Shown piece after piece: positions 1-64,000 of a DNA stretch of 64,000 nt. The stretch is taken from positions 73,160,001-73,224,000 of the forward strand of contig OX597830.1 of NCBI GenBank assembly GCA_951406725.2, given 5' to 3'. A program made the position numbers and the translations under genes. This stretch comes from Octopus vulgaris. Lineage: Eukaryota. The notes under the pieces were generated by a model. It saw only the letters and a list, made by a program, of their open reading frames with translations, made no database searches and had not been told where the DNA came from. Numbering within the stretch: the first letter of the stretch is position 1; every line of letters starts with the position of its first letter.

Positions 1-1210
1 CACTCGACATGCTAGATATCATAGCCGCTGAAATCACTCACGAATCAGATATACCATGTAAGAAAACGAAACACGTTGGATAGTATAACCCCGTCTTTAC
101 TGCTTGGGAAAAAGACGGGTTGAAGTGAGTTTAATGGAGAGGATATAAGTACATCACAAGGCTAGAGGACAAATTAGAGGATAGTATATATGGTTTCATG
201 GATTTCATTGTTCCGGCTCTCATAGCTTGGCGTTCATATCCTGATTTTCCTTTCACCTATGCCAGCCATTCTTTTGGGAGCCGATAAGATGTTTCTATCC
301 TTTTATTAATTCTTTCAGTCTATTTAGTCTCTACTTTGTTAGGAAGTGATCAGATGTGGGCAAACATGGAGATGGATAAGCTACACCAGATCTAGAATTC
401 CCTCAAGATACGCCTAATGTCCCAACGGTGCTTTTGTGACTCTTGGAATGAACAGAGGACCTACTGTAAGGCAAACCATATTACAGGATAACAGGATACT
501 TTTGATCATGCAGAATGCCTTTCAATGCCCACTCGATCATAGCTGATCTAAGGGTTAAAATAATAGCAACATCAACCACAGCAACAACAAGACCCTCCAC
601 AAAAACACATCCTCATAAATATAAAGACGTCATATGTAATATTCTCAAGTTACAGCTTCCGTTAATCTCGCGATGAGGTTCACAAGAAATGGGACAGAAC
701 TTGTGATAAGCTTCCTTGATTTCCGGTTTGAACCAGTTTTGTATATGCCCTTATGCCAAGGATACCTCTAATAAGATATGGTTTTCATAACACTTAATTT
801 TTTCCGATATGTGAATATCTATGTGTGTGATTGTGTGTGTGTGTGTGGGTATGTAGTTTGTAAGCATGCGTGTATATGTATATATACATATATATATATA
901 TTCACACACACATACATATATAAACATGCATGTATATATAAAGTACATGTATATATATATATATACATACATATCGTTACTATTATGTTGTGTATCCAAA
1001 TTTCTCCAAATGCGGTTTTTTTTATCTATATCTATATTTATATATATGTATATACTGTATTAATAAAGATTCAAAAACATCACAAAAACTGTTAAAATCT
1101 GAGTAACAGTTTTTGAATGCATTTTCAGCTTTATTAATAAAACAAATTATATAAAGCATATTTATATTAATAAAGCATGTTTTATCGTTTCACATTTATG
1201 TGCTTACTCT

Positions 1211-1275
<65 letters not shown>

Positions 1276-1295
1276 GGTATTTTACCCGCCCTATA

Positions 1296-1340
<45 letters not shown>

Positions 1341-1846
1341 TTTATAGTATTATTTGATTGAACGACACGCAACCATTTCCAAGTAAGTTTATATTAATAT
1401 CTGCGTGTGTGTGTGTTTGTGTGTGTGTATCTGTATTTCTCCTCTCACTGCTTGACAACTGGCGTTCTGTAACTTAGAATAAATACCAGCCTGAAAACAT
1501 AATGCTGGGATCGATTCGTTCGACTAAAATTCTACAAAGCGGTACCCCAGCATGGCCGGAGACTAATGACTGAAACAACTAATGGACAAAAGATACGCGC
1601 GCAGACACTCGCACACAAATACAAGATTGAGTGGACAAACGAAAGAAAAAAGCACTCAGCACATTTCGTAGAAATTACATGAATTATTTAAAATAATTTG
1701 ATTCAGTTCAACGAGATTTAAATTTTAGCAGGCGTGTAACCGAATCCAATCTCTTTCAGACTATGGCTAACCGAATCGCTCACATTTTACTATTGGATCG
1801 GTAATCTAAAACAATTATATGTGTGTACATATGTACTTGTGTAGAT

Positions 1847-2417
1847 AAGGGGTTCTCAACCATATTGTATCTATGGGCCCCTTTGATATTACTATTTTAT
1901 TCTGATGGATCCCCCACCCACCATTCGCTGTTTAAAAACTAAATTCATTGATATTTCTTTCAGAATTCCTATTTCGTTTTACACACATCAACTTTTGTAG
2001 GTTGAACTATGTAAAATATTAGTTTCAAATTCGGGCACAAGGCCAGCAATTTCGGAGAGGAGATAAGTAGATTACATAGACGCCAGTGTTCAACTGGTAT
2101 TTATTTTATAGACCCAGAAAAGATGAAAGGCAAAGGCGACCTCGGCGAAAATTGAACTCAGAATGTAAAGGCGAATGAAAATGCGGTTAAGCAATTCGCC
2201 TGGTGTGCTAACGATTTTGCCAGCTCGCCGCCTAATAGTTTCTGTAAAATATTAGAGAAAGAAAGCTAGGTTTTTCATGCAATATATTCCAGTACATACA
2301 TTTAAAGCAAGATTTTTTCCAACATCTTTAAAATACTATTGTAGATCGCCAGTTTATTCTTTTGCTGCGTTGACACCAAAAATCCCATATTGATTGGATC
2401 CCGGTTGAAAACCACTG
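1847..2417. mobile_element. Old non-autonomous hAT (Charlie-like) MITE, interrupted by a SINE
   Basis: Termini AAGGGGTTCTCAACC (1847-1861) and GGTTGAAAACCACTG (2403-2417) are imperfect 15-bp TIRs of the CAG(G/T)GGTTCTCAACC type. The 8-bp flanks GTGTAGAT/GTGCAATT match at 5/8, consistent with a decayed TSD. Confidence 0.55.
2023..2232 (-). mobile_element. tRNA-derived SINE, family B (Nin/Deu-domain-like), nested in the hAT MITE
   Basis: Minus strand has head GGCGGCGAGCTGGC, B-box-like GAGTTCAA and a GCCTTTCATC...AATACCAG core. It is flanked by a 13-bp duplication TGTAAAATATTAG (2010-2022, 2243-2255). Confidence 0.8.
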
Positions 2418-2483
2418 GTGCAATTTGATAGATAGATTAATAGATAGATAAATATGAATGTTACATTGAAAACTTCCATACTA

Positions 2484-3051
2484 TTGGGTTGACCGGAAAG
2501 TTCGTGCCGACTTATAGCAGCTTACCTTTCGACTTATTTTAGAATATGGTTGAATCCATAAAATAGGATTGACTACACCTCCATTTAGTGCACAGTTTAA
2601 GCTATCTTTTCGTGGAAGAAGATTTATGTTCCTATAACCTCTGTGTTAATTCTGTAACCCTTTAAAATGGAAGATAAGAAAGTTCATTTTCAGCACTTGA
2701 TGCTTTGGGAACCAGACAAAAATTGCAACAGCTCGGCTTGGATGTGTTACCCCACCCTCCATATTCACCAGATATTGCTCCTTCGGATTTCTACTTATTC
2801 AGGTCTCTGCAGAATAGTCTTAATGGTAAAAATTTCAATTCGTTGTATGACGTAAAAACATAACTTGATGAATTCTTTGCCATTGAAACCAACTCACTTC
2901 TGGGAAGAGGGTATTTTCAAGTTAAAGGAAAGATGGAGATGCATTGTGCAACAAAATGGTTCATATTTGGTTGATTAAAAACGTAGTAGCAAGTATTTAT
3001 TGACCTTTTTCTTTCCTTTAAAAATCGGCACGAACTTTCCGGAGAACCCAA
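2484..3051 (+). mobile_element. Internally deleted mariner element (mellifera-like ends)
   Basis: TA TSDs at 2482-83 and 3052-53; TIRs TTGGGTTGACCGGAAAGTTCGTGCCGA / TCGGCACGAACTTTCCGGAGAACCCAA. The transposase N-terminus MEDKKVHFQHL (2667) is joined out of frame to the C-terminal segment QLGLDVLPHPPYSPDIAPSDFYLFRSLQN (mariner YSPDLAPSD motif). Confidence 0.92.
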
Positions 3052-3738
3052 TACCAAATTCTGTCAAACCAAGGCCATGAAATTAAATGAAATATGAGGA
3101 AATGAAGATTAAAAAAAAACAAAAAACGAAAATGAAAGAACGAAAAGAAAAGAGAAGAAAAGCAGATTTGCATATGTGCCGCGCTGCGAAACCCAACCTA
3201 TTACTAAATTATGGTGGAGCGAACTTCTGAACCACATAACCACGCCTTCGATAGTGATTCAATTAAGGGCTTGCGGAGAACTTTTTTTTTCTTTTTCTCT
3301 TTTCTATATTTCTACCCTGCACTGTACTTTTGTTAACCGTCTTATTAGCTTGTGTTTTTATATTTGTCCTATATGCGTGGATGTGAGGAAGTGCTCACTT
3401 TCCTTTGTAACTCACTGGGACTGTTGTGATCTTGGCTAGACGAGAACTTGTTGTCTATTACACTAAAGAAACTTGTGGTATAATGAGTATAACATACATT
3501 CTTTCACTCATTCTCTTACTCTCTCTCTCCCTCTCTCCCTCAGTTTCCCTCATGCTTTCTTTAACTCTCTCTCTCCCTTTCTCTCTTTCTGTATACAACT
3601 ATATATATTACATACACACGTATATACACACATACATATATATATATATACACACATATATATATATGCAAATATATATATATATATATACACGAATATA
3701 TATATATATACACATATATATATATATATATATATATC

Positions 3739-3836
<98 letters not shown>

Positions 3837-4314
3837 TATACATATATATACATATATATGAATATATATATATATAAAGATATATGTGTGTTTGTGTGCG
3901 CACGCGCGCGCATCTGTGTCACGTAAGCATCTGTGTCGCGCGCCCTTTCTATGTACGTATATGTCGAACGTACTCTTTGACTGTTCAGCTGGTTCATACG
4001 CGTTCTCGCTCTTCGTTATCTAACACAAACGGGCGCACAAGCATACTCGCAAATACGACCCCACATGCACACTCACATATACACGACATATCTTTCTCTG
4101 TCTCTGTCTTTCCCTCTTTCAACCCTCTCTCTTTCTCTCTCTCTTCGTTTCAATGTCTCTTTTCGCAGATCTTTCTGTTTCTTATTATAACTCCGTTGTT
4201 TGTCAATTTGTCGTCCATATATGTGTGTGTGTGTTTGTGGGGGGGGATGTGTATGTATGTGTTTATATATGAGTGTGTGTGTGTGTATGCGTGCGTGTAT
4301 GTGTGTGTGCCTGA

Positions 4315-4345
<31 letters not shown>

Positions 4346-4635
4346 TATATGTATGCATATGTGTGCGTAACTATTCTTGTCAGTTAATTCGTTTACCATT
4401 CTCCTCTTGCATTTAATTGAATATCAGCTTTTCTGGCTGTAAAAATGCCTGCCATAAGGAAGGAGACGTAAAATGTCCCAGGTTGGGTCTACGGGAAACG
4501 AACCCCCTCCTCTTCTTTAGAGAGAATTCTAAACTTATTTCACTCTGTGGAATGACTGTCATTAGTATAAGTCGGCCATCATCACTAATTCTTTCACATT
4601 TTACTAAAGATTCTTGCGGATTATCTGATAACGTT

Positions 4636-4704
<69 letters not shown>

Positions 4705-4705
4705 A

Positions 4706-4760
<55 letters not shown>

Positions 4761-5628
4761 ATAGCTCGCCATCAAACCATCGAACTGTTTCGTATCCATC
4801 CGCCAGCCTCTCTGTCTGCCTATCTTATCATTAGTACAACACTGAAAAAAAATTGTAACAAAAAAATTAAAACTTCAATTGATCCAAACTACTTTCGGTT
4901 CACAATGTTACGGACCCCATCAGAGAAGTGGAAAAGACACTCACCCATGATGCGAGCTTGAAACCAGCATCACGAAGTTGCGAAGCAAATTTCTTAATCA
5001 CACAGCAATAACATTATGTCCGTATTTTAATGAGATTTCACCATATAATCTTTACAGCCATTCACTTGCAAACAAGAATGTTATCAGATACACGTAAAGA
5101 TCGTTCATTTAAGATTTTGTTTACTATCAAAACATTCTCTTGTTCCATCTTTCAAAATGTTTTAGAAACGAGGTTTGTGGAACTTGTTGATAATCAGAAA
5201 GACTGTGGTTGTTCATGTTAATACGTATTTGCAAACTGTTCCTATCGCTGTTTCACCAATATGATAAGAAAATTGAACAATATTCGGCTTGTAATGAATA
5301 TTAACTGCAAAAATAAAGCTATAAAATCTATCGTTTACATAAGTAGATATTTCAAACATAGACAAAGAATGTATAAGAACACGATAAACGACACAAGTAA
5401 GTTTAAGACTGAAATCTTCTTCTCCAAATCCAAAACACACACAAACCATTTACACACACACAAAACATTTACACATACACACATACTCACTCAAATACAC
5501 ACACTTACGCACACACACACAACGTACACTCGCCGATACTTGCACATATATACAGACATATATGCATAGACATGTTTGTCTGTCTGTCTGTGTATGTGTC
5601 TCTCTCTCTGTCTCTATATTTATCTCTA

Positions 5629-5745
<117 letters not shown>

Positions 5746-6148
5746 CTATATATATATAAATGGAATAAAAATACAATAGAGGGCATTAAAACATTCGGAC
5801 AGATAGACGATACAAAAGCGGACAAGAGAAACAACAATTAGTTGGACAGGCAAAAAAAGACGAGTCATTCTTGACTTTCTTTAATCATTCAAGTCCCAGA
5901 AGTGACGACCATTTCGAACAGTTACACCTGAGATAGTTCGATGTTATATATATATATATATATATATACATATATTTTTTAATAATATATTATTATTATT
6001 ATTAATATCCAAACTCATCATAAAGTTATACCTGTGTGAAAGACCTTATTGTATTAAAAATATATGTAAAAATAAATAAATATAAAAATATAAATATAAT
6101 GTATAAGATAAATTTGATAGTTTAAAAGTTTTGAAGTAATTATTGAAG

Positions 6149-6228
6149 CATCTTACGATCGTTTCGCAGAAGAATTGTCCCTATAATGAAATCCTATATT
6201 GATAAGCATTTATAGACAACCCTTCTGC
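6149..6228 (-). ncRNA. Truncated hammerhead-like fold (long stem II, GAA, palindromic stem III; 5' core missing)
   Basis: Minus strand reads GCAGAAGGGTTGTC...GACAATTCTTCTGC (stem II), then GAA ACGATCGT A AGATG. The CUGANGA side is replaced by the adjacent (GA)n tract. Confidence 0.4.
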
Positions 6229-6251
6229 TTTCTCTCTCTCTCTCTCTCTCT

Positions 6252-6396
<145 letters not shown>

Positions 6397-7072
6397 ATAT
6401 GTATGTATATATTTATGTATATATATATACCGGTGGCGACCCAGTATATATTTTATTGAGCCTGGTCGCAGTTCGTTTATTTTCGTTCAAGGTCTAGCGG
6501 TCGTCTTACAGATGCACTGTGTCAAAAAATATTCGTAGCCGACGTTCTCTCGACATCATTCACACGCACCTGACACGGGCTCAGAAGTTACAGCACGAGT
6601 TGTTATCTATGATAGTGAAAATTAAATGTAATTCAAATTCAATGTTTTCTTGAAACTACAAACTTATTTCTATAGAGATTAGAATTTAAATGAAAAGCGT
6701 CCGTTCTACAATATTCTTAAAGGAACGAACAATTATCCAGCACACGAACAAATTTGGCAGGTGTAAAAGACTAACAAGCATCTCTTGTCTTCTTAACAGG
6801 CGACACTCCGCTGTCACATTTGATTGCTGCTATTCTGGCGTCTGTGTCTAAAGATCAGTTGAGTGTTGCAGGGTTGCTTTATTTTTACTGTTACCTTAGA
6901 AATGGAGAAAAGCATAGTGCTATATATATATATATAAAGCCATTTGGGGCCGGAAATATTGCAGAAAAACATGAAACTCTTCGAGCAGGCTTGGGTCTTA
7001 TGCGAAATCTATGAAGAGCCCGAATTGCAAAATCTGTGACGAGCGCAACTAACATTGATGACCTGGGGATGT

Positions 7073-7121
<49 letters not shown>

Positions 7122-7156
7122 ATATATATATGTATGTATGTATGTATGTATATATG

Positions 7157-7223
<67 letters not shown>

Positions 7224-7227
<4 letters not shown>

Positions 7228-7442
7228 AATAGTTAATCCAAACATGAAAACACAAAGAGAAAACACAACAACGCGAGGACGTGGAACGAATATAGTATTA
7301 TTGGATGCTCAGGAAAGAAGGGAAGAAGGAGGGTTTAACGTTTCGAGCGGAGCTCTTCGTCAGAAACATAGGAAAAAGTAAAAATCCAGAGAAGGGAAGA
7401 CAGAGGGAAAAAAATCCCCAACGGTACACACGGAGTCACATT

Positions 7443-7447
<5 letters not shown>
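7224..7447 (-). mobile_element. (TA)n-embedded Penelope-like pseudo-LTR fragment with hammerhead motif
   Basis: About 220 bp of complex sequence between two (TA)n tracts; contains the hammerhead at 7333-7367. It shares the blocks GAGAAAACACAACAA, GA(T/C)GCTCAG and GCTCTTCGTCAGAAA with 32099-32310. Confidence 0.6.
7333..7367 (-). ncRNA. Minimal type-I hammerhead ribozyme motif
   Basis: Minus strand: GTTT CTGACGA A GAGC TCC GCTC GAA ACGT T AAAC. This gives stem I GTTT/AAAC, an intact core with an extra A after A9, stem II GAGC/GCTC and palindromic stem III. Confidence 0.65.
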
Positions 7448-7530
<83 letters not shown>

Positions 7531-8199
7531 TAGATATATATAAATATATATATATATATGTGTGTGTGTGTTTGTGTGTGTGTGTGAGAATATATAGGTA
7601 TATATATGCATTTAAGCATGTATACACACACACACAAACATACACACACACATACGCGTGCATGTATCTGCAGATAGAAAGACAATTAGGTAGCTTGCAA
7701 GCTAAATAGATAGATAGACAGATGGACAGACAGACAAGCAAACAGACAGGCAGACAGGCAAGTAGACAAGATAACCCTATCCAATTTGCGTAAAAATAGA
7801 TTCACCATAAAGAAAAAATATGCAAAGACTTTATACCTACATAGCAAATAGGGACTTAAAAGACGATCTCGAATTCATAACAAACAGGGACTTATAAGAT
7901 GCTGAGACAATTAAGAAATGCAAAAATAATGAAAGAAAAACGACAACGTTATAAATATATATATAAAAGAGATCAGTGATCTTTCTTCACAATTATCGTT
8001 TTCGGTTGCCATAGGTATACTAAACAAACGGAAAATTCATGAAGGAATCAAGCAAAAGTTTTAACTGTGGTAGATCAGTTTTTGGTGATGGATAGCGAGT
8101 GTGTATGTGTATGGGTGTGTGTATCTATAAGAATAAACATATATATATATATATATATATATATAGATATAGATGAATGGATAAGTAACTATATATATA

Positions 8200-8263
<64 letters not shown>

Positions 8264-8264
<1 letters not shown>

Positions 8265-8362
8265 CACGTGATCACGTGACCGACCAGACCATCAGATGTA
8301 GTTACACATCGCTGGTCACAATGCGTTCGCATTGTTTTAGCCTTCGAATGACGCCACCCCGC
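8264..8362 (-). mobile_element. Short (TA)n-embedded repeat, probably a truncated non-LTR element end (copy 1)
   Basis: Near-identical to 13849-13967. Both copies share the terminus TCACGTGATCACGTGA abutting (TA)n and differ in length at the other end. Strand is inferred from that asymmetry. Confidence 0.55.
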
Positions 8363-8436
<74 letters not shown>

Positions 8437-8515
8437 GAAGGCTTCGAATGATTTGTCTGTGTTCTGTGTTTGTCCCTTCCTGTATTTCACGTCCTTTATA
8501 TATAAAACATTTATT

Positions 8516-8560
<45 letters not shown>

Positions 8561-9009
8561 ATGGATGAATAGATAGAATAGTATGTGTGTGTGTGTATGT
8601 GTGTATATATATATATAAATCACAAGCAAACAGACAGACAGATACATAGAGAGATAAACACATACACACATATGTATATATTTATACATACAAGTGACTG
8701 GCAAACAAACCGACAGACAGACAGAGAAACAGAGAGACAAACAGATGTATTGTTAGATAGATAAACAAATTTATATCTATCTATCTATCTATTTATCTAT
8801 CAATTTATATATATATATATTCCTTAACAACAATAGTATAGATAGTGACTTCGAAGCTTCAGCCAGCGAGGCCATCATGCGATGATGCATTAGTTACTGT
8901 CAATACTATTGTTGTCAACTTGTACTTGTCTAAATGTATTGGAGTAATATCCTTCAATTTACTGTAAAATTGTTCTTATTAGATCATAAAAGCAAGCATT
9001 TATGTGTGT

Positions 9010-9040
<31 letters not shown>

Positions 9041-9059
9041 AGAGAGAGTTTTTTTGCCA

Positions 9060-9238
9060 TTCACTTGTTTCATTCATGTTGGAGTATCGCCTTGAGGAAG
9101 TTTAGTTGATCGAATCAACCCCTCTGTTTATTATTTTCAAGCCGCTAGGTCAGGGAGTCATAAACACACCAACACCGCTTGTCAAGCAGTAATGGAGGAC
9201 AAAAAACATGCGCACAAATGCACGCTCATACATTCACC

Positions 9239-9290
<52 letters not shown>

Positions 9291-9412
9291 ATGTACATGA
9301 CAGTCTTTCTGACTGTCTACAAATCTACTCACAAAGCTTTGCTCGGCCCGATGCTATAGTAGAACCATTTGCTTGGAAAATATAATTCTTACCGTACAGC
9401 CTCACCTGCGCC
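9060..9412 (-). mobile_element. tRNA-derived SINE family A, degenerate copy
   Basis: Minus-strand head GGCGCAGG...GGCTGT, central TA/CA microsatellite and GGCGATACTCCAACATG...GAAACAAGT tail, all homologous to 60357-60778. Confidence 0.7.
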
Positions 9413-10448
9413 AATACATATGCGTGTATGTATGTATGTATGTATGTACGAATAGAAAGGAGCTTATTTAACGTGGACACATCGTGAAACATCGATAACT
9501 ATGCAAAAGTGGATTGCAAATGTTGTAGAAGTAAACAGGTTCTGTGTAATAATGAGTATTTCTTTTGATTTTGCTCTTGTTATTTCTGCAAAGATTGTTG
9601 ATCCTTTCTCTTTTTTTTTTTTGACTCTGTATTTCATGATGATGTTGTTGTTGTTGTTGTGTCTTTTGCATGTGAAGGTATAATATTTGAATAATTGTTT
9701 AATGACGAGCGTAGGCCGGCCAGCTATTTACTTTAATTGTAAATATCTAAGATGGTTGATGTTGCAATTTTCTGTCTGGTTTTTCCGTTTTAGCCCAAGA
9801 GGAATGGTGACAAAATGCACAAAGAGAAGTATATATAAAATATATATATATATAATATGTAAGAAAATTAACATCGCTAAATAAGAGAAAAGCCTGGTAC
9901 ATGCGAAACTCATCTTAATTATTTGAATGCACCAATTATATATATAAAGTACATGTGTGCGTGTATGTGCGTGTATCTACATGTCTACTGATATCGATAT
10001 GTTCAACTGAACGTAGCAATTACTGTCCTATAATAACAGGATTCATAATAGAGCCATACAATACATCTTGCAATTTACATACTTGATAGGACAATTAAAG
10101 AGAATAATTTGATATTTCTGTACAATGTTACCTTATTCATAGCAAGGATGAAAAATGAACAACAATAGCCAAAAGGAATTAAAGAAAGGCTTCCAAAAAT
10201 GGACGTTTACTCTGAGTGGAGATTTTAGTAACATAAAATATCTAACTTGGAATCATTCTAAAGAATTTGCTTACGTTGAGAGAGAGAGAGTGAGAGAGAG
10301 TGAGAGGGGGAGAGAGAAGACGTGAATGAGTGAGAGAGAAGTAGTGAGTGAGAGAAAAAGACAGAAAGTGAAAGAGCGTAAGAGCATGAGATAGAATGAC
10401 AGAGAATGAAAGAAAGGGTTCTTTGGAGATGGTGTGCTTAAAAAAGAG

Positions 10449-10495
<47 letters not shown>

Positions 10496-11142
10496 TACAC
10501 ACACACACATATTAGAGTTACGGAATGGAGTATGGGAAATCAGGGCTAGATCCGTTTCATAGCAAGTGGAGCCTCGAATGCTAAGAATGCACATATGTAT
10601 GCACTCCGGTAAAATATATATACAAGGCGACCCCAATAGGGATGGTTGAACAATGAAAAGGCCACAGTTAATGATGGTGAAAAATTTGAGATTTGCCGAC
10701 GACCGGCAAATATGGAGGCAGGATATTCAATCCTACACAGGAATATGAGCTTTAATTGGTTGATTGAGGTCAATTTCTGTTCTGCTTTCATTCAATAAAT
10801 AATCTACACTTCTGATTTTAGTTCAAAGTTTCCTGTTAATTTATATTCAGTTATATTTTAGCCGGACTAAAAATAAATTAGCAATGTACTGAAATGAAAG
10901 GGTTTGAAACCATGTCGGAATTTTAGATTGCTGATTACCTATCTCCAGTCTGACGGAAGAATGCCAGAAACGAGCAATAAATTCTGTCATCATATTTATC
11001 TATCAACAACGTCGTTTGTTCATGAAACATTCAAATTATGGTTATTTTTTATAATTATCATTAACATAATCTTTATTATCATCGCGCTGACTACTGCTAC
11101 TACTCCTACTCCTACTACTACTACTACTACTACTACTACTAT

Positions 11143-11205
<63 letters not shown>

Positions 11206-12242
11206 TATCATTATTATTATTGTTATTATTACCATCAATATCGGGATCTTCATTTTAATTAATTTTATCTTAATTCTTTACCGCATATTACTTCTGTAAA
11301 TCAAGAAAATGCAGCGAGGTAGATAGATGGGTAGATAGATAGATAGACAGATAGAGTGAGGGAGAAAGAGAGGGAAGCGTCTGCTGAGGATGCTAAAAAT
11401 CCGATGTTCATAAAGACATCATGTATTCCTATCGCTTCCAACGATACAATCTCGTCGCCATTTTGTTTTCGTTTTATCGTATGACGAGATCTGCGGTTAA
11501 GAGAAAACTTGACGACAAACATAATAACGTAGTGACAATGTAGACGATAAGTGATGTTATGCACCTCCACCTCCCTCCTTCACACACACAAACACACATC
11601 ACACAAAAGGACATAAATAAAATTAAAATAAAAGGAAGGCAAACGATTATGATGACGGCATCCATGTTACCGGTTGGAGATGTTTAATAGTTGATGTCTT
11701 CGTTGGTTCCTTTCAATGTTGAATTTCATTTGTTAATGATGTCATGTGATCAAAAGTATTGAATGAGAGCTCTCTGCCATTGTAAGGTCGTATGTATCTT
11801 TATGTTGTGTTGTTGCTATTGTTGTAATTGTAGTTCCTTTTGTTATTGTTGTAGTTACTGTTGTTATAGGTCAGATGTGATTCTACACGCCTGTGATCAA
11901 ACACATTCTAAGATTAACAATTTCATCTTTGCTGGAAATCCACGACATTATCCAAAATGTCTTTCCTAAGACAGTACGTATATCTGAAGGAAAAATGACG
12001 ATAATTTCTCGCAAGTTGAGTAACCACATCGTGAATTCTTTTGATGTTCCGATGTATGTTTGATGTTCTTGCTGTTTAGCCCTGGTCAGTCCTGATCCAG
12101 TAGTCTTCTTGTCAAAAGCAATATAATCGCGATCATTCCAGTGGTTTCTTTTCTTGTCTTTTTCTTTTTTGACCAATAACAGATTGCATTGTATGGGATT
12201 TGTGTTTATATCGACATTATAATTCCCTAGTCCTTATATTAT

Positions 12243-12475
12243 ATATTTCTTTGCTACCCACAAGGGGCTAAACATAGAGTGGACAAACAAGGACAGACAA
12301 AGGGATTAAGTCGATTACATCGACCCCAGTGCGTAACTAGTATTTAATTTATCGACACCGAAAGGATGAAAGGTAAAGTCGACCTAGGCGGAATTTGAAC
12401 TCAGAACATAACGGCAGACGAAATACGGCTACGCATTTCGCCCGGCGTGCTAACGTTTCTGCCAGCTCACCGCCT
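12243..12475 (-). mobile_element. SINE family B, full length with TSD
   Basis: Head GGCGGTGAGCTGGCAGAAACGTTAGCACGCCGGGCG, B-box GAGTTCAAATTC; perfect 15-bp TSD TAGTCCTTATATTAT (12228-12242, 12476-12490). Confidence 0.9.
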
Positions 12476-12992
12476 TAGTCCTTATATTATCGAGTCCGAG
12501 AGGGTGTATATTATTGCTCTTTGCTGTAAAACAAAGACTATCACTTTCGTTTCTTTTGTTTACTTCTCTCAGTCATTGAACAACGAACGTGCTGGGACAA
12601 AGCCTTCAAGAGTTTAGTCGAAAATGCACCCCACCACATACACACACAAACTTACAAACGCATATATTTATAAATGTATATTTATAAATATAGACACACA
12701 AGTGAGCACGTAAGTGCAAAACAAGGTGGAAAAATTGTACTTGAATATCAAAGATAGAGTAATATGCTTTTATTAAAGCTGCAAAATTATCGCAGAATTC
12801 TTTCAACTTGGTTGCACCTGCAAGGTCAGGTGCTCTTTATCTTGGATATGAAATCGTTAATTTGTGCACAAATCGTTGTGATGCATGTGCCTGGTGTACC
12901 CTTATTAGACAGTTAGTCACGATCAGTATATTTAGGCATTGTATATTTGTACCCGGTGTCACGTTGTTGGCAAGCATTGCACTCTCACACAG

Positions 12993-13006
12993 TAATAATA
13001 ATAAAA

Positions 13007-13045
<39 letters not shown>

Positions 13046-13062
13046 TATCATTATTATTATTA

Positions 13063-13128
<66 letters not shown>

Positions 13129-13156
13129 TTATTATGATTATTATTATGATGATAAT
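12993..13156. repeat. Self-complementary (AAT)n then (TAT)n trinucleotide tract
   Basis: An (AAT)n run switches directly into its reverse complement (ATT)n near 13044. Confidence 0.9.
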
Positions 13157-13805
13157 ATACATTTGTTCAGATATTACTGGTGCAAATAAACAAAGCCCGT
13201 GCACACACACATGCACACGCATACACAAGAAACAATTTTTAAGGATTTTCTAAGTTGTCGCTCGAATGTATAGAAAGAACAAGATTCCAAATTTTAATTC
13301 TAACGTTTTGAAAGACAGTTACACAATAAAGACAAGGAGAAAATGCGGAATTCTCACCGTTGGTGTACATTTGATATTGCGTCTGCTCATTCAAGATTGG
13401 AATGGTGCCAAAGAGCAACATATTTTCCCACGCTGTTTAATAGACAGAGGCTTCAAATATATATAGAGTCGAACAATGAACCATTTAAAATTTACATAAA
13501 TTTGCATTACTATTTTTATTGTAGAGAATACAATAGTTTCTTAGATCACTTTCGGAGTTGTATTTTCTCAACAATAGACCATAATAATGGATTTCTGTAA
13601 ATTTAGCAGCTTCAGTTTCCTTATAGTAAAACATAGTGATCGATTGTATTGATTGTCTCTCATAATAAGTGATTATGCCGAAAGGGAAATGGCGAATATT
13701 AGATTATATAATCATATAAAATTATGTGTATGTAATTAAACATATACTTCCACACACAGATATATATTTATATAAAGAGAGATACTTAAATATATATATA
13801 TGCGC

Positions 13806-13848
<43 letters not shown>

Positions 13849-13855
<7 letters not shown>

Positions 13856-13967
13856 ATCACGTGACCGACCAGACCATCAGATGCTGTTACACATCGCTGG
13901 TCACAATGCGTTCGCATTGTTTTAGCCTTCGAATGACCCCACCCCGCTGGCTAAGCGTGCAGGCCAA
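13849..13967 (-). mobile_element. Short (TA)n-embedded repeat (copy 2 of the 8264 family)
   Basis: Same sequence as 8264-8362, extended by about 20 bp; flanked on both sides by (TA)n. Confidence 0.55.
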
Positions 13968-13987
13968 TATATATATATATATATATT

Positions 13988-14052
<65 letters not shown>

Positions 14053-14055
<3 letters not shown>

Positions 14056-14416
14056 TTTATTCTTTTATTTTTACTTGATCAGTCATTTTACTGCAGCCAT
14101 GCAGTAAAATCAACTCCAGGGCTTATTGCTTGTAATCCTATTACTTATTGTATGAGTCTCTTTTGCCGAACCGCTAAGTTACAGGGACGTAAACACACCA
14201 GCATCGGTGAGGAGACAAGCAGAGACACACAAATACATACACATACACACATGCACAAATATATATATATATATAGCCGCAGGCGTGTCCGTGAGGTAAG
14301 AAGCTTGGTCCAGTCTCATTGCGTGGCATCTTGGGAAAGCGTCTTATACTATTGGCTCAGGCTGACCGAAGACTTGTGAGAGGATTTAGCAGACGGAAAC
14401 TGAAAGAGGCCCGTCG
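14053..14416. mobile_element. Two SINE family A fragments (minus-strand 3' half, plus-strand 5' half)
   Basis: 14053-14235 matches the reverse complement of the family A tail. 14276-14416 matches the head, ending GACGGAAACTGAAAGAGGCCCGTCG before the microsatellite that received the Tc1. Confidence 0.7.
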
Positions 14417-14466
14417 TATATATACATATATATTTATGTATGTATGCATATATGTAAGTATATATA

Positions 14467-16095
14467 CAGTTGCAGCCAAAATATTCAGAACGGCATTGTT
14501 TTCGTCAGAAAAGTAGATATAATTTTTTATCAAATTTGTTTTATATTCTATAATTTTCACAGACAATAAATACAATATTATTTGTTATTGCCTGAGATTT
14601 TGGTGTAATTTAAGAGGATAATACAAAAGTTATGGAGGATTTAGGGATTTACTGCAAAACCCATGGCGGCCAGAATGATCAGAACGGTTGCTTTTACTCC
14701 GCGTTTTAGTATATTTAACCGGCGAACTCTAATGTTTTGAATTTGCTTACGTGACGGTTCGTTTACTAAACATTAGTAAGAATATTTGCAGTGTACTTTG
14801 TTAATATAATGCCACTTACTCCGTTACCAATTCGTCAGCAGATTATTAAGCTTCGAAGGAAGGATAATTTAAGTATTGGATCTATTGCAAAGATTGTTAA
14901 CAAGTCAAAGAGTGTTGTACACGGTGTTCTTAAGGTCTACGATGATTGTGGTTCGTGTGAAGCAAGAAAGTTTACAGGTAGGCCAAGAAAAACGACCAAG
15001 AGAGAAGATCGTGCTATGGTAAAGTTGGTTAAAAAGGTCAGATTTAAAACTGCTGCTGTTGTTTCTCGGAAAATGAGCATTGTATTGAAGAAAACTTTAT
15101 CTCGAAAAACTGTGTCTCGTCGTTTAGTTGAACATGACCTACAAGCAAGAGCACCTGCAGTGAAGCCACTGATCAGCTCCAAGAATAAAAAGTGTCGTCT
15201 TACCTTTGCAACCGAACATGTGCTGTGGTCTCAAGAAAAATGGCAAACGGTGCATTTCAGTGATGAATCTAAGTTTATGTTATTTGGCTCAGATGGGAAA
15301 AGGTAAGTTCATCGAAAAGTTGGTGAAAAATTGTCGCCTAAATGCCTTAAGACTAGTGTTAAATTCGGTGGAGGGAGTGTCATGGTTTGGGGGATGATAT
15401 CTGGAGATGGTGTGGGCCCTTTGGTGTGATTATATGGAAAGGTAAATGCAGGAGTTTATAAACAACTTGTAAAAGATCATGTCTTGCCTGTGCTGAGAAA
15501 TTCAACTAAGCGACCACCCATATTCATGCAGGACAATGCCCCATGTCTCAAGGCTAAGGTGATCATGAACTTCCTCAAGGCTGAAAAGGTTATTGTTATG
15601 GTTTGGCCTGCTCAAAGCCCAGATCTCAATCCTATTGAAAATGTGTGGAATATTCTAGGAGAACGTTCGAAAGCCAGAAATCCTAAAACAACTGAGCAAT
15701 TATGGAATGCCCTTCAGGAAGAATGGAATAAGATCATCCAGCAAGAAATTGAAAATTTAATTTCCTCATGCAGTCGAAGATGTCAGAGTGTGATTGAAGC
15801 TAAAGGGCTTCACACTAAATATTAAATAATTCCAGTATTCTCTGTCATTTTTGATTATTTTGTTATTTTTTCAACCATTCTGATCATTTTGGCCGCCATG
15901 GGTTTTGCAGTAAATCACTAAATCATCCATAACTTTTGTATTATCCTCTCAAATTACACCAAAATCTCAGACAATAACAATTAATATTGTATTTATTGTC
16001 TGTGAAAATTATAGAATCTAAAACAACTTTGATAAAAACTTATACCTACTTTTCTGACGAAAATAATGCCGTTCTGAACATTTTGACCGCAACTG
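14467..16095 (+). mobile_element. Full-length Tc1-family DNA transposon, IR/DR type (1629 bp)
   Basis: TA TSDs (14465-66, 16096-97) and CAGTTG termini. The 224-bp TIRs (14467-14690, 15872-16095) differ at about 15 positions by manual count, with no indels. Each TIR has outer and inner direct repeats (GCAGCCAAAATATTCAGAACGG / GCGGCCAGAATGATCAGAACGG). Confidence 0.97.
14809..15825 (+). pseudogene. Tc1 DD34E transposase pseudogene (338 codons, two in-frame stops)
   Basis: Single frame from ATG 14809 with an HTH region, GRPRK, FSDESKF, GGGSVMVWG and MQDNAP-(34 aa)-SPDLNPIENVW, ending GLHTKY. Premature stops are TAA 15304-06 and TGA 15427-29. Confidence 0.95.
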
Positions 16096-16099
16096 TATG

Positions 16100-16148
<49 letters not shown>

Positions 16149-16902
16149 TATAGTATAAAGTATATATTATATACACGCACGTATGTACACATACACACAT
16201 ACTCACATATATTTTTATATATATTACAATGGAAAGAAGGACAAGTATTTGTAAGGTCATCAAATTATTTATGAAACATTTATGCAGAAGTGAGTATGAA
16301 GATATACACATTAAACAAAAACATGGGAAAACCGAGAGCTCAAATTAATTCTTCATTAAGAGGAATACCATCTGAGATTTTATTCTTTAATGTTACGGAT
16401 ACAAGGAGCACATTCGTGTACGATTCCGTAATACTTCATCCTCGATGCGACACTGGATTTTACGTATCTGACCAAGTGAGAGCACTTTGTGAATGTGTCA
16501 TTCCAGGTTATATCCGTAATAACACTGAAGAGAAGGAGATAACCTGGAAGATTTCGTTGCCACTTGTCAGAAACGGCCGTAAGGATCTAGCACCTATTGA
16601 CAATCTGCTCATTTGCTCATTTATTTAATCACCTGTTCCTATATGATTATATGATTCCACACCCTTGTTCTTGCAATTACCAACTCTTTCTCTTTAATAT
16701 TCTGTACTACTACTAAATGTGTATGTATTCATCTAATACATGGGAATAAATAAACATGCTAGAATTTTTACCGGCTGATGTCTGTCGATTTTGTATACTC
16801 TCCATTTTCTTATTTGCCGTATGTATATGTCTGTGTGTGTGTGTGTATGTATATATATATACTCTTTTACTCTTTTACTCTTTTACTTGTTTCAGTCATA
16901 TA

Positions 16903-17300
16903 GGCGCAGGAGTGACTGTGCATAGGCGCAGGAGTAGCTGTGTGGTAAGTAGCTTGCTTACCAACAACATGGTTCTGGGTTCAGTCCCACTGCGTGGCAC
17001 CTTGGGCAAGTGTCTTATACTATAGCCTCGGGCCGACCAAAGACTTGTGGTAGACGGGAACTGAAAGAAGTCCGTCGTATATATGTATATGTATATATGT
17101 ATGTATGTGTATATGTTTGTGTGTCTGTGTTTGTTCCCCCAACATCGCTTCACAACTTAGCGGTTCGGCAAAAGTGCCCGATATAATAAAGTACTAGCCT
17201 TACAAAGAATAAGTCCTGAGATCGATTTACTCGACTAAAGGCGGTGCTCCAGCATGGTCCCATTCAAATGACTGAAAGAAGTAAAAGAGTAAAAGAGAGA
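16903..17300 (+). mobile_element. SINE family A, near full length, duplicated head
   Basis: GGCGCAGGAGT head present twice (16903, 16925), A-box-like AGCTGTGTGG, B-box-like GGTTCAGTCCC, central microsatellite and GTAAAAGA tail repeats. An opposite-strand tail fragment lies at 16861-16899. Confidence 0.85.
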
Positions 17301-17654
17301 GTTTATGTATATACACACATACACACATAAAAGTAATTACTCGCAAATTTTATATCCATTGCTACATTCTTAGGTATGATAGTCAAAAACGGGCTTCATA
17401 CTAAAATGCCTCAAACACGCCCAACAGTAAAAACAATGGTGCGATGTATAGAGTTCTTGTGAATTGTTTCAGAAAAGAGTTTACCAAAATATCGTAAGAA
17501 TAAAAGAAGCAAGTCTGAAATATTATCCTAAATTGAAACTTACAATGGTTGTAGCGAAAACATTTGATTTCACTTGACTCTTGCGGTTTAAGCTGTATTA
17601 ATTCGGTGGGTGTCTACGACCACACACATTCCTATGTAATGTATATGTGTGTGC

Positions 17655-17742
<88 letters not shown>

Positions 17743-17759
17743 GTATGTAAATATATCTA

Positions 17760-17819
<60 letters not shown>

Positions 17820-18099
17820 GAGAAACGGACAGAGACGGATAAGCAGATGTAGATGTATATGTATGTATGTATGTGTGTGTGCGTACGTGTATACACATTA
17901 ATGTCTCAACAAATGAATGAAATATCTTTTTTTGTTTTTGTTTCATGTAAAATTGCCAGAATAGATGGACCGGAATTTTATATGAAATTGAGTTCGCAAA
18001 TATATATTTATATATATATGTATGTATTTATTTATCTATGTATGTGCATGTATATATATATATATTATATATATATATATGTATATATATATGTGTATA

Positions 18100-18159
<60 letters not shown>

Positions 18160-18657
18160 TGTCTCAACAAATAAAAGAGTAAGTACTGAAGGCGATGCTC
18201 CAGCATGGCAGGAGTTAATTGAGGGAAACAAATTAAAGAAAAAAATAAAAGAATATATATATATGTATATATATATATGTATTTATATATGTGTGTGTGT
18301 ATATATATATGTATATATATATGTACAATGCTTCGAATTCTTTAGAATTCACTAGAATCTCAATTACTTAACCGTATATATATATATGTATATATAAGTT
18401 TAACAATTAAGGATAATCTCTTAATAAGGGATCTTAACAAGAAATTATCGGGTAGCTAGCGTGAAAACCTCATAAAAGAAAAGAATCCGAAAATAATTTT
18501 TTTTTCTTTTGAACAAATTAATTATATCTATATTGTATAGAGGGCATTATTACACATAAATGCCTCACACTAGGAGGGACAAAGTCATTACTACCAAAAT
18601 TATACTAATCATACCCAAATGCAGTTTTTCAAAGCAAGACATTTAAAAAATGAATTT

Positions 18658-18715
18658 AGTTCTGTATCACCGTGATTTCACATTCAACTTACGTCTAATG
18701 ATCGTCAGCAGAACT
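18658..18715 (-). ncRNA. Type-I hammerhead ribozyme (left-arm copy)
   Basis: Mirror image of 18935-18992 on the minus strand. Confidence 0.72.
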
Positions 18716-18934
18716 GATTCTGAACACATCATAAATAAACTACCAACCTTACGTAGCGAAGACGAACAGACAACTGCTCACTCCGGCTAAGCACATGGAA
18801 TGTTTATAAATCATATATCGCCATTTACCGGATATATGATTTATAAACATTCCATGTGCTTAGCCGGAGTGAGCAGTTGTCTGTTCGTCTTCGCTACGTA
18901 AGGTTGGTAGTTTATTTATGATGTGTTCAGAATC

Positions 18935-18992
18935 AGTTCTGCTGACGATCATTAGACGTAAGTTGAATGTGAAATCACGGTGATACAGAACT
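18935..18992 (+). ncRNA. Type-I hammerhead ribozyme (right-arm copy)
   Basis: AGTTCTG CTGACGA T CATT-A-GAC GTAA GTT-G-AATG T GAA ATCAC G GTGAT A CAGAACT. This gives a 7-bp stem I, intact CUGANGA and GAA cores, a GNRA-capped stem II (U-U at its base), a stem III with 1-nt loop and the NUH triplet AUA. Confidence 0.75.
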
Positions 18993-19117
18993 AAATTCAT
19001 TTTTTAAATGTCTTGCTTTGAAAAACTGCATTTGGGTATGATTAGTATAATTTTGGTAGTAATGACTTTGTCCCTCCTAGTGTGAGGCATTTATGTGTAA
19101 TAATGCCCTCTATACAA

Positions 19118-19204
<87 letters not shown>

Positions 19205-19354
19205 ACCGGAGTAAACACTTAAATGTGAAACAAGGTGGAAAAACAAGAGTACTCAAATACCAGTGGTAGAGTAATATGCTTTATTTAAAGCAGCAGAAAA
19301 TTCTACAAAACCTGTTACTCTGAGTTTCGCGTTGCCGTTCATCGGAGTTTTTGC
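19205..19354 (-). mobile_element. (TA)n-embedded element with variant hammerhead (19307-19351)
   Basis: Minus strand: AAAACT CCGATGA ACG GCAA CGC GAA ACTC A GAGT A ACAGG. Related, more decayed copies lie at about 1050-1215 (opposite orientation, core deleted) and 12710-12806. Confidence 0.55.
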
Positions 19355-20218
19355 TATATATATGTACAAGTCTTCTTGTAGCCATTCTTTACCCCGCGGC
19401 CTTAGCATTCTGTAAAGATTTTGGAGTGTAAGATCAAATCGTTTGGGTGATAAAAAGTGTTCTCTATATGAAGTACCTCTGGATCTCAGCTGTTGATTCT
19501 CTCATTCTCTTTGCATGTATGTATGTATGTATGTATGTATGTATGTATGTATGTATGTATGTATGTATATCTACACATACAGAGCTATATACGTATAGCT
19601 TTACATACATTTACATACGAATAAACAAGCATACACGTGTTTTGAAAAGTAAAACCAGAGATATCTCTCAGAAACAATACAAGTGTGTCTTAAATAAAAT
19701 TTGTTTTCTACCGAAATATTTTGCCACATCCGGAGTTGTTATACACTTTGGTCGGTTTTGGCGCCCCACCACACTTTCAAAATAAGAATATGAGCTTCAG
19801 GCTTAGAATACACTGCATGAGGCAGAGATGTTGGTTCCCTCAAAGAGACAGTTGACCTTAAAATCCATAGAAACTATCAAAACATTGGCCCTATGTATTT
19901 GTGTTTGTAGATTTCTTTAATTTTTGTGCATCGCCAAAAATGATGGATTGCCTGGATAATTACATACCCATATTTTGATCTATTGCATACAAGCCTAATA
20001 CAATCATGTGCTTGTCAGTACATATACGTATATATGAATGTATGCATACACTCACACACTCTCAGTCACACACACATATACATACACAAAAACACACACA
20101 CGCATACACGCACACACGCGCACACATATATATATGTATGTACGTATATATACGTGTGTGTGTATTAAGTGGTGAATATTTTACCTTTTTGTAATAGTAC
20201 TGTCGCTCTACGTATAAC

Positions 20219-20277
<59 letters not shown>

Positions 20278-20282
20278 TATGC

Positions 20283-20318
<36 letters not shown>

Positions 20319-21993
20319 GCATGCATATATATATATGTATATATTCATATATATATGTATATATATAATGTATGTATATATATATATACATACATATATA
20401 TATATATATATACATATATATGTATATATATATTTATATATATGTATGTATATATGTGAATGTGTGGATATAGTACGTATGTATATTTGATAAGTGATTG
20501 TGCGAACACATTTATTTATTAATCCTCTTAATATGTGTGTGTGTGTGTGTGTACGTATATATCAATGTATGTATGTGTTTGTATGTATATGTGTGTGTAC
20601 CTGTGTGTCTGAATGTGTATGTATGTGTGTGTAGAAACGAAAGGTGTTTAAGCATTTATTTATACATCACGAGCAATTAGCCGAATAAAACCACTTACTT
20701 TGAACGCCATCTTCATAGTCTGACATTGAAAGAGGTGGGTGAGTGGATTGGTCAGGGATTTGTAATTCCCCGGATAAAGAAAAAAATCCTTTCGTCTGTT
20801 GTTGTATTGTCACGTCCCATTACGTTCTGAGTTCAAATCCCACCCGTCTCTACTCTGACTCTATCCCTATGGGATGTGTGCCAGTGCAGTCGATATATTC
20901 CACAACATCCCGTTTTTAGAATATATTAACATGTGCCCAACCGTTGTGCAGTGCCACTGTTGGCTCGAGTGACGCTGTTTCTCGAAGTTAGAGCTGTCAT
21001 CATATTCGACCAGGCATGAGAACCACAGATATATCTTTCGAAAATCGTCTATGATTATTCCCTGCTACTGATTTCATAATACTATTTATGCCTACAAAAC
21101 AAATATTCTGGGATCTATATAACGAACTATAGAAAGAGAAACCCCAGGATGGCTCTAGTCCAGAGATCACAAATTTTAAAGAATTTCGACTCGTTTTATA
21201 TTTATGATTATATAGTTGAATCGGGTCCTATTTAAATCATTATATATCGATTTTGATATTTGTCTACCTTGGAATACTGGAGAAGACTTTAACACTGCAT
21301 AAAATTCATTGTCATTTATTTGTAGATTATAGGTCTTTTCGATGTTAGTAACTGATCATCTCTTGATAACCTGGATATACATAGAGAGAAGTTACGTGCA
21401 GCTTTAAACCTGAATATATCAACTTTGATATAGATCAACCCTAGATTACGAGAGATGGTATGAAGACAATAAAATCCTATAGAATTAGTAGCGTTGACTT
21501 TGCTGCCCTCCTACCCCGTGCAGCAAACCCAAATGTGTAACCTTATATAAGAGTCACCGAGGGCGAACAGCCCCCATCGCCTTTTCTTGATACGTTATAA
21601 GTATAGATTATAGCTTCTAACCGATAACGTATTGATCGAAAGCTGCGAGCAGGCAGAATCGTTAATACACCAGGCAAAGTGCTAATCGGCATTTTGTTCG
21701 TCTTTACGTTCTGAGTTCAAATTCCTTTCACGGTTTCGAGGTGATAAAATAAGTACCAGTTGAATACAGTGGTCGATGTCATCGTCTTACCCCAACCCAA
21801 TATATATGACTAAAATTTTAAGCCTTTGGCCATAGTGAAAAGAAGTATATATTGACCGAGATTTGTATACAAGTATCAAGTGTATATGATTTTGATATAA
21901 GTCTACCATGGAATATAAGAAACGAAATACAGATTGAGTAAAATCGTATATAATCCATAGTTTCTAATAAGATAAACTGAAAATCTTCTAGAA

Positions 21994-22070
21994 ACAGTAA
22001 TTCCTCGACTATCGCGTGTTACGTTCCAAAAACCCCCGTGATAGGTGAAAATCCGCGAAGTAGAAACAGT
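21994..22070 (+). mobile_element. Possible pogo/Tigger-like DNA transposon end fragment
   Basis: Begins CAGTAATTCCTCGACTATCGCG, a Tigger-like terminus; no partner end is seen. Confidence 0.3.
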
Positions 22071-22137
22071 ATCGTACTGTATATCTATCTATATATATAT
22101 ATATATATATACATACATACATACATACATACATACA

Positions 22138-22171
<34 letters not shown>

Positions 22172-22188
22172 ATTTTTGTAATTTGTTT

Positions 22189-22330
22189 GTGGCTGTGTGG
22201 TTCCGTGTTCCGGGTTCAGTCCCACTGCGTAGCATCTTGGGCAACTGCCTTCTGCTATAGCCCCGAGCCGACCAATGTCTTGTGAGTGGATTTGGTGGAC
22301 GGAAACTGAAAGAAGCCTGTCGTATATATG

Positions 22331-22361
<31 letters not shown>

Positions 22362-22591
22362 GTGTGTGTGTGTTTGTGTGTCTGTGTTTGTCCCACTAGC
22401 ATTGCTTGACAACCGATGCTGGTGTGTTTACGTCCCCGTTACTTAGCGGTTCGGCAAAAGAGACCGATAGAATAAGTACTGGGCTTACAAAGAATAAGTC
22501 CCGGGGTCGATTTGCTCGACTAAAGGCGGTGCTCCAGCATGGCCGCAGTCAAATGACTGAAACAAGTAAAAGAGTAAAAAAGAGTAAAGAG
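22189..22591 (+). mobile_element. SINE family A, young copy
   Basis: A box TGGCTGTGTGG, B box GGTTCAGTCCC, internal (TA)(TG) tract, tail GGCGGTGCTCCAGCATGGCCGCAGTCAAATGACTGAAACAAGTAAAAGAG. Confidence 0.9.
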
Positions 22592-22879
22592 ATCTATTTT
22601 ATCATAAATACAAAACAACATCACGGAAGAATCTACCGCGATATGGCGAGGGATTACTGTAAATATTTTCTTTGTTGTCGCTGTTGCTTTAACCTAAGGA
22701 TATACCCGAACAAGCAGGTCGATGACCAAAAAGCGATTTCACAATGACTACCCAGTTATATCGTCTCTTCCTTGCTTTTGAGACGTTGGGTGAAGGGGAA
22801 TTAGCTGTAGATTTAGCTAATGTTGATAAAAGGGCTAATGAATAAAGTACAAACACGGACAACCTTTTTCGTGAAGCGT

Positions 22880-23152
22880 TATCATCATAAGGGGGGCTAC
22901 GTTACTACAAAAACTGAAGGCAATTTTTCGTTAGGTGTGCCATTCAAAATCGCCCGCGGGCCGCATGTTGCCTTCCTCTGTATCATCATATTATTAGTTA
23001 AATCATATAGGCTCATACACAAGCACACATACATATGCATGCACACACATACAAACATGCGCCAACACACGCGTATGTATGTATGTATGTATGTATGTAT
23101 GTATGTATGTATCTATCTATCTTTATCTTTATATATATATACATGCATACAT

Positions 23153-23185
<33 letters not shown>

Positions 23186-23262
23186 CATATCTATATCTAT
23201 CTATCTATCTATATATATATATTTATATGTTTATATATATATATATTTATATACATATAAAC

Positions 23263-23293
<31 letters not shown>

Positions 23294-23548
23294 CATACAT
23301 GCATACAGACATACATATATATAAATATATATATATGTGTGCGTGCGTGTATGTACGTATGTATGTATGTATGTATACATATCTACAAACAATTATATTC
23401 GGATCGTACATTTTCAGGTGTACCTCTATGTAAATACATTTCAAGGGCGGATAAAGACCTATAGAGATCATCATAAGGCGGTACAAAAACTGAAGGCAAT
23501 TTTTCGTTAAGTGTGCCATTCAAAATTGTCCGCGGACCGCATGTTGCC
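22880..23548 (+). repeat. Local direct repeat of a ~90-bp segment (22880-22970, 23468-23548) with an hAT-like end
   Basis: Both copies read ATCATCATAAGG...TACAAAAACTGAAGGCAATTTTTCGTTA(G/A)GTGTGCCATTCAAAAT..CCGCGG(G/A)CCGCATGTTGCC. Confidence 0.75.
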
Positions 23549-24834
23549 AACGATACAGAGAGAGAGTTTTGCTTAGAAGATTTTGGCCTTGCCAAAGATT
23601 TGTAATTCAAAATATAAATAATAATGAAGCATTTAGAAAAAATTTATTTTCTAAAGTGAAACAAAACTAAAATTAAGATAGAAAATAATGTTTATTTTTG
23701 TATAATTCTACTTTATTTATATTTCAAAAGTTTTCTTCTACATTTTATTAATTGCGAAATCATTGATCATGTGCGTATATAGACGTATGTATGAACCCTT
23801 TTTGTACGCGTGCGTGTGCAAGCGTGCACGCGGGCATGTATATATCTTTTTGGCGAATATGTGGGTGAGCATGTGTGTGTTTCAAGTGGGGGTGGATGAG
23901 CATATATATATAGGCACATGTACGTGGGTGTGTGGGCGCTCATGTGTATGTATGGACATGCGCGCTTACCCGATTACTATGAACATTTTTACTCCCTTAC
24001 CTTTACTCCCTCCCCTTAATTAAAGATCATTCTAATAGCTCTTTTGACTTAATAACGGTCAGTCACACAGTAATTTCCTTTTGTTTTAACGGTCATTTTC
24101 ATAGATTTTTTTCGATGACCCGATAAATGAAAAGATGCTGGCGTGGGTTTCTACCCCGAAATCAGTAACTCGGAGTTTTATCATGGCTACCGAGTAATTG
24201 TCACATATTACTTTAACAGATAAATTCCTCTATTTACATAATATCAAGGTCTCTTTCTTTCTTTTGTTGTCTTATCATTTCTATCAATATATATATACAA
24301 AGAGAAAGAAAGGGAGATGCGGGGAGAGGGAGAGGAGAGGAAGAAATTTCTATGCATAAATACGTTATTAAGAAAAAAATTAACTCTAATCATTAGACCA
24401 TTTCCCCCAAAATCTCAACAAAAGTGTATGCAAATACAAAGGTCTTGCGACAGACTCCAGGCTCCAGGATCCCGACACACGCGCACAAAGGTACACAAAT
24501 ACAAGCAGAAAAAGAAAAGATTTGTACCTAATATTTGACATAATTAATATCATAATTATTTTAGTAAAAGTCACAAGTTTTATTTCGTTATTTGTTTTTA
24601 GTTGCATTGAGAAATGAAACAAAGCTATCTATCTCTATATCTGTGAAACTCTTTTTCCGTTGAATATAACAGTTTAGGCAATTACAATGTGGTGAATGCT
24701 TTTGATTGTAGATTGGAAAGATTTTAAATTGAAGAAACAAAGGGCTTAGAGAACACTCGGCCTTTGAATGCATTCACGCACGGATGTATGACCAGGAAGA
24801 CATACACATATAGATATATATACATTCATATATA

Positions 24835-25027
24835 AGGCGGCGAGCGTATTTCGTCTGCCGTGACGTTCTGAGTTCAAATTCCGCCGAGGTCGACTTTGCT
24901 TTTCATCATTTCGGGGTCGATAAATTAAGTACCAGTTACGCACTGGGGTCGATGTAATCGACTTAATCTATTTGTCTGTTCTTGTTTGTCTTCTCTATGC
25001 TTAGCCCCTTGTGGGTAATAAAGAAAC
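24835..25027 (+). mobile_element. SINE family B (head partly deleted)
   Basis: AAGGCGGCGAGC is fused to GTATTTCGTCTG; the core and the tail ending TAAAGAAA are intact. Confidence 0.85.
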
Positions 25028-25107
25028 ATATATATATATATATATATATTCATATACATATAGAGAGAGATATACTTATATATATATATATATATATATA
25101 TGTTCAT

Positions 25108-25170
<63 letters not shown>

Positions 25171-25236
25171 GTAATGTATATGTGTAATGTAGCAATTTGC
25201 AACAACCAATAATTAACGCAACCAAAATTCTACATG

Positions 25237-25286
25237 TTACTTTTGACAATCTTTTTCCAAAGAGTGAAACCGGTAAAGTAAATAAA
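25237..25286 (+). ncRNA. Decayed minimal hammerhead followed by AATAAA, in a (TA)n-flanked insert
   Basis: TTACTT TTGACAA TCTTT TTCC AAAGA GT GAA ACCGGT A AAGTAA. It has a 6-bp stem I, palindromic stem III and a GUA triplet; the core differs from CTGACGA by two transitions. AATAAA lies at 25281-86. Confidence 0.5.
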
Positions 25287-25336
25287 CATCTTTGAAAATG
25301 CATTTTCAAACCTTTCTTTATAATAATATATATATA

Positions 25337-25387
<51 letters not shown>

Positions 25388-25622
25388 TCAATTTACTTTT
25401 AACTACTTTTAAAGCCAAAAGCTATAGCAGCTTAAAATTTATTGCAGGCTGTGGGTAAGTTTTAAAACATGCACATGTGGTACTATTCTGTTGTCTACAT
25501 TATATCTTCGTCCAGAAGATCACCAAGGCAACAATATATGTGCATATTCCATCTTTCATTTACTATATATATCTCACTAAGTAGCGGTGAATAGTACAGG
25601 ATTTTCGTCTCGAGTAAAATAT

Positions 25623-26015
25623 TTTTTCCTCCTCCAGGCACAAGGCCCAAAATTTGGGAAGAGAGTGCCAGTCGATTAGATCGACTCCAGTACGCAACTG
25701 GTAATTAATTTATCGACCCCGAGAGGATGAAAGGCAAAGTCGACCTCGGCGGAATTTGAACTCAGAACGTAAAGTCAGACGAAATACCTATTTCTTTACT
25801 ACGCACAAGAGGATAAACACAGAGAGGACAAACAAGGACAGACAAACGGATTAAGTCGATTATATCGACCCTAGTGCGTAACTGGTACTTATTTAATCGA
25901 CCCCGAATGGATGAAAGGCAAAGTCGACCTCGGCGGAATTTGAACTCAGAACGTAAAGACAGACGAAATACCACTAAGCATTTCGCCCGGCGTGCTAGCG
26001 ATTCTGCCAGCTCGC
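25623..26015 (-). mobile_element. SINE family B head-to-tail dimer inside one TSD
   Basis: Two core units with different tails, flanked by CTCGAGT(A/C)AAATAT (25609-22, 26016-29). Confidence 0.85.
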
Positions 26016-26233
26016 CTCGAGTCAAATATAACATACTACAACAAATCATTATTTACAGAGTCGGCGAAAATGGATTCTGGACCGTCTAGCTTGTGTTGGT
26101 AACTGAGGAAAGTGTTACGTAATCGGTGCATTTCCTATTATATATATTGCACGACTGAAACGTACGTATTAAATGATTTCAATATACCGCGATTTGTTTC
26201 GATTTCCCTATTACTACCTAAATATGTATGTGC

Positions 26234-26273
<40 letters not shown>

Positions 26274-26639
26274 CCTTCCTTAATACCTTTGTCCCTCTTT
26301 TCCTCTCTCTTCTCCCTCTCTTTAATTCCTTTGCCCCTTTTTTCTCTCTGTTCTCTTCTCACGTGACCGCCTGTCAACTATAAGCCTTTTGGCTTCTGAC
26401 CAGTGCCATAACAACACCAATATTTTCGTTTGCCGTAGGGCATTAATTTTCAAATACGCCAGCTAAGTTGAACTGTCTAAAGTCGAAAGACGACCGTTGT
26501 TTTTGTCCTGTTATTATTATTATTATTGTTTTTTGTATTTATATTCGTATTACTTTTTGTTTTTTTTTGTATTTATATTCGTGTAACATCGTCCGTCTTT
26601 CTGTCCTTGTTTCGTATACATTCGATCCTTTTTCCAAGA

Positions 26640-26890
26640 AATCTAATGCTCGTAGCTTAGGTTTTCCTTGGGGCTGGCCAGATCGGAGCAATCTCAAGAT
26701 TAATCAGCCGAAATTGCTAGGATGATCCAGTTCTTGACTGAAGATTGAAGGCTTCGAATGTCCCGTCTGTGTTTTTTGTATCGTCTTCTAAATGTTTTAC
26801 GTTCTTGTCCCAGTTTTCGAATGACCCGTCCGTTTTTTTGTATCGTCTATTTGAATGTTTTGCGTTCTTGTCCCATTTTGTATTTTTATA
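26640..26890 (+). mobile_element. (TA)n-associated repeat with internal ~63-bp tandem duplication
   Basis: 26702-26812 is nearly identical to 27836-27946. Further relatives lie at 8434-8500, 47561-47600 and 59755-59879 (minus); all abut (TA)n. Confidence 0.7.
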
Positions 26891-26899
26891 TATATCTTT

Positions 26900-26956
<57 letters not shown>

Positions 26957-27749
26957 TAACTTCTAAAATAGCTTCAGGGCAATGAATGCTTTGTCGGTGA
27001 ATTCAATTGTCGAAAACACTGAAGAAACTCCAATTTTATATACATATATATCTGCCTCAATGTGTGTGTGTGTGTGTGTGTGCGGGCGTCCACGTGTTTA
27101 TGTATGCATACACATACACACACACACATACACGCATATATATATATATATATATATATATAGTAGAGAGAGAGACAGGGAGAGAGAGAAAGAGAGAAAG
27201 AGAGAGAGAAATAGTCAGATACAGATTGATAGAAAGAGGGAGAGAGATGTGTGTGTATCTTTATGCCTTGCTATATTCTGCACCCTTGCTTGACAACTGC
27301 TTTTGGTTGGCTTACTTCAACTCGAGCTAGTGGTTCGGCAAAAGGATCGACATAGTAAATACCATACTAAAAGAATGAGTACTAGTGTCCATTTCTTTGA
27401 CTAAAACCCTTCAATGTAGGGTCTCTGTATGGTCGTAGCTAAAATAAAGCCATTTAACAATCAGTTTAGGGATATCGTCATGAAAACTGCATCTTAACCT
27501 ATTTTTAGAGTGGACCACAATACAACATATATTCGCTGATTTCACTCGTTTTTCATCTCGTATTGACATAGAGAAGAACTATTTTAAACGTTTTCCTATA
27601 ATTTTCCGTTTGTATTTCTGTACACACACACACACACACACACACGCATATAGACACATCCACTAACACACAGCAATAACTTCCATTCTCCTTACATGTG
27701 TCTCTTTATCCAACTAAAAATATACATACTTACATGCATATACATACAT

Positions 27750-27784
<35 letters not shown>

Positions 27785-27796
27785 ATTATATATATG

Positions 27797-27834
<38 letters not shown>

Positions 27835-28115
27835 TAATCAGCCGAAATTGCTACGATGATCCGGTTCTTGACTGAAGATTGAAGGCTTCGAATGTCCCGT
27901 CCGTGTTTTTTGTATCGTCTTCTAAATGTTTTACGTTCTTGTCCCAATTTGTATTTTTCTACATAAAATAATATATATATATATATATACCGGATCCATT
28001 CTTGTTGCTTATTTTTTGGTTATAATCACCCCACATAATTTTATGGGTAATACTATAAAAAATTCTGGTGCATCTAAGTTAAGTACAATATTCATTTGAA
28101 TCTAAATTGTTTTGC

Positions 28116-28166
<51 letters not shown>

Positions 28167-28301
28167 CAGCATTGTTGTGTGTGTGTGTGCTGCTAATTAT
28201 TTATTTATAAACACAAAGCAATGCAAATAATTAAAAATATATACAATACAGTACAATGCTTTGCACTTTTAGTCTGTATTTTAATACATCAGGCTGAGCA
28301 A

Positions 28302-28960
28302 GACGGCGAGCTTGTAGAAACTTTAGCATACCGGACGAAATGCATAGCCGTATTTTCCTCTGCCGTTAAGTTCTGAGTTCAAATTCCGCCGAGATCGACT
28401 TTGCCTTTCATCCTTTCGGGCTCGATAAATTAAGTACCAGTTACGCACTAGCGTCGATATAATCGACTTAATCCGTTTGTCTGTCCTTGTTTGTCCTCTC
28501 TGTGTTTAACCCCTTGTGGGTAGTAAAGTAATAGGTATTTCGTCTGTCGCTACGTTCTGAGTTAAAAATTCCGCCGAGGTCGACTTTGCATTTCATCCTT
28601 TCGGGGTCAATTAAATAAGTACCAGTTACGCACTGGAGTCGATATAATCGGCTTAATCCGTTTGTCTGTCATTGTATGTCCTCTCTGTGTTTAACTCCTT
28701 GTGGGTAGTAAAGAAATATGTATTTCGTCTGTCTTTACGTTCTGAGTTCAAATTCCACCGAGGTCGACTTTGCCTTTCATCCTTTCGGGATTGATAAATT
28801 AAGTACCGGTTGTGCCTCAGTTCGAATTCCACCAAAGTCGGAGTTGGTGGAATTCGATCCCCTACAGTTGAGATCGACGAAATCAGTAGTACCACTTGAG
28901 CACTGGGGTCGGGTCAATGTAACCGATTTACAGCCTTCCCGAAACTGTTGCTCTTTTTCT
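28302..28960 (+). mobile_element. SINE family B tandem trimer (period ~185 bp)
   Basis: One head, then three core units starting at about 28352, 28536 and 28721. Junctions read GTAAAG(T/A)AATA(G/T)G|TATTTCGTCTG. Confidence 0.9.
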
Positions 28961-29265
28961 TTTTAGGAACATTAATAAACGAGCGAAGAACATATTTAGT
29001 GCGTGTGGTTATTTGACAAAAAAAAAAAATAATAATAATAATAATGACCATTCCGAGATACAAAAATGTTTCGACTCACGTTTTCACATCAGGAATCTTG
29101 CAACACAAATTGATAAACGTGTATGTATGTATGTATGTATGTATGTATGTATGTATGTATGTATGTATGTATGTATTTATGTATGTATGTATGTATGTAT
29201 GTATGTATGCATGCATGTATATATGTATATATATATAATTATATATATATATATGTGTGTGTGCG

Positions 29266-29296
<31 letters not shown>

Positions 29297-29302
29297 ATGT
29301 GT

Positions 29303-29348
<46 letters not shown>

Positions 29349-29542
29349 TATTCAATATTTTCCTCTCTGATCTAACGACCCTCCATGTTTGTTTTCGTTC
29401 GGTTTCCTTGTACGAGTATGTTTCTACTGTAATTTTTTGTTCCCAGCTTTGACCCTCCATAACTCCTAAATTTTCCCAACTATCTTTGAAGACTCATATT
29501 GTCGTTGAATGCTCGAAATGTATACATACACACACACACATG

Positions 29543-29584
<42 letters not shown>

Positions 29585-30042
29585 TATATGGCACAGACTC
29601 ATGCAAATACACGTATATACTTACGGTACTGCAATCTCTTAACCTTACTAAGTGTGTATTTCTGCATATATATGGCTTTAGAGTCAGTTCGGTTTTTGTT
29701 TGGGTAAGTGTTGGTGATTATATGAGTGTGAGTGTATGCGTGTGTGTGCTTTTGTATGTGTGTGTATGCATGTATGGTTCTATGTATGAGAGTGTTTGAT
29801 ATATGTGAACAGACGCATACATAACCACGCATAGTCACACGCACACCCAGGCACACACATACACACACACTAACACATACACACACATATATGAAATAGT
29901 ATAATACATGCCATCTTCTCCGTCCTATTCCAGCCCCGCGCACTATTCTCTGTACATCAGTTTGTAAGTCTGTCTATTGCTGCCTTCAATTCAATTTCTC
30001 TGAATAAACATTGTTATGCGCGGATCTGTGAGTATGTCTTTC

Positions 30043-30125
<83 letters not shown>

Positions 30126-32007
30126 GTATGCATACGCGTATGTGCGTGTGTGTGTGTCATGCGTGCATGCGTGTGTACGCGAGAGTGAATGTGTGTGTAT
30201 TCCTTTGTTTTAAAATTTATTGTACAAGATCTGAGTAGGGAAATCTTGTGCTGAACGAGTTGGTTTTAATCAGAGAAGATCTTGTTGCTAATTACTACAC
30301 ACGTGCTTGTTGTATTTTACTTCAGGCGTATTGTCAGTTAATTTGATATCTAGTTCCTTAATTACTTTAATGATTCATTAATTATTTTATCGTAATTCTC
30401 TCGTCATAGCCTGCGACCTTATCGACGTTAATGTGCCCGTATGGCACATTCTTTATTGTACCATGACGAAGATTTTTTTTTAGATTCGCAAAAGCATATA
30501 AGAATGCATGTACTCTGTCTATTTGTCTGTTTGTCTGTATGCCATTCTGTATGTATGTATGTATGTATGTATGTATGTGTTTGTACGTATGTTTCTGTAT
30601 ATCTATTTGAAACATATGTGCAAGTATTTGTATCAATATATGTGCGCATTTTTATAGTAAATTCGCTTTTAACATTAGCAGAAGAGTTAGTGAGGAGTTT
30701 TTCCAGTATGGCTGGTATAATTTTTATTCGAGGTATTTCTTCGTATATTATAAAATAATAATATAATATATTATATTATATTATAAAATAATATTCAAGC
30801 AACATAATTATTATAAAGAGACGATGAAACAATTGTAGAATTATGCAATGCAATAAATTGCTCGCTTCATTCTCATTGTTAATGACAGTGTAAATGCACT
30901 GTATATGCACTGCGGGATTGCCACACCCCCTATTTCCTCTCCGTATTATCAACAACATTCAATATAATGAGCCCTTTTTCCTTTCATTCTTTCTTTATAC
31001 TTATACATTATATAATCCGTAAACTTAACGTCAGCAGCCATCTCCTAGTTTATGAAAAAAATTAAGAAATCTTTGTATAGAACTGTGCGCTTCACAGTTC
31101 CAGTGACGTAGTGTTTGGCTGTTGTGTGCATGCTCACATATCCGAGATAGGAAGCTTCACGCTAGGGAGAGAGAGCACCGTGCTTCACGCAGTGTCGGTA
31201 AAAGATAGTGTTTCTCTTTGACTCTGCGTGTGTTGTTCTTCAAAACGTGTTTATATTCTTGAATGTGATAAAGTGTAGAATTAAACTATTATTCTGCTTC
31301 CAGCTTCTGTGTTGCTGTCTGGAATTGAAAATTAAGACAGATTCCCCCAACCTTACTTTGTGATTTAGTGGGGATTTTTGAAAGACAAGAGGGAATTCGT
31401 GGCGTTATTCCTTGAACAAATTAAACACACTACCTGGCAGTGGCTGAAACTGTACCGATCAAGTTTATGTATAATTATTTTTATGTTTGTTTCCTCTTTC
31501 ACAATATTAAAACAACGGCTGAAAATGTTCTGAAGCAGCACCCCAACTAATTTTATCTACGAGCCTCCACTGGTTAATGACTATACAAACTCTGAGGATA
31601 TTTACTAATGTTCAGATGTATCAACAGAAAAGCGATCCATTTAGGATGTGTAATAGTATCCGTCATGTGGTGATACCCATGGACAGGTTTTACACAGTAG
31701 GCTCAAGGTTAAACCCCTATGAAATTAGTATGGATTTATGTCTGTATATATATATATATATATATATTCTTATTTTTACTCTGACTTATGTTTGAGTTCT
31801 TAACTGTAAGATGTTGGACACAGCAACCTTAAAATTAATACCAACTTAAAAATATGTACGTGTGTGTTTTATGTATGTGTGTATGTATGCGTGTGTATGT
31901 GTGTGTGTGCGTACGTGTATGGTGTTACGTATTCTATGAGTCTCTGTATACATGTACCTATGTTCTTTCGTCCTCATATATATATATATATGCATGTAAT
32001 GTAAATG

Positions 32008-32040
<33 letters not shown>

Positions 32041-32098
32041 GAGTATGGATATCTATCTATATATGTATATCCATATATGTGTATACATGTACATACAT

Positions 32099-32310
32099 TT
32101 AAAAAGAAAAAGAGAAAACACAACAAGAGCCAAACGGGCGTACACGGTGAACGAATTTGACGCTCAGAGAAAGTTTGAAAATAGAGAGGATGTTTCCTTT
32201 AGAAGATAGCTCTTCGTCAGAAAGGCGAAAAAGGAAAAAGTCCAGGGAGAAAGAAAGGGAAGGTCCGTAAAGAGCACAACGTTGAAAATATGGCTGAAAA
32301 ATAGCTGACT
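32099..32310 (-). mobile_element. Microsatellite-embedded relative of the 7224-7447 element, degenerate hammerhead core
   Basis: Minus strand CCTTT CTGACGAAGAGC...GGAAACATCC (32188-32225); stem II is poorly formed. Confidence 0.45.
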
Positions 32311-32457
32311 TTACACACACACACACACATACATACACACATACAGATAGATTTATACATATATACATTCGTACATGCATACATATAAACATACTTACAT
32401 ACGGACATACATGCATACATATCTACACATATATACATACATACGTACGTACGTACA

Positions 32458-32491
<34 letters not shown>

Positions 32492-33157
32492 CATACGTAC
32501 GTACATACGTACGTACATACATACATACATACATACATACATACATACATACATACATACATACATACATACATACATACATACATACATACGTACGTAC
32601 GAACGTACATGTTACTTGCACATAGAAGATTTGTAAGTTATTCCAAAAGTTCTCCATGTGAAATTCCTATGTGAATAGATTGGTATATACACAATTATTA
32701 TATACATCAACACACCACCTCAACCAGGTATATAGAAATACCAGGATCTCTCCTAATTGAAAAAGTCTTGTTGCTTTGTTAGCTGCAATAGAGAAATACT
32801 TCCTGCAAGGTATACCAAACACTGAGATTAAAACAGTGAAATTCAAATTGGATGCCCGTGGTTACAAAGCAACTACACATATGCTTGCAACTATGTGCTC
32901 TGTTTAACCGAAATAATCAGCCTCAGGCATACCAGGGGGTTAAGAAGCCCGATTAGTTACTACGTAGATTCGAGTTCGGTCCCACTGCGCGGCACTTTGG
33001 TTACATGTTGTATATTATAGCACCGGGTCAGCCAATTCTTTGTGAGTGAATTTGAGAGACAGAAACTGAGTATTTTCCAGTCATTCGCCATGTTGGATCA
33101 CTGAAATCAATACGTTCTTATTTTTTCATTCTCTCACTCTCTTTATTTTCTCTTGCA

Positions 33158-33195
33158 TCTTTTTGTTGAAGAGCGTAAGCTCGAAACGTAAAAGA
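33158..33195 (+). ncRNA. Minimal hammerhead-like fold with variant core
   Basis: TCTTT TTGTTGA A GAGC GTAA GCTC GAA ACGT A AAAGA: 5-bp stem I, GNRA-capped stem II, palindromic stem III and GUA triplet. The core is UUGUUGA instead of CUGANGA. The host element (33115-33281) ends in (TCTA)n; 3'-end relatives lie at 50662-50710 and 61431-61495. Confidence 0.55.
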
Positions 33196-33280
33196 CTTTT
33201 CCATTTTTGCCGAGTGATAAACTAATACACTTGCTTCTTGTACCTATACCTGTCTTCATCTTTGTTTTTCTATAAATTTG

Positions 33281-33425
<145 letters not shown>

Positions 33426-33493
33426 ACAATCTATCAAACAATCTATCTAGTTATACATACATACATACATACATACATACATACATACATACA

Positions 33494-33524
<31 letters not shown>

Positions 33525-33929
33525 TTGTGTATATTGTATTTATGTATATTTGTGTATTTGTCTGAGTGTGTTTGTTGATCCGCTTCCACTGCTTGATAAA
33601 CGGTGTTGATTCGTTAACTTAAGGATAAGTCAAAGAAACGGACTGAAGAACTACCTAAGTTTTAAGACATAAGTCCTGTGGATTCTTGTTACATTTCTTC
33701 CAAATACCTGAAGTTTTAAAAAATTTTATCTATAAAGAATTTTGTTTTAATGTACTTTTGTATGCTGACGATGAAATTTGCATTCTTTTTTCTTTTTTTT
33801 TTTTTGGTGTATGTGTGTATGTGTCATTTATCAAACTAGCTGGCTTTAAAATAGAATCGACACGTTTTTTTCTTTATTTCTAGAAATTAATAACAAAAAA
33901 GGATATGGGCATTTAAAGGTATGTAATTT

Positions 33930-34904
33930 TAGCCAATCGAAGAAGTCCCTTGCCAGCATATCATAGGTCGGCATCGTTTGTCGTCATGGAAATCAGCCAA
34001 GACAACGACGACGACACCTTTACATAGCGTCTCGAATTGCTTGAAACAACAGCCAAATCTTCTTTAAACTACACCACAGTATCTAAAAAGAAGATAAAAA
34101 TAAAACAGAAAGAACGAAGCATTATTTAATGAAGTTGAAAGTTTGGAAACTTTTTTATTCGCAATTAACAGCAAACACGCATCACGGTTAATTTAGAACG
34201 ACACAGTGGTACTCTAATTATGAGTAAAAATAAATACTACTCCTAAAGGATCTTTTCGGTTTGAACGGCAGTTCTTTTCTAGCGGTGTCATATGAAATTG
34301 TCACCCATAATTATGACCCTAGTATCGATCTATTGCATTTCAATCTGTTTTAGGTTTAGGGTTAGTTAGAGTTAGTTAGAGTTAGTTAGGGTTAGGATTA
34401 GGGGTGGGGGGAACGGTATCTTTTTTTCTTCACAAATGTAAATAAACCCAATCTGTTTCTTAAACGAGGGACATATTCATACGGTACATAATGTATTTTT
34501 TACCTCAATGGACGTCAGTGATTGATTGAAATTGCAGAAATTGAAGAAAAAAAAAGCAACAAATATCTTACAAACTATAGAATTTTCTCAATAAAGCCAA
34601 GAGAAAACGATGTTTTATAAACACATTCTACCAGTATACGAAGTTTAAATTTTTTTAGTTACCTAGAAATTATGTTAAAAACTGCCGTTCAAACCGAAAA
34701 GATCCCTCCCAACTACATTATATAAATGATTCGTCCTTTCTTGTTTTTCAACGTTGTAGTGTAGATGGAAGAAACTTTGGCTGCTATTTCTAGCAGGTCA
34801 AGAATCTACGTAAAAATTTCGTCTTCGTTGCCTGTGCTGATATCCATGACAACAGACAGTACCGACCTCGGATATGTTGGCAGACGGAAGTCTTCCATTG
34901 GCTA
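33930..34904. repeat. Diverged inverted pair of an interspersed repeat (33930-34076 / 34755-34904)
   Basis: The reverse complement of 34755-34904 aligns colinearly with 33930-34076 (TAGCCAAT, AGGTCGG, GTCATGGA.ATCAGC, CAGCCAAA, CTACAC). Fragments of the same family occur near 1-50 and 43400-43440. Confidence 0.7.
34248..34705. mobile_element. MITE with 26-bp perfect TIRs and internal telomere-like tract
   Basis: TIR GGATCTTTTCGGTTTGAACGGCAGTT at both ends; 8-bp flanks CTCCTAAA/CTCCCAAC (6/8 match); TTAGGG/TTAG repeats at 34349-34411. Confidence 0.88.
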
Positions 34905-35388
34905 TAATTACATAAATTTAAATGCTTGTATCTTCTTTATTACCAATTTCTAGAGAGAGAAAATATGCGATTTTCACCAATAGCAGGAAAGTAATCCGGT
35001 GATAATTTGAAAAAGCTTCAAATGGTTGGAATAAATTTAAAAAGTTCTGAACTAGGTTTAATTTGTTCAACAAATAAAATACACCAAGACGGTACCCCAG
35101 GATGGTTGTAGTCCAATACTGAAGTAAGTACAAGGAAATAAAATTTTGTGTAAGGATGGTTCAGGCTTTGATCATATCTCATAGCTCGATCTGAGCTAAA
35201 CGAAGGTTGAAAACATCTACCTGTGCGGCTGCGTGGTATCTATAAGTTATGTATAGACTTGCACTACGAGATAACGCCGCCGCTACCACCACTGTATTTT
35301 TCTATTCAAAGGTAAAATCTAAAAGAGTGGTGGGAAGAGCAGGAAAGAATGAGATAAAGAGAAGGGTGAGAGAGAAAAAAAGTGAACA

Positions 35389-35443
<55 letters not shown>

Positions 35444-35634
35444 AAAGGGAGTGTTGACGGTGCAAGCAACACCTGCAAAATGTAAACCAGAAAAGGGGGG
35501 AGAGTGATAGAATTAGGGAGGGAGTTGACGGTGTGAGTGATTAAAGAGAAGAGGAGGAGAGGAGCAGTAGGAGAAGAGGAAGTGGGTTGGGTGAAAGTAG
35601 GGCGTGGAAGAGATACAAGACAAGTAAAAAGATT

Positions 35635-35639
35635 AGTAA

Positions 35640-35684
<45 letters not shown>

Positions 35685-35734
35685 CAGCAGCAGCAGCAAA
35701 CGTAGTTTCATACTACTACTACTACTACTACTAA

Positions 35735-35782
<48 letters not shown>

Positions 35783-35801
35783 AACTATTACTACTACTAC
35801 T
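35635..35801. repeat. (TAG)n-(CAG)n-(CTA)n self-complementary trinucleotide tract
   Basis: A (TAG)n run is followed, after a ~28-nt spacer, by its reverse complement (CTA)n. Confidence 0.9.
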
Positions 35802-35866
35802 GAGATGAAGAAGTCGTTGTTAGATTATAAGGTTCTATGTAACAAAATATTTTATTTATACGTCTA

Positions 35867-36062
35867 AGGTGGCGGGCTGGTGTAATCGTTAGCACGTTAG
35901 ACAAAAACGCTTCGCAGCATTTCTTCTTTATGTTCTGAGTTCAAATTCCGTCAAAGTCTTATTTCCTTACATCCTTGTCAGAGTTCGATAAAATATAGCA
36001 TCGCTTGAAAACTGAGGTTGATGTGATCGACCAACTCCTTCTCCCACAAAATTGCTGTCCGT
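35867..36062 (+). mobile_element. SINE family B, old copy
   Basis: AAGGTGGCGGGCTGG head, GTTCTGAGTTCAAATTCCG, decayed core. Similar old copies lie at about 21641-21830, 37918-38060 (minus) and 38149-38355. Confidence 0.7.
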
Positions 36063-36992
36063 GTCATCATTATCATCATCAACCTTATCAGGAAAAAGAA
36101 ACACATGGGAAAAGACAATTATCTTATATTTAAATATTTTGTTTAGTAAGGTTATCTTTTTCAGTACATTATTGAAATCACCTTGTTAGTTAATGCATGG
36201 TTTTCACTGTTCGTCTGTTTTCCATTTAATTCAGCATTCAGTACTATTTAGAAGATATGTATCTATATATAAGCATGTCTAAATGAAGCAATGCCGTTGG
36301 CGCATCTGTGTTTGAACTTGCCTTCCACTATTCTTACGTAATATTCACGATACTGCTTGACTGGCTGCGCACGAATAGATGTCGTTGTATGTGCCCTGTT
36401 TCTCTTAGTCTTACATTGATCTTCGTGCTTAGAGCGCCCAAGTTACTTACTTTCAAAGTGCTTCGTTTAAAGTAATTTTCTTGTAATTGCGATTAATAAG
36501 AAAGTGGTTATCTAATCATGCTAGTAATCTTTTAAATATGTTGGTCTTTGCACTTAGTATAAAGCTATAAACCAGATAGTGTTGTGGGCATATTCTAAAC
36601 CGAATGCCTAACAATGGGCCCAGAAGTAGCCACAACTATTTGGCTCGTTTCGACTTGTCATTGCCTAGAGACTGTTCTGACAAAATAAGATCAGCTAAAA
36701 TTACAAAATATAGACAAAAACGCAAGTCACCGATCATTAAATCGAGGGTTTATATCACTCATGAAAGTTAAAAGTTGTTAAAAGCCTAAATTCAACAATA
36801 AAATATAGCACTTGAAAGAATTTGCTACAAAACAAATTCCATTTAATCACAATACAACTGAGCAAAAGTTAAAGAGGACATTTACAAAAGGAAGAAAATA
36901 ATGAAAAATAATGAAAATAATAAAAAAAAACTGAAAAAAAAGGATGAAAAAAAGAAGAAAAATAGAGGAAATAATATTCTGTTATGCCCCTG

Positions 36993-37190
36993 TTCTTTTG
37001 TTACCTTCTGTCATTTGACTGTGGCCATGCTGAAGCACTGCATTTAGTCGAACAAATCGGCCTAGATTTATTCTATCGGTCTCTTTTGCCGAACCGCTAA
37101 GATAGGGGACCTAAACACACCAACATCGGTTGTTAAGTGATAGTAGAGGAACAAACACAGACACACACAAACATACACACAAATATATAC

Positions 37191-37238
<48 letters not shown>

Positions 37239-37674
37239 TTTTGTATGTATGTATGTATATATTTGTGTGTGTGTATAAATATATATATATATATATATAT
37301 ATACAAATTGAGATAGGGGTTGTAAGTGCAACCCACCATGGGAAAACATATATCCAATATACTGCCAGTAAAGCACCCAACAAAGTTAATACATAAATGT
37401 TAAGAATTGCGATTTATATTTATATTTATTTATATTTATTTGTACATATTGTACTTATTGTATCATATTACTCATTGATGTGCATTGTTTTGTTCTGTAC
37501 TATTATGTTTGACCTTGATGTTCATATGTAGTTGGTTAATAAATTATGTGATTGGGTATTAACCCCTATCTCAATTTGTATATATATATATATACATATA
37601 TATACACACACACAAATATATACATACATACATACATACATGATTATTGATTAAGGTGTATTTCTCCATTTTCT

Positions 37675-37717
<43 letters not shown>

Positions 37718-37875
37718 ACGGGCTTCTTTCCGTTTCCATCTATCAAATCCAATCACAAGACTTTGTTCGGCTCGAGGCTATGGTGGAAGATACTTGCCCA
37801 AGATGCCATGTAGTGGGACTGAACACGGAGCCGTGTGGTTGGGGAGTATGTTCTTACCACACAGCCACTCTTGCA

Positions 37876-37878
<3 letters not shown>
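36993..37878 (-). mobile_element. SINE family A split by an expanded microsatellite and a nested insertion
   Basis: The 3' half is at 36993-37165 and the 5' half at 37715-37878, both on the minus strand and in the correct order. Confidence 0.7.
37304..37578. mobile_element. 275-bp (TA)n-embedded element with 18-bp perfect inverted termini
   Basis: CAAATTGAGATAGGGGTT (37304-21) and AACCCCTATCTCAATTTG (37561-78), each abutting TA repeats. Confidence 0.75.
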
Positions 37879-37914
<36 letters not shown>

Positions 37915-39213
37915 CTGTTTTGATCGCCCCCAGTACGAAACTGGTACTTAATGTGTCGACCCCGAAAGGATGAAAGGCAAGATCGACCTCGGTGGAATTT
38001 GAACTCAGAACATAAAGACAGACGAAATACCCCTAAGCATTTCTGCCAGCCCGCAACCTTACCTTATAAATATATTACATTTATTCTTGACATATTCATA
38101 ACGCCTTGTGTTTTCAAAGATTTACTAATCAAAATCATAGTTTGAAATGGGGCGGAGAGATGCCACAATAGTTAGAAATGCTTACGGACGTTTCGTTCAG
38201 TTTTACGTTCTGAGTTCAAATTTTGCCGTGGTCGACTTTACCTTACAATGTGTAGAGGTCGATAAAATCAGTACCAGTTGAACACTGAGGTTCAAGTAAT
38301 CGACTTACTCCGACACCGGAAAATGCTGGCTCTGTGTGACAATTTGAAACTAATATTGTTTGAAACAATTTTAGTTACACGTAATGAATTTCATTGATTT
38401 ATGTTGTTCAATGTTTCTGACTTGTGAGCTATAATTATAAATTTTATTTACATGACCTTTCAGTCATACTGTTGTAAAGTTTTACGGATGATAGGTTTGG
38501 TTGCTTTGAGTGACTTTCTATTTTGTGTATGATGATCTCTTCGTTACAGGACCTATTGAGTGAGGACATATAGGTGTCTACGTGAATAAGTACACTGAGT
38601 TGTACAATATGTAATATTGTTTATATTTACCATATTTGCAGCTGTACTTATTTTAGGGCTATATCTGAATAGTTTTCTATATCAACGGCCTATAGGGAAA
38701 TGTTTATCGATTGAATTTAGAAAGGTTGTACAACATTGGGTTTGACATTGAGTGAGTAAAAGTGGGAACATATTAAGCCTAGTTTCCATTGTTTACAGCT
38801 AGGGTTACAGCTAATCGAATCTTTTAGATGTCATTTTCATAAGTAGCCATCTTGTCACAAATATCTTTACTTTCAAAATATGAATTCAAAATCATTTTAC
38901 ATGATTTGTTCATATATTCTTTAACACAAAGGTTGGACAACATATACTGGCGTGAAAATAAATGACTTTTCCGTTTGATTTTCTAAATTTTATTTGGGAA
39001 ATTAAGAAATTCACTTCGTGATTTTGAGTCCGAAATTGCTCTATATTTGCACAATATCCATCCTTTAATGCCCCCAATGTTTGTTAGAGATGGAAAAGCC
39101 AAAGTCTTTAAAGGTAAATAATATTCATTTAAAGATGTTTTTGTTACATGTTGTTATTGTTTTTGCTAAAGAAAATGTGTTGAAAAAAACCTCAATAATT
39201 ATGCACCCACACA

Positions 39214-39246
<33 letters not shown>

Positions 39247-39409
39247 TGCATATACAAAATAGGCATAATGGTATATATATATATATATATGCATAGGGAC
39301 ATTATATGTGTGTGTGTGTGTGTGTGTGTCAGTGTATTTCCGTGCACGTATGCACATAAGTATTTGTGTATGACTAAAAGCTATAGCAACGTAACTACGC
39401 ACCTTCCAC

Positions 39410-39437
39410 CACCAGCGCCTCTCTTTCTCTCCCGTCT

Positions 39438-39483
<46 letters not shown>

Positions 39484-39940
39484 AGTCACTTGTGATTGCG
39501 TTACTGTCATTACTACTGTTACAGGCTGGCATTGCTGCTGCTTCTACTACTGCTGCTGCTGCTGATGTTGTTGCCACCGACACTGTCATGCTTCTCACTA
39601 CTACTCTTCTGCCTGTCCGTCTGTCTCTTTTTCTTTCTCTCCCTCTCACCCTCTCTCCAAATGCAAACCACATCTCCTCCTCCAACTACCACCATCATCA
39701 CAAAACACCTTGCGCTTGTTATTACTTCTACTACGGCTATTATAAAACTTACTCTCACTATCACCACAACCATCACATCCAGTGCTTCTGCCTCTACCAC
39801 TCTTTCTTCAGATTCTACTACATTCGTTACTACTACTCACACAACAAACACTATTACCACCAGCACCACCATCACCACCACCACTTTTTCTTATTTCTAG
39901 TAGAATGTCTATTAGATAATCTGCTACTACTTCTGCTGCA

Positions 39941-39986
<46 letters not shown>

Positions 39987-40176
39987 TCACCGCAACAACA
40001 ACCACGAAATCAGGGGTCTGCTTCAACTACTTCCACTACTACCACACAGACTATCCATTCTGACTACTACAGCTACTACATATACTATTCCACTAATTAC
40101 CAACACACCATGACCACTACCATCCCCACCACCACCACCACCACCATCAGCATCACCTCTACTACACCACTGACAC

Positions 40177-40211
<35 letters not shown>

Positions 40212-40516
40212 CCAACATCGCTATGAAATTCACTGTCAAACATCGTCTGTCACTCACTACTTACATTATCGACACATAACTGACCGCCATCACCCCCACC
40301 CCCATCACCACCACGAATACCACCACCACCACCACCACAACCACCACCACTACCACCGCCACCACTTCTGACGCCACCGCCGCCGCCGCAAGCGTCATCC
40401 TCATCAACATCGGCAGCAGCATTTGCAGGCATGGAAGCAGTATTTTTCCTTCGACTCCAAAACGAATACCAGAAACGCCATTGATAACGGCATTAACAGC
40501 AGCAGAACCATCACCG

Positions 40517-40561
<45 letters not shown>

Positions 40562-40582
40562 ACATCATATTTATCATCATCG

Positions 40583-40625
<43 letters not shown>

Positions 40626-40727
40626 TGTTATCGTCATCATCAGCAACAGCAGCTAAGGACCATTGTAAGTAGTAGCAGCAGTAAATAAGAAGCAGAAGTA
40701 GGAGTCACATTATATGAAGTAGCAGTG

Positions 40728-40784
<57 letters not shown>

Positions 40785-41000
40785 ACAGCAGCAGCCGGAC
40801 ACGCCAGCAACAGCAGCAACAGTAACAGCAAGACACCCTCCTCCTCCCCCCCCCTAGAACAGCAGCAGAAGCTGCAAAACAGCAGCAGCAGCGAGCAAGC
40901 AAGCAATTAACAGCAACAACAACAGCAGCAGCAGCAGCAGCAGTAGCAGCAGTAGCAGAAACAGCAGCAGCAGCAGCAGCAGCAATAGCAGCAGCTGTAA
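39410..41000. repeat. Trinucleotide-repeat mosaic upstream of the Hox start codon
   Basis: Runs of CTA, CTG, CAC, CAT, CCG, TAG and CAG; no (TA)n or SINEs. Confidence 0.9.
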
Positions 41001-41053
41001 GTAAGCAAGTAAGAACTGTAGGAAGAGAGATATTTACCATTAAATCTACAGTT

Positions 41054-41072
41054 TTAGTTTAGTTTCAGTCGG
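41054..41072 (+). promoter_or_regulatory. Candidate initiator cluster (TSS) of the Hox gene
   Basis: TTAGTT-TAGTT-TCAGTC (Inr-like TCAGTY at 41065-70) lies about 530 bp upstream of the ATG, at the switch into a purine-rich leader. Motif evidence only. Confidence 0.25.
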
Positions 41073-41594
41073 TGAGGCAGTCCAGAGAAGTGAGAGACTG
41101 CTGAGGGGAGGAGTAAAAATCTGGCAGTGAGACAGAGAGAGAGAGAGAGGAGACAATAGCGTGTGGGAGACAGTGTGAGGAAGAAAAAGAGACGGAGGAG
41201 GAGGAGGAGGAGGAGGAAAAGGAAGAGTGAGGCAATGAAAGAGTTTTGCTCTTTCTTATTGTTTGAACGTTTGTTTCTTTTTTTTTTAATTTTTATTATT
41301 ATTTACTTTGGAGAATACAACAAGCAAAGAGTGCCGGCTGGCTGGTTGGCTGGCTGGCTTACTTTTCAGCAGTGGTGAAGAAACGGACTGGAAGATAAGC
41401 AAGTGTTTTGTTTTTGTTATTTTTTTTTAACTGTTTAGAAGAAGACACAAGAAGAAGAGAAGGAGAAGGAAACGAAGAATAAAGATAATTTACAAAAAAA
41501 AAAAATAAAATAAAAGGAGGACAGAAGGAAAAAAATAAAAAAAAAAGAAAGAAGGAAGGAGTAAAGGCAGGAAGAAAAGAAAGAAAGAAGGAAG

Positions 41595-42891
41595 ATGGCG
41601 TCAGCTTTACACGCAGCTAACCCTGAAAGTTGGTCGCTGAAAACCCTACAACCGAACCGTCATCATTTATCGCCGTCCTTAATGCAACAGACCCTCCAGG
41701 CCCACACAAATATCAGTGTGAACAATCATTTGGCACATGTAAATTCGCCCCATGTTAATTCGCATTCACAAACACATGTAAATTCAAATTCACATGCAAG
41801 CGGACAGGCAAATGCACAAACACATGTACATATGCAACTGCACCCGGCCCACAGCAGCAGTAACAACATCAGTAATAGTATTAATAATAGTAATAGTAGT
41901 AGTAATAATATAACTAATAACAGTAGTAGTAATAGCAACAGCAGTAACACTAGTAGTTGTAGTAGTAATAGTAATAATAATGGTAATAGTGGTACTAATA
42001 ATAATAGCACGGCCCCTGTTCCTGCACTGACGAATACAATCGCTAATCCTGTTTCGACCCCGAATTTAGTTCCGGGTGGATCAACATCATCACCACCGGC
42101 AGCGGTAGCAGCAGCAGCATCAACAGTGGCAGCAACAGCAGTGTCAGCAAGAACATCACCAGTAGCAGCAGCAGCATCAGCAGCAGCATCAGTGACAGCG
42201 GCAGTAATAGCGGCCCTGCCAGCAGCACCGCCGTCACTACCATCCCATCATCAACAACAACAACAGCAACCTGCCCATCACAACCCTGTTCAACATCATT
42301 TACAGCAACACCAACTACAACAACAACAACAAGCTCACACACATCAAACTCATTCTCTGTTGAGTCCCCTGCATCACCACCCCCATCAACAACAACAACA
42401 ACACCAGCATCCCAGTTCACAACATCTTCACCAACAACCCATACACCAAAACCCTCCACCATCACATATACAATCACACCCGCAGCATCACCAGCAACAC
42501 CATCAGCAACCACATCACCAACAACAGCATCATCATCATCAGCAACAACAACAACAACATCAACAGCATCCACACTTACAACAGATGTCTCCACCCGGCG
42601 CTGCGGGTGTCTTGTCTGGCAGCGTTCTGGGGAAGCACTATCTACAAAACGGACATGCTCTCCAGGGGAACCCTCTCCTCGCAGCAGCGAACGCTTATAA
42701 CGAGAGGGCGGCTTACTGTTCCTACTTGCAGAATGGACTGGATTCTCGCAATAACCCTGAAATGACAGCAGCAACAGCGACAACAGTCCACCCTTATTCA
42801 CACAACCCGTTATCTCAGCAACATATACCGGCCCCTAGAAGTCCACCCGAAGATCACAACTCTGTTTTTTACCCATGGATGGGAATTGTTG
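41595..42891 (+). CDS. Lox4: First coding exon of a central-class (Ubx/abd-A-like, lophotrochozoan Lox4/Lox2) Hox transcription factor
   Basis: 432 open codons from a good-context ATG (AAGATGG), with N/S-, A- and Q/H-rich tracts. It ends NSVFYPWMGIVG (PBX-binding hexapeptide, YPWM at 42870-81; compare Ubx FYPWMAIAG), directly followed by the donor G|GTAAGT (phase 1). The Hox identity is strong, but Lox4 versus Lox2 is uncertain without the homeobox. Confidence 0.85.
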
Positions 42892-43235
42892 GTAAGTAAA
42901 AAGTTACAGATCTAATCTACCTTTGTGCGTGTTTATTTACATACAGTAAATAAATTAAATACATATAAAATATGTGTATATGCATGTATACATATACATA
43001 TAATGTATATATATATATATATTGTTCGCAATATAAGGAACATAACATATATATATATATTATATATATATAAAATAATGATATTTAGATTGTAAAAAGA
43101 TAAAAATATCTGGCGCATAAAATATTGGTGTAACGCTCTTGCTCGCTATCTTTTACAAACATGCATACACATACACAATACAAAAACAAAACTGTTTACA
43201 TATTTATGTCAGTGTATATCTGCACACACACACGC

Positions 43236-43286
<51 letters not shown>

Positions 43287-43753
43287 ATCAGATCGTTATT
43301 TAAATACCGATTTTATCAGGTGGCCAGCAATGAGATTGAAAACCTTCAAAGGTAATAATTATTATTAAAATTATAATTTACGGTATCCAAGAGATGCCAC
43401 CATGCTGGAAATAGCAGCGAAAACTTGACTCTAAAACACATCAAAATGTTCATACACCACTCTCCTGGTGCTGTAAGAATTATAATTTTAATAATAATTA
43501 TATATATATATATATATGAGTATGTATATATGCATGTCTCGCTCTATATATATATATATTCATATATATAAATAAATATATATATATAAAATGTCTGTGT
43601 TTGTGTATTTGAGTGTATATGTGTGTGTGCGTGTGTGTGTACATATAGATGAATATGTCACAAATATATAACTTTTTAAATATCACAACTATATAATAGG
43701 TAGGTAGTTAGATAATTAGTAGTTTCTACATGTATGTATCGGTTTTTCTAACA

Positions 43754-43828
<75 letters not shown>

Positions 43829-44236
43829 CATCCATCTATCTGCCTATCTATTTAACTATTTATCTATTTACGTATCTATTTACTCGCCCGCTTGCGTGCC
43901 TATCTATTTATCTAGCTTGGTATTTATTTTAAGATGTCCATATATATATATATATATATATTTCTGTGTTTATATAGGCACGTGTGCGCGTATACACACA
44001 TATTGTAAACACTCACATAGTTTTACACTTTTATGTCAAACACAAGTTCTTCAAATCAAATTTAAACAGAGGCGTATAGAGTTGTATGAGCGTTAACTAA
44101 TACGATACTGAAGAGATTAACAACCCAAAAATATTGAACGGACTCTACCGTAGGAAAGGAAGCACAGCCAACATTTGTAAGCAAAGTCTTCATAGCATGC
44201 TATACAAATGTATGCGTGTGTGTGTGTGTGTGCAGG

Positions 44237-44268
<32 letters not shown>

Positions 44269-44462
44269 TGCTGAGAGAGTGAGAGAGAATATTTTCGGTG
44301 TCTGTTCATATCAAATAAATGCCTGAAAATCCCTCACTGATATCAGCAGATATTTTGCAATTGTAAACAAGGAGAATGGTGTGAGCGTGTCGTTTTATAT
44401 TAAATCATATATTAAATATATCATATATAATTCTTTAAAATTATATTTATATATGCACACAG

Positions 44463-44614
<152 letters not shown>

Positions 44615-44676
44615 TTACATATATAAACATATGCATATATACATATATATACATATATACACACATATATAAACAT

Positions 44677-44716
<40 letters not shown>

Positions 44717-44790
44717 GTGCACACATATATATACACACAAATATATATATAAATTTATGTATATATATATATATGTATATATATGTATAT

Positions 44791-44833
<43 letters not shown>

Positions 44834-44965
44834 GTGAATGTATGGTTATATCTGTGTATGGGTGTTTATGTCTCATACACGAGAAATATGTATGACAGGC
44901 AGACGACAGACAGTCGGACAGACAAACAGACAGACAGATAGGTAGGTAGATAGATAGATAGATAA

Positions 44966-45054
<89 letters not shown>

Positions 45055-45895
45055 TAAATAGATAGATAGACGTCTTAACAGCATATTGTTGCTCAACTGA
45101 TTAAGTTCTTTCTTAACCTCAAAAATAAAATTATCTCTTTAACTGAAACAAATTTTTATGTTTTGAAATAAATGATTATATTGAAAATATTTAGAGAAAA
45201 AAACTTTACGATATCACTAAATCCTCTACATTAAGCTAATCTTTAGCAATAAACTTGCCGAAAAAATTTTTTTTCTTTTAAATTTTAGTTTCCTCGAAGT
45301 ATTCCTAAAATATGTGTCTCGCGTAAGTAACACTGGTAGACGTATGTTCACAAATTGCATGAAAATTTGTATTTTAAAGGGTGGTGAATTGGGAGAAATG
45401 GAAATGGGTTTAATAGGTCAGGAATACCTAAAACAAGAATATTTTTTTTACTCAAAAATGTTTGAAACTGTTGAACAAAGTTGCACAAAATTACTCAAGA
45501 AATTTTCTATTTGTACATTTTTCAAAATTTACGGCCGACGAAAATTTTTAGATATATGGAGAATATAAATATTTTATAGGTAAAAAATATATCTAGATAG
45601 AGATATGTGTGTGTATTTATAGATATATATTTACTTTATACAGAATGACAGTTGTCAATAAATAGAAATATTTATACATGCATACTTTCACACACACACA
45701 CACACATGTATATGTATAAGGAAAATTTGAAAATGCATATGTATATATATAGGTATATATAGAGATATATGTTTAAATACATATACATATAAAAATATAT
45801 GTATATATGCTTGTTATACATGTATACATGTATATATATATATACATGTATCTGTATATATATATATATATATACATATATTTATATCTATATAC

Positions 45896-45960
<65 letters not shown>

Positions 45961-46028
45961 ATATATGCATATATACATTCATAGATATACACATACCTAC
46001 ATATTTATGTATATATACATGCATATAT

Positions 46029-46291
46029 GGGTACAGGACATCAAACAATCGTGAACAAAATGAGAAACGAAAACATAGAAAACGAATTTTTTTTTTCGGA
46101 CAACGAAAACAAAACAAAAACAGAGAACCCAGACATGCAACATAAAGAACATTGCCTTCACCAGTTGTTCCTGTTTCATCTACTCCGCGTTTCGAAACCT
46201 TTGAAACGCGGAGTAGATGTAACAGGGACATCTTCGTTGTTCGAAAAAAAGTTCCTTTTCTAAGCGTTTGTTTTATGTTTTCGTTTCTCAT
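46029..46291. mobile_element. (TA)n-embedded foldback element with nested inverted repeats
   Basis: Outer IR TGAGAAACGAAAACATA (46061-77) / TATGTTTTCGTTTCTCA (46274-90). Inner 28-bp stem 46166-46193 / 46203-46230 has one mismatch and one G-U pair. Confidence 0.75.
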
Positions 46292-46298
46292 ACATATC

Positions 46299-46345
<47 letters not shown>

Positions 46346-46389
46346 TTTATTATATTAAATCATTTATTAAATATCGTATATAATTGTTA

Positions 46390-46443
<54 letters not shown>

Positions 46444-47007
46444 CATATTATATCATATTATATCAACAAACTCTCAGAAATGAGTTATTCTATTACTTTT
46501 GCTAAATTTTAATAAAAAAAATATATCATATTTTATATATACATATTACATACACACACACACACACGTGTATGTATATCTGTATAGAGGCATAGACATA
46601 TTTATATAGAATATAAATATAATAAAACTGTCAGTTAATCGTTCACATTTGTAGAAGATAGGAAAGTTATTTATATTTGATTTTAATGTCTTTTTGGGTG
46701 ACATTTAATGAATTCTTCAAACACAAATATTATCATAGTTCTATATTTTTTCGACTTCTTTGCGTTACAATATCTGTGAGTATATTGATGTATACATATA
46801 TCCATCCATACATAATACATGTATACATACATAAATACATATATATATGTGTGTGTGCCTTTATACATATATAATATATACGTGAATATATTTTAAAATT
46901 TGTATACTGTATATGTATAGATATTTATATACGTATATTATATATACATAAATATATACATTTTTAAGCTTGTATATATGAATAGGTATTTAGATACGTA
47001 TATTATA

Positions 47008-47041
<34 letters not shown>

Positions 47042-47263
47042 CGCACGCACGCGCATATAATGTGTGTTTCTATATCTGTATATTTGTGATTCCCTATAAT
47101 AAATGAGAGAATCTTTTGTACGCTAATTTTGAGCGAGAACCTTTTAGATAACAACAATATTCTTATAACATTCTGCAAAGGAAAACATGCTATTTGAGCC
47201 ACCCGTCTTAATATTATGCTAGCTATAACAGGAGGCTGCCGCTATTTTCAGTTATACATACAA

Positions 47264-47305
<42 letters not shown>

Positions 47306-47332
47306 CATGTGAAAATTAAAATATATTATGTT

Positions 47333-47396
<64 letters not shown>

Positions 47397-47617
47397 TATA
47401 TTTATGTATATATACATAAATATATATATATATAGATGTATATATATATATATATATATTTATGTATATATACATCAATTTATATAAATACACATGTACA
47501 CATATTTGTGAATACACACATATATATATGTATATTAATACACACATATACATATATGTATCGTCTCCTTGTGTGTTTTTGCGTTCTTGTCCCACTTTGT
47601 AATTTATATTTTATATT

Positions 47618-47804
<187 letters not shown>

Positions 47805-49347
47805 CCCAACCAACACTGTGGTATGTAGAAATACATGTGTGTGTGTGTCTGCACGCGCCTGTGCATGTATATATCTATACAGATTTATGTATATGTGTAT
47901 ATTTATATGTGTGTGTGTATATATATATGAGTATATATATATATATATGTATAGATATATATATATTGTATATATGTGCGTATGTGTCTATGTTTGTGTG
48001 TATATCTTACAGTCATACGTATATATATATATATATATATATATACGACCACAAAAAATATAATCATATGATATATTTATGCAACCCTATATGTAATGTA
48101 GTTCAACTTAAAAAATCATAATCACATTTATGATATTGTTGATTCAATATCGTTATGAAATTTAGGCAAATACAGATGTCAGATTGTGCAAGTTACAAGT
48201 TCAGCTTTATATCAGTAGAAGACGGCTTGTTTCAGTGTTTCAGTGATAATTTCTGCTGTTCAGATAAATAAGTAGAGTGAAGATATAGATGTATTATAGT
48301 CGTCTGTATTTACTTAGCTACGAACGATTAATTGTGTAGTTCATGACTCTCAAAAGACCTCACTCTAGTCGATTTGTTTTATTTTCCCATGTACACTAGA
48401 GATGTATTTGTTTGTGTTTATGTATGTATGTTTGTATGTATGTATGTATGTATGTATGTACGTAGGAGCGCGTAGGTCTATGTCTGTATAAAAGTGTCTG
48501 TATGTATGTGTATGGCAGCCTAGTTATTCCCTTACAATATTAGGTGTCAGCATGTGCGTGTTGTGCGTGTATAAATGTATGTGTATATGTATGTATATAT
48601 GCATGAATGTATGCGTGTATGTATATCTATGTATGTATGTACATATGTATGTACTTATGTATTTGTATGTGTGTATATATATATATATATAATTAAGTAT
48701 ATAATGCACAAACATATACATATATATGTATATTTATATAAATATATAACTCACAAACATATGCACGCATATATATCTATAATATAACCGCACACATATA
48801 TGCGTATTCTTTAACAAGAATGGTTTAAGACGGTCCAATGATGGCTTAGCTAGACCAACCTTCGAAGTCCCAATCAGTAACGTTCCTGTTACATATTACT
48901 AAATTTGTACTTCACCCAAATTATGAAGTGACCATAACGATTAATGTAAGAAATTGTTTTCATTATAATTGATCTTAAAAAACAAACACCTCGGTAGTCA
49001 CACACATACAAATATAAATGTATGTATGCTTGTGTGTGTATTTATTTATAAGCATATGTGTATCAGCATGCGTGCACATGTATGCTTACACATTAAACAG
49101 TGTGGCTATTTATATCGTAAATATTAAGCGTTCTTATATATACATACATATATACATACACACACACACACATATATATGTGTATGGGTAAGTATATATA
49201 TACAACCACACATATATATACATATACCATACATCTATATAAATATAATATATATTTATTTATACACACATAAATATATATATATATATACATATATAGT
49301 TAGCGTATACATATGTATGTACACATACACACATACACAAACACAGA

Positions 49348-49393
<46 letters not shown>

Positions 49394-49420
49394 GTATTTG
49401 TGTGTGTGTGTGTGTGTGTG

Positions 49421-49620
49421 TGTGTCTGTTTGTCCCCCATCATCGCTTTCCGCCGATGCCTGTGTGTTTACGTCCCCGCTATCAAGCGGTTTGTCAAAGA
49501 GATCGATAGAATTAGTACTAAGCTTACAAAAAATAAGACCTCGGGCTGATCTGTTCGACTAAAGGCAGTACTCCAGCATGGCCGCAGTCAAATGACTGAA
49601 ACAAATAAAAGTATATAAGA

Positions 49621-49622
<2 letters not shown>
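49421..49622 (+). mobile_element. SINE family A 3' half (intronic)
   Basis: TGTGTCTGTTTGTCCCCC...CTCCAGCATGGCCGCAGTCAAATGACTGAAACAAATAAAAG. Confidence 0.85.
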
Positions 49623-49706
<84 letters not shown>

Positions 49707-50423
49707 GTATATAAATATATATATATATATATGTATGTATGTAAGTATATAAACATATATATGTATCTATGTAAATATATATGTACATATATGCATATAT
49801 ATATATGTTTATATATATATACATATATATACATATATACATATATATATGTATATATGTATACATGTATATGTATGTAAATATATGTATGTCTTTCAAT
49901 CTATCTATCTATGTATTTTCATTCCCATAGCCAGTGGTTCAAAGATAGCGTCCATGCTTATGTTTTGCAAATTAATTTCCGTTAATCTCTACGTCAGATG
50001 TACGTGCAAATCTAATTATTATATAATCCATATATAAATATTAATGAATATATAAGTACTGCTATAAAACTCATTGTAATAATTCACCTCAGACTTAAAA
50101 GAAATATCAAATATTATTTGCAAGTTGGCTGCATAAAGAAGTCAAGCGTATATATCTATCGATCAATCTATCTAATATTTTTTAAGCTATCTATCATTCT
50201 CGCGTTCACTTAATCTTAATATGAGTTTCTTGTCTGTGTATGTGTGTATGAATATATATTAGACATATGAAGATGCAGCTATGCGTGTATGTGTGTGTAA
50301 TTTGTGCGCGCGTGTGTATGTGTGCTTGTATACGTGTGTGTATCTCTACGGGTGTTGCATATATATATATATATATGAAAAGTGTACGTGGCATATATAT
50401 ACATATATGTATGCCATGTACTT

Positions 50424-50490
<67 letters not shown>

Positions 50491-50621
50491 TATATATATA
50501 TTTATATAGATAAATTTTCACAGAACTGTATGAATATATGTGTGTGTGAGTGTGTTTATATATATATATATATATAAATCTATTGTCTTATATATATATA
50601 TATATATACACCCTTTTCATG

Positions 50622-50666
<45 letters not shown>

Positions 50667-50712
50667 CCTTCACCTGTTTCCGTCTTTCATTTTCTGTAAA
50701 TTTGAACTACAT

Positions 50713-50792
<80 letters not shown>

Positions 50793-51320
50793 ATGATATA
50801 TATTCATATATATCTTTTATACATGATATTTAGATGAATTTTTTAACGTATTCACGTATGAAATTTAATTAAAAGTATACCTAAATGCAAAGGCTTGTAT
50901 ACATACGTCTTAATATTTTAATTCAGACATACATATACACATACACACACACTAATATGTATTCATATCAAGTTATATCTTATGATATAATATATGTCAT
51001 ATTTCACATTTTAGTTTCACTAATTTGAAGCAAAATTTCACTTGAAAATTGACTTAGCTGCAAAATGTATTTAGCCAAATTAATTTTCATAAGATTTTTA
51101 TTTCAGAGAAGCATGAAAACATAACTATTGTAAGTTTTGTAGAAATGTTGCTGGGAAACCTCAAGATCGCCCTCAAACTTCTAAGTAGCGAAATACGATC
51201 ATATACATGTTATATGTATATAGTTAATTCAAATAAACCAAGAATTAAAACGCGAGGATATACACTAGAAATATATTAGTTTGAAACTCGATGAATCGTG
51301 GGATTTGTTGCTACACACAC

Positions 51321-51367
<47 letters not shown>

Positions 51368-51504
51368 TTTATACATATAAATGTATATATATATGTGCAT
51401 ATATGTATATACATAAATATATGTATATATATATTCACATGTATATATATGTACACACACATATACTTATATGTTAATATATATATATATACATATATAT
51501 ATAA

Positions 51505-51588
<84 letters not shown>

Positions 51589-52394
51589 CATATTTACATA
51601 CACACACATATATATATATATATCTTTAAGTGTGTGTTTGCCCCGGCCACCTTCCTGGCCAAACACAGTTGCTATATCTATGTTCCTTTATCATGGCGGT
51701 TCGGCAAAACAGATCGAGGGAGAGAGAGTGAGTGAGTGAGAGAGAGAAAAAGAGATTGATAGATTAGAAAGATAGATAGATATACAATAATTATACGTAT
51801 ATACACATATGTGTAACGTCGAAGATATATTATATTATATTATATATATTATATTATATCCTATTGCATATTACTTTATGCTATGGTATAACTTTATTTG
51901 CTAATGTGATTTGTGTTATTATCAAACTACGTCCAGACCTTGCTCTTCGGTATATCTTGTTGGCAACAGTATTCATTACGGCCTCCTATTTAACCGATAG
52001 ATAGGAGAGCAACTTATTTCAATACAAATAAATACACATATAAATATATACCTATCCGGTAGCATGGCTGTATGATAGAGAAGCCCCGTCTGCAGTCATG
52101 ACATTTTGGGTTCAGTCTCATTGAAAGGCACAATGCGAAAGTCGTTTTAGTATACCACCGGATAGATAAATGATTTGTCTTTCTTTTTTATACACACATA
52201 CAGAAGCGGACACATATACATACTCATACACACTATTGCACACACAAATGCGAGATATATTATGTATATATATATATATATATATATTAGTAAGTATATA
52301 TGCATTCACGTACCTTTATATATTGATATATAATGGCATATATGCTCACACACAAAAACATATGTATAATATGTATGTATGTTTGTTTGCATAG

Positions 52395-52441
<47 letters not shown>

Positions 52442-52593
52442 CTATATAATATTTGTATAATCTTCTATTTATGTGTGTGTTTGTATGGTCATATTCAATT
52501 TATATATGTATATCAATTGTATATATACACACACTCACACACACACACACATACATATATATATTTAAAATTTATATATACAGCTATATATAT

Positions 52594-52683
<90 letters not shown>

Positions 52684-53099
52684 CAGTCTACTTTCCATGA
52701 TGCGTATAAAATTTTAAACATTCTTTATATAAACCAAAATAATGCAAGAAATAAAACTTATATTCGAGATTATTGATTAGTCCACTTTTCCATGCATTTC
52801 AATAATTCAGTGTTCGGCCGCCTGCTTCGATCAGTTTACGGAGAAAAGTTGTTTTTCTGTTCTGTATGAAAATGCATACACAATACATACATACATATCT
52901 CCATACATACATACATACATACATACATACATACATACATACATACATACATACATACATACTTACATACATACATATATATATAAATTGTAAATATATA
53001 TATGTATGTTTGTGTGTGTGTGAGTGTGTGTATATAAACAATTGATATACAGAGTTTTATTTTGACTATTGGGTAAATGTAACATTATTTTATAGATAC

Positions 53100-53162
<63 letters not shown>

Positions 53163-53170
53163 AGTTTATG

Positions 53171-53238
<68 letters not shown>

Positions 53239-53371
53239 AAGTTGGTGTGTAAAATGTATATATAAATGTATATATGAATATATGTTTACTTTTATATAAA
53301 TATGTACATACAATTACACACGCATATATATATCTGTATGAATATACATATATTTATATATACGAATATAG

Positions 53372-53495
<124 letters not shown>

Positions 53496-54118
53496 TATAT
53501 ATATATTATATATATATATATATATAGATAGATAGATGATAGATAGATTGATTAATAAATAGATAGATAGATAGATTGATAGATCGATCGATAGATAGAT
53601 AGAGATCAGATATTATACATATAGGTAAATATTTGTTGGTACGTACCTATATGTATATGTAATGAATCTATGTTAGTACATGCAAATAGATAAATACAGA
53701 TTCAGCCACACATAGTCGTATTGTTTCAATATTTACAAGTTCTCATTTTCATCTTCCTATAGTGTGAAGTGTTTAAAGAATGATGTCGCATCTCTTTCTC
53801 TATTTCCTCCTCTATTTCCTTCTCTATTTCTTTCTCTTTTTCACTCCGTCTTTCGTTCCCAAAACAAAAAGTTAAAGATATACACAGTTACAGAATGGCA
53901 GCCTTATAGTACAATAGTAATGCCATGAGACTATATAAGACACGGGTATCATATATCACCCTAGAATATATTGAATGGTATCTGTCTCTGTAGCAGGTGA
54001 CCTGACCCATGAGAGAGACTGAAGTTAATACTATATATTCACGTTTAAACATTGCATTATTTATGGTACATATGTGTATACATATTTACACCCAAGCATA
54101 CACATACACATGTGTGCG

Positions 54119-54144
<26 letters not shown>

Positions 54145-54150
<6 letters not shown>

Positions 54151-54283
54151 AATATACAAATGCAATATATATATATATATATATGTATACATAAATATAC
54201 AAATGCATATATATATATATATATGTATACATAAATATACAAATGCATATATATATATATATATGTATACATAAATATATAAA

Positions 54284-54300
<17 letters not shown>
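54145..54300 (+). repeat. Compound minisatellite, 4 units of ~40-43 bp
   Basis: Unit CATAAATATACAAATGC(AT)nGTATA starts at 54147, 54190, 54230 and 54270. Confidence 0.85.
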
Positions 54301-54319
<19 letters not shown>

Positions 54320-54904
54320 TAAATGCATACATATATGGATGCCTATACGCGTAAATATCTTATATGTCTTTACAAATACATGTGTAAGTATATAGATGCA
54401 GGCAAACATGTAGGATATTTTGTCAACGCTACATGAAATCACATTCAGAGGCTGATACGTTTTACACGTAATAGGAACATGTAGGACACATGCAAACATT
54501 CACACATGCGCAGGTACACATAAACACATATACATACATGCACAAACATAAACACACATATTTGTATATATCAGTATGTGTATTTATGTATAATTATATA
54601 TGGTTGTATGAGGGTGTGTGCGTGTAAATATATGTGTGTCTGCCTGAGTGTGTGTATTTCTGTATATACACACACACACACACAAACACACACATATATG
54701 TAACTATATGTACGCATAGACATACACACGAATAGATGCCTACATGTCTACATGCATACATACAAACATTGAATGTGAACTTGTATCTGTATGACTCATA
54801 TCACGGTCACTCGATATTTAACAAAATTTATTTATTATTAAAACAAACTCTAGTGTTTCTCAATTCGAACGTATCAGAAATATTTGATTCTTATGCATAT
54901 ACAT

Positions 54905-54987
<83 letters not shown>

Positions 54988-55051
54988 GGAACCTACCTAT
55001 CTATACATATTCATATACATGTACATATCTATGTATATACATATGAATATG

Positions 55052-55093
<42 letters not shown>

Positions 55094-55095
<2 letters not shown>

Positions 55096-55482
55096 GAGTT
55101 GTTGTGTGATAACTAGGTTGCTTACCAACCACATGGTCCCGGGTTCAGTCCCACTGCATGACAACTTGTGCAAGTGTCTTCTACTATAGCCTCGGGCCGA
55201 CCAAGGCCTTGTGAGTTGATTTGGTAGACGGAAACTGAAAGAAGCCCGTCGTATATATGTATATATTTATGTGTGCTTGTGTGTCTGTGTTTGTCCTCCC
55301 CAACAGCGCTTGACAACCGATGCTGGTGTGTTTTCGTCCATTTAACTGAACATTCGGCAAAACAGACCGATAGAATAAGTACTGGGCTTACGAAGAATAA
55401 GTCCTGGAGTCGATTTGCTCGACAAAAGGCTGTGCTCCAGCATGGCAACAGTCAAATGATTGAAACAAGTAAAAAAGAGAGT
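55094..55482 (+). mobile_element. SINE family A, full length (intronic)
   Basis: Decayed A box, B box GGTTCAGTCCC, complete body and tail. Confidence 0.88.
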
Positions 55483-55761
55483 ACATATAAATATATATAT
55501 ATATATATATATTGACTGTTGTGAGCGTGTAGGGTCTCCTAGTCTCTGCCACACATTCACTCATACACAAACAGTATGTTTATATGAATAATGGATGTAT
55601 ATAAGTGCTTGTTGTCTGTTTTCTCATGAAAACATATGGATACATTTTCTCCAAAACTGTAACGTATAGTTCACGCCAGTATTTTTGTAAATCATTTATC
55701 ATACAATTATAAACTACATTCCTGTTATGGACGTGAACTAACAACACAATCCCATATGTAA

Positions 55762-55797
<36 letters not shown>

Positions 55798-55922
55798 TGT
55801 ATATATGTATGCATACGTGTTTATGTTTATGCATATATATTTGTTCAACTAAAGCCGGTGCTGCAGCATGGCCGCAGTCCGATAAATGTAAAAGAATATA
55901 TGTATACATAATTGTAAGTATG

Positions 55923-56594
<672 letters not shown>

Positions 56595-57260
56595 CTATAT
56601 GTTGATATATTAGGTACATTAATTAACTACTATACCAATCCCTTGTTAATGAAATTTTGCAAGTGACGCACGTATCCTCGTGTTGATCCCCCCTACACAC
56701 AGACAACCATATGTATAAATATGCATGTGTATTTTATGTGTGTGTGTATGTGTATATGTGTGTGTGTGCGCGCGCGCGTGTAAAGCCTTACCTGCTTAGT
56801 TTCGAAATTAATATATTTAACAGACGATTATCTTACTATCGGCAAAACAACATAGATATTATTTTCTTGAGATTATCGATGAGATATCATACGTTTTATC
56901 CATAATTACATATCATTAATCGTTTTCCACCTTAAGAGTAAACTATGAATCATATATAGACACAGTGGTTAAATATCTAAAGGTGTATGAATGTCTCTCT
57001 CTCTCTCTCTCACTCTCATTGTATATATATATTGTATATATAAATGTATATATATATATATATATATATATAGTATTCAGCTCAGCTCACAAGCTGTGGT
57101 CATGCTGGGGCACCGCCATTTGGTGTTGCTACATGTTTTTACTTCACGAATGCTTTTTAGCAATTGCCATTTGGTGCACGAGAGAGTTCGATGCAGCTGC
57201 CCTCATCTGCACCTCCTACATATATATAAATACATATACATTTTTATATATATATGTATA

Positions 57261-57369
<109 letters not shown>

Positions 57370-57431
57370 TCTAGTCTTTATTCATGAATGTCAATGTGGT
57401 TATGTGTGTGTGTAAATATATTTATATATGA

Positions 57432-57620
57432 TGGCGGCGAGCTGGCAGAAATTTAGAACGCCGTTCAAAGTTTCTGAGACTTTTACGTTCAAATTCCGGC
57501 GAATTCGACCCTTATTCTTTAGTGGTCGATATATTAAGTACCAATTGTGTACTGGGGTCGATGTAATCATCTGTCCCCTCTCCCCCAAAATTTCGGGGCT
57601 TGTGCCTAGAGTAGAAAAGA
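57432..57620 (+). mobile_element. SINE family B (intronic)
   Basis: GGCGGCGAGCTGGCAGAA head, AAGTACCAA...CTGGGGTCGATGTAATC core, and a tail ending GTAGAAAAGA. A truncated copy also lies at 62515-62645 (+). Confidence 0.8.
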
Positions 57621-57642
57621 ATATATTTATATATGTATAAAG

Positions 57643-57674
<32 letters not shown>

Positions 57675-57731
57675 TGGAAGAATTCGTGTGCAAGTATGTA
57701 TATTTAACAACAAAATAACAAAACACAGACA

Positions 57732-57774
<43 letters not shown>

Positions 57775-57952
57775 CGATATTTAGAAGATCTAATGTTTAT
57801 ATGCTAAGTGTAACACAGTATCCAAAATATACACACATATGCACATACATAGGTACGTACATACACACATACAAACATATATACATGTCTACGTATATAT
57901 ATATATATTAATATATATATATTTATATGTACATAACACAAACACACACAAA

Positions 57953-58015
<63 letters not shown>

Positions 58016-58029
58016 GATATATGCATGTA

Positions 58030-58099
<70 letters not shown>

Positions 58100-58600
58100 T
58101 TACGTATGTACGAAGAAAAAGTGACTTATAGAAGACAGACATTTGACTGCAGTGAAATTCATATTTTAGAAACAAGTTGTGTGCAGCAGCAAAATTATTT
58201 TCTTCGTGCTTACAAACATTCTAATAATGATCGTGTATCCATTCCTTCTGAGTGTTTTGTTTTACAGTCTGTTTGTGTCAGATTGCCTCTGTCTGCGAAT
58301 GTCTTATCCTATATATCGTGTTCGTTGTGTGTGTGTTTATGTGTGTGTGTTTGTGTATAACTGTGTTTGTTGATAACACTCAGAAATGTAAACACACACA
58401 GACACACACACACACGCACACACACACGCACACACACACACATGCACAAGCAAACGAACACATACGAAAAACGAAACTATGCATGTATGAGCAATAGATT
58501 TCTGATTCTGTAAATCTGTACTTCTCCCCCACCCTCTCTCTCTATCTATCTTTCTATCTGCCTATCTATATGTCTATCTATATCCCTCTATGTACCTGCT

Positions 58601-58653
<53 letters not shown>

Positions 58654-58681
58654 GTGCTTCTTTGCATGTATACAAGGACGC

Positions 58682-58714
<33 letters not shown>

Positions 58715-58916
58715 TGTATGTATGTATGTGTGTTTGTATGCATTCATGTATATCTGCATGCACTGCTACTTGTCCCCTGGTGCTTTATATTCGCTCCTTT
58801 ACAATAATTCTTTAATAACATAAGATATATATATATATGTATATATTAAATACATATTTCTTAATAAACATACATAACTACATGTATTTTATATAAGTAT
58901 ACTCAATATATATATA

Positions 58917-58972
<56 letters not shown>

Positions 58973-59002
58973 TATATCTATCTATCTACCTATCTATCTC
59001 TG

Positions 59003-59035
<33 letters not shown>

Positions 59036-59322
59036 GAGTGGATTTTGTAGACGGAAACTGAAAGAAGCCCGCCGTATATATGTATATATGCATGTATGTG
59101 TATGTATATGTATGTATATGTTTATGTGTCTGTTTTTGTCCCCCCAACATCTCTTGACAACCGATACTGGTGCGTAATCTAGCTGTTCGGCAAAAGATAC
59201 CGATAGAATAAGTACTAAGCTTACAAAGAATAAGTCCTGGGTTCGAATTACTCGACTAAAGACAGTGCTCCGGCATGGCCACAGTCAAATGATTGAAACA
59301 ATTAAATGAGTAAAAGAGTAAT
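59036..59322 (+). mobile_element. SINE family A, 5'-truncated (intronic)
   Basis: Starts GAGTGGATTTTGTAGACGGAAACTGAAAGAAGCCC; family tail present. Confidence 0.85.
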
Positions 59323-59369
59323 GTATATATACGTATATATAAAAAAAAAATATATATATATATATACAT

Positions 59370-59459
<90 letters not shown>

Positions 59460-60109
59460 TAGATATATATATATACACATGCATATGTGTCCATATATCT
59501 AGGAACATGTATACATACATGTATGTGTGTATATGTACTCGCGCGCACGCATATTGATAAAGTTTTCACCGATAAATTCAAGCCTCTGAAAGTAAATCGA
59601 TCAAGCAAAGGAGTTTTTCAATGCATGTGGTATGTTCGATGTATAGGAAATAATAATAAAAATTCACTCCACAACCATTTTCCACACACGCTTTCTGTTT
59701 CAGGGTCTTGCCTAACACAATGTATATGTATATATATATATATAGGTAAACAGTAAAAATAATTAGACATGGACAAGAACATGAAACACCACAGAGACGA
59801 CACAAGAACCACAGGACGGGACATTCGAAGCCCTCAGTCATCAGTCAAGAACCAGATCATCTTAGCAATTTCGGCTGAATATATATATATATATATATAT
59901 ACACATACATACACATACATATACATACATACATACATACATACACACACATACATACATACATGTAAATATATATTGATAGATATATAAATAGACAGAT
60001 AAATAGTGTATAAATAAGTATATATAATAAGTATATATATATATAATCATCTTATATAATTATTACTTATATAATGTAATATTTAATTCTCTCTACTGAA
60101 CACTTGGTG

Positions 60110-60149
<40 letters not shown>

Positions 60150-60202
60150 CCACAAATACACGCAGCTAGTGTCACACACACTCACACACACAGCACACCC
60201 GC

Positions 60203-60235
<33 letters not shown>

Positions 60236-60356
60236 TACAAGTATATTTGCACCTATGTACTGAGAAGAATTGTAGTAGCATATGTATGTGTATGCCAAAC
60301 GCACACGCATACATATATGGGTATTCTTGCTTGGATCTACATGTTTGAATATATAT

Positions 60357-60513
60357 AGTGGCTGTGTGGTAAGTAGCTTGCTTACCAACCACACGGTTCC
60401 GGGTTCAGTCCCACTGCGTGGCATCTTGGGCAGGTGTCTTCTGCTATAGCCCCGGGCCGACCAATGCCTTGTGAGTGGATTTGGTAGACGGAAACTGAAA
60501 GAAGCCTGTCGTA

Positions 60514-60558
<45 letters not shown>

Positions 60559-60778
60559 ATATGTGTTTGTGTGTATGTGTTTGTCCCCCTAGCATTGCTT
60601 GACAACCGATGCTGGTGTGTTTACGTCCCCGTTACTTAGCGGTTTGGCAAAAGATACCGATAGAATAAGTACTGGGCTTACAAAGAATAAGTCCTGTGGT
60701 CGATTTGCTCGACTTAAGGCGGTGCTCCAGCATGGCCGCTGTGAAATGACTGAAACAAGTAAAAGAGTAAAAGAGTAA
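60357..60778 (+). mobile_element. SINE family A, best-preserved copy (intronic)
   Basis: A box TGGCTGTGTGG, B box GGTTCAGTCCC, CORE-like GCATCTTGGGCAGGTGTCTT, central microsatellite and (GTAAAAGA)n tail; highly similar to 22189-22591. Confidence 0.92.
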
Positions 60779-60782
60779 TATG

Positions 60783-60833
<51 letters not shown>

Positions 60834-61207
60834 ATATATTCGTCCATATACACATACATGGTTTTGTAGACATAGCCTTTTATTGTTTACTTATTTTGGT
60901 TATCAAACTGCGGGCATGCTATGGTACATATATGTTTCTTCATACGATAAGTAATCTTTGAATATATACACATACATTCACGTACATATAGGTATGGATA
61001 TAGACACTCAAACATGATCTGAAGTACAGTAGAAACCAAATATATTGTTTAGTAGATCGACGGTGCATTAAACATGATAAATTTATTTTTCTGAACTGGT
61101 GTAGTATCTAACATAATTGGGTTATACATACACTCGTTGATATACATAAATGTATATTATTGGTGTGTATATTTATATATACACACACACATACATACAT
61201 ACATACA

Positions 61208-61243
<36 letters not shown>

Positions 61244-61286
61244 CATAAGATATATATATATACATAAGATATATATATATATATAC

Positions 61287-61324
<38 letters not shown>

Positions 61325-62155
61325 CATATATATATATATATATATACATAAGATATTTATATATATATACATATATATATGCATACATATATATGCATAT
61401 ATATATATATGCATATATATATATATATATAACGGGAAGCTTTATGAAAATAGACAAAAGACGAAGGCAGGTGGAAAACAAACGAACAATTGTATACATA
61501 TAAACATATATGTGTATATAAACATATATATGTATACACACACGCGCTCATATATCTATATACCCACACATACATATATATCTCTATATATCTACCTATA
61601 TATGTATATATATATAAATTTATATATATACATTTATAATTGCACACACTCACACGTAAATATGAATATATAATACACATATTTTTACACACACCTGTAC
61701 TTACACATGTATCTTCATATAAATATCTTCTCTTCGCCTGTTTAATTTGAACCTTGTTGAATCAATGAATGTCTGTGAAGGCGGATGCCTTTTTCAAAAG
61801 GGACTTTATCATTCAAATTGTACCCCATACGGATCTAGGTGGAAGAAAACCTGTCAGAGGGATTTTGCTTGTAATTCAAAGGGGCCGCTATGTGATAGAG
61901 CCTGGGTCATGCTGATTCTGTCTGAGAATTACATTAATGGTACAGGTATCTGAGGTATACACACCGCATTTGCTCTACGTTTCTTCATTTGATGGGAGGA
62001 CTGGAATACTCATCGTTTGGACAGTTATATGTGCCTGTGTATGTATGTGTGTATGTATCAGTGTAAGTGTGTGCATGCAGGTGTGTGTGGTTATTTAAAT
62101 CTGTATAGATATGTAAGTATATATGTGTGTGTGTATGACCATTTGTTTGTTTGTT

Positions 62156-62198
<43 letters not shown>

Positions 62199-62332
62199 TA
62201 ATATAAAGAGCTAGGTACAGTATATTAACCATAAAGGAAAATTTGCATCGTCACTGATTTAGCGTGCTGAAGCACCTATATTGCAAGAAATAAGAGTAAA
62301 CACTCTGATTTGCCAATATATGTGTGTGTATG

Positions 62333-62399
<67 letters not shown>

Positions 62400-62810
62400 G
62401 TGTGTGTGTGTGTACAAACACTCATGTATATAAATATATCTGCGTATGTGTACGAGTGTACGACGTATTATAACGCATACATGCGTGCGATTATGTGATT
62501 ATATGTATGTCTATCACCGAGGTCGACTTTGCCTTTCATCCGTTCGGGGGTCGATAAATTAAGCACCAGTTGCGCACTGGGGTCGATCTAATCGACTGGC
62601 CTCCGACCTAAAAATTTCGGACCTAGTGCCTTGTGTAGAAAAGTATATGAAAACCTATTAGATAGATATATAGATAGATACATACATACATACATACATA
62701 CATACATACATACATACATACATACATACATACATAGACAGGATATATTCTATAGATATCGATCTCGATATAAATATAGATGGCTGTGTGTGCATGTGTG
62801 TGTGTATATG

Positions 62811-62879
62811 CTTCGGCAAGTGCCTTGCGAGTGGATTTGGTAGACGGAAACTGAAAGAAGCTTGTCATATATATATATT

Positions 62880-62913
<34 letters not shown>

Positions 62914-63115
62914 TGTATGTATATGTTTGTGTGTCTGTGTTGACAACCGATGGTGGTGTGCTTACGTCTCATAACTTATCGGTTCAGCTTAAGTGACCGA
63001 TAGAATAAGTACTAGGCTTACAAAATATAACTCCTGGGGTCAATTTGTTCGACTACAGGTGGTGCTCCATCATGGTCGCAGTTAAATGACTGAAACAAAT
63101 AAAAGAATAAAAGAA
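62811..63115 (+). mobile_element. SINE family A, 5'-truncated (intronic)
   Basis: GAGTGGATTTGGTAGACGGAAACTGAAAGAAGC...ATGACTGAAACAAATAAAAGAATAAAAGA. Confidence 0.85.
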
Positions 63116-63297
63116 TATATGGATATGTCTGTAAATAATATATATGTATAAAAATAAATATATATACTGGTGTGTGTGTGTGCGTGTGTGTGTGTGTGTG
63201 TGTTTTTCTCTATATATATAAATACATGTCTATATATATATAAATAAAAAAATATATCTATATATATGTACATGTGTATATATATATGTATATATAC

Positions 63298-63347
<50 letters not shown>

Positions 63348-64000
63348 GTATATATACATATATATATATATATAAATATACATATATATATGTATATATA
63401 TACATGCGTACATACATATATATATATGTATATATATACATGCGTACATACATTCATATATATAGACATGTATACATGAACGTTTATGTACACAGGCAGG
63501 CACACGCATACACACACACACACATACATATATGTATAATGTAGATACATATATAGAAATACATACACAAATACATATATGCATACTTACATTCATACCT
63601 CATATACACACACATACACACATTCTTATAAACATAAAATTGACACACATCAATAGATTTATAGCAGTGATTAAAGAGAATAGCTTTCCTCTTTCTCCAC
63701 ACACAAACACACACACACACACACACACACAAAATACACACACACACGCACCATTGAAAATTTAGACGGACATTATACCTACTAATGGTCATTGTTGCAT
63801 ACTAAACACTGGTCAGTATGCCATCCGCTATCGAGCTGTGGCGGTCAGATAAAAGGCGGTTTATATTTGTTTTCTTTCTTCCTTTCCTTTCTTTCCTCCT
63901 CATTCTTTGTTTTTCTCTCTTTTTGACCTTCTATGTCTATTCTGGTCTTACATTATTTTTGTGCTGCTGTTGTTGTAGTTGTTCATGTTATCGTTGTTGT

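Follow-up and report, generated by a model that had tools for sequence, protein, structure and literature searches.

Insertions of Penelope-like elements (PLEs) are known to contain a 5'-truncated copy in inverted orientation, to carry a tail at just one of their ends and to favour (TA)n targets (PMC8557442). Palindromic junctions between head-to-head copies were interpreted in 2013 as products of self-priming, and the target-site duplications (TSDs) reported with them measure 8-10 bp (PMC3846280). The element PAc has two reverse transcriptase (RT) start sites which delimit the tail, and both target strands were cut and extended in vitro (PMC11167929). Pairs of hammerhead ribozymes on opposite strands, 100-700 bp apart, were described in 2014 (PMC4209133). 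Lastly, non-coding tandem hammerhead units are known as non-LTR retrozymes, and these have been proposed to use Penelope enzymes (PMC7229834).

Here, we analysed a locus in a 64-kb stretch of DNA (the window) which combines features of these systems. Its two inverted, 5'-truncated copies stand head-to-head, as in PLE insertions. The tail is likewise one-sided, opposite a short end that recurs in the family, and it measures 126-132 nt, compared with the usual 30-40 bp. The AT-rich target consists of (TA)n on both flanks, and the loose ends of other copies also run into (TA)n. Thus, the head-to-head copies, the one-sided tail and the (TA)n flanks support the Penelope-like architecture that the initial annotation of this DNA had proposed.

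Layout of the palindrome and its neighbourhood

The palindrome measures 593 bp in total, and its two arms are exactly complementary over 291 bp, with 0 mismatches, around an 11-nt spacer (Table 1). When extended, the arms reach 297 nt at 99% identity. Both flanks are (TA)n, and the left arm continues into a 132-bp extension that has no counterpart on the right. The ribozyme-sense copies point outward, away from each other, and the organisation of the locus is inverted, not tandem. The initial annotation had claimed mismatch-free 291-bp arms with an 11-nt spacer, embedding in (TA)n, outward orientation and a left extension of about 130 bp, and all of this was found as described, with exact coordinates now assigned.

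An exact-arm inverted-repeat scan of the 64-kb window (arm at least 18, spacer at most 100, simple arms dropped) returned the palindrome and one 18-bp pair only. Within the same window, blastn found no further copy of the palindrome family. The RNA of the whole element was predicted to fold at -548 kcal/mol. Rfam microRNA matches at the centre (mir-789, mir-9436) were far under the gathering score, and reflect the hairpin only. A MITE or other DNA transposon was ruled out, since the inverted repeats are internal and abutting and one end of the element is unpaired.

Table 1. Positions of the palindromic insertion, its parts and the neighbouring Hox exon in the window
Feature	Position	Strand	Remark
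Left (TA)n target tract	18375-18396	.	Last 10-15 bp (18382/18387-18396, one G) are the left half of the candidate target-site duplication
132-bp 3' tail of the family, left copy only	18397-18528	-	Contigs of all 4 runs cover 18405-18528; 18397-18404 lie in the repeat-skipped part
Left arm, 5'-truncated family copy, ribozyme sense on minus	18529-18819	-	Putative product of foldback copying
Type I hammerhead, mirror copy	18658-18715	-	Predicted cut after 18665
Near-private base T, mirrored as A at 18862	18788	+	Family runs have C
11-nt loop, family sequence in right-copy sense	18820-18830	+	Sits at the natural CCG / 8-nt / CGG mini-hairpin
Right arm, 5'-truncated family copy, tail-less	18831-19121	+	Stops about 6 nt before the recurrent short end of the family
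Type I hammerhead	18935-18992	+	Core 18942-18948 and 18971-18974; predicted cut after 18985
Right (TA)n tract	19117-19205	.	19117/19122-19131 are the right half of the candidate duplication; 5 nt overlap with the element end
Hox first coding exon	41565-42899, start near 41592	+	Q/H/A/S/N runs; ends FYPWM-GIVG

We found that a stretch of 10-15 bp, a TA run with a single G, flanks the element at both ends and represents a candidate TSD. The same motif occurs near 13 of the 271 TA-tract starts in the window (about 5%), so the support that it lends to a target duplication is modest.

The palindrome is located about 22 kb upstream of a Hox exon, and nothing links the insertion to this gene. Relatives of the exon share 50-52% identity with it over the C-terminal 106 aa, and among solved structures the homeodomain of one of them (P0002) comes closest to Ubx/abd-A. 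A cluster look-up yielded no name for these relatives. The rest of the 64-kb window yielded no homeodomain motif. The exon near 41592, with its FYPWM hexapeptide, is Lox4-like and probably represents Lox4; together with SINE-like repeats, it suggests an octopus as the host.

Several other repeats were observed in the window. A separate element of about 240 bp, located between (TA)n runs at 7200-7435 (minus strand, core 7363), carries a minimal Penelope-type hammerhead in which the core is followed by an extra A, stem II has 4 bp and is closed by G-C, and a palindromic 6-mer takes the place of stem III. A diverged relative of this element at 32080-32330 (minus strand, core 32220) is 81% alike over 43 nt, and its ribozyme is degraded. 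Two open frames of 178 and 131 aa at 14770-15825 (plus strand) are presumably halves of a Tc1/mariner transposase. A tandem array at 28354-28811 (185-bp unit, 2.5 copies, 88% matches) looks to us like repeated pieces of a SINE-like element. The frames at about 8250-8360 and 13850-13960 have a common peptide stretch between (TA)n, suggesting another short dispersed inserter into TA tracts.

The hammerhead motif and its family

Each arm contains the hammerhead core CUGACGA...GAAA...UA, with a stem I of 7 bp, a stem II of 4 bp and an AUA triplet that ends at 18985 in the right arm. Stem III is palindromic, with 3-5 bp and one central unpaired base. The following elements of a type I hammerhead are present: the CUGANGA box (18942-18948), GAAA (18971-18974), a UH site (18984-18985) and three helices, of which helix I is open-ended. 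A hammerhead in each arm, as initially claimed, is therefore borne out by the complete core and helices, but it has a U.U in stem II and a sub-threshold Rfam score. Specifically, the closing pair G10.1-C11.1 of helix II is absent, with U.U in its place, and we found no common variant at these positions across the family depth in the examined runs. A U.U at the base of helix II was reported for the axolotl hammerhead HHR_Amex2, which cut 22% in 1 h alone and cut better as a dimer (PMC7229834).

Rfam gave no match at the gathering score, and there was no hammerhead among the 25 Rfam matches at E <=10 on 1 kb. For the 96-nt motif, Hammerhead_1 (RF00163) was the sole match, with 14.5 bits compared to a gathering score of 34 (E 0.48). 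Dinucleotide shuffling of the 423-nt left copy yielded the loose descriptor once in 20,000 shuffles and a match as good as the observed one in 0 of 20,000, with descriptor thresholds that were chosen after the motif was seen.

The isolated motif folded no better than shuffles (z -0.2), and the pair probability of stem III was about 0.06 in the monomer. The predicted fold contains a bulge in an extended stem I and a 12-nt loop II. For the monomer, the catalytic fold was computed at -8.8 kcal/mol and the free fold at -11.5 kcal/mol, a gap of 2.7. For the dimer with stem III swapped, the catalytic-like fold reached -34.1 kcal/mol against -34.7 kcal/mol for the free fold, a gap of 0.6. Such a small gap is consistent with a ribozyme that works as a dimer on multimeric RNA, as animal hammerheads do (PMC4209133), and these modelled energies suggest that the ribozyme probably acts on the multimeric RNA of the family as a dimer. 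Since 8 of 9 Xenopus retrozyme dimers did not cleave in vitro (preprint 10.64898/2026.07.22.740005), activity of the predicted ribozyme cannot be assumed here.

To describe the family, we used public sequencing runs. At least half of 48 sampled words (query 18323-18845) were contained in 18 of the 24 listed runs, which span 5 organism labels and 9 study codes and include runs of just 27-61 million letters. This broad presence, even in very small runs, is the behaviour of a very abundant repeat. Four of the 24 listed runs were compared, all as contigs (X1, X2, X7 and X8, the RNA label of X7 being a guess); runs X19 and X20 (word shares 0.06 and 0.04) were not used. The family was fitted by 2237 contig records in X1, 758 in X8, 1106 in X2 and 3 in X7, where 76-80% of X1 and X8 was read and summed contig depths do not equal copy numbers.

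The runs cover the family over 18405-18819, and 18323-18404, which includes the long end of the tail, was skipped as repeat. Because family cover reaches 18405, the 132 bp beyond the left arm belong to the family's own 3' part. Among the matches listed, copies stop at 18523 and continue as (TA)n in at least 36 records of X1 and at least 15 of X8. This recurrent short end is located within about 6 nt of the right-arm end. Record 17 of X7 (510 nt) runs through 18453-18819, then 67 letters, then 18405-18482, so that the sequence repeats after 480 nt and overlaps itself by 30 nt. An overlap of 30 nt at this period is the expectation for a circle or tandem in a 31-mer graph, and from this one contig of one run we infer a circular or tandem unit of 480 nt.

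The GC content is 0.33 over the 434 nt visible in the window, of about 480. There is no stop-free stretch longer than 36 codons in sense or 47 in antisense over these 434 nt, and no Pfam family (0) was found in any of the 6 frames read through stops. None of the frames that open within or downstream of the ribozyme stays open across the tail. RT and GIY-YIG sequences are absent from the locus, so the ORF with telomerase-like RT and GIY-YIG that defines an autonomous PLE is absent as well. In contrast, the non-coding character and a GC content below 50%, which define non-LTR retrozymes, were both found. Metagenome scans with exact and degenerate ribozyme patterns gave 0 loci. Judged by its sequence, the family looks non-autonomous, non-coding and very high-copy, and it is likely a member of the retrozymes. 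Among the papers listed for cephalopods, none describes such a family in its title or the start of its abstract; supplements (including those of the 2014 and 2020 hammerhead papers), Repbase and Dfam may list it.

Loose ends at 18580, 18618, 18651, 18671 and 18705 (X1, X2, X7) indicate at least one related subfamily with the same core and ends and a different middle. With pairing that we infer across records, the contigs suggest that the subfamilies retain the core, with an altered middle of stem III and a G-C or G-U pair closing stem II.

Age and origin of the insertion

Aligned with the X7 family contig across 18453-18819, the window shows a single substitution and, in an A/T run, 2 gap letters. 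The one substitution, at 18788, occurs in both arms. The family base C accounts for 361089 of 361886 depth in X1, 74745 of 74745 in X8, 300991 of 301769 in X2 and 26.8 of 26.8 in X7, and thus for 99.7-100% of the family depth in all four runs. A near-private base in both arms suggests that one arm was probably copied from the other at integration. By this comparison with its relatives, the copy is young and its arms are from one template. A young single-template event yields identical arms by itself, so arm-to-arm conversion is unneeded. Two explanations had been offered at first, a recent foldback or conversion: the single substitution common to both arms supports the recent foldback, and the conversion is not needed.

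The centre of the palindrome was compared with the family in the same way. Among the matches listed, loose ends behind 18819 (at least 5 records in X2 and at least 2 in X8) open with the reverse complement of the spacer. This match indicates that the spacer is family sequence in the right-copy sense and that the 5' truncations of the two copies lie 11 nt apart. According to the X2 loose ends, the family centre consists of a CCG/CGG stem of 3 bp with an 8-nt loop. The X8 loose-end consensus differs by one letter, an A in first place, and copies with this A would lack an intact mini-hairpin. The centre in the window equals the family mini-hairpin minus one C, which is one fewer than a clean foldback predicts. 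One X2 contig (depth 21.5, 20-letter short side) joins the tail end at 18533 directly to the centre (18819) with the full CCG/CGG stem, and could be a short-arm foldback, a deletion product of a similar palindrome or a collapsed palindrome. An X1 contig shows a joint from 18623 to 18826.

Taking these results together, we consider the locus to be probably, though not certainly, a young 5'-truncated insertion of a high-copy, non-coding hammerhead element (about 480 nt, retrozyme-like) that was mobilised in trans by a Penelope-type RT/endonuclease, with the palindrome built at integration. In the proposed mechanism, the endonuclease would make staggered nicks in the TA tract, about 10-15 bp apart. 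A cDNA primed at the right flank would begin at the short start site, cross the ribozyme and halt just beyond the 3-bp mini-hairpin. Its 3' end would then fold back, and the RT would copy its own cDNA into an identical inverted arm. Since the loop has the cDNA orientation on the strand from the tail-less end, a cDNA start at this end is the simplest account, and foldback with copying would explain both the identical arms and the common rare base. Because the tail cannot come from the strand that begins at the tail-less end, it requires another origin, and the simplest candidate is a second cDNA that would have been primed at the long start site on the opposite target strand. Joining of the foldback strand to this second cDNA would account for the tail and for both ends. 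The X2 contig may represent a foldback that had copied only a few bases before it switched to the second cDNA, or else a later deletion. Alternatively, the endonuclease could have cut back a full hairpin at the short site, a route that PMC8557442 suggests for tails. The two-cDNA and trimming routes both predict the same loop polarity.

Points against this origin include the 480-nt unit, which exceeds the 150-450 bp range given for retrozyme repeats in PMC7229834, and the tail, which is far longer than 30-40 bp. Furthermore, the locus has no RT or GIY-YIG, and mobilisation by Penelope enzymes is proposed from the architecture.

The same foldback could have acted on the pseudo-LTR stump of an autonomous PLE, with the 480-nt loop arising from short partial tandems. 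All structural hallmarks fit published autonomous PLE insertions, which are mostly 5'-truncated (preprint 10.64898/2026.07.22.740005), and beyond 18819 the family sequence is seen for 30 letters only. But the one contig among those listed that covers the whole unit returns to its own start after 480 nt without an ORF, there is no Pfam match, and no frame extends from the ribozyme across the tail; in PAc, by contrast, stem II is where the ORF begins. We therefore regard a stump as unlikely, while giving it some weight.

An assembly or library artefact, either a foldback chimera or polishing that copied one arm onto the other, has to be weighed as well, because very high-copy families confuse assemblers (PMC8557442). 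The exact centre and the flank junctions of the window were spanned by none of the 29 pieces listed (4097 more were matched), positions 18827-18845 are uncovered in X8, and no run contains more than 0.79 of the words. Missing cover of the centre and left flank in X1, X8 and X2 was not counted as absence, given that contigs drop rare variants. A simple foldback chimera would mirror the flank or give the loop in the tail-bearing sense, and neither was observed. The locus has a candidate target duplication and a right end close to a biological end that recurs in the family, and the X2 contig, with a depth like that of a single locus, has the centre at the same site. Polishing could still account for the perfect identity alone. 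Overall, an artefact appears improbable.

We give still less credence to two copies joined head-to-head, or to an older palindrome kept identical by arm-to-arm conversion. Each copy has family sequence that is absent from the other (the loop in one, the tail in the other), and a near-private base in both arms is also expected if conversion follows a mutation in one arm. However, one substitution relative to the X7 contig leaves little time for divergence and little need for conversion, and truncations 11 nt apart at a natural mini-hairpin point to coupling at synthesis.

The palindrome would also shape any RNA made across it. Whichever strand is read through, synthesis of the antisense arm precedes that of the ribozyme, and the computed cost of forming the hammerhead stems is about 92 kcal/mol. 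This order of synthesis and this cost suggest a ribozyme that would be blocked in read-through RNA, not one that competes. The initial annotation had expected self-cleavage to compete with the duplex, and this expectation does not hold for read-through RNA: only transcripts that start 3' of the mirrored ribozyme (18720 onward, plus strand) could fold it, at a computed cost of 1-6 kcal/mol. Any one strand has a single ribozyme, so there is no dimer partner at the locus. The silencing of a family by dsRNA from such repeats is, by analogy, not a new idea, since in Drosophila siRNAs match the inverted regions of Penelope copies, where silencing was not efficient (PMC3681739).

A functional locus, acting as a hairpin RNA that silences the family or as a regulatory element for the Hox gene downstream, would draw on the 291-bp duplex that read-through RNA would form, on the published siRNAs from Penelope inverted repeats (PMC3681739) and on the nearby exon of Ubx/abd-A class, but we found no evidence of transcription at the locus, the insertion is so recent that conservation cannot be expected, the Drosophila siRNAs silenced inefficiently (PMC3681739) and one locus among very many copies would hardly decide the silencing of a family, so this is the explanation in which we place the least belief.

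Under the trans-mobilised, foldback-built insertion that we favour, the locus itself is most likely a dead-on-arrival passenger. More tentatively, and with more doubt than confidence, we suggest that the family is an undescribed retrozyme of the host lineage whose dispersed copies bear the full Penelope signature and whose palindromes follow a polarity rule. If so, the copies would provide insertion-level evidence for retrozyme mobilisation by Penelope enzymes. Under the polarity rule, the loop would always be read in the direction of the tail-less copy and private bases would occur in both arms, revealing a two-primer mechanism in which a short-start cDNA folds back at a fixed mini-hairpin and a long-start cDNA is added. 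With many young copies, the mechanism of Penelope integration would become testable from one genome.

Comparison with known systems

Both the architecture of the locus and its dsRNA consequence are already published for Penelope-like elements. A single locus matters little, and this one is of value as a young and clean specimen. From the orientation of its loop, its near-private base and its two ends, one can read the sequence of steps in a Penelope-type integration, which is described as unresolved in PMC8557442 and PMC11167929. The family may also tie retrozymes to the Penelope machinery by insertion structure, a link for which the present support is co-occurrence and phylogeny.

Compared with the PLE insertions of PMC3846280 and PMC8557442, the locus is alike in its head-to-head truncated copies, the palindrome at the junction, the one-sided tail, the AT-rich or (TA)n target and the hammerhead in the repeat, and its candidate duplication of 10-15 bp may correspond to their duplications near 10 bp. 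It differs in having no RT/GIY-YIG ORF, in a tail of 126-132 nt instead of 30-40 bp and in an insert that consists of two stumps only.

The non-LTR retrozymes (PMC7229834, 10.64898/2026.07.22.740005) resemble the family in being non-coding, low in GC and high in copy number, with one type I hammerhead, and the likeness in head-to-tail or circular organisation rests on one contig. Unlike them, the unit here has 480 nt, above 150-450 bp, and the locus is inverted instead of tandem. The words 'inverted' and 'antisense' are absent from the main text of PMC7229834.

In Schistosoma, the hammerhead pairs of PMC4209133 are likewise two ribozymes on opposite strands about 100-700 bp apart, and they were attributed to truncated PLEs. 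Those hammerheads are minimal, with G10.1-C11.1 and almost no helix III, whereas the motif here has a longer palindromic helix III and the U.U. The inverted-repeat copies of Penelope in Drosophila (PMC3681739) are similar in being rearranged copies whose long inverted repeat could form dsRNA.

For the Poseidon element PAc of Anolis (PMC11167929), we found that the two RT starts, the extension of both strands and the AT-rich cuts match the two ends observed here. PAc is autonomous, with an ORF that starts inside the ribozyme, and foldback arms are not described in the sections of PMC11167929 covered here. Its ribozyme needed protein for cutting and was dispensable for insertion (PMC11167929).
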